Notes under the pieces: model-generated
What the model saw: the letters and a program-made list of their open reading frames with translations, nothing else
The model's database searches: none
Told to the model about the DNA's origin: nothing
Translations under genes and position numbers: made by a program
Shown here: one piece after another, positions 1 through 64,000 of the stretch
Layout: every line of letters starts with the position of its first letter
Numbering within the stretch: position 1 is the first letter of the stretch
Origin: an uncultured Chroococcidiopsis sp.
GTDB taxonomy: Bacteria; Cyanobacteriota; Cyanobacteriia; Cyanobacteriales; Chroococcidiopsidaceae
Direction of reading: 5' to 3'
Length of the DNA stretch: 64,000 nt
Assembly (NCBI GenBank): GCA_964248365.1
Contig: CAXTYC010000003.1
Span: 160,001 to 224,000 of the forward strand

Positions 1-372
1 TTTGAGATTCACCGAAAATGTACAACACCTAAAATGGATGAAAGTTTATTGCGATACATCCTGATTAATTTGCTTTCTAATGCTATTAAGTATTCGCCCG
101 TAGGTAGTACGGTTCATTTTGAAGTTTTCTGTCAAGATAAAACAGCTATTTTTAAAATTAGAGATGAGGGTATTGGCATTTCCCAAGAAGACCAACAACA
201 ATTATTTCAATCATTTTATCGAGCGAAAAATGTTGGTACAATTCCTGGTACGGGACTAGGGTTAGCTATTGTCAAGCAGTGTGTAGACTCGCATGGCGGT
301 GCGATCGCCGTTGCAAGTGAAGTTAGTGTAGGCACTACGTTTACTGTCACCCTACCACTTGATAAAGTTTAG
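1..372 (+). CDS. Sensor histidine kinase, C-terminal HATPase_c domain (5'-partial, frame open from base 1)
   Basis: N box NLLSNAIKYS, G1 DEGIGI, F box, G2 GTGLGLAIV. Confidence 0.92.
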   Translation, partial: FEIHRKCTTPKMDESLLRYILINLLSNAIKYSPVGSTVHFEVFCQDKTAIFKIRDEGIGISQEDQQQLFQSFYRAKNVGTIPGTGLGLAIVKQCVDSHGGAIAVASEVSVGTTFTVTLPLDKV

Positions 373-738
373 TTAGTAGATTTCGTATGCCACCCATGCC
401 CACCCTACATTGTAAATATTTATTGTGATTGTTATCAGCAAAACAATTATTTCTTATTTAACATAGTTTAATTTTAAATTAAGCTTTCAGCCTGATTTTA
501 CTTATTAAATCTTAATTAGATATTATTAAAACTACCAAGTAGTTTAGAAGTTTAGTAGTCATTTACACAACAGAAAAATTACAACTGAGCCATGACATAC
601 AGGTAGTATTCGCCATTAGTCAATAGTCAATAGAGGTGAAGGGCGATTGGGAGAAGTATAAAGTATGAAGTATGAAGTATGAAATCTAACTGGTAACTGG
701 TAACTGGTAACTGGTAACTGAATAAAGTGGCTTGAAAA

Positions 739-880
739 ATGCAAAGCACTAATCTAGAACAGCAGATGGCTGCAACAACAATTGAACTAGCTGCATCAAA
801 TGAGCAGTTAAAGCAGGAAATCGCCTCTGGCCAGCGTTCCGTTGCCCTCTTGCGACAGCAAACCGAGTGGGCAAAATTGG
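739..880 (+). pseudogene. Remnant of a sensor-kinase N-terminal coiled coil, in frame with the downstream DUF3598 gene via STRR
   Basis: LEQQMAATTIELAASNEQLKQEIASGQRSVALLRQQTEW resembles the linker helix preceding GAF/PAS domains in cyanobacterial kinases. Confidence 0.5.
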
Positions 881-954
881 GGAGAAATTACCGCAATACC
901 TCTTTACCCATTACCAACTACCAACTACCCATTACCAACTACCAATTACCAATC

Positions 955-1788
955 ATGCGATCGCAGTGGGAATGTTTGCTGCAAAACCTGGGAGAATGGC
1001 AAGGTTCATTTACTCGCTTCTCGCCCCAGGGAGAACTAATAGAAGATACTCCTACCGTCGTTTCTTTTGAGGGGCTGAACAATAACCAGACAATGCGCCA
1101 AATTGTCCGCCGTTTTCCAGCGAATCAGCCACCAGATGAAAAAATTTTGGAATATAGTTCTTTGGGACGGAGTATTTTGCTGTTTGAGAATGGAGCATTT
1201 TCTAATGGTTCTGTCCAATTTGCTCCTTTTTCAGAGTTTGGTGCGGAATTAGGTTTGATTAGTGGCGAATGCCGTTTACGTCTGGTGCAGCTATTCAATG
1301 AAAATAGTCAACTCGATAGAATTACACTCATTCGGGAAAGACTCGCTGGTACAACAACAGCAGAACGCCCCCCACTGACTGTAGATGATTTGGTGGGAGA
1401 ATGGCAGGGAGAAGCAGTGACGATTTATCCAGACTGGCGATCGCCTGATAAATATCCCACTGGGCTACAAATAACTAAAAATGGTGAAAATCAAATCAGT
1501 CAGCAGCTAACAATTTATCAGGGAAATTCATCTCGCATCATTAGCTCTTCTGCCAAAATAAAAGGTTCGATCCTCTGCTTTGACAGCGGTTCCCACCCAA
1601 TTCAAGTATTGCTACTACCTGACGGTGCTTCTTCCACCTCTCCCCAGCAGATAAAAGCGGGTGAGGCTTTTTTTCTAGAAGTTGGTTGGCTGCTTCAACC
1701 CAATCTGCGTCAAAGGCTGATTCGTCGCTATGACGACAAGGGAGGATGGTCTAGCTTAACTTTAGTTACAGAGCATCGAGTCGGTTAA
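955..1788 (+). CDS. DUF3598 family protein
   Basis: MRSQWECLLQNLGEWQGSFT start and RLIRRYDDKGGWSSLTLVTE end; the called ORF upstream of 955 is STRR plus kinase remnant. Confidence 0.85.
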   Translation: MRSQWECLLQNLGEWQGSFTRFSPQGELIEDTPTVVSFEGLNNNQTMRQIVRRFPANQPPDEKILEYSSLGRSILLFENGAFSNGSVQFAPFSEFGAELGLISGECRLRLVQLFNENSQLDRITLIRERLAGTTTAERPPLTVDDLVGEWQGEAVTIYPDWRSPDKYPTGLQITKNGENQISQQLTIYQGNSSRIISSSAKIKGSILCFDSGSHPIQVLLLPDGASSTSPQQIKAGEAFFLEVGWLLQPNLRQRLIRRYDDKGGWSSLTLVTEHRVG

Positions 1789-2010
1789 ATTCGCGCATTG
1801 CACTGGTCTTTTTTTGTTTCACGCAAAGGCGCATTCGCGAAGCGTTGCCGCAGGCTAGGCGCAAAAGTTGGACGCAAAAAGTAGCTAAGGGTTTAACCGA
1901 TATATTCATTGCTAGCAAATCTCCTCAAAAACCCGCCCCTACTGCATGGTGCGTTAGGCTCATAACTCTCTACTCCCTACTCCCTACTATACACAACCGA
2001 GGCAAATGCC

Positions 2011-2481
2011 GTGAAAATCGAGTTTTTAGCTGATTGTCCAGAAATTATACCTGCGATCGCCTGCCTACAACAGCTAGAAATGAGACTGGGAGAAAAATCT
2101 AACTAGGACGGTGCGATCAAAAAATTTAGTCTACGTCTGAATCGAGTAAATTTGCCTCTGACTTTAGTTGCTTTTGTGGATACGCTACCCGTTGGTAGTG
2201 CAAGCTGTGTTGATTGCGATTTACCCTTCTATTCAAACCTCAAACCTTGGCTTGCTTCCCTATTTGTTGCCACTCCTTATCAAAAGCAAGGTATCGGTTA
2301 TCAACTTATACAACAAATCGAGTTAATTGCTAACCAAATGGGTTATCAGCAGCTCTACTTATTTACCTGGACAGCAGAAGCATACTACCACAAACTAGGG
2401 TGGACTGTAATTGATACAACCCAGCCAAAAGGACTACCACAATCAGTAATCATGCAAAAGACCTTAAAAAATTTCCCTTAG
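2011..2481 (+). pseudogene. GNAT acetyltransferase with in-frame TAG at 2104-2106
   Basis: GTG start VKIEFLADCPEIIPAIA, TAG, then same frame continues to PWLASLFVATPYQKQGIG (motif A) and YYHKLGW. Confidence 0.75.
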
Positions 2482-2610
2482 TCACCTTGAAAATCTTAAA
2501 TCTAACTCTTAGCGCCTTCGCGTCTACCCTGCGCGAAGCCACTTGGTGTCTATGCGCGACATAAATCTAAAATCCGACCATCGCTATAACTTCCGATTAT
2601 CCCCCTTGTC

Positions 2611-3594
2611 CTATTCAGTAAACCCTACAACTGGCTTCGACTTAACTTCTAGATCTGGTAGTCCTTCCAGCTTTTCCATTGGAGAAGGTGGGGCTGCTTC
2701 TTTTGGCACAAAAATGGTTAATCCGCCAGGTATACACTCTACATCTATGGGCGTTTCACCCATAACTTCTCCATCCACAACCACTTTTTGCAAGGGGTTA
2801 GTGCGGATAATTACTCGTCTAGCTCTGATATAACCAATGTCATCTCGATCAGCCGAATTTTCATTCAAGGCTGTTTGGAGTAAGTGGTAAGAAGCAGCGA
2901 TCGCCCCTGCTCGACTTACGGGAGAAACTACAGTTACATCGAGCAACCCATCATCAAAGATCACCCCAGCAGGACCTTGAGCCAAAATTGAAGTTGGCGG
3001 TGCTGCATTTGCTACGGTAACAGCAGATGCCGTTACAGTAATAACTTTATCTTCAGTTTCAATTTCTGCCGTAAAATGATCCAACTCTCTTAGCTGTTGC
3101 AGCCCAGCCATTACGTAAGCAAGCATTCCGAAGCGCTTTTTTGCCGTGCGGTCAGCTTTTTCTACTGTTTCCGCCTCAAACCCAATTCCAGCTAGTAACA
3201 CCATTGGCAAACCGTTACACACAGCTGCATCAACTGCCCTAGTTGCACCACCCAAAATTGTCTCGCAGGCAGCTTCTATTGTGTCTGGTAGTTCCAAAGC
3301 CGCAGCAAAAGCGTTAGCTGTGCCGCGAGAGATTATTCCCAAAGGTATATTTTTTCCTACTAAAGCATTGGCAGCAGCAGATAAAGTGCCATCACCACCA
3401 GAGGCAATGATTGCTTTTGCACCATCGGCGATCGCTTCGGATGCGATCGCATCTGCACCCTTTTCTTCTGTCGTCAACCGAATATCTAAATCGATTTCCG
3501 GTTCTAATAGCGATCGGATGATTGCTAAATCTTGCTCTGGGTTACTTTGACCAGCAACCGGATTAAAAACCAGGCAGGCTGTTGTTCGGCTCAT
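2611..3594 (-). CDS. YegS/Rv2252/BmrU family lipid (diacylglycerol) kinase
   Basis: FNPVAG, ASGGDGT, GTANAFA, VVDGE motifs. Confidence 0.92.
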   Translation of the reverse strand: MSRTTACLVFNPVAGQSNPEQDLAIIRSLLEPEIDLDIRLTTEEKGADAIASEAIADGAKAIIASGGDGTLSAAANALVGKNIPLGIISRGTANAFAAALELPDTIEAACETILGGATRAVDAAVCNGLPMVLLAGIGFEAETVEKADRTAKKRFGMLAYVMAGLQQLRELDHFTAEIETEDKVITVTASAVTVANAAPPTSILAQGPAGVIFDDGLLDVTVVSPVSRAGAIAASYHLLQTALNENSADRDDIGYIRARRVIIRTNPLQKVVVDGEVMGETPIDVECIPGGLTIFVPKEAAPPSPMEKLEGLPDLEVKSKPVVGFTE

Positions 3595-3801
3595 AGCAGT
3601 TTACAAAACTTGCAATTACTGTCATAGGGGCTATTGGCGGCGGGTCTAGTCTGAGCTAAAAGAATTGCCTTTTCACAGCACAAAGACCATTGTTAAAGCA
3701 AATACAGCATCAGATATAGCAACCAAGCGAATTTATTTTTTACTAAACTAGCAGCTGAGCGTTAAACCTTATCCCTATCTAAAGTTACAAATATTTACCT
3801 C

Positions 3802-4056
3802 ATGCCAGACCCTTTAATGTATCAGCAGGATGTCTTTGTCGTCCTAGAACCCAATCAACCGGAGCGATTTCTGACCGCGGCAGAATTGCAAGAATTACTC
3901 AAGGTAATCTTGAGCCAGCGGCAGGATTTGCCCCCCTACCTGCAAAAGTTTACCTCAGTTGATGCACAGGCGCAGTATTTAATAGACACTAGCTGTGAAT
4001 TGGATCTAGATCCAGGTCAATACTTACAGTGGTATGCTGTGCGCTTGGAAAAGTAA
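3802..4056 (+). CDS. Chlororespiratory reduction protein 7 (CRR7), NDH-1 assembly factor
   Basis: MPDPLMYQ...FVVLEPNQPERFLT...CELDLDPGQYLQWYAVRLEK. Confidence 0.85.
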   Translation: MPDPLMYQQDVFVVLEPNQPERFLTAAELQELLKVILSQRQDLPPYLQKFTSVDAQAQYLIDTSCELDLDPGQYLQWYAVRLEK

Positions 4057-4168
4057 AAAAGGGAAAAGGGAAAAGGGAAAAGGAGTTGTGGAGTTGTGTA
4101 GTTGTGTAGTTGTGTAGTTCTCCCCCTCTCCCCCCTGCCCCCCTGCCCCTCTGCCCTCTTAAACGCCC

Positions 4169-4714
4169 CTACTTCGCTGATATCAGTGCCAATTCAATCT
4201 CATCCTCAGCAGGCTGAGTCAGTTGTACCTTTACGCCAGGACCAAAAAAGCTTTCCATCTTTTCCTGCTTCTGCTGCCACCGTTCAAAGGGAATCATAGG
4301 AGAATCAAATTCTAGTACCAATGCATAAGCACCCTCAAAGTCAGTTTCCCGTATGCTTTTAATTGTTGGTCTTTCCTCGTCTGTAGGACTAAGACCTAAG
4401 TGAGATAAAGAGGTATCAAGATGTGCCTCTTGACCGTAACGATATCGTGTAATATCTTGACGAATTTGATTTTGCGTAGCAGTTGCTTGCTGCTCGCGTA
4501 AGGCAAGAACTTCTGGTGTAGTTGGCTGGCTGAATGGTACTGGCTTTAGTTCAGCTATGTTAAGTGCCAAACCTCCTAGCAAAAGAGGAATTCCATAAAA
4601 AAAGCCGACCAAATTTAGTGTAGGTTTACCAGCAAAATAGGCAGCAAACCCTACAACCGTTAAAAATCCACCCACAACTAAGCCCAGTTTTCCCAAAGAA
4701 ATTTGACGGAACAT
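4169..4714 (-). CDS. DUF2854 family membrane protein
   Basis: Two N-terminal TM segments, FFYGIPLLLGGLAL, RYRYGQEAHLD, FFGPG. Confidence 0.85.
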   Translation of the reverse strand: MFRQISLGKLGLVVGGFLTVVGFAAYFAGKPTLNLVGFFYGIPLLLGGLALNIAELKPVPFSQPTTPEVLALREQQATATQNQIRQDITRYRYGQEAHLDTSLSHLGLSPTDEERPTIKSIRETDFEGAYALVLEFDSPMIPFERWQQKQEKMESFFGPGVKVQLTQPAEDEIELALISAK

Positions 4715-4852
4715 GATAATCAGCTACTATAAATTGCAATCACTTCAGCTTTATTATCATCTTCTTTTCCCTCCTGCTGGGGAAGCGTGGGCAGAGCAAT
4801 AATCTTTGCTGTTCTACTACAATGTATGCAGAGTCAACCAAGGAATGAAAGA

Positions 4853-5035
4853 ATGGATCGACAAACCCTGCGAGAAAGAATTGCCTTGATTGAAGGTAAA
4901 AGAGAGTCGCTATTAAATTTATTGGAACAACCCAACTTGGGAACACTCAGAATTGATGTCAATCAAGCTTTGGAAGAAATGGATGAGCTGATTGATGAGT
5001 TTAAACGCACTTTTCCAGAGCAGGAAAGTAGTTAA
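4853..5035 (+). CDS. Small conserved cyanobacterial helical hypothetical protein
   Basis: MDRQTLRERIA...PNLGTLRIDVNQALEEMDELIDEFKRTFP; ATG at 4853. Confidence 0.7.
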   Translation: MDRQTLRERIALIEGKRESLLNLLEQPNLGTLRIDVNQALEEMDELIDEFKRTFPEQESS

Positions 5036-5048
5036 TTGTCAAAAAGAT

Positions 5049-5083
5049 AGTAGTAGCCTACTTTCATTTGCTGTAGGCTGCTA
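5049..5083. terminator. Hairpin between convergent genes
   Basis: TAGTAGCCTAC...GTAGGCTGCTA inverted repeat. Confidence 0.45.
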
Positions 5084-5155
5084 ATTATTAACTGCTAATT
5101 GTGCAACTATCAGCCAATTGCAACACATTCAATTATCTAAAATCATTCATGTCGC

Positions 5156-5569
5156 TTAAGCAGTAGTTATGCGCTGACCTAATTCCTTAATCATATGAAT
5201 CAGATCTGTAGTAGCTGTATCTTTTTTGCAAAAGGCATCCAAGCTACTTGTGGTTTCTATTTCCCTCAGCTTTGGATCTTCCAAAGATGAGTAGGCGATA
5301 ATTTGAATATTTGGGTTAATATCTTTTATGTGAGTTGAAGCACTCCAGCCATCCATTACAGGCATTTGTAAATCCAGAACGATCACATTAGGATGGTGGC
5401 GGTTCACCATTTCGATCGCTTCTTGACCATTACTTGCTAAACCAACTAGTTCTATATTCTCTTGGCTAGAAAGAGCTAACTTTAAAGTGAAACGAGTAAG
5501 TTCATGATCGTCAACGACCAGAACTCGTAGGGTAGAAGGGTGACATGACAACATTAACATCCCAGACAA
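5156..5569 (-). CDS. Single-domain response regulator (receiver only)
   Basis: VLVVDDH, LDLQMPVMDG, AYSS, K motif. Confidence 0.9.
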   Translation of the reverse strand: MSGMLMLSCHPSTLRVLVVDDHELTRFTLKLALSSQENIELVGLASNGQEAIEMVNRHHPNVIVLDLQMPVMDGWSASTHIKDINPNIQIIAYSSLEDPKLREIETTSSLDAFCKKDTATTDLIHMIKELGQRITTA

Positions 5570-5720
5570 TTAAAGAAAACAAAAGAATTAGGCATATTTA
5601 ACCTAATAGTGTATGAGGGTAAGAAGTGGAATCACCTCTATCCTCTGGTTGAATCCCTAAATGCATTTATTGCAAATCCGAGCATCAGGGGCATTGGCTT
5701 ATCTTGCTGTGTACCTAAGA

Positions 5721-5749
5721 TCCTAGTTCCCAGGCTCAGCCTGGGAACT
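5721..5749. repeat. REP-like palindrome just after ppk1
   Basis: CTAGTTCCCAGGC-TCA-GCCTGGGAACTAG perfect stem. Confidence 0.7.
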
Positions 5750-5757
5750 AGAGGGAT

Positions 5758-7923
5758 TCATGTTGTACTGGCACTTGCTTGCGCCATTTCCATGAAGATT
5801 TTTTGGGAACTCGATTGCCCAGAATTAGCAGCAGGACGACGTTGGATATAGCGTCCATCTGGCTGTAAATCCCAAGCCCCGCGGTTATCTGCTAACATGA
5901 CACCAAGAATTTCTTGCAAATCTTTGGCAATATCTGGGTCTTCAACAATTGTAATTGCTTCAACCCGTCGATCTAGATTACGGGGCATCCAGTCAGCACT
6001 ACCAATATAAATTTCTTCTTGACCGTTGTTATGAAAGTAAAAAATGCGGGAGTGTTCTAGAAAGCGCCCGACAATACTAATGACGCGAATATTTTCACTT
6101 ACTTCTTTCACGCCAGGACGCAAACAGCACATACCTCGTATAATCAGGTCAATTTGTACTCCAGCACGTGAGGCTTCATACAGGGTAGCGATGATTTGCG
6201 GATCGACTAGAGCGTTCATTTTGGCAACAATCCGACTCCTGTCACCGTTTTGGCAGTGTTCGATTTCGCGCCGGATCATGGCAATCATGCGATCGCGCAA
6301 GTTGACTGGTGCAACCAATAGTTTACGATAAGACTGTTGTCGCGAATAACCTGTCAAGTAATTGAACAAATCTGTCAAATCAGCCCCTAATTCTTCTCGA
6401 CAACTAAACAAACCCAAATCTGTGTAAATCCGTGCTGTTTTTGGGTTATAATTACCAGTCCCAATGTGGACATAGCGGCGGATACGGTCTGCCTCCCGTC
6501 GCACTACCATGACAATTTTGCAATGGGTTTTTAGTCCTCCTACACCATAAACTACATGAACTCCTGCCCTTTCTAACCGCCGCGCCCAGTAAATATTGTT
6601 CTCTTCATCAAACCGAGCTTTCAGTTCCATCAATACAGCTACCTGTTTACCATTTTCAGCGGCGGCGATTAGAGCATTCAAAATTGGTGAGTCACCAGAG
6701 GTGCGGTAAAGCGTCATCTTGACAGCAAGCACATCTCGGTCATAGGCAGCACTGGTAATAAAACGCAATACTGTAGCGGAAAAAGAATAATAGGGATGGT
6801 GTACCAACAAATCTCGTTCCCGAATGATCGAGAAAAAGTCGTTTCCTTCCTCAGATTCTGTGGCATTGGGGATAGCAACAGCACTACTAAGGCGTTGCAA
6901 ACGGGGTGGTATTACAGATTTCCAAGGTGAATCTTTGAGAAAAGGTAGATCTAGTGCCATAAATGACATTAGATCCCCCAGTCCCAGCAGTCCATCTATT
7001 TCATAAACTGCCCTTTCTTCGAGATCCATTTCCCGCACTAGTTTACTGCGTACGAACTCAGGCATTTGGGATTGAATTTCTAGCCTGACTACCGTTCCTC
7101 CAATGCGTCGTTTGCGTAGTTCCTGCTCTATTGCTACTAGCAGATCATCTGCTTCATCCTCTTCCAATTCCAGGTCAGCATCACGGGTAATTCTAAAAGA
7201 GTGACATTCCTGAATATTCATCCCAGGAAACAGCGATTCTAAGTTATGAGCGATCACTTGTTCCAGAGGAACACCAGTCCAGGGAGCAGGTTTTTCATCG
7301 TGCTGCATTCGCAGTTCCAAGGGCAGAGGTACAAACCGAGGCAGGACATTGGGAACTTTCACCCTGGCAAATAATTCTTCGTCAGTTGCAGGATTTTTCA
7401 CCACCACTGCCAAATTTAGGCTGCGATTAGAAATAAAAGGAAAAGGATGACTCGGATCGACTGCCAAAGGTGTGAGAACGGGAAAAATTTGCTCTTCAAA
7501 GTAGCGTTGCAGGTAAGTCCGCTGTTCTTGAGTCAGGTCGATGTAGTCAAGGATGTAGATACCTTCTCGTGCTAGTGCGGGTCTTAGTACTTGCTCAAAA
7601 TGCCGATGTTGTTGCGCTACCAAAGGACGCAGGCGCTGACTAATTGCCTCTAGTTGTTCAGAAGGGGTGCGACCATCTGGGCTTAATTTGCTTACTTTGG
7701 CTGCAACAGATTCTTGCAGTGCAGCAACGCGCACCATGAAGAATTCATCTAAATTAGCGCTGAAGATTGCCAAAAACTTGAGTCGCTCCAAAAGAGGCGA
7801 TCGCGGATCACAGGCTTCATGCAATACTCGGTTATTAAATTCCAACCAACTTAATTCACGGCTGAAGTAGTATTGTGGATCGCCCAAATTAATTTCTGTA
7901 GCAGCTTTCTTAGTTTTAGGCAT
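5758..7923 (-). CDS. ppk1: Polyphosphate kinase 1
   Basis: RELSWLEFN, NLDEFFMVRVA, HHPY, ELKARFDEENN, KTHCK, GSADWMPRNLDRRVE. Confidence 0.98.
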   Translation of the reverse strand: MPKTKKAATEINLGDPQYYFSRELSWLEFNNRVLHEACDPRSPLLERLKFLAIFSANLDEFFMVRVAALQESVAAKVSKLSPDGRTPSEQLEAISQRLRPLVAQQHRHFEQVLRPALAREGIYILDYIDLTQEQRTYLQRYFEEQIFPVLTPLAVDPSHPFPFISNRSLNLAVVVKNPATDEELFARVKVPNVLPRFVPLPLELRMQHDEKPAPWTGVPLEQVIAHNLESLFPGMNIQECHSFRITRDADLELEEDEADDLLVAIEQELRKRRIGGTVVRLEIQSQMPEFVRSKLVREMDLEERAVYEIDGLLGLGDLMSFMALDLPFLKDSPWKSVIPPRLQRLSSAVAIPNATESEEGNDFFSIIRERDLLVHHPYYSFSATVLRFITSAAYDRDVLAVKMTLYRTSGDSPILNALIAAAENGKQVAVLMELKARFDEENNIYWARRLERAGVHVVYGVGGLKTHCKIVMVVRREADRIRRYVHIGTGNYNPKTARIYTDLGLFSCREELGADLTDLFNYLTGYSRQQSYRKLLVAPVNLRDRMIAMIRREIEHCQNGDRSRIVAKMNALVDPQIIATLYEASRAGVQIDLIIRGMCCLRPGVKEVSENIRVISIVGRFLEHSRIFYFHNNGQEEIYIGSADWMPRNLDRRVEAITIVEDPDIAKDLQEILGVMLADNRGAWDLQPDGRYIQRRPAANSGQSSSQKIFMEMAQASASTT

Positions 7924-8030
7924 AACATTAGATGAAGAAGGTTAAAGGTTAAAGGTTAAAGGTTAAATCAATTCCTTTCCCCTTCCGCTTTTAGGTCAAA
8001 AGTAGAGCAGGCCAACTTTTGAGCGGATGA

Positions 8031-8240
8031 TTAGTCGCCAAATGCCTCTTTTTCAATTCCCACCCACCATTCACCCAAGTTCATCAAGTCTTGGTGAATA
8101 TCTGCCAACTCCTGGGCATATTCTTCTGAGGAAATCGTGTCACGCTCTTTGAGTTTCAAAAGACGCAGTTGAATCAACAGCCAAGGCTTAGAAATACTGT
8201 CTGTTGCTTCGAGGTACTGCGCCAGTTCATTACTATCCAT
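8031..8240 (-). CDS. Small conserved hypothetical protein
   Basis: MDSNELAQYLEATDSISKPWLLIQLRL...LGEWWVGIE. Confidence 0.7.
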   Translation of the reverse strand: MDSNELAQYLEATDSISKPWLLIQLRLLKLKERDTISSEEYAQELADIHQDLMNLGEWWVGIEKEAFGD

Positions 8241-8288
8241 TATTGGCATTCGCATACACAGCCTGCCCTCAGTTTACCTATAACCAAT

Positions 8289-8320
8289 AAAAAACAGCCA
8301 CGCCCATAGGGGTGACTGTT
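8289..8320 (-). terminator. Intrinsic terminator downstream of sod
   Basis: Minus strand ACAGTCACCC-loop-GGGCGTGGCTGT followed by a T run. Confidence 0.65.
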
Positions 8321-8480
8321 CTGAATGATAGGGACTGGAGGCTAGAGGCTAGGGGCTAGAGGAAGCGGGAAAAAGGGAAAAGGGAAAAGGGTAAACATTA
8401 AAGGTTCAAACTTCATCCTTCACACTTCAAACTTCATCCTTTATAATTTCCCTAACCCCTAGCCCCTAGTCCCTAGTCCC

Positions 8481-9098
8481 TCATTTAGCCTTTGCCATCT
8501 CCAGGCGCTTGTTAATTTCGTCCCATTTAACCACATTCCACCACTGCTTTAGATACTCAGCACGTTTATTCTGGTACTTGAGATAGTAGGCGTGTTCCCA
8601 AACATCATTTCCCATGATGGGGAAGTTACCGCCAGTGATGGGGCTGTCTTGGTTAGGCGAACTTGTAACCTCAAACTTGCCTTCAGGAGTGAGAATTAGC
8701 CAAACCCAGCCACTACCAAATTGTTTCGTTCCAGCATCATTAAACCGCTGCTTGAATGATTCAAAGTCGCCGAAGTTTTCGCTAATTACAGAGGCAATTG
8801 CACCAGTTGGTTCCCCGCCTGCATTGGCTCCCATGATCTGCCAAAACATTGTGTGGTTGACATCACCGCCCCCATTGTTCCGCACGGCTGTGCGAATATC
8901 CTCTGGGATGCTGTTCAGTTCACGTACCAAGTCTTCTGGACTTTTGTTTTGCAAGTCTGGATATTTTCCTACCGCTGTGTTGAGGTTATTTACATAAGTC
9001 TGATGGTGCATATCATGATGCAACTGCATCGTTTGAGCGTCGATGTAAGGCTCTAGAGCGTCGTAGTTGTAAGGTAACGGAGAAAGTTCAAATGCCAT
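8481..9098 (-). CDS. sodA: Superoxide dismutase, Mn-type signature, no signal peptide
   Basis: HHDMHH, NNGGGxx[20 protein letters not shown]. Confidence 0.9.
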
Positions 9099-9125
9099 AT
9101 GAAATCCTCACTGTGGCGCTGTCTT

Positions 9126-9381
9126 GGAAAATATTGCGGGAGCGAAAAGTGGAGCGGGTGCGGTGGTGAGGCAGCGCGGTCTTGGGGGGTTCCCCCCATG
9201 AGCGACTGCCGAAAGGCTTTGCCGACATAAAGCACCCCGCGTGGCGTATTGATAGAGTTGGGGTTCCCCCAACTCTCGCCCAACTTTTCAAGAGAGGCGA
9301 AGCGAAAAGTTGGGGGGTTTTTAGCAAGGGGTATCCTTGCCTCCCCCAAGCTTTTCAAGAGAGCCACACCGCAATTTTTCC
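9126..9381. repeat. GC-rich composite repeat / MITE-like insert upstream of sod
   Basis: Imperfect terminal IRs GGAAAATATTGCGG / CCGCAATTTTTCC and several internal hairpins. Confidence 0.5.
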
Positions 9382-9831
9382 GCTTCTAATAAGAGAGTGG
9401 GCGATAGCAGTGACCGCACCTCTAGGGCTAATACTAACGATTTTGCTGGAGAAAATACGAGATAAAATAAAAATTAATGGTTTATTCTGGCTTAAAACTC
9501 ATAAAAATAGCCAAATCTTAGTTGTGATGCGCTCAGAAGGCGAATAATTACTCAAAATAAGATATCATGCCATCTAATTGTTCGGCGAGTAAGCGATCGC
9601 ACACTCTTTAATTTACGTAAAGAATTAGAACTGAGAGTTTACATAAGAGTGTAAAAAAGTTCACAAACTTCACACCTATTCACACTAAGAGGAGGTGAGG
9701 GACAAGGGGAACCAGGGGCGCGCGTGAGGATGGGGAGAGTGGGAGACAAGGGGACAAGGGGAAAGAACTATACATAAACCTCCCCTTGTCTCCTTGTCCC
9801 CTAGTCCCTAGCCACTAGCCACTAGCCCCTA

Positions 9832-11448
9832 TTAACGGCGATTAGACAAACACTGGTGGTAGTATTTGACAATTTCGTCTGTAACTTGGGTAACAGTTTT
9901 GCCATCGGTTTGAATCTCTATAGCATCTGCTGCTTTTTGCAAGGGAGCAATATCGCGGGTGCTATCTTTCCAGTCACGTTGAGCGATGTCTCGTTCTAGC
10001 TGTTCCAAACTAAAGTCAAATTGACCTTGAGCGAGTAAGTCTTGCTGTCGCCGCCGCGCACGTTCTTGCACAGACGCGGTTAAGAAAATTTTCAGGTCAG
10101 CATCAGGAAAAACATTAGTCCCAATGTCACGACCTTCAGCGACTAGACCGCCCTTTTGACCCCAGTGCTGCTGTTTTTTAACTAGTTCTTGACGAACAGC
10201 TCTTTTCGCTGCGATCGCTGATACCTGCGATGTCACCTCTAAACTACGAATTTGTTGGGTTACTTCCTGCTCGTTAATCCAGACTCGCACTGGCTGATCC
10301 AAGTCAGAGTTGGGGGTAAGGTGAATTTGAGACGAACTCGCCAATTCAGCGATCGCACATTCATCCTCTAGCTCAATTCCCAAGTGCAACACCAGCCACG
10401 TCAAAGCCCGATACATTGCTCCTGTATCGAGATATAGTAGCCCCAGTTCCTTCGCCACAATCCTGGCTACTGTCGATTTTCCAGCGCCAGCTGGACCATC
10501 GATCGCCACAATGGGGGGGCGATCGCGCAGGAGTATGTTATCTATCAAGCGAGCCGCACCTACACGCGCAGCGATCGCAACCATTCCCGATTCCTCCACT
10601 TTTTCTAAAGGCATTAAAGTTGTTGGATGCACCAATTCAACATACTCCATTTGCACACCGCTTGCCATTGCTAATTCTTGCTTGGTTGCTGTAATCAATG
10701 GATGGGCTAGACGCTCTCCCGCCTCAAAAGCTTGTTTTGCTCGTTGCAAGCTACGATACAAAAAGGCTGCTTGCTCTTTTTGTTGTTGGGTTAAATACTG
10801 ATTGCGGGAACTCATAGCCAAACCCGACGCTTCCCGCACTGTTGGACAACCAACAATTTCTACGGTCAAATTTAAATCCTGCACCAGCCGCCGAATAATT
10901 GCTAGCTGTTGAGCATCCTTTTGACCAAAATATGCTCGGTCAGGCTGTACCAAGTTCAACAACTTGGTGACAATCGTCGCCACCCCTTGAAAATGTCCTC
11001 TGCGCGATCGTCCACATAACACTGAAGTCATTTGGGCTGGAGGGACAACCTGAGTCAATTCGGAATTGTTCTTTTCTCCCCCTGCTCCCCCTGCTTTAAT
11101 TCCTATCTCAGAGGCAGAAGGAGCAAAAATTACATCCACTCCTGCTTGTTCACACAGTTGCCGATCTGAATCTAAATTGCGTGGGTAGTGTTGATAATCT
11201 TCCGTAGGACCAAATTGCAGAGGGTTAACAAAAATAGTGACAATAACATTGTCATTTTCCTGCCGCGCCCGTTGCAACAAACTTAAATGACCTTGATGTA
11301 AAGCTCCCATAGTGGGAACTAAACCGACGCTTTTCCCCGACTTGGAAGCGATCGCCTTTTTCAACTCCCCTTGTCCCAATTGACTATTCTCTGCTCGGCA
11401 TACACTACCGTAGCAGCGTAAAGCCGCCACTGTCGTGAACAGACGCAC
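9832..11448 (-). CDS. panC/cmk: Bifunctional pantoate--beta-alanine ligase / cytidylate kinase
   Basis: VPTMGALHQGH, FGQKDAQQ, GLAMSSRN, then AIDGPAGAGKST and EGRDIGT; GTG start at 11448. Confidence 0.97.
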   Translation of the reverse strand: MRLFTTVAALRCYGSVCRAENSQLGQGELKKAIASKSGKSVGLVPTMGALHQGHLSLLQRARQENDNVIVTIFVNPLQFGPTEDYQHYPRNLDSDRQLCEQAGVDVIFAPSASEIGIKAGGAGGEKNNSELTQVVPPAQMTSVLCGRSRRGHFQGVATIVTKLLNLVQPDRAYFGQKDAQQLAIIRRLVQDLNLTVEIVGCPTVREASGLAMSSRNQYLTQQQKEQAAFLYRSLQRAKQAFEAGERLAHPLITATKQELAMASGVQMEYVELVHPTTLMPLEKVEESGMVAIAARVGAARLIDNILLRDRPPIVAIDGPAGAGKSTVARIVAKELGLLYLDTGAMYRALTWLVLHLGIELEDECAIAELASSSQIHLTPNSDLDQPVRVWINEQEVTQQIRSLEVTSQVSAIAAKRAVRQELVKKQQHWGQKGGLVAEGRDIGTNVFPDADLKIFLTASVQERARRRQQDLLAQGQFDFSLEQLERDIAQRDWKDSTRDIAPLQKAADAIEIQTDGKTVTQVTDEIVKYYHQCLSNRR

Positions 11449-11693
11449 CCCATTCCCCCATCTTCTGATCGCCATCCCTTATTTTAGAGCAGAGGAAGCT
11501 TTCTAAGCAGGGGGAGCTTTCTTGAGCAGGGGAGGCAGGGGGAGAAACTCGTATGAAGTGTGAAGTATGAAGTGTAAAGTGTGAAATTTCAACCTTTATC
11601 CTTCAACCTTCAACCTTTATCCTTTACCGCAATACCTCTTTACCCTTTTCCCAAAACTGGTAACTGGTAACTGGTAACTGGTAACTGATTTCC

Positions 11694-12779
11694 CTATCTC
11701 CCCAGCACCTCAACCCGCACGGATGCTACACCTGTTTGCATCACTCCGATGATACGAGCCGCAGCTGCTGAAAGGTCAATAATGCGACCGCCTACGTAGG
11801 GACCTCGGTCATTGATTCGGACTACAACAGAACGACCAGTGCCGACGTTAGTTACTCTTACCCTAGTGCCAAAGGGTAAGCTTTTGTGTGCTGCTGTGAG
11901 AGCATTTTGGTTATAAATCTCACCATTGGCACTGCGACGACCATGAAAGCCTGGACCGTACCACGAAGCTATACCACTAAGACTGAATTGCACTGGTCCC
12001 AAGGCGATATTTTGAGGTAGTTTTGGCAGTTGCGGTTTTGGCATTCCGGCAACTTCTTGTAAAGGTTTGGCATTGCCTAGTAGCCTACGCAAGCGATTGG
12101 TAACTTGCAGTGCATCTTCGGCAAGGCTTTTAGTTTGATCTGGCAGTCTTGTGTTGCTATTGATCTCAATCAGTTCTTGATCGTTTACTTTAATCGAGTA
12201 GCGTTCTGCTGCCTTGTTTTGAGTAGATTTGCCGTTTCCTTTCCAATGGACTGTAATATTACTGGCATCTACGCTATCTAGACTCATTTGATTGAGTTTA
12301 GCCGCTACTGATGTTGCCTGCCATAGCGGAGCATTGTCAGCCTTCATTGCATCAGTGCCAGAATTTTGTGTATTTAAATCGGGAAATTTCCCCATAGTTG
12401 CTACTTTTATGCCGTCAGTAGCACTGTCATTTCCGGTTGATCCAACTTTGGTACTCCTGGTTTTAGTCGGATGGGAACCAACAAATGTCAAAACGGGAAT
12501 GTTACGCACATACAGCACTGCTGCCTGACGACCTGCTTGTTCATGTAGCTGCACTCTAGCAATTACCTGGTTTATTGCTTTAATTGCGGCTGTTGACTGG
12601 TACTCGCCCACCTTAACGACATTGGGCGCTCCAGCTACTGTTTCAGTTTGGGAAGATGTCGTCTTGTTGTTTTCCTTGGAAGAATTAACAGCCCTCGTTG
12701 ATTCGGCATGGCAGGATAGAGGTATGCCTAAAGCTGCGGTTAGTAAAGCGACGGTGGTACTTAAAATTCTTTTTTTCAT
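11694..12779 (-). CDS. rlpA: Septal ring lytic transglycosylase RlpA family
   Basis: [37 protein letters not shown]; signal peptide from ATG 12779. Confidence 0.93.
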
Positions 12780-13360
12780 GCTTCGGTTGTAAATGGCACT
12801 CCTCGACTGAGCTTGAGCTGGCGCGGGGTATCGCCAAATAGCAACAAAAATTCCCCACGAACTCGTACTCATTACGTGTTCATGTTGGGTTCACAACTGC
12901 AACAGATTACCATAAAGTTTTTGGAATGGGGATCAGTGCTGTCAAGTCACAACTGTAAATTTCACTAAAATTTTATGGGAATATTTAGTCTATAATCCGC
13001 TCTGGCTCTCAGTTTTAAGTTTTTGAGTGTCTCTTGTGTTTAGTTGAAAACTTAATAAAACTTTACAAAACTACAAGTTACGAATTAGGCAGTAATAATG
13101 CTAAATATCCTGTGAAAGGTATATAGAAAGCCATATATGCAAGCAATTGTTGCTAAATCGCTGTAGTTTAATCGCTTTGGCTCTGGTGTTGGGTAGAAAG
13201 AGAATTGCAAAGTAGAATACATTCGGCAACGATCGCATTCTAGGGAAGGAATAGAAAAATAACGCTACCCTCTTTTCTAGATCTTTCGTGCTAAACCAAT
13301 AATCCCTAATACAGGACGTGGGTTATTTTTAGACTTCATGTATTCCAGGCAAATTGAATC

Positions 13361-14389
13361 ATGGATTATCAAGAAGCAGGGGTTGATGTCGAAGCTGGTC
13401 GAGCGTTCGTCGATGCTATTCGCAATCTAGTTCAACGCACCCACCGCCCAGAAGTAATTGGGGGACTGGGTGGCTTTAGTGGCTACTTTCAACTTCCAAC
13501 AGGATATCAAGAGCCAGTTTTGGTTTCTAGTACAGATGGGGTAGGAACAAAGCTAAAAATTGCCTCCATTCTCAACCGCCACGATACGGTAGGAATTGAT
13601 TTAGTGGCGATGTGTGTCAACGACGTGCTGACATCTGGCGCAGAACCGCTGTTTTTTCTGGATTATTTGGCGACTGGGAAGTTGAATCGGGAGCAACTAC
13701 AGCAGGTAGTAAGCGGAATTAGTCAAGGGTGTCAAGAGGCTGGATGTGCTTTGCTGGGAGGAGAGACAGCAGAAATGCCTGGTTTTTACCAGCTGGGTGA
13801 ATATGACTTAGCTGGGTTTTGTGTGGGGATTGTCGAAAAGAGTCAGCTATTGGATGGTTCTCAGGTACAGGTGGGAGACATTGGGATCGCTTTAGCAAGT
13901 CAAGGTGTCCACAGCAATGGCTTTAGTTTGGTACGGAAAATTGTTGCCGACGGCGGTTTTGATTGGAGCTTTCGCCCCCCATTATTGCAAGGTAAAAGTT
14001 TAGGCGAAGCTTTTCTAACTCCTACGCAAATTTACGTAAAACCCGTGTTAGCAGGCAGGAAAGCAGGGTTAGAAATTCATGGTATGGCTCATATTACTGG
14101 TGGGGGAATACCAGAAAATCTGCCCCGTTGTCTGGGTGCAGGTCAATCAATACGTGTAGATCTCAATAGCTGGTCAATTCCACCTATCTTTGAGTGGCTA
14201 GCCACAGCTGGAAGTGTTAGCCCCACAGCAATGTTCAACACGTTTAATATGGGCATTGGTTATGTGTTGATTGTCCCACCTTCACTGGACGTGCAGACAA
14301 TTCAATGGTTCCAATCGCAAGGTATTGATGCTTATGCAATTGGAGAGGTAACTACAGGTTCAGGTGAAGTTGAAGGGCTACCAGAATGA
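13361..14389 (+). CDS. purM: Phosphoribosylformylglycinamidine cyclo-ligase
   Basis: [45 protein letters not shown]. Confidence 0.98.
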
Positions 14390-14519
14390 TGAAGTGTGAA
14401 GTGTGAAGTATGAAGTGTGAAGTATGAAGTATGAAGCAATTAACAATGAACAATAAACAATTATCAATGAAGAATGAACAATTGATAATTGATTCCCTTT
14501 TCCCTTTATCCTTCAACCT

Positions 14520-15194
14520 TTATACTTCATCCTTCATCCCTTGTTTCACAATTACGCGATCGCGCAACAGTAGTAGTTGCTTGTCTTTAATTCCCACACT
14601 GAGCAAACCATCGACAGTTTGCATGAGATAGTCAGCGCTAGAACCAATTTGCCCAGAGGCTGTGGCAATACTATTAATAGTGGTTTCTAGGGATATATTG
14701 CCAGCGTAGCCAGCCTGATGACGATTGACGATGAAAGCGATCGCTTCAATTTCTTGCTCACCGTCAAAAACTTTCACCCAACGAGGGATGTAGGAACCGA
14801 CTACCATCTCTCGCCGCCACAATAGCAGCAGTTCAGGCAGCACATCAGCAGCAGCAATGCGGTAGGCGATACCGCGACAGCTACCACCGCGATCTAAACC
14901 AAGTACCAAACCTGGATTATCTGGAGTACCACGACCAAGAGGAGTCCATAGGCAGAAGCGGCGATGCCAACCGTAAATAGTGCCGATGCGGTGTTCGACG
15001 AAATGGAATATAGGATTCCAAATGAGTGAACCGTAGGCAAACAACCAAACATCAGAATTTAGCTTTTGGCGTTTCAGGGTTTCGAGAATCGACGCTTGTA
15101 GCTGTGCTTCACTCAAAACTTGTAGATCCAGTCCCGCTTGCAAGATCATTTTCTGCAAGAGTTGAGATTCTAGATCGGTGCGGGTTAAGGACAT
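14520..15194 (-). CDS. chaC: Gamma-glutamylcyclotransferase, ChaC family
   Basis: WLFAYGSLIWNP, RGTPDNPGLVLGL, LWRREM. Confidence 0.92.
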   Translation of the reverse strand: MSLTRTDLESQLLQKMILQAGLDLQVLSEAQLQASILETLKRQKLNSDVWLFAYGSLIWNPIFHFVEHRIGTIYGWHRRFCLWTPLGRGTPDNPGLVLGLDRGGSCRGIAYRIAAADVLPELLLLWRREMVVGSYIPRWVKVFDGEQEIEAIAFIVNRHQAGYAGNISLETTINSIATASGQIGSSADYLMQTVDGLLSVGIKDKQLLLLRDRVIVKQGMKDEV

Positions 15195-15329
15195 TTTGGA
15201 TTTTAATTGAATCTCGAAGATTTGCTTGTTTTTGGTGGTTGTGGGTTCTACAGTGATAGCTTAGGGATTAAGAGATCTTGTGTGGGCGATCGCCACAATC
15301 TTGTTTGCTACGTGCATCCTATTTATCTA

Positions 15330-15845
15330 ATGACTATATTTCTTCAGCGTCGTTGTGTCCTGTGTCGTGAGCTACTACCATTAAACTACGCTTGTTTTAC
15401 TCCTGAATTTTCTAATGATTTACCAAATCCCGTAGAACGAATGTTCACTGGAGATTCGATACATTGGGAGTGTTATCGAGATTGGTCAGAGCGTCCAACA
15501 TTTGCACAACAGCAATTTGAGGCTCATATTCAGCAAGCTCGTAAAAATACATTGACTGGCATTACTTATCAAGATGAAGATGTTCTTGTGTGTATCTTTG
15601 TCGCCGATCCCGAACCGAAGTATTTAGATCTCTACCTTTGTGCTACTGGTAGTAAAGTTTTTGTATTAATAGACGAATGGTTAGAGTGGATAGCAGACAT
15701 TTCTCTTGCCGACGAAAAACTTCATCCATTTGAACGCATTGCTGCGATCGCTATATTACCAAAGCTAGCTCGTGAGCTTCCCAAGGTGGCAACAATTCTG
15801 GCTCGAACTGATTGGGAAGGCACTGAGCGAATGTGGTATCAATAA
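15330..15845 (+). CDS. Hypothetical protein with possible metal-binding Cys/His motifs
   Basis: ORF from ATG 15330 with CVLC and HWEC. Confidence 0.55.
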   Translation: MTIFLQRRCVLCRELLPLNYACFTPEFSNDLPNPVERMFTGDSIHWECYRDWSERPTFAQQQFEAHIQQARKNTLTGITYQDEDVLVCIFVADPEPKYLDLYLCATGSKVFVLIDEWLEWIADISLADEKLHPFERIAAIAILPKLARELPKVATILARTDWEGTERMWYQ

Positions 15846-15894
15846 TCATAGTAGTAGGGTGGGCATTGCCCACCATACAAAAGTTTATGCTCTT

Positions 15895-16190
15895 TCACAA
15901 AGAACCACCACTGATTCTGGCGACAACAAAAGCGATCGCCGCACTAAGCAAGGCTATACCCACTCCGAAAAAAGCAGAACTGTTGGCAGTGACAATTCTC
16001 ATGCCCCGCTCAAATAAGCGGCTATCTAACTTATCTACAGCAGTTTTGACTTATTTAATCTCTTGAGAAAGTTCATCTACCATTAGATTGAGATCTTGAA
16101 AGTGATGATTTAGATCTTGAAACTGTGCTTGCTGTTGTCTGCTTAAGCGCCTGAAGTTGCCCAGCTATATCTGTTAAAGTTGGTTCACTG
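15895..16190 (-). pseudogene. Degraded small coiled-coil protein with C-terminal TM helix
   Basis: SEPTLTDIAGQLQALKQ, frameshift, QQAQFQDLNHHFQDLNLMVDELSQEIK*VKTAVDKLDSRLFERG...FFGVGIALLSAAIAFVVARISGGSL*. Confidence 0.55.
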
Positions 16191-16271
16191 ATAAAAAAGC
16201 TCTATCCCCCTTCTCTTGATTGTCCTCCTTTCCCTCCCCTAGCCCCTAGCCTCTAACCAAAGCCCCTACCT

Positions 16272-18440
16272 TCACGGACAACGCGGATGAAAACCCCCTG
16301 CGGTACAAATGTAAGCAATTTGGTTGGGAGCTAAATTTTTGACTTGAGAAAAGTCAACACCTTTTACTAAAGCAGAAGAGGTGTATTCTGGAGGTGCGGC
16401 AATAAATTGAGGATCGCTTTGGGTTTGTTTGGCACTAAAAAGTATTGCCCCTTGTAAATCTGCGTGTGCCAAATTTGCCCCCCTTAGATCAGCTAGTCTT
16501 AGATCAGCGTTACGCAAGTTGATATTTTGCATCTGAGCGCCGCTCAAATTGGTGCTGCTCAGACGAGTCATACTCAAGTCAGCATTACTGAGATTAGTAT
16601 CACTCAGATCAGATCCAGATAGATCTGCTCCTTGCCAATCTGATTTAGCCAGATTAGCTGATTGCAACTTTGTGCCTAAAGCACTTACTCGGCTTAAACG
16701 AGCAGTGTACAAATTAGCATCGGATAAATTTGCTGCTCCTAAATTTGCACCAGTCAAGCTAGCATTTACTAGAACTGCATTTTGTAAATTAGCTCCCACT
16801 AGTTGGGCGCTACTGAGGTTAGCATCACTTAAACTGGCATTAGACAGATTTGCCTGATTGAGGGTGGCTCGCATTAGGTTGATACGATTCATTGGCACAC
16901 GGCTGAGATTAGCACCAGTGAGATTAGCAGCTTTCATTTGGGCATCACTTAAGTCCGCGATCGCATCATCAGATGTATCCCATTGACCATCTTTCCCTTT
17001 GTCCCGCCAGATACTACCTGGTAAACTTGCACTGTTGAGATTGGCTCCTTTCAACACTATTCCAGCTAAATTGACTCGCTCAAGTGCTAGGTTAAAACCA
17101 GCATTGGTGGTAGAATTGAGATTGACGCGACTAAGATCCATAGCAGGAAGTTTGCCGCTATAAACCTGCAAAATTTTGGCGATCGCTTGCTCGGTTGCTT
17201 GCAGCTGCTGTGTCCGCAGTGCTAACTCGGCTGGTTTATTGGTGTAGCGTCCAGCTGCTATCTCATTCGACAACAATTGATTCAAGTTGTGCAAATAGGG
17301 CAGAGCTTGAGGACCAGTACTAACCAAGGCTTGCTGCACAGCATTGACGATCTTACCTTTTGTTTCTTGCCCCAAAAGTTCAACCAGTAGCTTTAGTACC
17401 TGCGGATCGTCTATTGTTCCCAGGGCGAGAATTGCTTTTTGGCGATCGTCCAATGTGGCAGAATTAGCGTTAAGCTGCCTAATTAAGGAGAGAAACTGCT
17501 CACTTTTGCTTTGCACTAGCTGCCGTTGGTTTTTCTGAGTTTGAATATAGACTTGAGTGCCTACCAAAGTTCCTAAAACTGTAGCCAAACTTGCCAGCGA
17601 TACCAGTAGCAGGGTAATGGTAGGATTTCGGCGCATCCACTTCCACCAACTACGCCGCCCCTTAGTTGTCGATGGAAGCCTATGCGGGCTTGTTACCATC
17701 CCATTTGTATAAGTCCCGTAAGATTGATTGTGCTTAGTTGGCTGTACAACTGTAGCTTTGACAGAGTTAGGCAACGGTTTAAAAGTGCGATTAGCATCTA
17801 CTACATAAGTACCTGCTATCAAATCATGCCAGCAACGGCGCTGACGGTGGAAACGGGCGGTTATTCCTTCCCCCAGCACCATCAAGCAAGACAAGCCTGC
17901 TAAAACTCCCAAGTGAGGGAAGGCACTAAAACGCCACACTATATAAGCAATGGAGAGTGGTAAGCCCCAACTTCCAATTCCTTCTCGGAGTAAAATGCGG
18001 GGCGTACTGGGAACTGTACCAGCAGCAGTCAAAACCCTTACCTTAAACCAGCGCTTGGGCAGAGTACTACCAGTTTTGGACAATAAATATAATTGCCAAC
18101 CAGTCAGCAAGAGCGGTGCGACAACAGCAGCAGACCAAAATACATTGGTAAGTGGTGTGACTAGTTTGCTGTCAGTTTCACGTGGGGGAAGCGCTAGGGT
18201 TCTAGCGATCGCATCAGTTGTTACTGTCACTACTGGATTTAGAGTTACTTGTTCTCCACTAGGATCAGATTTTGCCGCGATTCCCAGACTATACGGTACT
18301 AAACCGCTTAGGGCGATTAGTGAAACTTCGACCGTCCAAGCCGCGATTCGCCTAGTTACCAGTGGCAGGGGTTTGCTTTTTACCTGCCCAGTACGGCGGC
18401 GATTGCGATCTTCACTTCTCCTCACAGTTGAATTCGCCAT
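16272..18440 (-). CDS. hglK: HglK-like membrane protein: RDD domain, HEAT-like repeat, pentapeptide repeats
   Basis: RRIAAW...HDLIAGTYVV RDD motifs and long A(D/N)Lxx array; 722 aa. Confidence 0.8.
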   Translation of the reverse strand: MANSTVRRSEDRNRRRTGQVKSKPLPLVTRRIAAWTVEVSLIALSGLVPYSLGIAAKSDPSGEQVTLNPVVTVTTDAIARTLALPPRETDSKLVTPLTNVFWSAAVVAPLLLTGWQLYLLSKTGSTLPKRWFKVRVLTAAGTVPSTPRILLREGIGSWGLPLSIAYIVWRFSAFPHLGVLAGLSCLMVLGEGITARFHRQRRCWHDLIAGTYVVDANRTFKPLPNSVKATVVQPTKHNQSYGTYTNGMVTSPHRLPSTTKGRRSWWKWMRRNPTITLLLVSLASLATVLGTLVGTQVYIQTQKNQRQLVQSKSEQFLSLIRQLNANSATLDDRQKAILALGTIDDPQVLKLLVELLGQETKGKIVNAVQQALVSTGPQALPYLHNLNQLLSNEIAAGRYTNKPAELALRTQQLQATEQAIAKILQVYSGKLPAMDLSRVNLNSTTNAGFNLALERVNLAGIVLKGANLNSASLPGSIWRDKGKDGQWDTSDDAIADLSDAQMKAANLTGANLSRVPMNRINLMRATLNQANLSNASLSDANLSSAQLVGANLQNAVLVNASLTGANLGAANLSDANLYTARLSRVSALGTKLQSANLAKSDWQGADLSGSDLSDTNLSNADLSMTRLSSTNLSGAQMQNINLRNADLRLADLRGANLAHADLQGAILFSAKQTQSDPQFIAAPPEYTSSALVKGVDFSQVKNLAPNQIAYICTAGGFHPRCP

Positions 18441-18495
18441 TGCACAATTCCCTTTTAAGTTGTTTCCACGAGCTTTTGAGCGATCGTTAAATAAA

Positions 18496-18849
18496 TCAGT
18501 CTTTATTTTCAGTGCTACGAACTATAAAAAACTGATATGCCAAGTACAACCCCCCTGCCAAAAACCCTAAACTGATTACCGCAGCAACCAGGCTATAGAC
18601 GGCTCGCAAAATAGCAATACCAACTATAGCCCCAACGCCTATAACTGTAAGTTTGCCCACACTAGGCAAGCTATTAAACCAGTTAAAAAAGCGTTTTAGC
18701 TGCGGCTTTAGAGTTGGCGAGATATCTTTCTGTCTTTGTTCGGGTGCTTGGATCTCGGAAATGACAGCTCTTGAGGATGGTGGGGAATTAACTTCTGTCT
18801 CTAGCTGCTCTAAGCGCCGATCTAAATCTTGCTCAGGTTGTGAATTCAT
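18496..18849 (-). CDS. Hypothetical membrane protein
   Basis: N-terminal coiled coil and two TM segments. Confidence 0.7.
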   Translation of the reverse strand: MNSQPEQDLDRRLEQLETEVNSPPSSRAVISEIQAPEQRQKDISPTLKPQLKRFFNWFNSLPSVGKLTVIGVGAIVGIAILRAVYSLVAAVISLGFLAGGLYLAYQFFIVRSTENKD

Positions 18850-19019
18850 ATGTTTTTACCCTACTGGGGAACAGTGTTGTAAAGGGATCTAGATTTTTCG
18901 GTAAACCTAACGATTGTTGTTAGGGAGATTTTAGCTAATGTTAGTTAGTTAGGGAGGGGCAATTCATCAATTGCCCGTATTCGTTGAAGGATGAAGTGTT
19001 TCGTTGGAAGGCGTGAAAT

Positions 19020-19205
19020 TTCAACCTTTATCCTTCAACCTACCCCTTCGCTCCTCGCGCTCGCTACAACCTTCATCCTTTCCCCCTTTCCCTTCATCCT
19101 ACCCCTACCCAACGGGTGCGGCTAACGCCAACGGGATCGGTGTGCTACATCCTTCAACAAGCGCCTGCGGCAACGCGCGCGAACATCCTTCAACCTTCAT
19201 CCTTT
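19020..19205. repeat. STRR array (TCA(A/T)CCT) interrupted by short GC-rich dispersed repeats
   Basis: Heptamers broken by inserts at about 19042-19067, 19101-19148 and 19159-19184. Confidence 0.7.
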
Positions 19206-19641
19206 TTTCTTTCCCTTTTTCGGAACTTATACTTACCCAAAGCGTCTTTTAGCCCAGAGTGCAAGTGGATGCTAACAAGATAAAGTCACAAGCTTACCTA
19301 GAGTTTGATCGAACTAGAAAATCTAATTACTCAACTAAACTTTATTAATAAACAAAATGTTATACTTAAAGTAAGTGGAACCTTAGTTACACGAACAAAA
19401 TTACAGTTAAATTCCAACCAATAGAGTAATTAACATAGAGTAATTAACAAAGATAACTGAAGGTTTGCTACTAAACTTAAGGATTGAATGAGCTTAATTA
19501 AATTTGAGTTTAAGTGTCAGCTTAAAAAAGTAATAAAATCTAATTGCTCAAGCGAATAAATTAATTCAAAATAGACAAATTAAAACCTAAAGTTGCTGCA
19601 CTTAATGCAGCAGTAATTATTAGATATTTGGAGCAAAAAAT

Positions 19642-20076
19642 ATGAAGTATAAAAAAGAGTTAGCTTTATGCGGAGCTTTGGCAATCAGTTTTGCTGTCAC
19701 AACAGCAGCATTGGCTGAAGACAAAGTTGTAGTTACTCCCAAGACTCAACCAGATCCCCTCGTTGTGCGTGGGAAATCTGGGGGAGATAAAAGCAGTGAC
19801 TGCGGCAATATTGCCGCCACTCCCAATCAAATTATCGAAGTAACAGAACCCCTACCTTACGTGCGCTTTAGTGTACAAAGCGAAGGACAGCCAACACTGT
19901 TAATACAAGGACCTGGAGGACGACGTTTTTGCGTGTTGGCGGATACTGAGGCTGGAGAAAGCCCAGAAGTCTCTGGATATTGGGAGGCGGGTAAGTACTC
20001 GGTGTATGTAGGCGATCGCGCCTCTGGACAGCACCCCTATACCCTCTCCATCTCCCAGAAAAAAGCCTCCCAATAA
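19642..20076 (+). CDS. Secreted protein with PPC-like beta domain
   Basis: Signal peptide ending ALA; PTLLIQGPGGRRFC, GKYSVYVG; two Cys. Confidence 0.75.
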   Translation: MKYKKELALCGALAISFAVTTAALAEDKVVVTPKTQPDPLVVRGKSGGDKSSDCGNIAATPNQIIEVTEPLPYVRFSVQSEGQPTLLIQGPGGRRFCVLADTEAGESPEVSGYWEAGKYSVYVGDRASGQHPYTLSISQKKASQ

Positions 20077-20141
20077 TTCAAAAAGCGCGGAATTATTTCT
20101 ACTTGCTACTCAAATTGTCAAGTGGGAAGATGCAATCAAAC

Positions 20142-20510
20142 TTAATCTTCTACTTGGGCTGAGACTTCAACCGCTTGTACGTCAATTGTACCAGGAGGGG
20201 TCAAGCGGTTGAACTTGCCTTGCTCAACTTTGAGCAATTCTCCACAATTAGAACACTGAATCTGAGTGCGATTTAACGCTGTCAATTCATAATTACATAC
20301 CGGACACTGAGCTTGCACCAAGTTGCGTTGTAGCCACCAACGAAACCAAACAAAAGCCAAAACAGGTGCAAGCAAAAGCAGCCCCATTAAAATTAGAAAA
20401 GAGTTAACTAGCCAGCCTAAGCCCACAGAACCCAGTAACCAAATAATTAGGAACGGGGTAAGCCAACTAGCAAGGCGAGGAAAACTGAATTGAAAGGATT
20501 TGAGGCTCAT
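20142..20510 (-). CDS. Membrane protein with zinc ribbon
   Basis: Two TM segments; CPVC and CSNC; GTIDV tail. Confidence 0.8.
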   Translation of the reverse strand: MSLKSFQFSFPRLASWLTPFLIIWLLGSVGLGWLVNSFLILMGLLLLAPVLAFVWFRWWLQRNLVQAQCPVCNYELTALNRTQIQCSNCGELLKVEQGKFNRLTPPGTIDVQAVEVSAQVED

Positions 20511-20771
20511 TTTCTCAAAACTATGCTGCTCTGCCTCTAGGATAGCTACTTATCTTAGAAGGTTAACGAAAAATCAGTACACACCTGTCGAAATATTTAC
20601 AAAGTTAATGGCTAGTGGCTGGTGACTAGTGGCTAGAAAAGGGAAAAGGGAAACAATTATCAATTACCACTTGTTCATTGTTCATTGTTCATTGTTCATT
20701 GCTCCCCCTGCTCCCCACAGCGATTGCCTGCTTTCTTCTAGCCACTGGTTCCACTGGTTCCACTGGTTCCA

Positions 20772-21206
20772 CTAATGTGAGCGGGTTTTACCACGTTTAA
20801 CAATTAATAAACAGTTTCTTCCATCAGCAGCGCGTTCATATACAACTCGATCAGCTAAGCGTCGGAGGAGAAACCAACCATAACCGCCTTCTTGAAGTGT
20901 ACCTGGTAGTGGTTCTTCTATAGCATCTGGATTAAACGGCTTGCCCTGATCCCATATTCTAATTTCTAGGCGATCGCTCCACAAAGCCAAATCTATCTTT
21001 ATAGTTGTTTCTCGCGGTAAAGCTTGGTGAGCGTGACGTACAGCGTTGGTAAATCCTTCAGCTAGCGCTAAGTTAAGGCGATAAAGTTGAGCTTCTGACC
21101 AGGAAAGTTTAGATAGATGTTGTAGATAAAAATTTTCAAACCATTGTTGCACTTGGTTTAGCAACTTCAGATCGCTTTGCACTTCTAGATGGTCTTGCTC
21201 CATCAT
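20772..21206 (-). CDS. Anti-sigma regulatory factor / RsbW-like HATPase_c_2 protein
   Basis: LALAEGFTNAVRHAH, IWDQGKPF, EGGYGWFL. Confidence 0.88.
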   Translation of the reverse strand: MMEQDHLEVQSDLKLLNQVQQWFENFYLQHLSKLSWSEAQLYRLNLALAEGFTNAVRHAHQALPRETTIKIDLALWSDRLEIRIWDQGKPFNPDAIEEPLPGTLQEGGYGWFLLRRLADRVVYERAADGRNCLLIVKRGKTRSH

Positions 21207-21459
21207 GCCATAGCTCGATCAAGATTTGAATTTAATTGGACACTCAGGCAATAAATATTTAATATTTATTTGTTTTATGACACACCTATCAAGAAGCTAT
21301 TACTATAGCAGCCCTATCTAGTTTATGAAATACAAAGTAGGAGTTGCCATTAGTCAATAGTCAAAAGTCAGGAATCATTAACAAAATCCAAACGAAACTC
21401 GTACAGCTACCTAGCAAGATTTGACAAATCATTTAAGGTTACTATAGCTTTTACCAAAA

Positions 21460-21524
21460 TTGACGCTTGTTGATGTTTCTCTAGCAGCATCTACACACTT
21501 TCATGAGAAACCCACAAGCGTCAA
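21460..21524 (-). terminator. Long 3' stem-loop of petBD
   Basis: TTGACGCTTGT pairs with ACAAGCGTCAA and GTTTCTC with GAGAAAC, about 20 nt after the petD stop. Confidence 0.65.
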
Positions 21525-21544
21525 CACAAAGTTTTATGACCGAT

Positions 21545-22027
21545 TTAGAACAGTCCCAAAGTAAAAGATTTATCTATTGGGAAAGTAGCACCAATACCTA
21601 GCCACAAAGTAATCAATGTACCTAGTAGAAACACTGTGGTTGCTACTGGGCGGCGGAAGGGGTTTTGAAACTTATTGACGTTTTCAATAAACGGCACCAT
21701 GATTAGTCCCAATGGCACAGAAGCCATTATTAGTACCCCTAATAGCTTGTTGGGAACTGAGCGCAAAATCTGAAACACAGGGTATAAGTACCACTCTGGC
21801 AGAATTTCTAGGGGCGTAGCAAAAGGATTTGCTGGTTCGCCAACTATAGCAGGATCTAAAACTGACAAAGCGACGATACAGGCTCCTGTTCCCAGGATTA
21901 CAACAGGGAAAATGTACAACAAGTCATTAGGCCAAGCAGGTTCCCCATAGTAGTTATGACCCATGCCTTTGGCTAGTTTTGCACGTAATGTAGGATCGCT
22001 TAGATCGGGTTTCTTTAGGGTTCCCAT
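21545..22027 (-). CDS. petD: Cytochrome b6-f subunit IV
   Basis: [25 protein letters not shown]. Confidence 0.99.
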
Positions 22028-22136
22028 AGTTAAAGGTGTTCTCCTTAATTATTTTTTCAAGAGTCATTAGTCAGGAGTCATTTGCCTTTGAGTTTTCTAC
22101 AAAGAACAAATGACTTTTGACTGATGACAGTTTAGA

Positions 22137-22784
22137 TTACAATGGACCAGAAATGCCTTGCTTGCGAATCATCAAGAAGTGGAACAGCATGAAGACAGCA
22201 ATCAGCCAGGGCAAAACAAAGGTGTGGGCGCTGTAGTATCGAGTCAGAGTTGCCTGACCTACACTCGAACCGCCGCGCAGTAGGTCAGCGATTAGCGTAC
22301 CAACAACTGGAATTGCCTCTGGCACACCGCTGACGATTTTTACCGCCCAGTAGCCAATCTGATCCCAAGGCAAGGAGTAGCCAGTTACACCAAAAGAAAC
22401 GGTAATCACGGCTAGAGTTACACCTGTTACCCAAGTTAGCTCACGGGGCTTTTTAAAGCCGCCAGTTAGGTAAACGCGGAAGGTGTGCAGGATCATCATC
22501 AGCACCATCATGCTGGCAGACCAGCGGTGAACGGAGCGGATGAGCCAACCAAAGTTAACTTCTGTCATCAGATACTGTACAGAAGAGTATGCTTCGGCTA
22601 CGGTTGGCTTGTAGTAGAAAGTCATCGCAAATCCAGTAGCAAACTGGATCAAAAAGCAAACCAGGGTAATGCCGCCAAAGCAGTAAAAAATGTTGACGTG
22701 CGGAGGTACGTACTTACTGGTTACATCTTCAGCGAGAGCCTGAATCTCCAGACGCTCCTCAAACCAGTCGTAAACGTTTGCCAT
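22137..22784 (-). CDS. petB: Cytochrome b6
   Basis: [31 protein letters not shown]. Confidence 0.99.
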
Positions 22785-23052
22785 AAAATCCAGAAGTTCC
22801 TAAAAATGGATTACGTTTGTTCAAACTCCCTATTCGCCGAACAGGGAGGGGTGCTTTTGTAAGGTTTGTTAATGGCTGGAAATCCAGTCAATTGATCTTG
22901 AGGTACAGTTTTGGTCAATCAAGCCAGTCAGCTAGACTTGACCTTTGTGCATCACTATCTATAAAAAAAGTAACATAGTCGAGAGGGTGATTTCATAAAT
23001 CGTTAAACGGTAAGTGAAATTAGGGCGGAGGGTGAAAGGAAGGAATTATTCG

Positions 23053-24303
23053 ATGCGGGGAAAATTTTCTTTGCGAGTTTTTCGGGTCGGACTTTTAATC
23101 GTACTGCCAATCTTGCTTGTCTTAAGCTGTTGGGCGAAACCAGCAGCGGCTTTGACAGATGAGCAAAAAATAGTGACGGAAGCTTGGCGAATTGTAAATC
23201 GTACCTACCTGGATAATACGTTTAATCATCAAAACTGGGCATCAGTGCGGCAGAAGATACTCCAGCAGCCGCTCAATGACTCTGAGGCGGCATACAAAGC
23301 GATCGAGCAAATGCTGGCTAGTTTGAATGAGCCATTCACGAGATTTTTGCGACCAGAGCAGTACCGGAGTTTACAGGTAAATACTTCTGGTGAATTGACA
23401 GGGGTGGGATTGCAAATTGCCCTAGATGCTAAAACAGGGATGCTAGAGGTAGTAGCGCCGATCGCCGGATCGCCAGCAGACAAAGCGGGAATTCAACCGC
23501 ATGATCGCATTTTACAAATTGACGGCATCCAGACCGCTCAAATTTCCCTAGACGAAGCCGCGACTCGGATGCGTGGAAAGGTTGGAAGTCGAGTTTCCCT
23601 GGTTCTAGAACGCAATGGCGAAACACAAAAAGAAATTCAACTGGTGCGCGATCGCGTCGCTGTCAACCCCGTAGTGGCTAACTTGTATACTCCCCCCAAA
23701 GGAGTACCAATTGGCTATATTCGCTTGACACAATTTAACGCCAACGCTGGGGTAGAAGTTGCTCATGCGATCGCTCGTTTAGAAAAGCAAGGAGCGGATG
23801 CATATATTCTTGATTTACGCAACAATCCAGGGGGTTTATTGCAAGCAGGAATTGAAATTGCTCGTCTGTGGTTAGAAGAAGGACCCATTGTTTACACCGT
23901 TAATCGTCAAGGCATCCAAGGCAGTTTTGAAGCCTTTGGATCAGCCCTTACTCAAGATCCACTAGTAGTTTTAGTAAATCAAGGTACAGCCAGTGCTAGT
24001 GAGATTTTGGCAGGGGCGCTGCAAGATAACGGTAGAGCCAAGATATTGGGAGAAACAACCTTTGGTAAAGGCTTAATTCAGTCCTTATTTGAACTATCAG
24101 ATGGTTCAGGAATGGCTGTCACCGTTGCTAAATACGAAACCCCCAAGCATCGAGATATTCACAAGCTAGGTATTAAACCAGATCTGATGGTTTCCTTAAA
24201 CCAACTCAGCCGCGAACAAATCGGTACTAGGGCAGATCAACAATATGAAGCAGCAGTAGAATTTTTGACAGGCAATTCGGTAATTGCTGCTGGCGCTGGG
24301 TGA
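23053..24303 (+). CDS. ctpA: Carboxyl-terminal processing protease (S41)
   Basis: PDZ domain, LDLRNNPGG, TASASEILAGAL, TFGKGLIQ; divergent from petB. Confidence 0.93.
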   Translation: MRGKFSLRVFRVGLLIVLPILLVLSCWAKPAAALTDEQKIVTEAWRIVNRTYLDNTFNHQNWASVRQKILQQPLNDSEAAYKAIEQMLASLNEPFTRFLRPEQYRSLQVNTSGELTGVGLQIALDAKTGMLEVVAPIAGSPADKAGIQPHDRILQIDGIQTAQISLDEAATRMRGKVGSRVSLVLERNGETQKEIQLVRDRVAVNPVVANLYTPPKGVPIGYIRLTQFNANAGVEVAHAIARLEKQGADAYILDLRNNPGGLLQAGIEIARLWLEEGPIVYTVNRQGIQGSFEAFGSALTQDPLVVLVNQGTASASEILAGALQDNGRAKILGETTFGKGLIQSLFELSDGSGMAVTVAKYETPKHRDIHKLGIKPDLMVSLNQLSREQIGTRADQQYEAAVEFLTGNSVIAAGAG

Positions 24304-24337
24304 AACAGAGGGGCGCTATAGCTAGAGGCTGGGGGCT

Positions 24338-24553
24338 AGCAAGTAGGGTGGGCAATGCCCACCTACATTCCTTTAATGGCTGCTAGAAGATTGGGTTCTC
24401 TGGAACTGGGGCTAATCGTTGGGCAATAAAATTAAATTCTCCCAAAATCTGATTGAGCAAGTAAGGTGGGCAATGCCCACCCTACTTTAGTGGCTGCTAG
24501 CGGATTGGTTCTCTGGAACTGGGGTTAATCGCTTGGCAGTAAAATTAAATTCT
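24338..24553. repeat. Diverged ~100 bp tandem duplication of a REP-like palindrome plus the 3' end of gene 24487-24990
   Basis: Copy 1 at 24338-24440, copy 2 at 24456-24553. Confidence 0.85.
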
Positions 24554-24990
24554 GTGGGAATTGTATTTAGGGTGAGCTTACCTGCTAAGTTTTCTTTCTG
24601 TACCAAGCTTTGAATGCTGACTTGTTGAGGTTGGTTATTACAAAGGGTTGAGCGGGGAACTGTACCTGCTAAAGTTAGTTGTTGATTACTTATTTTCCCT
24701 GTCAATGATGGTCTTTTTTCCCCAGATCTTGCTTGCTGGGCATTGCTGGAAGCTGGTAATAAAGAACCATTCAAATAAATACCTGATTGCTGAATATCCA
24801 ATAATAAGTTTGATGATTTTGGACAGTTGGGTAAATTTTGGGCGAGAGTAAGGCGGTACAAACCATCAATAGGTGCAGGAGCTTTTAAATTTGTTTCCCC
24901 GTAAGCAGTTACGACTTTAAACAAAATTAAAACTGAAGCGATCGCTACGGCGTAAAAGATTAAGGACTGGAATTTGAAATGATTTTTCAT
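24487..24990 (-). CDS. Hypothetical membrane-anchored protein coupled to the antiporter gene
   Basis: N-terminal TM, YGETNLKAP, IQQSGIYLNGSL; 4-bp overlap with upstream gene. Confidence 0.75.
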   Translation of the reverse strand: MKNHFKFQSLIFYAVAIASVLILFKVVTAYGETNLKAPAPIDGLYRLTLAQNLPNCPKSSNLLLDIQQSGIYLNGSLLPASSNAQQARSGEKRPSLTGKISNQQLTLAGTVPRSTLCNNQPQQVSIQSLVQKENLAGKLTLNTIPTEFNFTAKRLTPVPENQSASSH

Positions 24991-27182
24991 GCTTCAACTG
25001 AGGGCTGATTTGAGTCAATATTTGCTTCGCTATTTGTCTGAAGCATCATAGAAGTGAGGTGAGCAGTAACTTGACTGTAGCGGCGGGTAATTAATAAAGA
25101 AGAGTGGCATTGATTGGCTAGCTGGTCTGCACCGCGCCCCAAAGTTTGGCGCTCAATTCCCCAAGCACGACTAGTACCAGCAATCGTCAAATCAACATTT
25201 GCTGATGCTTCTACTACAGCCGCAATTGGCTCTGGTGCTTCTATAGTTTTAATGTTGATGCGATCGCGCACACGGTCGGGCAATTGCTCTAGCATAGTTC
25301 TAAACTCATTGCTCAATTCAATCTGAGCCTGACCAGAAGATGCTACCCGTAAAATTAACAAACCAGTTGTATCATTATTAACCAGCAGTCGCAAAGCAAT
25401 TACTAGTGCTAAATCATCGTGAATATTGCCAGAATAAGGCACTAATATACTTTCTAAGCGCTCTTGTCCTCGGTCTATAAATACCGCCACATCGACGGGT
25501 ACAGTACTAAGAATTTGACCAACTCGCCCACCTAAGCGATTTTTATTAAAAGCTGGGCGATGCCATCCTAGTAGTATTAAATTAGCCTGGTCGAGAACAG
25601 CAATTTGTGCTGTTGCCCTTGCTACATCATTGCTAACACGCACAATTGGATGTACACAAGAGCGTACATTAGCGGGTTCTAGAGTTTGAATTAATTGTTC
25701 TAGCTGTTGGCGACGATTTTGAATTAAGCGATCTGCCTCAACAGGCGTACTATTAAAGGCATAGTCTTCTTGTAGTTCAATCAGACTCAACGGGTGAACA
25801 ACGGCTCTTTGCAGGCGATTACCAGCGATCGCAACGGCTAGCTGCATCAATCCTTTTTGGGTACTTGGATTGGCTACAGGCACTAAAATTCGATAGGTAG
25901 CGGCAGTTTCTTCTGATACTTGATCCTCTGGTTCCGGTTCTACTAGATCTAACTTGATCAGCCGTTTTGGATAAGTCCACTCTAGCAATGGGGAAGTCAT
26001 GAATGTTGTCACCAGTGCCATAATCACCAGCATGGTAAACAGCAAGGGTGAAATCACACCCAGACTTAACCCGATGTTGAGTACAATTAGCTCAGTCAAG
26101 CCTCTTGTATTCATTAGCCATCCAAGGGCTGAAGCTTCCCGATTTTCGATGCCACTAACACGAGCTGCTACATAAGTACCGATATACTTACCAGCGATCG
26201 CTACTGCCAAGATAATTGCACACAGTAGCCATAATTGAGGTCGGTTGAGTAAACCGATTTGTGTCCGCAAGCCACTGTAGGCAAAAAAGACTGGTAGCAG
26301 AAAAATCAAAACAAAATCTTCGGTTTTCTGGGCTATCTCTCGCACCAAATCTTCATTTTTGGGCATGACTGCGCCTAGCAAGAAAGCCCCAAAGATTAGA
26401 TGAATGCCAATTATTTCAGTAATGAGGGCGGAAGCAACCACACCCATGTAAATCCCAGCCAGGAGTAACTGATTAAGTCGTCCGCTACGGAGGTAGTAAG
26501 TGGCAACTCTTTTGAGAAACCAACGCCCTACCGTCACCATGAAGCCGATGTAGAGCAAAGCTTCGATAATGGTAGGGAAAGCACCGACAAAGCTACCAGT
26601 ACGGGCAACAGCGATCGCAAGCGCTAATATACACCAAGCAGTCACATCATCCACTGCCGCGCACGTCAGCGCCAAAGTACCTAAGCGCGTCCTTTGCAGA
26701 TTGTTCTCAGTAATGATCCGCGCCAGAACTGGAAACGCTGTAATTGACATCGCTGCCCCTAAGAACAAAGCAAAGGCGGTAAACGAGACACTGGAATTAG
26801 AAACTAAAGGATAAAGCAGTAGGGCTGAAAGAGTTGCCAAGGCAAAAGGGACAATGATACTGACATTAGAAGTTAAAATTGCTACCTCTAGCTGCCCACT
26901 CAGATATTTTGGATTTAGCTCTAGCCCAATCAAGAACATGAAAAAGATCAACCCTACCTGAGACAGCACATTCAGAAAGGGAATTGTTTGTGCTGGAAAC
27001 AGGGCTGCTGCTAAATCGGGGGCAATTAAGCCAAATAGCGATGGTCCTAGCATAACCCCCGCCACAATCTCGCCAATCACCAACGGTTGCTTAATCCATC
27101 GACATCCCAACCCTACAAGCCGCGAGAGTCCAATCACAATCAGCACTTCAATCAGAACGAGAACGACTGTATCAAGGTGCAT
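24987..27182 (-). CDS. Cation:proton antiporter (CPA2) with C-terminal USP-like domain
   Basis: QPLVIGEIVAG, SITAFPVLARI, AAVDD, MNTRGLTELI; RILVPVANP tail. Confidence 0.93.
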   Translation of the reverse strand: MHLDTVVLVLIEVLIVIGLSRLVGLGCRWIKQPLVIGEIVAGVMLGPSLFGLIAPDLAAALFPAQTIPFLNVLSQVGLIFFMFLIGLELNPKYLSGQLEVAILTSNVSIIVPFALATLSALLLYPLVSNSSVSFTAFALFLGAAMSITAFPVLARIITENNLQRTRLGTLALTCAAVDDVTAWCILALAIAVARTGSFVGAFPTIIEALLYIGFMVTVGRWFLKRVATYYLRSGRLNQLLLAGIYMGVVASALITEIIGIHLIFGAFLLGAVMPKNEDLVREIAQKTEDFVLIFLLPVFFAYSGLRTQIGLLNRPQLWLLCAIILAVAIAGKYIGTYVAARVSGIENREASALGWLMNTRGLTELIVLNIGLSLGVISPLLFTMLVIMALVTTFMTSPLLEWTYPKRLIKLDLVEPEPEDQVSEETAATYRILVPVANPSTQKGLMQLAVAIAGNRLQRAVVHPLSLIELQEDYAFNSTPVEADRLIQNRRQQLEQLIQTLEPANVRSCVHPIVRVSNDVARATAQIAVLDQANLILLGWHRPAFNKNRLGGRVGQILSTVPVDVAVFIDRGQERLESILVPYSGNIHDDLALVIALRLLVNNDTTGLLILRVASSGQAQIELSNEFRTMLEQLPDRVRDRINIKTIEAPEPIAAVVEASANVDLTIAGTSRAWGIERQTLGRGADQLANQCHSSLLITRRYSQVTAHLTSMMLQTNSEANIDSNQPSVEA

Positions 27183-27404
27183 AATTTCTCCTCAAGTGCC
27201 TGCTGTCACTACAATAATCTGAAAATGAAGAGGCTAGGGGCGCTCTTGCTAGGGGCTAGGGGCTAGAAAAAAGGGTAAAGAGGTATTGCGGTCAAGAGTA
27301 AAGGTTGAAGGTTGAAGGATAAAGGTTGAAATTTCACACTTCATACTTCGCACTTCATACTTGTTCTCCCCCTGCTCAAAGTGCTCAAAGTGCTAAAGTG
27401 CTCC

Positions 27405-29345
27405 CTACAGTTGGGGTATACTCCAAAGGTTGATTGTGCCATTACCAGTGGCGCTAACAAGGGTTTGTCCATTAGGAGTGAAGGCAACAGAATTAATATA
27501 TTCTGAATCTTCAGTGAAGTATCCTATCAGGGTGCGTAGTAGTTGACCTGTTTCTAAATTCCACAGCTTGATTGTTTGATTGCTACTGTTGCTAGCAAGA
27601 GTTTTCCCATCACGGCTGATGGCGACAGAAGTCACTACGCTTGAATGCCCTATCAAGGTACGAATCATACCTGTATTTAGATTCCACAGCTTGATTGTCC
27701 CATCACTACTGCCACTGGCAAGGTGTCCATTGGGGCTAATAGCGATTGAAAATACGTTTTCAGCTCCAGTTAGGGTACGAATCAGTTTACCCGTCTTGAG
27801 ATTCCACAGCTTGATTGTCTCATCACTACCGCCACTGGCAAGGGTTTGTCCATCGGGGCTAATAGCGACCGAATTAACATCGCCAGAATGTCCAGTCAGG
27901 TTATCAAGCAGTTTGCCTGTTTTGAGATTCCACAGCTTGATTGTCTCATTGCTACTGCCACTAGCGATCGCTTGCCCATTTGGGCTGATGGCGACCGAAT
28001 TAACATGGTATAAATTTCCAGTTAGGGTACGAATCAGGTTGCCTGTATTGAGATTCCACAGCTTGATTGTCCCATCACCACCGCCACTGGCAAGGCTTTG
28101 CCCATCTGGGCTGATTGCGATACTGTGAACATGACCGGAATGCCCAGTCAAAAGACGCAGCAGTTTGCCTGTATTCAGATTCCGCAGCTTGATTACCCCA
28201 TCACCAGTACCAATGGCAAACTTTTGCCCATCTGGAGTTATGGCGACCGAATTAAAGTTGGCAAAGTTGTTTCCTGTAAGGCTCACAGGGACGGGATGAA
28301 CATCAGTAGAATTTCCAGTAAAGGCTCTTTGTAGAAAAATACTACTAGGCAAGCTCCTAATGACAGCTTGTGGCTGTGCCGGAAAAACTCCATAGCGAAT
28401 AAATCCATAGACTTGAGTTAACAGTAAACAAGATAAAAGTATTGCACTTGCAAGTAATATATTTTTAAGTTTTATAAATTGTTGCTTTGGTCTTTTTGGT
28501 GGTAGCAGCCGCACACGGGTATTATTAAAATCCTCAGAACCGTGTAAGTTCTGTAAGTCATGCAGTACTTCGTCTGCCGATTGGTAGCGATCGCCTACGT
28601 AAGAACGCACCATCTTGTCTAAAATGATTGCAAGATCGGGGTTAACCTGTGCATACTCATGCCATATAACTTCGCCGCGCGAGTTTTCCTGTAATTCGCT
28701 TGGGGTTATTCCAGTTAAAGCTTGAATCGCTGTCATACCCAAAGCATAAATATCACTGCTAAAGCATGGCTTGCCTCTAGCTTGTTCACTGGGCATATAG
28801 CCTGGTGTCCCAATCACCCGTGTCAAGGTTTTACCTAACACCTGGAGATGGACTTGCTTAACTGCACCAAAGTCAATTAAAACAATCTTTCCGTCTTTGT
28901 ACCGTCGCATCAAATTACTCGGTTTGATGTCTCGATGAATTACCTGGCGCTGGTGTATAAAACTCAAAATCCCCAGCACATCCAAAAGAATATTTACTAC
29001 CTCACTTTCTGGCAGTCGCTGACGGTCTGAAAGTACTGCACTTAGAGGATAGCCTTCAACGACTTCTTGTACTAAATAAAATTCTCCATTTGCTTTAAAA
29101 TAGTCCAGCAAGTCGGGGATCTGGTCGTTTTCTCGACCCAACTTTTCTAGAGTTTTTGCCTCGAATTCAAATAACCTTTCGACCTCTCGTAATGTAATTG
29201 AGTCTTGGCTGGCAGCCTGCAAGCGCTTAACTACACACTGCCTTTCCATTCGGCGGGTGTCTTGAGCAAGGTAAGTTTCGCCATAGTAGCCACGACCTAA
29301 TTGACTAATAATTCTGTAGCGTCCGTCCAGTAGTGTACCTAGCAT
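27405..29345 (-). CDS. Ser/Thr protein kinase with TM segment and WD40 propeller
   Basis: HRDIKPSN, LIDFG, GTPGY; about seven GH...IKLW repeats. Confidence 0.93.
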   Translation of the reverse strand: MLGTLLDGRYRIISQLGRGYYGETYLAQDTRRMERQCVVKRLQAASQDSITLREVERLFEFEAKTLEKLGRENDQIPDLLDYFKANGEFYLVQEVVEGYPLSAVLSDRQRLPESEVVNILLDVLGILSFIHQRQVIHRDIKPSNLMRRYKDGKIVLIDFGAVKQVHLQVLGKTLTRVIGTPGYMPSEQARGKPCFSSDIYALGMTAIQALTGITPSELQENSRGEVIWHEYAQVNPDLAIILDKMVRSYVGDRYQSADEVLHDLQNLHGSEDFNNTRVRLLPPKRPKQQFIKLKNILLASAILLSCLLLTQVYGFIRYGVFPAQPQAVIRSLPSSIFLQRAFTGNSTDVHPVPVSLTGNNFANFNSVAITPDGQKFAIGTGDGVIKLRNLNTGKLLRLLTGHSGHVHSIAISPDGQSLASGGGDGTIKLWNLNTGNLIRTLTGNLYHVNSVAISPNGQAIASGSSNETIKLWNLKTGKLLDNLTGHSGDVNSVAISPDGQTLASGGSDETIKLWNLKTGKLIRTLTGAENVFSIAISPNGHLASGSSDGTIKLWNLNTGMIRTLIGHSSVVTSVAISRDGKTLASNSSNQTIKLWNLETGQLLRTLIGYFTEDSEYINSVAFTPNGQTLVSATGNGTINLWSIPQL

Positions 29346-29426
29346 TATATTTAATTTATGCAATAGCGATCGCTCATCCATCATTATCTAATGGCGGTGT
29401 TTAATTGAATTTCTTGGAGTTGTTGC

Positions 29427-30113
29427 TCATTCTATTTCCTTGTAACCTGGCTTTTGCGACGCTAACTTATCAGCAATGCGCGTAGTTTCTGGCAACCGAT
29501 ATTTAGGTGTGCAACGCAATACGTAATCAATAGCAGTAGTTAGACTTATCCGATGTCCACTGGAAACATACACAGGTTTTGTCCCAGTGCGTGTGCGTAG
29601 CACTGCGCCAATTGTTTCACCCCTATTTAGCAGCGGTTGCCAACTGCCTTTTTCCTCTGGCACTTCCTGATGTTTACCAATCAGTAGAGACTTTGCTACA
29701 CCTATTGTTGGCATATCCAAAATTAGTCCTAAATGACTTGCAATACCAAATCGTCGGGGATGGGCAATACCTTGACCATCACATAAAATTAAGTCTGGTA
29801 TAATGTTGATTTTTTCTAGGGCATCTAGAACTGCTGGAATTTCTCGAAAAGATAGGAATCCAGGTACATAGGGAAAAGATGTAGGACGACGGGCGATCGC
29901 ATACTCAAGTAATTTCAAATCTGGAAAACTCAGAACGGCGAGGGCTGCACGGCTAATTGTACCTTCGGCTTCAAATCCCATATCCACCCCAGCTACATAC
30001 TGCACTGGTTCTGGGAAAGAGTCTGAGGTGATGATTTCTCCTCGCAGCTTTTCTTGAATGGCGATCGCTTCTTCAATTGTTAAAGCCCAGCCATGTCGTT
30101 GAGTAATTTTCAT
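29427..30113 (-). CDS. nfi: Endonuclease V
   Basis: VAGVD, PYVPGFLSFRE, DGQGIAHPRRFGIASH, GVAKS, RLPETTR. Confidence 0.97.
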   Translation of the reverse strand: MKITQRHGWALTIEEAIAIQEKLRGEIITSDSFPEPVQYVAGVDMGFEAEGTISRAALAVLSFPDLKLLEYAIARRPTSFPYVPGFLSFREIPAVLDALEKINIIPDLILCDGQGIAHPRRFGIASHLGLILDMPTIGVAKSLLIGKHQEVPEEKGSWQPLLNRGETIGAVLRTRTGTKPVYVSSGHRISLTTAIDYVLRCTPKYRLPETTRIADKLASQKPGYKEIE

Positions 30114-30233
30114 TGTTTATTAAAATCTATAGCAATCCGCGCATCATTTGTGAACAGCTATTAGTAGGGTGGGCATTGCCCACCCTACCTATAAATTTCT
30201 GCTATATCTTAAAGTAAAAATAGATCTAATTTA

Positions 30234-30300
30234 TCGCGCAATAGACTTGGACACAAGCGATAGCGGGTTTCCCGACAGGAGGCAAAGTGTCCGCCCAAAG
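30234..30300 (+). repeat. Short dispersed element with conserved flanks and variable core (second copy 63635-63690)
   Basis: TCGCGCAATAGACTTGGACAC-core-AAAGTGTCCGC(C/G)CAAAG at both loci. Confidence 0.8.
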
Positions 30301-30319
30301 ACGCTAAGTTTTTTTAAAG

Positions 30320-31375
30320 TCAAGTTATTAAAGCACTCAAAGTTTGGTTAATACTGGTATCAGATATGTCTGGCAAAGATAGGACTTTTTCTACATTGGT
30401 AAAATCTCTTTCTATTGATTTGAAATAAGTAGTATCGTAATGGTATAATAGCAAATTTTTAATAAAGTCTTCCCAGTTACTATTGTCTATTAACTGATAC
30501 CAATAATTTAATTTTTGTTTACCATATCGAGATTTTAGTCGTTCAAGTTTTGCTTTTAAGAAATGGGGATTGTTTTTTAAGTAAGGATATTCTTTTAAGA
30601 GAAATTGAACTCTACTATCTAATGGCAGTTGAATTTCTATCCCCGTTGCTTGTTTCATTTTATGCCATAAAGATGGAGGTAAATGAACTTGTCCAATTTT
30701 GTTACTTTCTGACTCTAGCCAAACAATTTTATTAGAATCAAATTGTTGCAGTTGTTGTAAAAGTAGAGATTCAAAGTACTTTTGTGAAGGTTGGGGAGTA
30801 GGTGAGTCTTGCCATTCTTCACCTAGTAGCGAACCGCGATGATTGGCTAGTGCTTCTAAGTCAAGTACTTGAGCGCCACGTTGCTGTAATTGGCGTAAAA
30901 TATGTGTCTTGCCACTTCCCGTTAGACCACACAATACTTTATAGGTATATTTGGCTGGTAAATCTTCTAATTGTTGGCGCACATAAGCCCGATAAGTCTT
31001 ATATCCACCTTCGACGACTGTAACCCGCCAGCCGATTTGTCCGAGTACCGTAGCCATACTATTAGAACGCTGTCCACCCCGCCAGCAGTAAATTAGTGGT
31101 TTATAGTCCTTGTCTTTTGAGGCAAAGTGTGCATCTAAATGTTGTGATATGTTCTTGGCTACCAAGACCGCGCCTGTTTTGCGGGCGGAGAAGGGGTTGA
31201 TTTGTTTGTATATGGTTCCTACCTGGGCGCGTTCAATGTCATCCAAAACGGGCAGGTTGATTGCACCTGGGATATGATCCAGGGCATATTCGACCGGGGA
31301 ACGAACATCAATAATTTCGCTGTAGGTTTCTGCCCAAGGCTGTTGGGTATATATCGGAAGTGGCATTACAGTCAA
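30320..31375 (-). CDS. mnmH: tRNA 2-selenouridine/geranyl-2-thiouridine synthase
   Basis: Rhodanese IDVRSP...HIPGA, YCWRGGQRS; P-loop GLTGSGKT; LANHRGS; ESESNKIG. Confidence 0.95.
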   Translation of the reverse strand: MTVMPLPIYTQQPWAETYSEIIDVRSPVEYALDHIPGAINLPVLDDIERAQVGTIYKQINPFSARKTGAVLVAKNISQHLDAHFASKDKDYKPLIYCWRGGQRSNSMATVLGQIGWRVTVVEGGYKTYRAYVRQQLEDLPAKYTYKVLCGLTGSGKTHILRQLQQRGAQVLDLEALANHRGSLLGEEWQDSPTPQPSQKYFESLLLQQLQQFDSNKIVWLESESNKIGQVHLPPSLWHKMKQATGIEIQLPLDSRVQFLLKEYPYLKNNPHFLKAKLERLKSRYGKQKLNYWYQLIDNSNWEDFIKNLLLYHYDTTYFKSIERDFTNVEKVLSLPDISDTSINQTLSALIT

Positions 31376-31611
31376 ATTGCATCTTTCTCGATTTTGACAC
31401 TTTCACAGCTTTGATTGTCTAAAGCTTTAATCTGGTTTCTAGTTTCCACAGCGATGCCTACGAGGTTATTGGAGGTTCTACCTCCCAATTCGGATTGAGA
31501 TGAATCTAAGGAAAAGATCGAGCGATCGCCTAAAAAAATTTTAGTAAATGTTTATCATGCTCTCATAGCTGGGAATCCTTAGATTACAAGATACTTCCTA
31601 AGCTTCTAGCT

Positions 31612-32568
31612 ATGACACAATCAAATCTTCTGGCACAAGCAAAGCTTGGCGATGCAAAAGCGATCGCAGATGTAATTAACTACCTTATGCCAACTGAAGG
31701 GGTTATTGCAAAAGCTGCCCTCAAAGACGGTTTTTTAGAAATTATCGTTGAAGCAGATCAAGTTCCAGCTCAACAACAATCACTTACACACATCCAGAAA
31801 ATCATAAATTATTTACACCCAAAATTTGTTAATAAGATACGAGTTTATGGAAAGCAAACAGGTACTTACTCGTTAGATTGGTATGAAGAGTTTAAGCCAT
31901 TTGCGGCAAATTATAAATCATTAGAGCCGACTGTTCAAACTAAAAATATAGATATAGAGCAAGCTTCTACCTGGGAAAAAGCTCTAGAAGCGGTGATTGA
32001 TTCAATTATTGGTGCTGATTTTAATCAAGACGCAATTAAGCAGTTTGTAGATAAACTTCGCTGGGAAAAGCCTGGAATTAGCAATGAGGAAATTTGTCAG
32101 AAAATAGTTAATCAAAAATCTATGCACAGTGGTTTATTTGGTGCAGTAACGGGCGTTGGTGGTTTAGCTGTCTTACCTTTTGCCATACCAGCTAATATTT
32201 ATGTTTCTTGGAGAATTCAGGCTGCTACTATCCGTGCGATTGCTTATGTGTATGGTTATCCTCCTAGTAAGACAGACATTAGCCTAGTATTATTTGGAGC
32301 GGTTGATTCACAGATGCAAGCCTTAAAAAGATTGGGAATTGAAGCTGCAAAAGTTGCTACGAAGAAGGCATTTGACCAATACATGACAAAGGAAATAATC
32401 AAGTCGGTATTGAAGTTATCCCTGAAAGAAGCAGCAACAAAAATGGTACAAAAAGCATTAGTTACTAAGATGATTCCAGTTGTTGGAGCGCCTATAGGCT
32501 TTGGCTTTGACTGGATGACAACACAAGCTGTAGGGAAGCTGGCAATTAAATATTACAGCGGAACTTAA
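31612..32568 (+). CDS. EcsC-like protein with a cyanobacterial N-terminal module
   Basis: GAVTGVGGL, IAYVYGY, KMIPVVGAPIG; N-terminal LLAQAKLGDAKAIA...IRVYGKQ...W. Confidence 0.7.
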   Translation: MTQSNLLAQAKLGDAKAIADVINYLMPTEGVIAKAALKDGFLEIIVEADQVPAQQQSLTHIQKIINYLHPKFVNKIRVYGKQTGTYSLDWYEEFKPFAANYKSLEPTVQTKNIDIEQASTWEKALEAVIDSIIGADFNQDAIKQFVDKLRWEKPGISNEEICQKIVNQKSMHSGLFGAVTGVGGLAVLPFAIPANIYVSWRIQAATIRAIAYVYGYPPSKTDISLVLFGAVDSQMQALKRLGIEAAKVATKKAFDQYMTKEIIKSVLKLSLKEAATKMVQKALVTKMIPVVGAPIGFGFDWMTTQAVGKLAIKYYSGT

Positions 32569-32647
32569 GATAAATTTAGTCTTATATGTAGAGAAATTGT
32601 CTCTAATTCCGCTAAAAAACAATTGTAACATTTGGAGGTTTTTGATT

Positions 32648-33463
32648 ATGCAAGCTGAAATGGAAAGTATAATAATTTTAAGTTTAATGTTAATTTTAGG
32701 CTTTGGCATTGTTTATTGGTATATTGCCTTACCATTATTGTTCATGTCACTCTGCTTTGGTTTATTTAATGAAATAATATTAAAACCACGTAAAATCAAA
32801 AAGATAAAATCTAGTGATTTAGTATTGATAAAAGGCTCGGATAATCAGTATGGCATTCCTGTAAAAATTGGAAAACCAAGTAATGCAGTTAATAGCGCTT
32901 CATTAAAGCAATCTCAATTTCAACTAATTGGTTATAAAGTTTTTATTATGGTTCCCATATTACAAAATGATGGAAGCGTTGAATTCAAATGTTCCTATCA
33001 TGCTCTAGATCGAGTTGAAATTGCCAAGCTTAATGTAATCCAAGAAGATAGAAAGCTAACACCACTCAAAAAAATAGCTCCCATCATTAAAGAATACGTA
33101 GCTGTAGAGACAGAGATTTCCCATCTTAAAAACAAAAAGATGGAACTCATAGAAGTAAAAAAATTGATTTCATTATCAGACATTTATCATAATCAAGAAA
33201 GCATATACGAGAGAGCGTTATTACAAATAGAAAATATAATAAACAAGGCAGAAGAATTAAAACAAGTATATCTACATCTAATTAAAGAGTGTTTGATTAG
33301 CTATAAAGTTGCTGAGTATAACCTAGATAGCATCCCAGACAATATACAACTATCGCTTGATTTGCGTTATAGGCATACAAAAGAGGAATACCAAAAAATG
33401 AAAGACACAGCAGATGCTTATTTTGTTTTGGTACGAGATAAACGTATCAATAAACTTATATAA
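32648..33463 (+). CDS. AT-rich hypothetical protein, N-terminal TM plus coiled coil
   Basis: Long ORF with hydrophobic N-terminus and heptad-rich C-terminal half. Confidence 0.65.
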   Translation: MQAEMESIIILSLMLILGFGIVYWYIALPLLFMSLCFGLFNEIILKPRKIKKIKSSDLVLIKGSDNQYGIPVKIGKPSNAVNSASLKQSQFQLIGYKVFIMVPILQNDGSVEFKCSYHALDRVEIAKLNVIQEDRKLTPLKKIAPIIKEYVAVETEISHLKNKKMELIEVKKLISLSDIYHNQESIYERALLQIENIINKAEELKQVYLHLIKECLISYKVAEYNLDSIPDNIQLSLDLRYRHTKEEYQKMKDTADAYFVLVRDKRINKLI

Positions 33464-33902
33464 GTAATAAAGATATTACAAAAGTCAGCTTTAGATAATA
33501 TTGTAGTGCAGGAAAATTTAATATACGCTCAGACAAAAATATCGATAGAAGTCCTAGCAGATGGCAATTACATTATTATAGCCGCATTAGTAACATCTGT
33601 AGAATGTTACGAAAATCCTGAATGATATGCAGTAGATATTGCTATTTATAATGAAAGTTTTGGGGTAAGTTTTCAATAGGAGAATGTTCTCCTTTGTCCC
33701 GCTCAATTCATTGTTATAGATATCAGATCAAAGCATTGAATGTTAGCATTTAGTCACGCTTTGGATAGCTGAGGAAGGTTTTTAGCAGAATTACGCGATC
33801 ACCTATTCAAATTGATCCTCCTCTTGTCAGAGGGAAATTTATTAAATACATACTAAAAGAAAATAGTCGCCCCAAATGCCTTGAACTTCATAGGATCTGC
33901 TA

Positions 33903-34637
33903 ATGACAGATAAAACAACTCGGCGTAATTTTCTGCTGACTAGCGTCGCTGTAGCTGGCGGGGTTGTAGGAAGTGGCGCAATAAAACAGAATTTGACCAA
34001 CAGTGCTGACTCATCAACACACAATGAGGCTAAAGCTACTAAATCATCTCGTTCCATGAACTTCAGTTCTGGAACGATGCCAGAACGTGTGCTGGGAGCT
34101 ACTAAAATAAAAGTACCTATCTTCGGTTTGGGGGGTGCAGGACAAACGCCACTATCCGACGAGGGAAAAGAAAAAGATGCTGTGGCTATGATTCAAAGAG
34201 CGTATGAACTGGGTATTCGCTACTTTGATACTGCTGCAAGTTATGGACCGAGTGAAGATTATCTGGGTAAGGTATTGCCAAATTATCGAGCAAAAATATT
34301 TCTGGCTAGTAAGACAGCCGAAAGGAATCGGGATGGTGCGTGGCGAGAATTAGAGCGATCGCTTAAACGTCTAAATACAGATTACCTGGATTTGTGGCAA
34401 ATGCACCATGTCGCATATCAACAAGACTTAGATACGCTTTTTGGTGCTAATGGAGCGATTAAAGCTATAGAAGAAGCAAAAGAACAAAAACTTATCCGCT
34501 TTAGTGGTATTACTGGTCATTATGATCCAAAAATGATCGCCCAAGGTTTGCGCCGCTATCGCTTTGACACCACACTTATTCCTGTAAATGCCGCTGATAA
34601 GCACCATCCACAGCCTTTTCTTCCTGCTGTGTTACCA
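33903..34637 (+). pseudogene. Tat-signal aldo/keto reductase, N-terminal part
   Basis: TRRNFL Tat motif, YFDTAASYG, ASKT, SLKRLNTDYLDLWQMH, GITGH; homology ends at PFLPAVLP. Confidence 0.88.
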
Positions 34638-35235
34638 AGAATTCCCAAATCGCAATACCAGAAGTTTTGGGGTTAGCCGCAATCAGCTTTACGTTATCTT
34701 TTGCCAAGTCTGCCCAAGTCTTGATACCTTTGGGATTGCCAGGGCGGGTGACAATAGCCGCCACAGATCGGGTGACAACGCTACCTTTGGGAGCTTCTAT
34801 TTCCCAACCCGATTCAATCAAACCTGCTTGCTCAATTCTATTGAGATCAAGACCTAGAGCTAGATGTACTACATCTGCTTCTATTGAACCTTCAATTACG
34901 GCACGGGTTTGAGAACCAGAACCACCGTAGCTAGTCTCGAAACTGACGTTTTGGTTCTGTTCTTTCTTCCACTTTTCGACAAATTTGGGAATGATGTGAT
35001 CGTGAGCTGCTCTAGTAACCGAGTAGGAAACTAACCTTAGTTTGACATCAGGTTTGGCAGCCGACGAGCTGCTTTCACAAGCAGCGATCGCCACACTCAA
35101 GCTAACTCCTACCAAAAACAGACACGCAAAGCTCCACAAAGAACGTCGGTTCAACCAATTTGCTATTGGTTGATACCACTGTCTAATATCCTGCAAAGTT
35201 TTAACAAGATAAGTCTGTTGCGCGATCGAGTGCAT
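34635..35235 (-). pseudogene. sbp: Sulfate ABC transporter substrate-binding protein paralogue, 3'-truncated
   Basis: Lipobox IAAC, SYGGSGSQTRAV, ADVVHLAL, RPGNPKGIKTWADL, NPKTSG; breaks after WEFL. Confidence 0.88.
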
Positions 35236-35299
35236 TATCTCTAACCTCAGTATCAAAGGTATAGTGACCAACAATCGGTAACTGATAACTGGTCACTGT

Positions 35300-36103
35300 T
35301 TAACCAAATCGACCGCTAATATATTCCTTAGCTTCTTCGGTACTAGGAGAATCAAAAATTTGTTCGGTAGGACTGAACTCAACTAATCTTCCTCGGCGCT
35401 TACCGCTGCGATCTGTTTCAGTATTGAAAAACGCAGTCAAATCTGAGATACGCGAGGCTTGCTGCATATTGTGGGTTACGACAATGATGGTGTACTGTTC
35501 CTTCAGTTCAAGACAAAGTTCTTCAACCTGTTTAGTTGAAATTGGATCGAGGGCAGAACATGGTTCATCCATCAGAATTACATCAGGCTTCATGGCGATC
35601 GCTCGTGCAATGCAAAGCCGCTGCTGTTGTCCTCCAGATAAATCTGTACCCTTTCCTTTCAGCTTGTCTTTCACCTCATCCCAAATCGCAGCTCGTCGCA
35701 GCGATTCCTCTACCAATTCGTCCATATTTCCCTTGTAACCGTTGGTTCGCGGACCAAAGGCAATGTTTTCATAGATTGACTTGGGAAAAGGATTCGGTCG
35801 CTGGAACACCATTCCGATCTGACGACGGACTTTCACCGGATTGATTTTGGAGCCATAAATGTTTTTCCCCTGGTAATCGATTCTGCCCTCAACCCTAGCG
35901 CCTGGGATCAAATCGTTCATGCGGTTAAAGCAGCGCAGCAGGGTACTTTTGCCACATCCTGAAGGTCCAATAAAAGCGATGATTTGTTTTTCAGGAATTT
36001 CCATATTCACTTCCTGAAGTGCCATAAAATCACCGTAGTAAACCTTGACACCTCTGACTTCAAAAGTTGCCGTAGCCAGTGTAGCTGTATTGTTAGAGCG
36101 CAT
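35300..36103 (-). CDS. pstB: PstB-like ABC ATPase
   Basis: [44 protein letters not shown]. Confidence 0.95.
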
Positions 36104-36185
36104 ACGTGTATTTTTCTAAGGTTCTATTACAGTTGAAATTCTTGCCAAGCTATGAGCTATTAACTATTAGCTATTAGCTTTCAAA

Positions 36186-37088
36186 TTATTTAAGTAACGA
36201 AAAGCGATTTCGGAAGTAAATTGCTACGCCATTTAGAACCAAAACTACGAACAATAAAACAATGATTGTTGCTGCTGCTGCGTTAGCAAAACCAGGCTCA
36301 GGGCGAGTGATATAACTGTAAATTTGGATAGGTAAAGCCATAAAGCGCTGAAACAAACCAGGATTGAATGTGAGAAAACTTACAGCTCCGATTACGAGTA
36401 GAGAAGCTGCATCACCAATTGCCCGTGAAACTGAAAGAATTACACCTGTTAAAATTCCTGGCACGGCATAAGGTAAGACATGATTCCATATCGTTTGCCA
36501 CTTAGTTGTTCCTAAGCCATAAGAAGCTTCTCTTAAGGCATTAGGAACACCTCGAATTGCCTCTCTAGAAGTGACAATAATTATCGGTAAAGACAGCAAG
36601 GATAAAGTTAGTGCGCCAGTAATCAAAGATGGACCAAAGCCCAAAAGATAATAAAAAACGCCCAAACCAAGTAACCCATAGACAATTGAAGGAACTCCAG
36701 CCAGGTTAGCAATGTTAATCTCGATAATATCTGTCCACCAAGCTTTCGGTGCATATTCTTCGAGATACAAAGCCGTTCCTACACCAATAGGTACAGCAAT
36801 TAAAATAACTAGTATTCCTAGAAAAATGCTGCCAAAAATAGCAGGACGTATGCCGCCTTTATCGGCGAATCGAGAAGGAGTCTCAGTTAAAAAACCAGGC
36901 TTTACGAGTGTTCCTATCCCATCTCTTAAGACATCGAAGACTAAGAGGGCAAGCACTACTAAACCAATGCTAAGACCGATTAAAAAGAGAATTTCAAAGA
37001 TTTTGCCAGTTTGTTCTCGTTTCTCTAACTGTGGATTAAACTCCTCAGTTTTTGAGGAAAAATCGTTTTGGTAAGAAGAAGTAGCCAT
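36186..37088 (-). CDS. pstA: PstA-like permease
   Basis: YLEEY, NLAGVPSIVYGLLGL, REASYGLG. Confidence 0.93.
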   Translation of the reverse strand: MATSSYQNDFSSKTEEFNPQLEKREQTGKIFEILFLIGLSIGLVVLALLVFDVLRDGIGTLVKPGFLTETPSRFADKGGIRPAIFGSIFLGILVILIAVPIGVGTALYLEEYAPKAWWTDIIEINIANLAGVPSIVYGLLGLGVFYYLLGFGPSLITGALTLSLLSLPIIIVTSREAIRGVPNALREASYGLGTTKWQTIWNHVLPYAVPGILTGVILSVSRAIGDAASLLVIGAVSFLTFNPGLFQRFMALPIQIYSYITRPEPGFANAAAATIIVLLFVVLVLNGVAIYFRNRFSLLK

Positions 37089-37197
37089 ATTTACGAAGCT
37101 GCAACAATACTTTTGACTTTGATTAGCCCGTCTCACCTGAAATATTTGTCAGAGTCAGAATTTTTCTGTGAACTCGCCCCTACGACTTTTGACTTCC

Positions 37198-38136
37198 TTA
37201 GTACTTTTCTTTATAGCGATTAGCAATCCAATGGCTGACGATATTTAAAGCTAGAGTAATCAAAAACAGAACAGCTCCCACGACGTACAAGGTTTTGTAA
37301 TTAAGACTGCCACGAGCGCTATCTCCTCCTGAGATTTGAGCCATATAAGCCGTCATTGTTCCTACTGATTGGAAGGGATTGATATTGAGTCGAGGCTGTT
37401 GCCCAGCAGCAATTACCACAATCATCGTTTCACCAACAGCTCTAGAAATGCCTAAAATAATCGCGGCAGCAATTCCAGAAAGAGCTGCGGGAAAGATAAT
37501 TTTGGTTATGACTTCCAGTTTTGTTACTCCCATTGCGTAAGCTCCTTCTCGTAAAGAGCGAGGAACAGATTGTAGAGCGTCTAAGCTAATGGAGCCAATT
37601 GTAGGCATTACCATGATCCCTGTCATTAGCCCAGCACTTAAGGCGTTAAAAACCTCAAGGGGAAAAAAGTTACGCAGAACAGGGGTGATAAATAACAGAG
37701 CAAAGTATCCAAAGACAACAGTAGGCACTCCCGCCAGCAGCTCTACCGCTGGGCGTAAAATCCGCGCTACCTTGGGTGAGGCATATTCGCTTAAGTAAAT
37801 AGCAGCAGATAAACCAAGAGGAATGGCAACGAGCATGGCGATCGTTGTCGTCAGTAGAGTGCCGTTGATTAGGGGCCAAATCCCAAAATGTTTCTGGGCA
37901 AATAAAGGTGTCCACTGAGTATCGAGCAAGAACTGAGCAAGTGTAACCTCTTGGAAAAACTCAAACGTCACCCGAAAGATAATAAAGACGATGCCAAAAG
38001 TCGTGAAGACGGAAATCAACGCGCAAGAAAATAATATCGCCTGGATAAATTTTTCTTGGAGATCGTCAGATGCCTCCTTGTTAAGCTTACGCCCGTCTTC
38101 TCTATCCAACTGGTTCCGAAAATTTGTGTCTTGCAT
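37198..38136 (-). CDS. pstC: PstC-like permease
   Basis: YLSEYA, ELLAGVPTVVFG, SRAVGETMIV. Confidence 0.93.
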   Translation of the reverse strand: MQDTNFRNQLDREDGRKLNKEASDDLQEKFIQAILFSCALISVFTTFGIVFIIFRVTFEFFQEVTLAQFLLDTQWTPLFAQKHFGIWPLINGTLLTTTIAMLVAIPLGLSAAIYLSEYASPKVARILRPAVELLAGVPTVVFGYFALLFITPVLRNFFPLEVFNALSAGLMTGIMVMPTIGSISLDALQSVPRSLREGAYAMGVTKLEVITKIIFPAALSGIAAAIILGISRAVGETMIVVIAAGQQPRLNINPFQSVGTMTAYMAQISGGDSARGSLNYKTLYVVGAVLFLITLALNIVSHWIANRYKEKY

Positions 38137-38179
38137 TGTAATATCTTGAATATCTCGATCTCTCTTTAAAGGAGTTTAG

Positions 38180-39184
38180 TTAAAGAAGTTTGGCGATCGG
38201 CTCACCTGGCTTGGCATCTTTGAATTTAGAACCAGTTTCTTTGGAGGTAAGTTTTTGCTTGATCTTGGGGTAAGCTTCATCGGGTAGCGCCACATAGCCT
38301 ATTTGATCGACCCATTTCCAAGAATTATCTATATAAAATTCAACAAACTTCTTTACTGCTGGTTCGTTATCCAGTGAGTTCTTACTGACATAGATAAAGA
38401 GAGGACGAGACAAAGGTGTATAAATATTCTTCACAACATTGTCTATAGGAACAGGCTTTTCGCACTGCCCTTGGGGATCTTCCACGGCAACCAAGTTTAA
38501 CCTGTCTTGGTTGGCAATGTAGTAAGATATCCCAACATAAGCTAGACCATTCTCGTCGCCCAAAACCCCTTGGACAAGGACGTTTTGGTTATTGCTAGGA
38601 GTATAGTCTGTGCGGCTATTTCTGGCTTTGCCAGTAACGGCTTGCGTGAAATAATCAAATGTCCCAGTATCAGAACCAGGGGCATAAAGCCTTAGCGGTC
38701 GGTCGGGAAACTTGGAATTAACTTGATTCCAGTTGGTGACTTTACCAGTTGATTTGGAGTTCCACATTTTATTGAGTTCTTTGATACTCAGGCATTTAGC
38801 GAAGTTATTTTGACGATTCACAATTACAGCCATTCCATCTAGAGCAATAGGCAGCTCTACAATCTCAATTGAGTTCTTTTTACAGGTTTTAATTTCTTCA
38901 TCTCTAATGGCTCGTGATGCCCCAACAACATTAATGTCACCGTTGCAAAACTTACTAAATCCGCCTCCAGTACCACTTGAAGCAACGCTAACCTGAGCAT
39001 CAGGGTTTTCTTTCTGAAATTCCTCGGCAACTGCTTGATGGATGGGATAACCTACAGCCCCACCATCAATGCTCACCTCTGTTTGTTTTTCCTCTGCCCC
39101 ATTGCTGCAAGCAGTTATACCGCAGGTAATTACTATCAGAGATGTCAGTAAAACATGACACTTTAATCGGCTGTTAAAGAGCAT
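38180..39184 (-). CDS. pstS: PstS-family lipoprotein with divergent ligand-binding motifs
   Basis: Lipobox ITAC, SGTGGGF, ASR, GTFDYFT, PLSRPLFIYV; non-canonical DGGAVG and SNNQN. Confidence 0.9.
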   Translation of the reverse strand: MLFNSRLKCHVLLTSLIVITCGITACSNGAEEKQTEVSIDGGAVGYPIHQAVAEEFQKENPDAQVSVASSGTGGGFSKFCNGDINVVGASRAIRDEEIKTCKKNSIEIVELPIALDGMAVIVNRQNNFAKCLSIKELNKMWNSKSTGKVTNWNQVNSKFPDRPLRLYAPGSDTGTFDYFTQAVTGKARNSRTDYTPSNNQNVLVQGVLGDENGLAYVGISYYIANQDRLNLVAVEDPQGQCEKPVPIDNVVKNIYTPLSRPLFIYVSKNSLDNEPAVKKFVEFYIDNSWKWVDQIGYVALPDEAYPKIKQKLTSKETGSKFKDAKPGEPIAKLL

Positions 39185-39216
39185 TGCAATTATTTAAAAA
39201 TGCTTACTTGAAACTA

Positions 39217-39435
39217 ATTCTACTTAAAGTCGGTAGGAATACCGTGTTAAGTGATTATAAAGTTTAATTGCAGGTAAAATCATTAAGTTATGTAAAATAT
39301 GTTTGGCATACAGGCGATCGCGTCCTACTTCCGCTTTCAACAAGATCTACCAATCTGGCTGAGGCAAAAAGTTAATTCGATAATCCTACCCACCATTGAA
39401 GTTTGTCGAATATACTGCGGTAAATCGGTAGGTAT
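39217..39435. promoter_or_regulatory. Two 24-bp imperfect palindromic operator-like sites in the divergent pstS/cysK intergenic region
   Basis: ATTCTACTTAAAGTCGGTAGGAAT (39217-39240) and ATACTGCGGTAAATCGGTAGGTAT (39412-39435), 17/24 identical. Confidence 0.55.
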
Positions 39436-39579
39436 TACGGTATTTAAGTAAACAAAGTTAATTAATTAAAGGAGGACACTTGAAGGTGACGCAGATATGG
39501 TTCCACAATGCTGTAACCTCATCTGCAAGCTGCTTCCGAACAAAATGGCTGGTCTACTTACATTCTTTGGTGTTTAAGT

Positions 39580-40053
39580 ATGGCAACTTATAAAACAATT
39601 GTGCAAGCGATCGGCAGAACTCCCCTAATTCAGTTAAACCAAATTACCCAGAATATTACATCTACTATCTATGCCAAGCTAGAATCTCTCAATCCTGGCG
39701 GCAGCACTAAAGACAGAATTGCACTTGCCATGATCGAAGCGGCGGAAAAAGAAGGACTCCTGCAACCAGGTGGAACCATCATTGAAGCCACAGCAGGCAA
39801 TACAGGTGTTGGTTTAGCACTGATTGCTGCTGTTAAAAAGTATTGGTACATTTTTGTACTACCTGACAAAATGAGTCAGGAAAAGATCAACTTGCTCAAA
39901 GCTTATGGTGCAGAAGTGGTTATTACTCATACCTCTGTGCCGCCTGACTCTCCCGAAAGCTACAACGGTGTAGCAGAACGGCTGACTAAAGAAATTCCTG
40001 GCGCGTACAGACCAAATCAATTCGAGAATCCTCATAATCCCTTGGCTCATTAG
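39580..40053 (+). pseudogene. Cysteine synthase / cystathionine beta-synthase family, truncated at the IS
   Basis: IGRTPL, KLESLNPGGSTKDR (PLP lysine), EATAGNTG, PPDSPESY, NQFENPHN; stop codon supplied by the IS end. Confidence 0.9.
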
Positions 40054-40958
40054 ACCTCTTGCGTGAATAGGGGGTGAGTGAGTAAAAGTAGGGTAAGGAG
40101 GAATAGTCCATGACCTACGAGCAACTTGCACGTTTGAGCTCTAATAGCTTCAAACGCAAGTGCGCAGTTCATCGTGAAACCTTTGAGCAGATGGTTCAAA
40201 CGCGGCGCCCCCATCTTGACCGTCAGGGTAAGCGAGGCGGACAGGCTAAACTGAGCGTCGAAGATCAATTGTTGTTGGTGCTAGAGTATTGGCGGGAATA
40301 TCGTACTCAATTTCATATTGCCACTAGTTGGGGATTAAGCGAGTCTGCTGTGTGCCGCTTAATCCAAAAGGTAGAAACGCTGTTGCTTGAGTGTGGTAAG
40401 TTTCGCTTGCCAGGTAAAAAGCAGCTATATCAAAATGCCTACACTTGGAATGTGCTGGTCGTCGATGTCACGCAAAGCCCAACCCTCCGCCCAAAAAAAA
40501 ACAGCGCGCTTACTACAGTGGGAAGAAAAAGCGGCACACTTTGAAAGCACAAGTGATAGTTAACCAAGCAACAGGACAAATTATTTGTACTGCCTTTGGC
40601 AAGGGGCGAGTGCATGATTTTCGCTTGTTCAAACTGCATCGGTTTCCCATGCTACCACAGCAGTTATGCTTAGCTGACAAGGGATATCAGGGCATCACCA
40701 ACCTGCATAGCGCCAGTTGCACCCCAACCAAGAAACCCCGCCGTCCGGCAAATTTGAGTAAGTCTGAGCCCCAACACAATCGTCTGCTCGCACGATTGCG
40801 TGTTGTAGCTGAACACGTCAACCGGCGGTTGAAGATTTTTCGGATTTTGGCAGAGCGTTACCCTAATCGTAGACGGCGTTTTGGCTTACGCTTCAATTTG
40901 CTCGCTGGAATTATCAACCTTGAACTTGCTCTGTGTTCCTGATTCACGCAAGAGGTCT
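40052..40958 (+). mobile_element. IS5-family (ISL2/IS702-like) insertion sequence, 907 bp
   Basis: 17-bp perfect TIRs AGACCTCTTGCGTGAAT; ATT on both flanks; split transposase. Confidence 0.95.
40110..40942 (+). CDS. IS5-family transposase in two ORFs joined at an A9 slippery site (40493-40501)
   Basis: HTH YWREYRT, VVDVT, RPKKKQ, YSGKKKRHT, LADKGYQG, RVVAEH. Confidence 0.9.
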
Positions 40959-40961
40959 ATT

Positions 40962-41072
40962 GTTAGGGTGGCTAAGGCTTTTAAACCACTTGCTGATCAG
41001 GAATTAGCAGCCATCGAGCAACGTACTGCTGCTATTTGGGAAGATAATACTTTCTTTCGCGCTTGGGGGTGA
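40962..41072 (+). pseudogene. Aldo/keto reductase C-terminal fragment
   Basis: VRVAKAFKPLADQELAAIEQRTAAIWEDNTFFRAWG* matches the usual end of this cyanobacterial AKR family; same strand as the 33903 fragment. Confidence 0.8.
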
Positions 41073-41177
41073 TTAGGGGCTGGGGGCTAGAGGCTGGGGG
41101 CTAGAGAAAGAGGGGGAGAGGGGGAGAATTACCAACCACCAATTACCGATTACCAACTACCAACTACTAATTACCAA

Positions 41178-42350
41178 TTACCGATTCTGCCTTGAGTGTA
41201 ACATTTGCAGAATTTCTTTGGCGGCGCGATCGCTTACTCCTTCTTCCCCTAAGCAAGAGCGCATCAGAGTATAGTCTGCTATAGTTTGTTGACGACGTTG
41301 GGGATCTAGCAGTAGTTCTAATGCTGCCCCAGTAATGTTTTCTGGGGTGGCTCGTTCTTGGAGTAACTCTGGTACGATCGGTTTGTTGACTACCAAATTA
41401 GGCGGCGAAAAGAAGGTAACGGAAAAATTGAGTAATTTATATGCCACCCATTGTGTTACTCGGCTAACGCGATATAGCACGACTTGTGGCACGTTTAACA
41501 AGGCAATTTCTAAATTTACAGTGCCAGATTTGGTAATTGCAAGATCAGCAGCTGCGATCGCTTCCAATGTTTGCCCTGATAGTATTGTTGCTTGCAGCCC
41601 ATAACGTTCAATTGCCTCTTCTATTGGTTGCCGATATACTTCTAAAGATAGTGGAATCCAGAAGTGTACCTGGGGTAACTTTCCTTGAATAGCTTGTGCT
41701 GCTTCAAATATCACTGGCAGCAGATATTTCAATTCTTGGCGGCGCGAGGCTGGAATTAACGCTATAGTCAATTGTTCTGGAGAAATCCCTAATTTTGCTC
41801 GTGCACAGGTGCGGCTAGGAGCATTTTGCATCCTATCTAGCAAAGGATGTCCTACCCAACTTACCCTCGCTCCTCTAGTTTGGAAAAAACGCGCCTCTTG
41901 GGGAAAGATTGCCAATATCCGATCTGTCATGTCTATCAGCCGCTTGATGTCACGCTGATTTGACCACCAAACCCACATTTGCGGCGCAATATAATATACA
42001 ATCGGTACTTGTGGCATCTGCCTTCGGATATAACTACCTAAAGGTAGATTAGCTCCAGCATAATCAATTAGTACAACCAGATCGGGTGGGTGTTGTTGAA
42101 GATATTGTTTTGCCCGACGTTGAATTTTGAAGGTAGATAAGACAAACGGTAAGGCTTCCCAAGTTCCAATCGAACCGATGCCGATGGTATTACCTAAGAG
42201 GGTAGCGCCTGCACTTTTCATGCGATCGCCTCCCAGTGCCACAATTTCTAACTCCCACTGGGCAGCAACCGCTTGTCGCAGCAGCGCTTCAACAAGTAGC
42301 GCCCCTTGTAAATCTCCTGAAACCTCACCAGTACTAATGAATATACGCAT
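41178..42350 (-). CDS. lpxB: Lipid-A-disaccharide synthase
   Basis: STGEVSGDLQG, YYIAPQ, WVGHPL, PASRRQE, KSGTVNLE. Confidence 0.97.
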   Translation of the reverse strand: MRIFISTGEVSGDLQGALLVEALLRQAVAAQWELEIVALGGDRMKSAGATLLGNTIGIGSIGTWEALPFVLSTFKIQRRAKQYLQQHPPDLVVLIDYAGANLPLGSYIRRQMPQVPIVYYIAPQMWVWWSNQRDIKRLIDMTDRILAIFPQEARFFQTRGARVSWVGHPLLDRMQNAPSRTCARAKLGISPEQLTIALIPASRRQELKYLLPVIFEAAQAIQGKLPQVHFWIPLSLEVYRQPIEEAIERYGLQATILSGQTLEAIAAADLAITKSGTVNLEIALLNVPQVVLYRVSRVTQWVAYKLLNFSVTFFSPPNLVVNKPIVPELLQERATPENITGAALELLLDPQRRQQTIADYTLMRSCLGEEGVSDRAAKEILQMLHSRQNR

Positions 42351-42477
42351 CGCTTTTAAGGGGCTAGAGGCTAGAGGCGAGGGGCTAGAGGCGAGATGGG
42401 GTGATGAGGTGATGAGGTGATGGGGTGTGGTGGTGAATTTCTCCCACTCTCCCCCTCTTTTTCCCTAGTCCCTCGCC

Positions 42478-43302
42478 TCACTCCTCGTCACGCCCAAAAC
42501 TTTTACCAGGAAGGGAACCGCGTCGCCCTTCCATTTGGGACAATCGTAGGAACTGGAGTAGGTGCTGTACGTGTTCATTATCTGCCAATAGATCCAGTTG
42601 TTCCAGGGCTTGCGTCAGAGTTAATTCTGAGCGGTAGAGCAGCCGGAAAGCTTTTTTGAGAGAGCGATATACCTGTCCCTCCAAGGCTTGCGTGATTCCG
42701 GCGCGTCTTAATCCTACCAGGTTGAGACTTCGCACCCGCGCTGGATTTCCTTCTACCAGCATATACGGTGGCACGTCCCGATTGATCCGGCTCATTCCGC
42801 CCACCATTGCCAACCGCCCAATATGAACAAATTGATGGACACCCAAAACCCCGCTAATTGTTGCCCGTGATTCAATGTGAATATGACCTGCTAAAGCCAC
42901 TCCATTAGAGATCACTACAGAATCTTCAAGCACACAGTTATGACCTACATGAACATAAGCCATTAACAAGTTATTGTTGCCAATCAGTGTTGCTTCTTTC
43001 GCCTTCGTTGCTCGGTTAATCGTGACATATTCCCGAATCAGATTTCCATCACCAATTTTCACCATTGAACGACCGCCATCATACTTAAGATCTTGCGGTT
43101 CTAATCCAATGGCGGCGTGGGGAAAAATCCGATTTTGCGCTCCAATTTGGGTTGGTCCCTCTAATACGACATGAGCGCCCACGAGTGTCTCAGCACCGAT
43201 TTTCACTTCCTCTCCAATTACCGCATAGGGACCAATCTGCACCGTCGGATGCAGATCCGCCCCAGGATGGACGACAGCAGTTGGATGAATTAGCGTCTTC
43301 AA
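42478..43302 (-). CDS. lpxA: UDP-N-acetylglucosamine O-acyltransferase
   Basis: IHPTAVV hexapeptide repeats, PQDLKY, IREYVTINRAT, HVGHNC; TTG start with GGAGA RBS. Confidence 0.97.
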   Translation of the reverse strand: MKTLIHPTAVVHPGADLHPTVQIGPYAVIGEEVKIGAETLVGAHVVLEGPTQIGAQNRIFPHAAIGLEPQDLKYDGGRSMVKIGDGNLIREYVTINRATKAKEATLIGNNNLLMAYVHVGHNCVLEDSVVISNGVALAGHIHIESRATISGVLGVHQFVHIGRLAMVGGMSRINRDVPPYMLVEGNPARVRSLNLVGLRRAGITQALEGQVYRSLKKAFRLLYRSELTLTQALEQLDLLADNEHVQHLLQFLRLSQMEGRRGSLPGKSFGRDEE

Positions 43303-43504
43303 GTATGCATCTCCGAAAGAAAGCAATTAGCAATTAGCTTTTAGCGATTAGCTTTTAGCTTTTAGCTTTTAGGTTTTAGCGATTAGCGAGTAGTAATACA
43401 ATTGACACGCTCTCGTATTAAAAATACCAAAAAGTTAGAAACTATGGATTAGCGCTTGGCTAATAGCTAACAGCTAATAGTTAACAGCTAATAGCTAACA
43501 GCTA

Positions 43505-44032
43505 TCATTCCACTAAAGAAAATAGCAGTTCGCCTTGTGCTGCTAGTTGACCATCAACAGAGGCAAGAGCCTGCATTTTACCGAAACGACGGCGTTTGAC
43601 GCACAGTAGTTCCACCGTCATTATTAGTTGGTCGCCTGGAACCACTTGACGGCGAAATCGGACTTTATCCATTCCAGCAAACACGAACAGAGTGCCATCC
43701 ATTTCTTGCATCTGGGTTAGCACGACACCGCCAACTTGTGCCATTGCTTCCACAATTAGAACTCCAGGCATAATCGGTCTATTGGGAAAATGCCCCTGAA
43801 AATGAGGTTCATTAAAGGTAACATTTTTAATGCCAACAGCGCGCTTGGCGGGTACATACTCAATAATTTTGTCTACCAGCGCGAAGGGGTAGCGGTGGGG
43901 CAATAGTTTATGAATCTCTTCAACCGTCAGTGTAGTTTTAACTGGTGTAGAATCAACGGGGGCTTGATGATTGAGTTGCTGCTCGGCATCAGCAGAAGAA
44001 TCAGGTGAATTAACTTCGATCACGGTTGACAT
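43505..44032 (-). CDS. fabZ: 3-hydroxyacyl-ACP dehydratase
   Basis: [29 protein letters not shown]. Confidence 0.97.
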
Positions 44033-44095
44033 GGGTTTTTTTATTTTGGTTTTTGGATGCCCGGATGCCCAGATTTTAAATTTTAAAGCCAATCT

Positions 44096-45100
44096 TTAAA
44101 TCTCTAATCTAGAATCTAAAATTTTTTGGGCAAGTTGAATGTGCAGGTTATGGCTTGCTTTGTAAGCAAAGAAATGAGCGGTGGGAAAAGTTCCAAGTAA
44201 GCTCAAATCTCCCACTAAATCTAAAATTTTATGACGTGCTGGTTCATTTGCAAATCTTAAAGGTGGATTTAGCCAGCCTTGAGAACCGCAAACCAATGCA
44301 TTATCTAAGGTTCCGCCTTTAATTAAACCTTTGTGCCGCAAAGATTCAATTTGATGGGCTAAACCAAAGGTACGAGCTGGGGCAATTTCGTGGGGGAAGC
44401 TAGAGGAGGGTGTTACATCTGCTTTTGTTGGTTGAATAAATGGCGACCAACTATGCCACTGGTTGCCAATTGCTGGCAAGTCGAAGTCAATGCCATAGGT
44501 AAAACGAAGCAGGGGGGCGGGTATAGCAGCAACAAAGGCATCACCTTGATATACGTACACTGGTTGCTCAAGTTGTGGTACTAATCGCGGTATTGACTGG
44601 GGTACTAATCCAACAGTTGCGATCGCTTCCACCCATAGGGCGGCTGAACCATCCAAAAGCGGCACTTCTTGCCCGTCGATTTCAATTCGAGCATTATCTA
44701 CACCACTACCCGCTAAGGCTGCCAACAGATGCTCTACTGTGCCAACAGACGACGAGCCAAAACCCAGCTGCGTTGAAAGCACGGTTTGACTGACAGCCTC
44801 AACTTTAGCTGGAATAATTGGCTGTCCTGGCAAATCCACTCGGACAAAATAGCGCCCCTTGTTGGCGGGGGCTGGTAGCAACCGAACGTGAGTATTTACG
44901 CCACTGTGCAATCCCACGCCAGACAGGTTAATCTCAGCCGCTAAAGTATGTTGAAAAGAGGGGCTAGGGGCGATTTGCTGGAGGCTAGGGGAAGAAGGGT
45001 TAGAGGGTAGGGAATGGAGGTTGGGGGTAGAACCGTCACCTTGCTGCTGTTTCGTGTCTGCTGCTATCTCATCCGCGCTCTTAATTTTTTTGCTACTCAC
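44096..45100 (-). CDS. lpxC: UDP-3-O-acyl-GlcNAc deacetylase (start uncertain)
   Basis: [41 protein letters not shown]. Confidence 0.96.
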
Positions 45101-45165
45101 TTGTTTTCCTCTTTTATTGTCTCATCTTCACTATTCTCTAGCCCCAGCGCCCCTGTCCCTAGTCG

Positions 45166-47796
45166 CTAGAATTTCTCTCCAATTCCAAACTGTAGGCGAC
45201 TATCGCCGTTATCGTTGAATCCGTAATCAAGCCTTAGTGGTCCTAAGGGAGAATTTACCCGCACACCCACGCCATAGCCAACGCCAGTACCAGGTTTGCC
45301 CAGCAAGCCTGCGGGGTTTCCAGGTACACTCTTACCAGTTCCCAAGTCAGTACCAAAATCAACAAATAAAGCGCCGCCGACGATAGCAAATATTGGAAAA
45401 CGATATTCAGCTGTTGCCTGGAGGAAACTGCGCCCACTGGCTAAGTCTCCCTCACCATAGCCTCGGACAGAATTACTACCGCCTAAAGCAAAAGCTTCGT
45501 AGGGAGGCAGATCGCCCAGTACTGTTCCCGCTTGTAGGTTGAAAGCTATAGTTTGTGGTCCTTTTTTGAAGTGGGTAATATTGACTGGAATGAATTGACT
45601 GTAGTTAGCTCGTAGACGATTCAGGAGAATATTACCAGAACCGATGGGAATGGATTGTTCAACGCCAAATCTGAGGAAAGAGCCACTGGTAGGATTTAAT
45701 TCATTGTTACGGCGATCGCGTGCCAACCCAGCTTGTAATGTCAGCAAATCGTCTGCATTGCCTCCAGAGAAGGTAAGAGGAATTTCTCTGCCATTGATTC
45801 GTCCGATCGGTGCGCTATTACCATCAGCATCCCGAATAGTAACGTGTTGATACTGCAAACCTGTTGAAGCTGTCCATTCTGCCGTTCTGAGCGGATCGCG
45901 CGAAAGGGGACGAGTAAAGTTTATACCGCCACCTAAGCGCACAACGCGGGGGCGATCGCCATTTGTGCCCACTTCAATATTTTTGTTATTGCTATCAAAA
46001 ATTAACGAAATTGAGCGGCGGCTGAACCCATTTATCGTGTATGAAGTCCGGTAGGGATCTCCTGCAATCCACGGATCAGTAAAGCGCACATCAAACAGTA
46101 CGTCCCGCCGCTCTGTCCCCACCTGTAACTCTGCTGACAGCTTTTGGTTGTTTCCACCCAAATTTTGCTCTTGATAGCCAATAGCACCAAATAAACCACT
46201 GGCAGAACTAATTCCCCCGCTCAGATTAACAGAACCGCTCCGGCGTTCATCAACATTTACCACTACAACTACTTTCCGAGGGTCTTGACCTGGGTTGAGC
46301 GAAACATTCACGTCTTGAAACGTGCCTAGTCCGTATACCCGCCGAAGGTCTTGTTGCACAACATTCCGGTTGAAAACTCCTCCAGGCTTCAACTCTAGTT
46401 CTCGTGTGACGATAAAATCGCGCGTCCGTCCCTTGATTGGTTTTCCTTGGTCGTCGGTTGGCTGACCTTCTCGGACGAAACGGACTCGAATGTCCTCTAC
46501 TACTCCTTCTGCTACTTGTAAAGTGACTGTTCCGTCTGGTGCGACCTGCGGGGCATCAATTACTTGCGCTAAAACATAACCGTTTTTTTGATACCAAGCG
46601 TTTAACTGCTTGATGCCTTCTTGCAAGCGCCGCAGGTTAAGAATAGTGCCGTACTGTGGTCGGAAAATATCTTCTACAACTTTGGGTGGCAATACAGATT
46701 GAGTTTTTGTGCCGACATTCGCTTGCACTTGTACTTGCCGTAGGACGGGATTAGGTTGTACTACAAAGGAAACTCTCACACCCAAAGGCGTATCTTCTGG
46801 TACAGCGCGGACATTCGAGAAAAACCCTGTAGCAAAAACTGCGTTGATATCTTGTTGCAGTTGACTTCGCGTTGTTGTCCGTCCAGGTTGAGTACGAATT
46901 GCTTGGTAAACTTCGTTTTGCAATTCTGCTGAGAGTTGCCCTGTTTCGCTGCTTACTACAACTTCTGCTACCAGTACCCTAGGCTGGGCGGCTTCCTCTG
47001 TTGTACCTGGTTGAGTGTTTTCTGGTGCAGGTGGAGGTGGCGATGTAGGTTGAGTGCTGGGTGCGGGTGGAGGTGGCGATGTAGGTTGAGTGTTTTCTGG
47101 TGCGGCTTCTGGTGGTGAAGTTGGTTGGGACGGTTGGTTAGGGAAGGAACCAGGAGCTGGCTGTCCTGGTGGGCTGATGGGAACTTGAATGCGGTTTGGT
47201 GTTTGTTGTTGTGGTAGTGATTCGGTTCCAGGTGCGGGAAGTATTGGTACTGTAGGCGGAGTTTGAGGAACAGAAGGGGGAGTTTGAGGGGAGAGTGTAG
47301 GGGCTGAGGAGTTAGGTTGAGTCTGTGTGGTTGGTGTATTGGTACTACCTGGTTTGGGTGTACCAGAAGGAGTCGGAATTTGAAGTTGGGAGGGTGTTTC
47401 TTGCGCTGGTGTCGATTGTGTTAACAGCACAGCCGATGCTTTTGTTGCCCTTTGAGCAATCTGAAAGGGCGCTAGCTTCGCCACTGTTTTAGCCCTAGCT
47501 ATTTTGTCAGGTTTCTGTTGTGCCTTGAGCGCCGTAATCAATGCTTGGTGTTTTGATTTGGGCAAAGAACTAGATGCAGGGGAGGGGGAGATAGAGGAAT
47601 TGAGAGATGGGGGGAGAACTGATGTAGATTCCCCAAGTCCTGTTGTCTTCTTGTCTGGTTGTCCAAGCGTGGATTTTTCAGCTTCACCAGTGGATAGATT
47701 AATGGGGGCGGCATTGGTTGCCAATGTTTGCGTTAGCATTGCTTGTCGAAAGCTAGCTAAAGCTAGCAGTGCCGCCACGATGGGAGATAAGCGCAT
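45166..47796 (-). CDS. Omp85/BamA outer-membrane assembly factor with Pro-rich N-terminus
   Basis: POTRA domains, GGSNSVRGY, SPLGPLRLDYG, terminal FGIGEKF. Confidence 0.96.
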   Translation of the reverse strand: MRLSPIVAALLALASFRQAMLTQTLATNAAPINLSTGEAEKSTLGQPDKKTTGLGESTSVLPPSLNSSISPSPASSSLPKSKHQALITALKAQQKPDKIARAKTVAKLAPFQIAQRATKASAVLLTQSTPAQETPSQLQIPTPSGTPKPGSTNTPTTQTQPNSSAPTLSPQTPPSVPQTPPTVPILPAPGTESLPQQQTPNRIQVPISPPGQPAPGSFPNQPSQPTSPPEAAPENTQPTSPPPPAPSTQPTSPPPPAPENTQPGTTEEAAQPRVLVAEVVVSSETGQLSAELQNEVYQAIRTQPGRTTTRSQLQQDINAVFATGFFSNVRAVPEDTPLGVRVSFVVQPNPVLRQVQVQANVGTKTQSVLPPKVVEDIFRPQYGTILNLRRLQEGIKQLNAWYQKNGYVLAQVIDAPQVAPDGTVTLQVAEGVVEDIRVRFVREGQPTDDQGKPIKGRTRDFIVTRELELKPGGVFNRNVVQQDLRRVYGLGTFQDVNVSLNPGQDPRKVVVVVNVDERRSGSVNLSGGISSASGLFGAIGYQEQNLGGNNQKLSAELQVGTERRDVLFDVRFTDPWIAGDPYRTSYTINGFSRRSISLIFDSNNKNIEVGTNGDRPRVVRLGGGINFTRPLSRDPLRTAEWTASTGLQYQHVTIRDADGNSAPIGRINGREIPLTFSGGNADDLLTLQAGLARDRRNNELNPTSGSFLRFGVEQSIPIGSGNILLNRLRANYSQFIPVNITHFKKGPQTIAFNLQAGTVLGDLPPYEAFALGGSNSVRGYGEGDLASGRSFLQATAEYRFPIFAIVGGALFVDFGTDLGTGKSVPGNPAGLLGKPGTGVGYGVGVRVNSPLGPLRLDYGFNDNGDSRLQFGIGEKF

Positions 47797-47818
47797 TTTG
47801 TTCAACTCTTTTAGCACG

Positions 47819-47829
47819 TCCACACACCA
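47819..47829 (-). promoter_or_regulatory. Putative Yfr1 sRNA pairing site in the Omp85 5' UTR
   Basis: TGGTGTGTGGA, 10/11 complementary to Yfr1 UCCUCACACCA, about 22 nt before the ATG. Confidence 0.5.
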
Positions 47830-47952
47830 GTAAGAATTCGGAATTTACTAATTCACAAATTCGGAATTATTTTTTGTCCGAGCGGGTTTATCTGAGATTT
47901 TCAGGGGCAAACGAACAATTCAATTAAACCCGCCCCTACTAACTACTCATCA

Positions 47953-48705
47953 CTAACCATAATTTGATACTTGATTTTGAACTCTTTGTAAAACTTCTTG
48001 ATAGGCTGTTTCCACATTTCCCAAGTCGCGGCGGAAGCGATCTTTGTCCATGACTCGGCTATTGGGGTCGGGATCTGATGAATTCCACAACCTACAGGTA
48101 TCTGGGCTAATTTCATCTGCTAAAAGCAATTGCCCTTGAGCATCCAAGCCAAACTCTAGTTTGAAGTCTACTAGGGTAAGACCACAACGTTGAAAAAAGT
48201 TCCAGAGATAGGAATTGATTTGTAATGCTAACTGCTGCAATTGCGTTATTTGTTCTTTTGTCGCTAATTCGAGTAAAAGGATGCGATCGCGTGTCAATAG
48301 AGGATCTCCTAGTGCATCATTTTTGTAATAAAAATCCACCAAGGGCTGTTTCAGAACAGTACCTACTGGTAATCCAGTTTGTTGACACAGAGTACCTGCT
48401 GCAATGTTCCTGACAACTACCTCCAAGGGCAAAATTTGCAATCGTCTTACCCGCATCTGATTCGGACTCACACTGTCGATGAAGTGGGTGGCTATCCCCT
48501 GATGAGCCAAGTACCCAAACAGTATTTGGGAAATAGTACAGTTGATTTCGCCCTTACCAGCGATGCTGCCCCGCTTCTGGGCATTAAAGGCGGTGGCATC
48601 ATCTTTGAAATAAGCCAGTAAAATTTCTGGCTCGTCGGTAGTGTAAATAATTTTTGCTTTGCCTTCGTAGAGCAGTGTTTGGGCGCACATCGCAGGAATA
48701 CTCAC
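47953..48705 (-). CDS. purC: SAICAR synthetase
   Basis: LYEGKAK, FKDDATAFN, EVVVRNIAAG, LVDFKLEFG, DEISPDTCR, DKDRFR. Confidence 0.98.
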   Translation of the reverse strand: MSIPAMCAQTLLYEGKAKIIYTTDEPEILLAYFKDDATAFNAQKRGSIAGKGEINCTISQILFGYLAHQGIATHFIDSVSPNQMRVRRLQILPLEVVVRNIAAGTLCQQTGLPVGTVLKQPLVDFYYKNDALGDPLLTRDRILLLELATKEQITQLQQLALQINSYLWNFFQRCGLTLVDFKLEFGLDAQGQLLLADEISPDTCRLWNSSDPDPNSRVMDKDRFRRDLGNVETAYQEVLQRVQNQVSNYG

Positions 48706-48861
48706 AGATCCGGTTTTCTGCCTGGGTTACAAGCTTAATCATTTTATCGACTATTTGACCTCTCCCCTAACGCTTTATGTGTAGAGTGTAGTCGTGTGAC
48801 TAAATTCTTGACTATAACTTAAATCGTGCTATAGGAGTTCTGGTTCTCTTTGTAAACAGCC

Positions 48862-50694
48862 ATGCTACCCAACCGCCAAGAGTGGATGTTGAATCACAAA
48901 CAATCCGATAAATTCCCCAATAGCCTTAAAAGGGCTAACTTGTTTTGGCTACTTTTGCCCTTGACTATCACCTTACCCTTTGGGCAATTATCTACTCTAG
49001 CTCAATCACTGGAAAATCCTAATTCGTCTACACCGCAACCCCTTCCTGCTCGAAATCAATCTTGTGTTCAGCCCACGTCCTATCCGGCTGAATTTACCCA
49101 TCTTGCCAATCAATTGGTACAGGTGGCTAGTTGGACGGGTGAACCTACCAAATTTTTAGAGACGCTTAGCCAAAAACTGGGACCTCAACTAGCTGCTTAT
49201 TTCAGTCCTAGTCCTTTTCCAGATATCAATGAAAGGGCAAAATTGGCAAGAGTACCCGTGATTATGTATCACGATATTCTGCCAAAAAAACAGGTATTTT
49301 TTGATGTCACTCCCCAAGAGTTTGAACAACACTTACAACTAATTCAAAAACAGGGTTTAACTCCAATCAGTTTTGATCAGTTAATAATCCATCTACGGAC
49401 GGGATTACCGCTACCAGAAAAGCCGATTCTGTTGACTTTTGATGACGGCTATGGTGGTCATTATGAATATGTTTACCCACTATTGAAAAAATATGGTTAT
49501 CCCGCTGTTTTTTCAATTTATACGTCAAAGGTGGGAGTAAATTCTGGTAGAACTCATGTGAGTTGGGAACAATTGCGAGAAATGGCAGCCGATCCATTGA
49601 TAACGATCGCCTCCCATACTCTTACCCATCCAGCGGATTTAAGAGTATTGTCCGACGACAAGCTCAAAATGGAGGTATTCGAGTCAAAACGCACTTTAGA
49701 AAGCAATTTGGGAATTCCTATCCGCTACTTTACCTATCCTGCTGGAAAGTACGACGAAAGAGTAGTTCAGTTAATCAAACAGGCAGGGTATCAAGCAGCA
49801 TTGACGATGGATGATAACAATGAGGGCTTTGCCGGACAGTCAAAAAATTTGCTGGCGATCGACAGGTTTGGGCAATCAAATATAGCGCGATCGCTCACCC
49901 GTCCCGATCAAGGTATTATAGCCCAAGCTTGGGGAGGTGCTAAACTACCAACTTGGGGCGGAGGAATCGATTTTTCCTCTCAAGTGGGAGTGAATAAAAC
50001 CACAATAGATAACACCTATCTAGTGTTAGTTTCTGGCGGTAGACCAATCACAATTCATGCCAATAGCCGTTACCAAGTTGGGGAAATTTTAGCAGGTACG
50101 GGGGCAGTAGCTGGTGTAGATGGGGGCTTTTTCTCGCTAAAATTCCTAGATTCTAATATAATGATTGGTCCAGTTTTGAGTCAGATTAATAATACCTTCG
50201 TTCCAGGCAACCGCAGCGAAAACCCCAAACTCAACAATCGTCCCCTAGTACTCATTAGCCCCCAAACAGTGAAGTTTATTCCCTTTGATGCCGAAAAACA
50301 CAACACTTTGGAGGGAATACAAGCCGAGATGCCCAATGTTACAGATGCATTTGTAGCCTCAGCTTGGCTAGTAAAAGACGGACAGCCCCAACCAGCCGAG
50401 AGTTTTGGCAACTTACACGGTTTTGATGCCAAGCGCCGCCGTGCTTTCTGGGGAATAAACCAGGCAGGACAGCCTACAATAGGCGTGGCTCCCTACAATG
50501 TTGATTCTGTAACACTAGGCGCGGTACTGGCTAAAGCTGGGTTACGAGATGCCATCATGCTTGACTCTGGTGACAGTGCCTCGCTTGTCTACAAAGGAGA
50601 ATCTCAAGTTCCTTACACTCCTCGCCCTGTACCTCATGTCGTTGCCCTATTACCACCTGGCACTAATGCTAACTGTTTGATGGTGCAGCGGTAG
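48862..50694 (+). CDS. Polysaccharide deacetylase (CE4) fused to a phosphodiester-glycosidase-like domain
   Basis: IMYHD, LTFDDGY, ASHTLTH, FTYPAG; C-terminal DGGFF, RAFWG, MLDSGDS. Confidence 0.88.
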   Translation: MLPNRQEWMLNHKQSDKFPNSLKRANLFWLLLPLTITLPFGQLSTLAQSLENPNSSTPQPLPARNQSCVQPTSYPAEFTHLANQLVQVASWTGEPTKFLETLSQKLGPQLAAYFSPSPFPDINERAKLARVPVIMYHDILPKKQVFFDVTPQEFEQHLQLIQKQGLTPISFDQLIIHLRTGLPLPEKPILLTFDDGYGGHYEYVYPLLKKYGYPAVFSIYTSKVGVNSGRTHVSWEQLREMAADPLITIASHTLTHPADLRVLSDDKLKMEVFESKRTLESNLGIPIRYFTYPAGKYDERVVQLIKQAGYQAALTMDDNNEGFAGQSKNLLAIDRFGQSNIARSLTRPDQGIIAQAWGGAKLPTWGGGIDFSSQVGVNKTTIDNTYLVLVSGGRPITIHANSRYQVGEILAGTGAVAGVDGGFFSLKFLDSNIMIGPVLSQINNTFVPGNRSENPKLNNRPLVLISPQTVKFIPFDAEKHNTLEGIQAEMPNVTDAFVASAWLVKDGQPQPAESFGNLHGFDAKRRRAFWGINQAGQPTIGVAPYNVDSVTLGAVLAKAGLRDAIMLDSGDSASLVYKGESQVPYTPRPVPHVVALLPPGTNANCLMVQR

Positions 50695-50809
50695 AAGAGA
50701 GCAGGGGAGCACTAGAGCAGGGGAGCAGAGGGGCAGAGGGGAAATTACCCTTTACCCTTATCCCTTACCTTTACCCTTTACCCTTTACCCTTAAAATTTC
50801 CAAGAGTTA

Positions 50810-52615
50810 ATGAGAAGTCGAAAGTGGAAAAAATGCCTTTTGGTGTTGACAATTGGCTCGGCACTAATTCCTTTAACTGTTGGGTTAGACATAGCTGTAT
50901 CGGGTAGTGTTTACCATCCGTTGACTTATGTTTATAACGGTTTAGGTTGGCTGTTGTGTAAATTAACGCCTAGTTGCAACAGAACTGCCCCTACAGGTTC
51001 ACTTGCTCCTGTATCAGGTAAGTACGGTGTTGTTGTTACCTCGCAACACAAAGCATCTGAGGTAGGATTGCAAATTCTCAAACAAGGGGGTAACGCGGTT
51101 GATGCGGCTGTGGCTGTAGGATATGCCCTAGCTGTCACTGATCCCTGTTGCGGCAATATCGGTGGGGGTGGGTTTATGCTCATCCACCTGGCGGGGGGTA
51201 AAAACATTTTTATCAATTTTCGGGAGAAAGCACCTTTAGCTGCTAGCAAAAATATGTATCTCGATCACCAGGGTAAGGTAATTTCTGGGTTGAGTACTAA
51301 GGGATATCTTGCCGTTGCAGTTCCTGGTACAGTCATGGGACTAGAACGAGCGTCTCAATATGGCACAATGACTCGTAAACAGGTGATGGCTCCGGCAATT
51401 GAGTTAGCCTCTAAGGGTTTTGTGTTGCAGCAAGGGGATGTAAACATTCTCAACTGGGGTAACGAGAAGTTTAAACAGCCCAACGTCGCTACCATATTCT
51501 TAAAAAACGGTAAAAATTCTTATCGAGTGGGCGATCGCTTGGTACAACTCGACTTAGCCCAGACTTTACGCACAATTGCCGATCAAGGTGCAAATGCTTT
51601 CTATAAAGGAGCGATCGCAACTGAGCTTGTCAAAGCCAGCAATCAACACGGTGGTATTCTCACACCCAAAGACTTTGCCAATTACACAATTACTCAAACT
51701 CAGCCAGTCCGATGCATCTATCGGGGGTATGAAATAATTTCTGCTCCTCCCCCTGGAGGTGGTACTACTCTATGCCAAATGCTAAATATTCTGTCAGGCT
51801 ATCAGATGAAAAAATTAGGCTGGCACACGAGTGCAAGCTTGCATTTGATGCTGTCAGCTATGCTGTATGGTTATGGCGATCGCAACACGCATTTAGGCGA
51901 TCCAGATTTTGTTAAAAACCCGATTGAAAGACTTCTTTCTCAAAAATACGCTGCTCAAATTCGAGCCAGTATTCCCTCAAATCATGCAATTCCTCCCCAA
52001 CAGATTTATTCTGGTATTGCTAATAGTGAAGGTACTAATACCACTCATTACTCAATTCAAGACCGCTATGGTAATGCTGTAGCTGTAACATATACCATTA
52101 ATTCATATTTTGGCGCGGGAGTTATTGCCGGAAAAACTGGGTTCTTCCTCAACAACGAAATGGATGACTTTGCTAGTAAACCAGGAGGGCAAAATCAATT
52201 TGGTTTAGTGCAGGGCTACCCTAATAGCATTGAACCAGGCAAACGACCGCTTAGTTCGATGTCTCCAACTATTGTGACTAAAAACGGCAGAGTCTTCATG
52301 GTGACGGGTAGCCCTGGAGGATCAACAATTCCTACAACTGTTCTACAAGTCATTACCAATGTGATTGACTATGACATGAATATCAGTGAAGCTGTCAATG
52401 CTCCCCGAATCCATTATCAGGGACTACCCAATTTAGTTATTACAGAACCACTAGCCCTGAAGTCGGATGTCGTACAAGATTTGTGGGAAATGGGATATAG
52501 GGTTGCTCCTTTCCCAACCTGGGGTGCAGCCGAGTCAATCTTAGTAAATCCAAAAACTGAATTAATTTATGGTGCTAATGATAGTCGTAAAATGGCTGGA
52601 TCTGCTGCTTATTAG
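50810..52615 (+). CDS. ggt: Gamma-glutamyltransferase
   Basis: GGNAVDAAVA, FREKAP, TTHYS, LNNEMDDF, KRPLSSMSP, GSPGGS. Confidence 0.97.
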   Translation: MRSRKWKKCLLVLTIGSALIPLTVGLDIAVSGSVYHPLTYVYNGLGWLLCKLTPSCNRTAPTGSLAPVSGKYGVVVTSQHKASEVGLQILKQGGNAVDAAVAVGYALAVTDPCCGNIGGGGFMLIHLAGGKNIFINFREKAPLAASKNMYLDHQGKVISGLSTKGYLAVAVPGTVMGLERASQYGTMTRKQVMAPAIELASKGFVLQQGDVNILNWGNEKFKQPNVATIFLKNGKNSYRVGDRLVQLDLAQTLRTIADQGANAFYKGAIATELVKASNQHGGILTPKDFANYTITQTQPVRCIYRGYEIISAPPPGGGTTLCQMLNILSGYQMKKLGWHTSASLHLMLSAMLYGYGDRNTHLGDPDFVKNPIERLLSQKYAAQIRASIPSNHAIPPQQIYSGIANSEGTNTTHYSIQDRYGNAVAVTYTINSYFGAGVIAGKTGFFLNNEMDDFASKPGGQNQFGLVQGYPNSIEPGKRPLSSMSPTIVTKNGRVFMVTGSPGGSTIPTTVLQVITNVIDYDMNISEAVNAPRIHYQGLPNLVITEPLALKSDVVQDLWEMGYRVAPFPTWGAAESILVNPKTELIYGANDSRKMAGSAAY

Positions 52616-52626
52616 CCGAATTTTCC

Positions 52627-52655
52627 GTAGAGACGCGATACATTGCGTCTCTACG
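52627..52655. repeat. REP-like palindrome between convergent ggt and vWA genes
   Basis: CGTAGAGACGC...GCGTCTCTACG. Confidence 0.7.
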
Positions 52656-52679
52656 TTCTTGTCACGTATAACCAATGCG

Positions 52680-53354
52680 TTACACAGTTCCCCAACCAGG
52701 CGGCGGTAGTGCTACTTGATCTTCTGGCTTTGATTGCGAAACTCGCTGCATACTAGCTGACAACCAGATAAATAGCTCCTTAAAGTTCAATCCTCTTAAC
52801 TTAAGTGGGCTACGCACGACGATTTGACTTAGGCGCGTCATGTTAGCGGCTTCTACACCTACTGCAAAAAAGGCAACACGCTTAGCGGCTTCGTCATCTC
52901 TAATCCGCTGCGCTGCCTGCTCTACTATACTGTCAGGCTCTCCCTGCGGCTCTCCATCTGTAATCAAAAATACCCAAGGGCGATAGTAATTCACGCCATT
53001 ACTGCGATATTGCCCTTTACGAGCTTCAATCATGTCTAGCCCTTGGAGAATTGCCCCACCCATATGAGTCAAACCTTGAGCGGATAGAGTTGGTGGCTCG
53101 AACAAATCGGCTGTCACAAAGTCTTGAACTACCTTTACATCACTACCGAAAGTGACGATCGCTACTTCGACTCGCTTCCTAGCTAGGTTGTCTCCGTTTA
53201 ATTGCTCTTTGAAAGCCCGTAAACCTTCATTTAAGGCATCCATTGCTTCACCTTGCATGGAGCCAGAAGCGTCCAAAAGCAACACGCAAGGGCAGCGTGG
53301 CTCTGGATTTTCAGCAAATTCTACAGCATCTTCAAGTTTCAAAAGATCAGGCAT
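52680..53354 (-). CDS. TerY-like vWA domain protein
   Basis: ENPEPRCPCVLLLDASGSM, YRPWVFLITDGEP, FIWLSAS. Confidence 0.9.
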   Translation of the reverse strand: MPDLLKLEDAVEFAENPEPRCPCVLLLDASGSMQGEAMDALNEGLRAFKEQLNGDNLARKRVEVAIVTFGSDVKVVQDFVTADLFEPPTLSAQGLTHMGGAILQGLDMIEARKGQYRSNGVNYYRPWVFLITDGEPQGEPDSIVEQAAQRIRDDEAAKRVAFFAVGVEAANMTRLSQIVVRSPLKLRGLNFKELFIWLSASMQRVSQSKPEDQVALPPPGWGTV

Positions 53355-53456
53355 AACTTAGCGAAAACATAAACAACAACAGTAAACAGTAAGATTCTTA
53401 GTTTATAAAACCATGCGCTTCGCGCATTTGCCATTATGCCAACTCACAATTAGTTG

Positions 53457-54338
53457 TCAACTCATTTCTGTATTCATTGCAGCTAATACAGCTTGCTGGC
53501 TGACTTGTTGGTAGACACTATCTAAATATTTTTTCACAACCTCAGCTCTGGTTTCCGGTGAGTTTGAATTATTTCTAGCAGTTGTGTCTGTATCTAACTC
53601 AGCGATGGGTATTGCTCCCAACACATCTAAAACTGTATCACTGCTCGGAGACGGCGTAATTACAACCAGAGTCGCATCCAGTGGCTCGTTGTATTGCCAA
53701 AACGAGGAGCTAGGGGCTAGAGGCTGGGGGCTAGAGATAAGAGGTTTGCTTGTTTCCTGCTCCTCCTGCTCCCCTGCCCCTGGGCAACTCTGCCACGAGG
53801 CTCCCCTGCTCCGAAATTCTCTCAACGAAGCGATAATCTGATCTTTAGTGCGTCCGCGTAACTGAAATAGAACAAATGGGTCTTCACTAAAGCGATCGCC
53901 TAATTGGTAATATACTGCTCCTATATGCTTACAAGGATTTGCTTTGTCGGGGCAAGAGCATTTACTTCGCACTTCAGATAGCGTAAATGGAAACAACGAC
54001 AGTCCATTTGCTGTAAATACTTGTTCCATATTTTGCGGCATTTCTCCTGCCAACAGTTTCGCCGCCCAAATTGCCTGCACAGACATGGTTTCAATTACAT
54101 AACCCCATTGCTCATCGCTAAATGGTTCCAAAAATAGGGAAACTTTATATGGTTCTGGTTCTGTTCCTTGCACCTGTGCCAAAACCTTAGAGCCTTCAAA
54201 TTTGATACTGAGAATGTTTCCCTGTCGCGCATAGTTCCGCGCTCTTTCTAAACGCTTTTTGAAGCGATAAGAATCTAATAAATCAAGCCATCTTTGTGAC
54301 CACCATTCTCGACTTGCTTGAAAGTTGGAACTTGTCAT
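53457..54338 (-). CDS. SWIM zinc-finger protein (SNF2 partner)
   Basis: RLERARNYAR, CSCPDKANPCKH, DPFVLFQLRG. Confidence 0.93.
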   Translation of the reverse strand: MTSSNFQASREWWSQRWLDLLDSYRFKKRLERARNYARQGNILSIKFEGSKVLAQVQGTEPEPYKVSLFLEPFSDEQWGYVIETMSVQAIWAAKLLAGEMPQNMEQVFTANGLSLFPFTLSEVRSKCSCPDKANPCKHIGAVYYQLGDRFSEDPFVLFQLRGRTKDQIIASLREFRSRGASWQSCPGAGEQEEQETSKPLISSPQPLAPSSSFWQYNEPLDATLVVITPSPSSDTVLDVLGAIPIAELDTDTTARNNSNSPETRAEVVKKYLDSVYQQVSQQAVLAAMNTEMS

Positions 54339-54450
54339 TCTCCTTTTTCCTGACTTAGTTTATACATTCTAAAATTTAGGGAACTTGCATAGTGACAAAA
54401 TAGGAGATGTAGTTGGCAGCTAAACGAGAAGGTGGGGATAAGCAAGAGGC

Positions 54451-54981
54451 TTAAGTCATTTTCTCTAAAGCCTGCTGCCATGCTTTTGCCTGGATAAGTA
54501 GCTGATTAATCAGTGGGGCTTTACTATCAGTATAGCGATCGCGCTCATAACGAAATTCTACCGCTAAGTGACGTTTCAAAGCTTCATATTGCTGCGCCGC
54601 TTGTGGGTGTGTTCTCAAAAAGTCCCGAAATAAAATGTGTCTTTCCCAAAACTCACTATTTACCTGTACTGCATGAATTTGATGAGTACGAGGCATCCCA
54701 CGCCTAAAGTAATGCCTTCCTGAAATTCCAAATTCACCAAAGTAGAGGTATCCCAGAGCTTCAAGACTAAAAATTTGATCGGGTTTTGGTGGAATTTCTA
54801 AACCTAAGAGTATATCAATAACAGGTTTAGCAGCTAGTCCTGGTACTGAGGTACTGCCAATATGCTGGATCTCTACAATTGTATCACCTAAAGCTTTGAG
54901 AATTTGGATTTTTTCTTGCTCATAGTGAATAGACCAATTAGCATCATAATCAACTACTAGAATCGGGTCTTCTCTTGTCAT
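54451..54981 (-). CDS. GrpB family protein
   Basis: HIGSTSVPGLAAKPVIDI, LFRDFLR, YTDSK. Confidence 0.92.
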   Translation of the reverse strand: MTREDPILVVDYDANWSIHYEQEKIQILKALGDTIVEIQHIGSTSVPGLAAKPVIDILLGLEIPPKPDQIFSLEALGYLYFGEFGISGRHYFRRGMPRTHQIHAVQVNSEFWERHILFRDFLRTHPQAAQQYEALKRHLAVEFRYERDRYTDSKAPLINQLLIQAKAWQQALEKMT

Positions 54982-55042
54982 ATTTATATTTCCAAAACAA
55001 GCAAGTTTGAAACTAATTTGTTAACCATAAAACTCTTCCTAT

Positions 55043-55150
55043 TCAATAAATTAAATCATTTCCTGGTAGTACAGCTAAAACAAGAGCAGGGCGTAATTTT
55101 AATTGACTAAAATCTGAATAAGGAAAGCGAGTAATTACTACATCCCTCAC
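55043..55150 (-). pseudogene. Truncated PemK/MazF-family toxin
   Basis: VRDVVITRFPYSDFSQLKLRPALVLAVLPGNDLIY*; GTG overlaps the antitoxin stop. Confidence 0.75.
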
Positions 55151-55467
55151 AAGTCTTTCCCAGCTTCTTCATCCTCCGGCGAGCACCAATCTTCTGCAAA
55201 AGATGATTCACTCAAAAAAGCCATTGTAAACTTTTCTGGATGCTCTTTTATAAACTTACGATCAGCTTCATCTCGAATTGATCTTACGGTGTGTCTTAAT
55301 TTATCAAAATCTTGCTCTGGTAATTTTTCGATTGACTCCACAATTTCTGTTTTGTCTTTAAAATTCATTGTTTTCACAATGTCGGTATATTTTACCTGCT
55401 GCCAAATTTCATCAGGTAATTGCTCCATTTCTAGCTTGAAAAAATATCTTTTAGGTTCCATCATCAT
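55147..55467 (-). CDS. Putative antitoxin (DUF2281-like)
   Basis: IEKLPEQDF and tail SESSFAEDWCSPEDEEAGKDL; directly upstream of the toxin remnant. Confidence 0.65.
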   Translation of the reverse strand: MMMEPKRYFFKLEMEQLPDEIWQQVKYTDIVKTMNFKDKTEIVESIEKLPEQDFDKLRHTVRSIRDEADRKFIKEHPEKFTMAFLSESSFAEDWCSPEDEEAGKDL

Positions 55468-55481
55468 CTTAAATTATCAAC

Positions 55482-55610
55482 TCGTATGCCACCCATGCCC
55501 ACCGTAATTATTCCTCAAACCTATTAAATCCTAAAATTATTGAGGTGGGGATGGGCGGCATATAATTTATTGAATTCTAAAATCAGTAAGGTGGGGATGG
55601 GTGGCATACA
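55482..55610. repeat. Cluster of three REP-like units (further copy at 385-408)
   Basis: GTATGCCACCCATGCCCACC plus two inverted variants GGTGGGGATGGG(C/T)GGCATA. Confidence 0.7.
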
Positions 55611-55612
55611 AT

Positions 55613-58600
55613 CTATTCCTCATCCTCGTCAATTACAGCATTGCGCTCCAATACTAATAATTGCCGCAAAGAGTCTGTATCCATTTCAGTTAGCCAATTT
55701 TCCCCCGCACCCACGACTTGCTCAGCTAGAGCTTTTTTGCTTTCAATCATGTCGTGAATTTTCTCTTCTAAAGTTCCAGTACAAACAAATTTATGCACTT
55801 GAACATTGCGAGTTTGACCAATCCGAAATACGCGATCTGTGGCTTGATTTTCTACTGCTGGATTCCACCAACGATCAAAGTGAAAAACATGATTTGCGCG
55901 GGTTAAATTCAAGCCTGTACCACCAGCTTTGAGGGATAGAATCATAATTGGTGGACCTTGGGGATCGTGCTGAAAGCGATCTATCATTTCCTCTCTTTGT
56001 TTCTGGGAGGTACTACCATAGAGGAAAAAGATTTCTCGTCCTAATTGTTGCTCTAAATGCGGTTTGAGCAGTTTACCCCATTGGGCAAATTGGGTAAAAA
56101 TTAACGCGCGATCGCCTTCTGATAATGCTTCATCTAGCATTTCATCTAAACGAATCAGTTTAGCCGATCGCCCCGCTTCTTTGAGGCTATTTTCCTTTAA
56201 AAACTGCCCTGGATGATTACAAATTTGTTTTAGCTTAATTAAAAGAGCCAAAATCATTCCCCGACGTTGAATTCCTTCAGCAGATTCAATCTCAGCCAAC
56301 GATTCTTCCACAGTCTTTTGATACAGTTTCGCCTGTTCCGCAGAAAGTCCACAAAATTCTGTAATTTCCTGCTTTTCAGGTAAGTCTTGTATAATTGTGC
56401 GGTCAGTTTTTAGACGACGCAAAATAAACGGTTGAACGAGCGATCGCAGTGTCTTTAAAGAAGCTGCATCCCCATATTTTTCAATCGGTATAGCAAATCG
56501 TCGCTGAAAAAATTGGCGTGGTCCCAAATAACCAGGATTGAGAAAATCCATAATTGACCACAATTCTTGCAATCTATTCTCGACGGGAGTTCCCGTTAGT
56601 GCTGTGCGAAATTCTGCTTCTAACTGACGCACAGCCTGTGATTGCTTCGCTTCTGGGTTCTTAATATTTTGGGCTTCATCTAACACTATTCCTTGCCAAG
56701 AAACGCTTTGAAGGGTCTTGACATCTCTATGAATTAGTGCATAGCTGGTAATGATTAAATCCTTTCCCCCAACTGCTTGATTAAACGCCTTTCCTTTAGG
56801 TCTTTTATCACCGTGATACATCAAAACTTGTAGCGGAGAACCAAATTTTTTAACTTCCCTTTCCCAATTACCTAGTACAGAAGTTGGACAAACTAATAGA
56901 GTTGGTTTTTCTAGTGCATTTTGTTCTTTGAGGTGTAATAGAAAGGCGATGAACTGGATCGTTTTTCCCAGTCCCATATCGTCCGCTAGACACGCTCCCA
57001 AGCCCCAACGCTCTAGGAAGGTAAGCCAACCTGCGCCCCGTGCTTGATATGGGCGTAGTTCACCTCGGAAACCAGCAGGTGTAGGTAAGGGTGCGATCGC
57101 ACCATTATCACTCAGCGTTGTCATCAATTCCTGCAACGCGCCCGATGCTTCAAAACTAACTACAGGTAATTTTTCAATCGCCTGAGTATCACCAGTACTC
57201 AGCCTCAGAGCATCTTCTAAGGTAAAATTCAGCTTGTCTTTGCGAGATGCAAAAAATGCTTTTGCTGTCTTAATATCTTGAGGACGCAATTCCACCCACT
57301 CGCTATTAATTTCTACCAGGGGGCTATTTAGTGCCACCAAGCGATCAAATTCTTCTTTTGATAGAGTTTGCCCCCCGATTGCTAATTCCCACTTAAAATT
57401 CAACAAGCTTTGCAATCCCAAACGCTCGTTTTTCTTGCGTGGTGTAGTAGCGCTGACTTTTAAACCTAAACGGTTAGCCCAACCTTCGCGGTTTGCCAAA
57501 CTTGGAGGTAAAACAACCTGCAAACCACTATCTTCAAACCGCCAAGCCACTGATTTGAGAAATTCATACGCCTGTAAAGGACTCAGGCTACAAGAAGAGG
57601 GATTCGCCTGCTCTAAACTAGCTGAAATTGGGGCATAAATTCTAGAAGCTAACCCCAAACCTCGTAGTAAAGTTTCTTGTGGCTGCTCAATTGTACGATT
57701 TTGATAAACAAAGCTTTCAACAGGGTGTTGCCAAATCGTTGCTGCATCTACCAAAAACTCTGGATCGTTAGCTGCTTGTAAAAAGTAACTCAATGTCCAA
57801 TCATTATCACCAACACCTGGGGGAGAAAGTTTAAAGCAGGCGCGAAACAGACTCCTTCCTTCTAATTGATATTGCAAAGGTGCAGTCCAAGCTCTAACGA
57901 TCGCCTCTAGTCTTTCTAATTGTCCAGGTTCTGCTTTAACTATTGGAGAGCTATTAGACAAAGCTTGTAACCATTCTTGAAGGGGCGATGGTACAACTGG
58001 TAATGATTGATTCGTGGCGATCGCGCGGATTTGGGCATCTATCGTACTATTAAGAAAACTCAGCAGCAATTCCTGCGCCTGCGGTGGTAAATCCACTCTT
58101 AGAGCGGATTTGGTATTTTCTATCTCCTCGCCCCTCTGATAGAAACGACTTGCACCAGGCATTCCTTGGGCAAATTTTTCTAGCCGAGAAGAATCAGAAG
58201 CACTGTCTAGGAGCGATCGCCAAGAAGCAACAACCCAATTATCATCCTTACTCAATATAGGTAGAAATTTACACCGACTTAGCAAATCCAAACTCCAACG
58301 AGCCACCTGCGACCAAAAGCGTAAATCTCCCCCAATTGAGGAATTTTCTATATTATTACCAAGTGGTAAAGAACTAAGAAAAAGAATTGCCTCTAAGGGT
58401 TCTAAACAAAAACCTTCAACGAGCCAAGGTTGTAAAAAGTATGATGGGGTAGCGTCTCCTTCAGCAGTTTCCCAGGCTAATGTAGCAGAATGTACAGGGT
58501 ACATTGATGCCATTCCTTCTTTACCATTTTCTGCTATATGAGTTGGTAAAGCAATAATTTGGCATTCGGTAGGTCTACTTGCTTTAGCAGTATTTCCACC

Positions 58601-58837
58601 TTTACGAGTGCGCCCAGATGAGAGAGAAACCTGCTCAGATAATATTAATGATTTAGCAGTTTGTAGGTTGGAAGAGCGCAACCATTCTACTAATTCATCT
58701 GGCTTCATTGCCAAGGGGTGTTCTGATACATCTGCAAAATTAGCATCATTAATTGACAAAGAGCGCCAATTTTCTCCCCAAATAAATAGACATCCACTCT
58801 GATTTTTTCTTACCCAACTGCCATGTAAAATTGCCAT
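55613..58837 (-). CDS. SNF2-family helicase/ATPase
   Basis: LRPYQ, LADDMGLGKT, LDEAQNIKN, LTGTPVEN, SLKAGGTGLNLT, QATDRVFRIGQ. Confidence 0.96.
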   Translation of the reverse strand: MAILHGSWVRKNQSGCLFIWGENWRSLSINDANFADVSEHPLAMKPDELVEWLRSSNLQTAKSLILSEQVSLSSGRTRKGGNTAKASRPTECQIIALPTHIAENGKEGMASMYPVHSATLAWETAEGDATPSYFLQPWLVEGFCLEPLEAILFLSSLPLGNNIENSSIGGDLRFWSQVARWSLDLLSRCKFLPILSKDDNWVVASWRSLLDSASDSSRLEKFAQGMPGASRFYQRGEEIENTKSALRVDLPPQAQELLLSFLNSTIDAQIRAIATNQSLPVVPSPLQEWLQALSNSSPIVKAEPGQLERLEAIVRAWTAPLQYQLEGRSLFRACFKLSPPGVGDNDWTLSYFLQAANDPEFLVDAATIWQHPVESFVYQNRTIEQPQETLLRGLGLASRIYAPISASLEQANPSSCSLSPLQAYEFLKSVAWRFEDSGLQVVLPPSLANREGWANRLGLKVSATTPRKKNERLGLQSLLNFKWELAIGGQTLSKEEFDRLVALNSPLVEINSEWVELRPQDIKTAKAFFASRKDKLNFTLEDALRLSTGDTQAIEKLPVVSFEASGALQELMTTLSDNGAIAPLPTPAGFRGELRPYQARGAGWLTFLERWGLGACLADDMGLGKTIQFIAFLLHLKEQNALEKPTLLVCPTSVLGNWEREVKKFGSPLQVLMYHGDKRPKGKAFNQAVGGKDLIITSYALIHRDVKTLQSVSWQGIVLDEAQNIKNPEAKQSQAVRQLEAEFRTALTGTPVENRLQELWSIMDFLNPGYLGPRQFFQRRFAIPIEKYGDAASLKTLRSLVQPFILRRLKTDRTIIQDLPEKQEITEFCGLSAEQAKLYQKTVEESLAEIESAEGIQRRGMILALLIKLKQICNHPGQFLKENSLKEAGRSAKLIRLDEMLDEALSEGDRALIFTQFAQWGKLLKPHLEQQLGREIFFLYGSTSQKQREEMIDRFQHDPQGPPIMILSLKAGGTGLNLTRANHVFHFDRWWNPAVENQATDRVFRIGQTRNVQVHKFVCTGTLEEKIHDMIESKKALAEQVVGAGENWLTEMDTDSLRQLLVLERNAVIDEDEE

Positions 58838-59275
58838 TTTAACAACAAGTAGATCTGCACACTATAGATATTTTACTTATAATAATATTAATTATAATAT
58901 TTACAATTTCATATGTATACCCTAGCCCCATTGGGCAAAAAGCTAATCTTGATACATCCGGTTAAAAAACATACTTTGATGTAATTTTGCTAATAAATTT
59001 TGAATTTTCAATCAAAAATAATTGTTTGTGGAAAATAAGGGGCTGGGGGAGAGTGGGAGCTGGGAGAGGGGGAAAGGGAAAGCAGTCCCACGTCAGTAGT
59101 CAGTAGTCAGCAGTTAGCAGTCAGTAGTTCACCCACTCTCCCCCTCTCCCCTGATTCCCACTCTCCCCTGATTCCCCCAGCCCCCCATTCCTAGATCCTA
59201 GTCTCTCAGTAAAGGTATATCGATGCTAGGATTGCCACAGAAGGAAAATAGTGATAAAGAAGGACAAAAAACTGA

Positions 59276-61432
59276 ATGGTAGAGATTGATAAGTCTATAT
59301 CCTTTGACGGACGGGATATAAGACTTAAGGTAGGTCTATTGGCTCCCCAGGCTGGTGGATCTGTGCTAATGCAATCTGGGGACACAGCTGTTTTAGTTAC
59401 TGCTACTCGCTCTGCTGCTAGAGAGGGTATTGATTTTCTACCCCTAACAGTAGACTATGAAGAAAGACTTTATGCCGTAGGTAGAATTCCAGGTGGGTTT
59501 TTGCGGCGCGAGGGTCGTCCACCAGAAAAAGCAATTCTCACTAGCCGTCTGATCGATCGCCCACTGCGTCCCCTGTTTCCTGGTTGGTTACGGGATGATC
59601 TGCAAGTTGTTGCCACAACTATGGCAATGGATGAGCTTGTACCGCCGGATGTGCTAGCGGTAACTGGTGCTTCGTTAGCTGTGATGCTAGCAAAAATTCC
59701 GTTTATGGGACCGATGGCAGCGGTGCGGGTTGGTTTGGTAGGAGACGATTTCATTATTAATCCCACCTATGCAGAAATTGAAGCCGGAGAATTAGATCTG
59801 GTAGTAGCAGGCTCCCCAGAAGGCGTGATTATGGTGGAAGCTGGAGCAAACCAACTGTCAGAACAAGACATTATTGAGGCGATTGATTTCGGCTATGAAG
59901 CGGTGCGGGACTTGATCAAAGCCCAACAAGATCTGCTGGCTGAATTGGGAATTGAACAAGTGCAAGAAGCACCGCCCCCATCAGATTCTACCTTGGCTAA
60001 CTTCATCCGCGATCGCGCGATCAACTCAATTAAAAAAATCCTCTCCCAATTCGATCTAGATAAAAACGGTCGGGATGAAGCTTTAGATGAAGTAAAACAA
60101 TCAATTGTCGCCAGTGTAGCAGAACTACCAGAAGACGACCCAATTCGCGTTGCAGTCACATCAGATAGCAAGGCACTTGGGAACACCTTCAAAGATCTAA
60201 CCAAACAATTGATGCGCCGTCAAATCATTGAAGATGGCGTACGGGTGGATGGTCGTAAGCTCGATGAAGTGCGTCCCGTTTCTTGTCAGGTTGGTATTTT
60301 ACCCCGACGAGTTCACGGTTGCGGTTTGTTTAACCGAGGGCTAACTCAGGTATTATCCGCTTGTACTCTCGGTACACCAGGAGATGCCCAAAATCTCTTT
60401 GATGATCTGCAAACGGATCTGGAAAAGCGCTATATCCATCATTACAACTTCCCACCCTTCTCGGTTGGGGAAACCAAACCCTTACGCGCCCCAGGTCGCC
60501 GCGAAATCGGTCACGGCGCACTAGCAGAAAGAGCAATACTACCTGTTTTGCCACCAAAAGAAGAATTCCCCTATGTGATTCGGGTGGTGTCGGAAGTTCT
60601 TTCTTCTAATGGTTCCACCTCGATGGGTTCGGTATGCGGTTCAGTCCTAGCTTTGATGGATGCAGGAGTACCAATTACTAAACCTGTTAGCGGCGCAGCA
60701 ATGGGCTTAATCAAGGAAGGCGATGAAGTACGTGTCCTGACTGATATTCAGGGCATTGAAGACTTTTTGGGCGACATGGACTTCAAAGTAGCTGGCACAG
60801 ATAGCGGGATTACAGCCTTACAAATGGATATGAAGATCCCAGGTCTTGCTCTGACAATTATTGAACAAGCGATTAAACAGGCTCTAGGGGCGCGTTTGCA
60901 CATCTTAGAGAAGATGCTTGCCACTATCGACAAGCCACGTACTGAAACGTCACCTTTTGCCCCGCGTCTGTTGACAATCAAAATCGAGCCAGAATTCATT
61001 GGCTTGATCATTGGACCTGGAGGCAAGACAATCAAGGGTATCACCGAGGAAACTGGAGCCAAGATCGATATCGAAGATGATGGTACAGTGACAATTTCTG
61101 CCCTAGATGAGAGCAAGGCAAAAAAAGCCCGCAATATTATCCAGGGAATGACACGCAAGCTGCAAGAAGGCGATGTTTATGCTGGTCGTGTGACTCGCAT
61201 TATCCCAATTGGTGCATTTGTAGAGTTTTTGCCTGGAAAAGAAGGGATGGTTCACATTTCCCAACTAGCTGACTACCGAGTCGGTAAAGTTGAGGATGAA
61301 GTGGCAGTTGGTGATGAAGTAATTGTCAAAGTGCGGGAGATAGACAATAAAGGTCGGATTAATCTTACCCGCTTGGGTATTCATCCAGAGCAAGCCACAG
61401 CAGCACGAGAAGCCGCAGCGGTTGAGCGTTAA
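59276..61432 (+). CDS. pnp: Polyribonucleotide nucleotidyltransferase
   Basis: [37 protein letters not shown] and S1 domains. Confidence 0.99.
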
Positions 61433-61761
61433 TTTCTAGCTGTTAGCTGTTACCAGTTACCAGAGCTAAAAGCTAATCGCTAAAAGCTAAAAGCGCGCTC
61501 GCTTTTATTTCGAGATTTTAGATGTTGAATTCATTGCAAATCTAAAATCCGTCTGGCGATCTGGCGATCGCCAGATCTGGTATCACTAGGCAGTTACCAG
61601 TTACCAGTTACCAGTTACAGCTAAAAGCTAATAGCTAATAGCTAATCGCTAAAAGCTAACAGCGCGCTCGCTGATTTAAGCCCTTTTGCCTCAAACGACC
61701 CCCTAAAGCATTAAACTATTGTTTACATTTCGTAGTGTTCTAAGAAAAGATCGAGTCACCT

Positions 61762-62487
61762 GTGCGGAAAATAGTTATTGCTGGCAATTGGAAAATGTTC
61801 AAAACCCAGGCAGAGTCCCAAGAATTTTTACAGGGATTTCTACCCAGCCTAGAGGAAACACCCGCCGAAAGGGAAATAGTCTTGTGCGCTCCATTCACTG
61901 CTTTAAGCATCCTATCCAAGAATTTGCACGGGGCGATCGTGCAGCTAGGCGCGCAAAACATCCACTGGGAAGAGTATGGAGCTTACACGGGTGAAATCTC
62001 AGGTCCCATGCTGCAAGAAATAGGAGTACGCTATGTGATTGTCGGTCACAGTGAACGACGGCAATACTTTGGGGAAACCGATGAAACTGTTAATCGGCGG
62101 CTAAAAGCAGCTCAGCGTTATGGACTAATCCCAATTCTTTGTGTGGGAGAAACCAAACAACAACGGGATGCAGGTGAAACCGAAGCACTGATCTCGATGC
62201 AATTAGAAAAAGATCTGGTAGATGTCGATCAGCAAAACCTAGTAATTGCTTACGAACCAATTTGGGCGATTGGTACTGGCGACACTTGCGAATCAATAGA
62301 AGCCAACCGCGTAATTGGTTTAATTCGTAGCCAGCTAACTAATCCTAACGTGTCAATTCAATATGGCGGTTCCGTTAAACCCAACAACATTGATGAAATC
62401 ATGGCTCAGCCAGAAATCGACGGTGCTTTAGTCGGTGGAGCAAGCCTAGAACCCGCCAGCTTCGCTCGCATTGTCAACTATAAATGA
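61762..62487 (+). CDS. tpiA: Triosephosphate isomerase
   Basis: [34 protein letters not shown]. Confidence 0.99.
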
Positions 62488-62505
62488 AGGCAAAAAGGAT
62501 AAAGG

Positions 62506-63471
62506 ATGAAGGATGAAGGAGGCAGGGGGGCAGAGGGGCAAGGGGCGCAAGGGGCAGAGGAATCGGACTGGGTTGAAGAAAGTTCCTCTGTTTGCGCCTT
62601 TGTGTCTTTGCGTGACCAAAATCCAAAATCTAAAATCAAAAATCCCCTAGTAATCCGAGGACATACCTTTGAGTGGGGAAAGCGCACGTATCTCATGGGA
62701 GTGCTGAACGTAACGCCTGATAGCTTTAGCGATGGTGGCGAGTTCAACACCCCAGATGCGGCTTTAGTGCAGGCGCAGCAGCTTATAGCAGCAGCAGACA
62801 TAATTGATGTGGGCGGACAGTCAACGCGACCTGACGCTGTTGAAATTTCTCTGGAAGAAGAACTAGAGCGAGTGCTGTCCGTCTTGCAGTTGCTACGACC
62901 AAATATTTCAGTACCAATTTCAGTAGATACAACTAGGGCAGCTGTCGCAAAGGCTGCTGTTGCTGCTGGGGCGGATATAATTAATGACATTTCTGGGGGG
63001 ACTTTTGACCCTGAAATGTTGCCGACTGTAGCCCTTTTGGGTGTGCCAATTGTGTTGATGCACATTCGAGGTACACCTCAAACAATGCAGCAGCTAACCC
63101 ATTATCAAGATTTAATTGGCGAAATTTATCAGTTTCTCGAAAGTAGGATTACTGATGCGATCGCAATTGGAATTCACCCAGATAAAATCATTATTGATCC
63201 TGGTATTGGGTTTGCCAAGAAATACAACCAGAGTTTAGAAATTATTCGCCGTCTATCAGAATTTCGTTCACTCAACTGCCCCATCTTAGTAGGAGCATCT
63301 CGCAAAAGTTTCATTGGTCATATCTTAAATCAACCACTTCCAAAAGCGCGAATTTGGGGAACAGCAGCGGCTTGTAGTGCAGCGATAGCTAGTGGTGCTG
63401 ATATCTTACGAGTGCATGATGTCACTCAAATGCGGGATGTTAGCCGAGTTGCTGATGCTATATATAGGTGA
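62506..63471 (+). CDS. folP: Dihydropteroate synthase (N-terminus repeat-derived, start uncertain)
   Basis: MGVLNVTPDSFSDGG, QSTRP, DPGIGFAK, GASRKSF, RVHDV. Confidence 0.96.
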   Translation: MKDEGGRGAEGQGAQGAEESDWVEESSSVCAFVSLRDQNPKSKIKNPLVIRGHTFEWGKRTYLMGVLNVTPDSFSDGGEFNTPDAALVQAQQLIAAADIIDVGGQSTRPDAVEISLEEELERVLSVLQLLRPNISVPISVDTTRAAVAKAAVAAGADIINDISGGTFDPEMLPTVALLGVPIVLMHIRGTPQTMQQLTHYQDLIGEIYQFLESRITDAIAIGIHPDKIIIDPGIGFAKKYNQSLEIIRRLSEFRSLNCPILVGASRKSFIGHILNQPLPKARIWGTAAACSAAIASGADILRVHDVTQMRDVSRVADAIYR

Positions 63472-63482
63472 ACTCCTCAGAT

Positions 63483-63540
63483 GTAAGGGCGGGTTTAATT
63501 GAGATCTTGCAGCATTCTTAATCAGTACCAAAACCCGCCT
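63483..63540. repeat. REP doublet (REPIN-like); related copies at about 1881-1942 and 47879-47940
   Basis: GGGCGGGTTT ... AAACCCGCC(CCTAC) arms around a spacer of about 35 bp. Confidence 0.65.
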
Positions 63541-63604
63541 TGAAATTAATGTCAAGGAACCAATAACTTAAGTGCGTTTAAACGCACTGGTTGCCTCAAA
63601 CAGT

Positions 63605-63745
63605 AGACCTCTTGCAAAAGTCTTTTTTTTTGTTTCGCGCAATAGACTTGGACACCCCCCCCCGACCCCACGTAAAGTGTCCGCGCAAAGCCGCGATCGT
63701 TCGGAGGCAAAAAGTCTCGCGCAATTCTCCCTATGCAAGAAGTCT
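63605..63745. mobile_element. 141-bp MITE with IS5/ISL2-type ends
   Basis: AGACCTCTTGCA ... TGCAAGAAGTCT (one mismatch), AGT on both flanks; first 11 bp identical to the TIR of the IS at 40052. Confidence 0.8.
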
Positions 63746-63960
63746 AGTAGCTAGTCAGATTCATTCGAAGGAAGCTGTAAGCCGAGGAATTTATTCCCTA
63801 GCGGACTTGGACACGTGGTGCAAGATGTGAATTAACCTAGATTTGGGTAAAAAACGAGTTAAAAGCAATAAACCCGCCCTATTGTAAGAAGCTTAATAGT
63901 TAAATAGCCTTTGTCAGTGGGAATCCTAAAAGTAAAAGGATAATCCCCAGATCTACGGTT

Positions 63961-64000
63961 ATGACTCAGCCCAATATTAAAGAACTCGTGCAGACAGATG
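63961..64000 (+). CDS. Possible start of a gene running off the window
   Basis: ATG ACT CAG CCC AAT..., open to the window end. Confidence 0.35.
   Translation, partial: MTQPNIKELVQTD

Follow-up and report, generated by a model that had tools for sequence, protein, structure and literature searches.

A Pst-type ABC operon with a remodeled receptor pocket and a candidate sulfur-starvation operator in cyanobacteria

PstS and Sbp are the classic case of discrimination between phosphate and sulfate by proteins. A 64-kb stretch of DNA from an uncultured Chroococcidiopsis sp. (the window; contig CAXTYC010000003.1) contains a pst operon that is placed next to sulfur genes and whose receptor lacks the usual phosphate-binding motifs. 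Hence, the question arises which anion such a transporter carries. The answer proposed here is probable (roughly 0.68): sequence comparison suggests that an SphX-type Pst ABC importer was recruited to the cyanobacterial sulfur-starvation regulon and that its receptor was reshaped for a non-phosphate XO3-Y anion. This reading is favored because the operon represents one conserved clade, is under purifying selection, is linked to an altered Sbp, and shares an operator with sulfate and organosulfur genes. Herein, "variant" denotes the genes and proteins of this clade.

Operon layout and transposed surroundings

The operon lies on the minus strand and, as the earlier note had claimed, is intact: open reading frame analysis of the window gives four unbroken frames, and a profile search places all four products above the curated NCBIfam cut-offs (TIGR02136, TIGR02138, TIGR00974, and TIGR00972)—meaning homologs of PstS, PstC, PstA, and PstB in a single operon. 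The variant pstS (38180..39184) encodes a 334-residue lipoprotein (Cys26) with an S-type/SphX-like PstS fold and a remodeled anion site. It is followed by the intact pstC (37198..38136) and pstA (36186..37088 or 36186..37136) and by pstB (35300..36103), an intact ABC ATPase gene. In the permease, the PstC motif RAVGET (37426-37443) keeps the equivalents of Arg237 and Glu241 of the membrane anion site, and the PstA motif RAIGDA (36408-36425) keeps that of Arg220; the canonical GET of PstA is GDA throughout the clade (Glu224-Thr to Asp-Ala). On TIGR02139 (cut-off 246), the variant PstC and PstA reach 26 and 44 bits, and the translocator of the operon is not the CysT, CysW, and CysA combination of permease and ATPase.

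The sbp gene downstream and the divergent cystathionine beta-synthase (CBS)-like gene that the earlier note had described are present, but they were taken as genes, and in this strain both are fragments. The 5' part of sbp (34636..35232, minus strand), the altered sulfate-binding-protein paralog of the clade, ends after ...SGIAIWEFL at about 34636 and scores under the TIGR00971 cut-off. The CBS-like gene (39580..40053, plus strand) is interrupted after 157 residues by an IS5-family element (40053..40957, plus strand), which has 16-bp terminal inverted repeats and is present only once in the assembly. A search of the rest of the genome recovered neither of the missing halves; in contigs of related strains, both genes continue intact. 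Comparison with these contigs also joins position 34637 to 40962, by which the 5' part of an aldo-keto reductase gene (33903..34637, plus strand) is paired with a frame interpreted as the 3' remainder of that gene (about 40962-41072). The 5.4-kb block was moved, together with the IS5 element, into the aldo-keto-reductase gene in this strain.

The receptor pocket and its clade

The variant motifs claimed for PstS were all re-located in the sequence: IDGGAVGYP at 39044-39070 (the previously given 39050-39067 covers the DGGAVG core only), PGSDTGT at 38660..38680, and SNNQN at 38582..38596, all on the minus strand like the further pocket residues given here. The canonical subfamily motifs are likewise as described, since DGSSTVFP and ASEDDN are seen in sister proteins. 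The closest characterized relative, SphX, binds phosphate at 0.44 uM, and with sulfate no thermal shift scored as binding was obtained (PMC13614923). Its atoms S15 OG, T17 N, T17 OG1, and S63 OG are all on the phosphate oxygen O1 (Table S3 of PMC13614923). Ser15 and Thr17 bind this oxygen in its protonated form, Thr17 is the proposed proton acceptor, and in the T17A mutant binding is not detectable (PMC13614923). PstS of SAR11 relies on the same residues (PMC12421899).

The numbering of SphX converts to that of the variant PstS by a constant offset of +27 at 9 of 10 positions checked from Thr45 on. G42-A43-V44 (39053..39061) replaces Ser15-Ser16-Thr17; in the clade as a whole, this triplet with its proton acceptor is Gly/Ala-Ala-Val. 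Mapped on the SphX structure, the loss of Ser15 and Thr17 removes two of the three hydroxyls on the protonated oxygen of phosphate, and the claim that the lost hydroxyls contact protonated phosphate holds in that they include the proton acceptor of the subfamily. Ser16 and Asp173 are lost as well: SNNQN (clade consensus SHNQN) takes the place of SEDDN, with Gln200 instead of the water-linked Asp173. The other phosphate ligands are kept. These are the O2 ligand Thr72 (SphX Thr45; 38969..38971), the O1/O2 ligand Ser90 (SphX Ser63; 38912..38917 with Arg91), and, in PGSDTGT, Pro169, Thr173, Gly174, and Thr175 (SphX Pro142, Ser146, Gly147, and Thr148) with the retained O2/O3 ligands. Arg260 (SphX Arg231; 38405..38407) pairs with Asp116 (38837-38839), so that the Asp-Arg pair of the triad remains and its Thr partner is gone. 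The protein is not a D-type PstS (47 bits on TIGR00975, cut-off 205); Ser90 and Pro169 occupy the positions of the D-type Asp56, which forms the low-barrier hydrogen bond, and Arg135. The predicted structure (pLDDT 85) superimposes on 4JWO with a Z score of 33.0 and an rmsd of 3.9 over 281 residues.

The motif set is common to 110 of the 120 best homologs, and a 99/98 branch sets the clade apart, on a stem of 1.4 substitutions per site. Val44 is found in 111/111 clade sequences, the query included, whereas among 150 distant representatives, which give 155 ungapped domains, 144 domains have Thr or Ser at this site; the pattern is therefore more than chance. Besides V44, the residues T72, S90, D116, T173, T175, N199, N201, and R260 are invariant in all 111 sequences. 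The dN/dS values of 0.07-0.18 (against L031) show that the variant pstS-C-A-B is under purifying selection, and, together with the invariant residues, they uphold the view of the earlier note that the operon is not generally decaying. The check it had proposed came out in its favor: the GGAVG/NNQ variants form a clade with a conserved sulfur neighborhood (110/120; 73/80 loci), and the substitutions are shared clade-wide instead of being private to this strain. Many soil and mat cyanobacteria possess an extra Pst copy with an altered receptor; ABA19671 of Trichormus variabilis is an example of the variant PstS. The operon is near-core in one large Nostoc-type genus; 113 of the 127 genomes of genus g39 carry it. 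Neither the 120 top-scoring hits nor the 150 top-scoring representatives include a noncyanobacterial member. The databases consulted annotate the clade genes as phosphate transporters, ESM Atlas matches are phosphate-binding clusters only, and full-text searches of the openly accessible literature yielded no paper describing the clade, its pocket, or its operator.

The lost hydroxyls might instead only detune affinity, making the system a low-affinity phosphate importer that is induced by sulfur starvation and serves polyphosphate (or the replacement of sulfolipid by phospholipid). This main rival is unlikely, albeit to be taken seriously. Three observations count against the preferred reading here: SphX Thr148, kept as Thr175, has been proposed as a back-up acceptor that would compensate; Ser13Ala in PBP-1 of C. 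perfringens causes only an about 30-fold loss; and one subclade has regained a hydroxyl at position 43 (DGGTVG). The unchanged Arg220 of PstA and Arg237/Glu241 of PstC also fit phosphate. On the other hand, T17A alone ends detectable binding in SphX, and the clade additionally lacks Ser15, Ser16, and Asp173; the new residues are invariant, not drifting. Canonical PstS proteins exist besides the variant in five of five carriers examined and in the genome of the window itself.

Operator and gene neighborhood

A 28-bp palindrome precedes most of the operons; it recurs at sbpA-cysTW, at cysA, and at genes for sulfur scavenging, but not at canonical pst genes. The matrix for this box was trained on other genomes; in the genome of the window, its top four sites reach at least 20 bits, as none does in three shuffles, and belong to sbpA-cysTW, a TTC38-like gene, cysA, and a Crp-family/apbC pair. 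The window holds one box proximal to pstS (39220..39247; 15.8 bits, rank 6 in the genome) and a second nearer the divergent CBS gene (39415..39442; 13.2 bits). That both are modest and shared with this gene counts against the preferred reading. In genome G275, the box marks metY, tauD, ssuD, sfnG, dszC/sfnB, and sbp, and there is no phosphate gene among the 19 box-led proteins, which also argues against phosphate import. None of 25 upstream regions of canonical SphX-type genes reaches 14 bits (best 4.1). A paired Pho box, by an insensitive pattern, occurs in 1/75 clade versus 4/25 canonical upstream regions. Also against the preferred reading is the absence of the box at cadD-led Microcystis-type operons (16/40 metagenome loci, and L144-L146), whose genomes hold box-like sites elsewhere, and at L039 and L046-L048. 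With the exception of the cadD-led Microcystis-type operons, the operator common with sbpA and cysA suggests that the operon belongs to the sulfur-starvation regulon.

Expression has been reported for what is probably the same operon. In moss-symbiotic Nostoc, Warshan et al. (2017, PMC5702739) described a co-localized "sulfate/phosphate transport" regulon with three phosphate and one sulfate transporter gene, and the annotation order of R4761-R4757 in Nostoc punctiforme suggests sbp, PBP, pstC, pstA, and pstB. From this gene order, Npun_R4760 is probably a clade member. In these data (supplement of PMC5702739), chemical contact with the moss lowers R4761-R4757 along with sbpA/cysT/W/A; on physical contact, they do not follow the drop of canonical pstS/pstC by 4 to 4.8 log2. 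Against the preferred reading, physical contact raises R4757/R4758 and lowers R4760/R4761. The passages on the regulon treat it as ordinary phosphate plus sulfate transport and mention neither pocket nor operator.

Any sulfur gene is found in 73/80 loci and an sbp-family gene in 58, 53 of which are the variant Sbp; the latter is also present in 35/44 metagenome clade loci. This linkage persists across differing gene orders and families. The variant Sbp carries NPKTSGIAIWEFL versus SGGARWNF, with Ile/Val for Gly132 (Asn in CysP) and without Arg134. A gained acid for phosphate binding was considered for this protein and dropped, position 136 being Glu, Gln, or Asn. A selenium link via the nearby mnmH (30320-31375) is unsupported, since mnmH is not among the recurring neighbors.

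For a phosphate importer, it speaks that sulfur-deprived cyanobacteria and algae accumulate polyphosphate (review PMC7332688) and that PPK2 lies inside 3/80 operons, between pstB and sbp in L037, L038, and L041 (in L038, it starts 18 bp after pstB). However, PPK2 is found in none of the 44 metagenome clade loci, and that of the own genome is located elsewhere without a box.

Pst systems signal via PhoU/PhoR, and the variant PstSCAB could act primarily in sensing or as a scaffold, with bulk import secondary; or its translocator could be served chiefly by the variant Sbp, with PstS as an auxiliary. Both are very unlikely. The pair sbp-pstS occurs without pstC/A in 9/80 loci within the DNA fetched, and three loci, all box-less, have a PAS histidine kinase gene divergent to pstS, but pstS-CAB stands without any sbp in 22/80 loci and remains intact in the window despite the loss of sbp, no phoU-like cluster recurs among annotated neighbors, and the membrane anion site is preserved. 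A decaying or neutral duplicate with incidental sulfur neighbors, as the fragmentary genes and the transposon-moved block might indicate, is already contradicted by the invariant residues, dN/dS below 0.2, the genus-wide presence (113/127 genomes), and the sulfur linkage maintained over different gene orders and families, and is hardly credible.

Candidate ligands and comparison with known systems

In a sulfur importer of this kind, judging by published structures, three anion oxygens would still be held by backbone NH groups and by Thr72, Ser90, Thr173, and Thr175. The fourth apex—in SphX the phosphate O-H between Ser15 and Thr17—would face a roomier, mostly apolar Gly/Ala-Val niche, and the acids near the pocket would be neutralized by the exchange of EDD for HNQ. 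Sulfur shortage would release the box, PstS would capture the anion and pass it to PstCA, where two arginines may continue to provide a general oxyanion site, and PstB would drive uptake.

The repurposing of Pst in the sulfur response that the earlier note had proposed agrees with the clade, the sulfur neighborhood, the operator, and the lost proton acceptor, but plain sulfate looks redundant as a ligand because cysT is present in 49/50 carriers (50 of the genomes of the 80 loci). The leading candidate within the sulfur reading is, tentatively, thiosulfate with its terminal sulfur in the apolar niche, although the neighbors of the operon include no recurring thiosulfate-specific enzyme. A small sulfonate or sulfate ester is doubtful; sulfite, thiophosphate, sulfamate, or a selenium analog is more doubtful still, and sulfate slightly more so. 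These four options together make up the entire probability of the sulfur reading. That the whole PstSCAB was converted to a dedicated thiosulfate (or XO3-S/XO3-C) importer, with the co-evolved Sbp paralog as second receptor, is conceivable at less than even odds.

Replacement of CysTWA was rejected by the same cysT count. Strict dependence on alkanesulfonate use was also rejected, ssuD being over its cut-off in 35/50 carriers; the own genome yielded neither ssuD nor tauD. YeeE occurs in one of five carriers examined, too small a share to build on. A sulfatase link is unsupported, as the own sulfatase lacks a box and the box-adjacent sulfatase of genome G455 has a twin-arginine-like leader, so that it is probably exported.

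If true, the conversion to a dedicated thiosulfate (or related) importer would add a third inorganic-sulfur route for cyanobacteria—which are not known to have a CysP-type receptor—and a natural switch of a textbook phosphate-selective receptor to sulfur. A conserved natural clade in which the phosphate pocket has lost its proton-accepting side offers a testable case of selectivity switching. Because annotation lists these genes as phosphate transporters and most genomes of one genus have them, studies that infer phosphorus limitation from "pst" expression in cyanobacteria of soil, crusts, and plant symbioses may in part have recorded a response to sulfur instead. Even if the operon imported phosphate under the control of sulfur starvation, it would provide a molecular handle on the long-known accumulation of polyphosphate by sulfur-starved cyanobacteria.

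Compared with SphX (Sll0679 of Synechocystis PCC 6803, an S-type PstS; PDB 9WP7, PMC13614923), the system shares TIGR02136 membership, the pstS-C-A-B order, the Pro that replaces Arg135 of E. coli, and Thr45, Ser63, Gly147, Thr148, and the Asp89-Arg231 pair. It differs by Gly/Ala, Ala, and Val for Ser15, Ser16, and Thr17, by Gln for Asp173, and by an operon with a candidate sulfur box, apparently in place of a Pho box, plus an sbp paralog. The fold is also that of SAR11 PstS (PDB 9JWY, PMC12421899) and Planctomyces 4JWO. The retained Pro probably gives an enlarged cavity as in SAR11 PstS, which binds glycerol-3-phosphate weakly; unlike there, three of six side-chain hydroxyl donors (Ser32, Ser33, and Thr34) are missing. 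With the Sbp/CysP-CysT(U)WA importers (E. coli; cyanobacterial SbpA-CysTWA), the system has in common an Sbp-family gene in the operon, the operator of sbpA-cysTW and cysA in this genome, and, as proposed from sequence, the uptake of a fully ionized sulfur oxyanion under sulfur starvation. Unlike in these importers, the translocator and the main binding protein are of Pst, not Cys, descent.

The operon, its clade and its broken neighbours in this strain

The genes in the window mark it as cyanobacterial. The Pst-like operon pstS*-C-A-B, herein starred for the clade with an altered anion site, extends from 39184 to 35300 on the minus strand, and its pstS, pstC, pstA and pstB all score above the NCBIfam cut-offs. 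The PstS motifs quoted in an earlier note are present in the window, and the variants are not private to the strain. Motifs of the DG[AG][AS]VG, SDTGT and S[HQN]NQN types occur in 110 of the 120 best homologues, the remaining 10 being canonical tandem PstS, and in a tree of 50 rows a 99/98 branch separates the clade from the rest, its stem measuring 1.4 substitutions per site, the outgroup being a single long-branch row and the root hence insecure. Including the query (n = 111), residue 42 is Gly/Ala and residue 44 Val in 111/111, with Ala at 43 in 110 and Gln at 200 in 109. The comparison set comprises 170 domains, of which 15 have a gap at site 42–44, from the 150 top-ranking 50%-identity representatives; it has Ser at 42 in 150 and Thr/Ser at 44 in 144, and the clade triplet in the homologue P0165 only. 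The clade is present in 19/401 genomes of the phylum (five candidates scored per genome), in 113/127 genomes of one cyanobacterial genus, g39, and in named records of Nostoc, Scytonema, Calothrix, Fischerella, Microcoleus and Microcystis; kin within these counts are not independent. Two genomes carry two pstS* copies (L044/L080; L050/L081), one with sbp* (the clade's altered sulfate-binding-protein paralogue) and no permeases, the other with permeases and no sbp*. One subclade reads DGGTVG and STQNQN, and in two Scytonema-type loci (L043:11266-12249; L050) a second PBP_like_2 protein lies convergent, just after pstS*.

The sulfur-gene neighbours noted earlier are there as sbp and CBS-like sequences, but the downstream sbp and the divergent CBS-like gene are both only fragments in this strain, and the lost part of either could not be located in its own genome. 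Among sequencing runs of related strains, an X1 contig runs from 34637 to 40962 across 174 other letters, and X2 contigs diverge from the window past 34635 and past 40052, one loose end reading as the sbp* continuation; IS5 inverted repeats lie at 40053 and 40957. These joints and repeats suggest that, in this strain, the block was moved to a place within an aldo-keto reductase gene. That gene (33903-41072), uninterrupted in a related strain, is split by the 5.4-kb block and a single-copy IS5. The mnmH gene (tRNA 2-selenouridine synthase, 30320-31375) lies 3 kb from the block and is not a recurring neighbour of the operon. The genome also holds two E. coli-type pstS, a separate pstCAB, sbpA-cysTW, cysA and an arsR-linked pst cluster (L123, G000:C2:113268-117029), where an ArsR-like gene, read from sequence, directly precedes pstS(GSSTV)-pstC-pstA-pstB; this cluster possibly serves arsenate-responsive phosphate uptake.

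Anion pocket and permease site

Numbering of SphX (Sll0679 of Synechocystis PCC 6803), the closest structurally characterised PstS, was carried to PstS* by motif, setting Ser15–Thr17 on 42–44; the +27 offset is constant for Thr45, Ser63, Asp89, Pro142, Ser146, Gly147, Thr148 and Asp173, with Arg231 at +29. According to PMC13614923, phosphate O1 in SphX is bound by Ser15 OG, Thr17 N, Thr17 OG1 and Ser63 OG, the proton is proposed to go to Thr17, and the affinity is 0.44 μM for the wild type, with binding not detectable in T17A. The Ser16-equivalent hydroxyl is an oxygen ligand in SAR11 PstS (PMC12421899). Compared with SphX, the clade lacks two of the three O1 hydroxyls, the Ser16 hydroxyl and the water-linked Asp173, whereas every protein ligand of O2 and O3 is kept. 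Such a site would fit three oxygens and one larger or less polar apex; against it, compensation by Thr148 is conceivable, and the penalty of Ser13Ala in C. perfringens is only ~30-fold (PMC13614923). The structure model of PstS* predicts a PstS fold. The phosphate-binding permease arginines known from the E. coli cryo-EM structure (PMC12976172) are retained in the clade, and the canonical GET of PstA becomes GDA (68 clade versus 12 canonical proteins for each permease).

Sulfur box and gene neighbourhood

A sulfur-gene neighbourhood, which the earlier note proposed to look for, recurs with the variants: 73/80 genome loci contain a sulfur gene (sbp family, ssuACDE, sfnB, mtnB/D, metX/Y/H, CBS or CymR-like Rrf2), six of the seven exceptions being shorter than 10 kb, and 58/80 an sbp-family gene, 5' of pstS* or 3' of pstB*. 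The Sbp* form, SG[IV][AG][INV]W, occurs in 53/80; in it Gly132, a sulfate contact, is replaced by Ile/Val, and E. coli CysP has Asn at the same position. Sbp* is also found in 35 of the 44 metagenome loci (of 80, several duplicating genome records) assigned to the clade by a pattern that missed three further ones (L279, L296, L298). In L243 (G453:C1:2029492-2033430), from a pstS* carrier, a YeeE-family transporter lies beside a rhodanese-like gene, with several box matches in the region, and forms a candidate thiosulfate module.

Motif discovery 5' of the operons' first gene yielded the palindrome TACGGTA-N12-TACCGTA, the sulfur box. A box of at least 14 bits lies within 3.5 kb upstream in 61/69 loci with enough DNA, a partly circular count; outside the training, L147, L148, L149 and L151 score 19.8–23.7 bits. 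Canonical SphX-type upstream regions (n = 25) never exceed 4.1 bits, and the box is absent at four loci and at the Microcystis-type operons (L102, L144-L146, L282-L309), whose first gene is of the CadD family and which have a Ca/cation exchanger and another CadD behind them. In the strain's own genome, four sites reach at least 20 bits, 5' of sbpA-cysTW, a TTC38-like gene, cysA and a Crp-family/apbC pair; three shuffles of this genome contain none. Next come rimO and then the window operon at 15.8 bits, with a second site at 13.2, site counts under 16 bits equalling those of shuffles. The box also precedes rimO (methylthiotransferase, G000:C21:42812), the apbC/Crp-family pair (C3:56997) and, weakly, sqdB (C1:227672). 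The TTC38-like TPR protein (L116:5867-7177, G000:C14:115866-117176; ~430 aa, no Pfam/NCBIfam match, 22-bit box), whose gene flanks the operon in six loci (L052, L057, L060, L062, L066, L068), is read as an uncharacterised sulfur-regulon member.

In the carrier genome G275, 20 regions picked by eye among 28 pattern matches have intergenic sites in 13, sites within genes in 2 and no site of at least 13 bits in 5. The intergenic sites lead to metY, tauD, sbp, two ssuD, sfnG, dszC/sfnB, a Crp-family gene and some genes without a sulfur link. Also under the box there are two porin genes of the SomB type and two for aldo-keto reductases (L174, L180). The box-bearing Crp-family protein of the strain's own genome, with only a sub-cut-off PtrA match, may be CysR-like; CysR of Synechococcus elongatus is a regulator of sulfate genes whose regulon is undefined (PMC11420160, PMC12016511). 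A CymR-like Rrf2 flanks six operons, and no box was found in the own-genome rrf2-cysK promoter.

The literature searched yielded no expression record under sulfur starvation. Published expression upon moss contact is available for Nostoc punctiforme Npun_R4761-R4757, which by gene order would be the same operon. Upon chemical contact, R4761, R4760, R4759 and R4758 fall by 0.4–0.5 log2, together with sbpA, cysT, cysW and cysA, and R4108-R4111 rise, not significantly; upon physical contact, R4110 and R4111, which are canonical pstS/pstC genes, change by -4.8 and -4.1 log2 and R4761-R4757 by between -0.8 and +1.5 (PMC5702739). The accessible part of PMC7784912 makes no mention of Npun_R4761-R4757.

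Ligand, rival explanations and known systems

Taken together, there is a probability of roughly two in three that pstS*CAB serves the sulfur regulon by importing an XO3-Y anion other than phosphate. Plain sulfate uptake is already covered, since carriers keep cysT (49/50), and an inorganic ligand is favoured because ssuD is above cut-off in only 35/50 carriers and was not found in the strain's own genome. Thiosulfate would be the leading single candidate, a tentative choice when counted overall. No description was found in the literature searched; subscription papers and some supplements, outside its scope, may hold one.

Sulfur-controlled phosphate uptake feeding polyphosphate (PMC7332688) is the strongest rival, yet an unlikely one: its chief support is a PPK2 polyphosphate kinase gene inside three operons, between pstB* and sbp* (L037, L038:4548-5519, L041), and PPK2 occurs in 0/44 metagenome clade loci. 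That pstS*CAB acts as a sensor, or as a translocator served by Sbp*, is very improbable. A decaying pst duplicate is scarcely credible, dN/dS against locus L031 being 0.18 for pstS*, 0.11 for pstC*, 0.16 for pstA* and 0.07 for pstB*.

The sulfur-regulon importer thus proposed has the same parts as Pst, whereas PstS* lacks the phosphate acceptor that defines a PstS. Compared with Sbp/CysP-CysTWA, it probably works alike but is not a member of that family.
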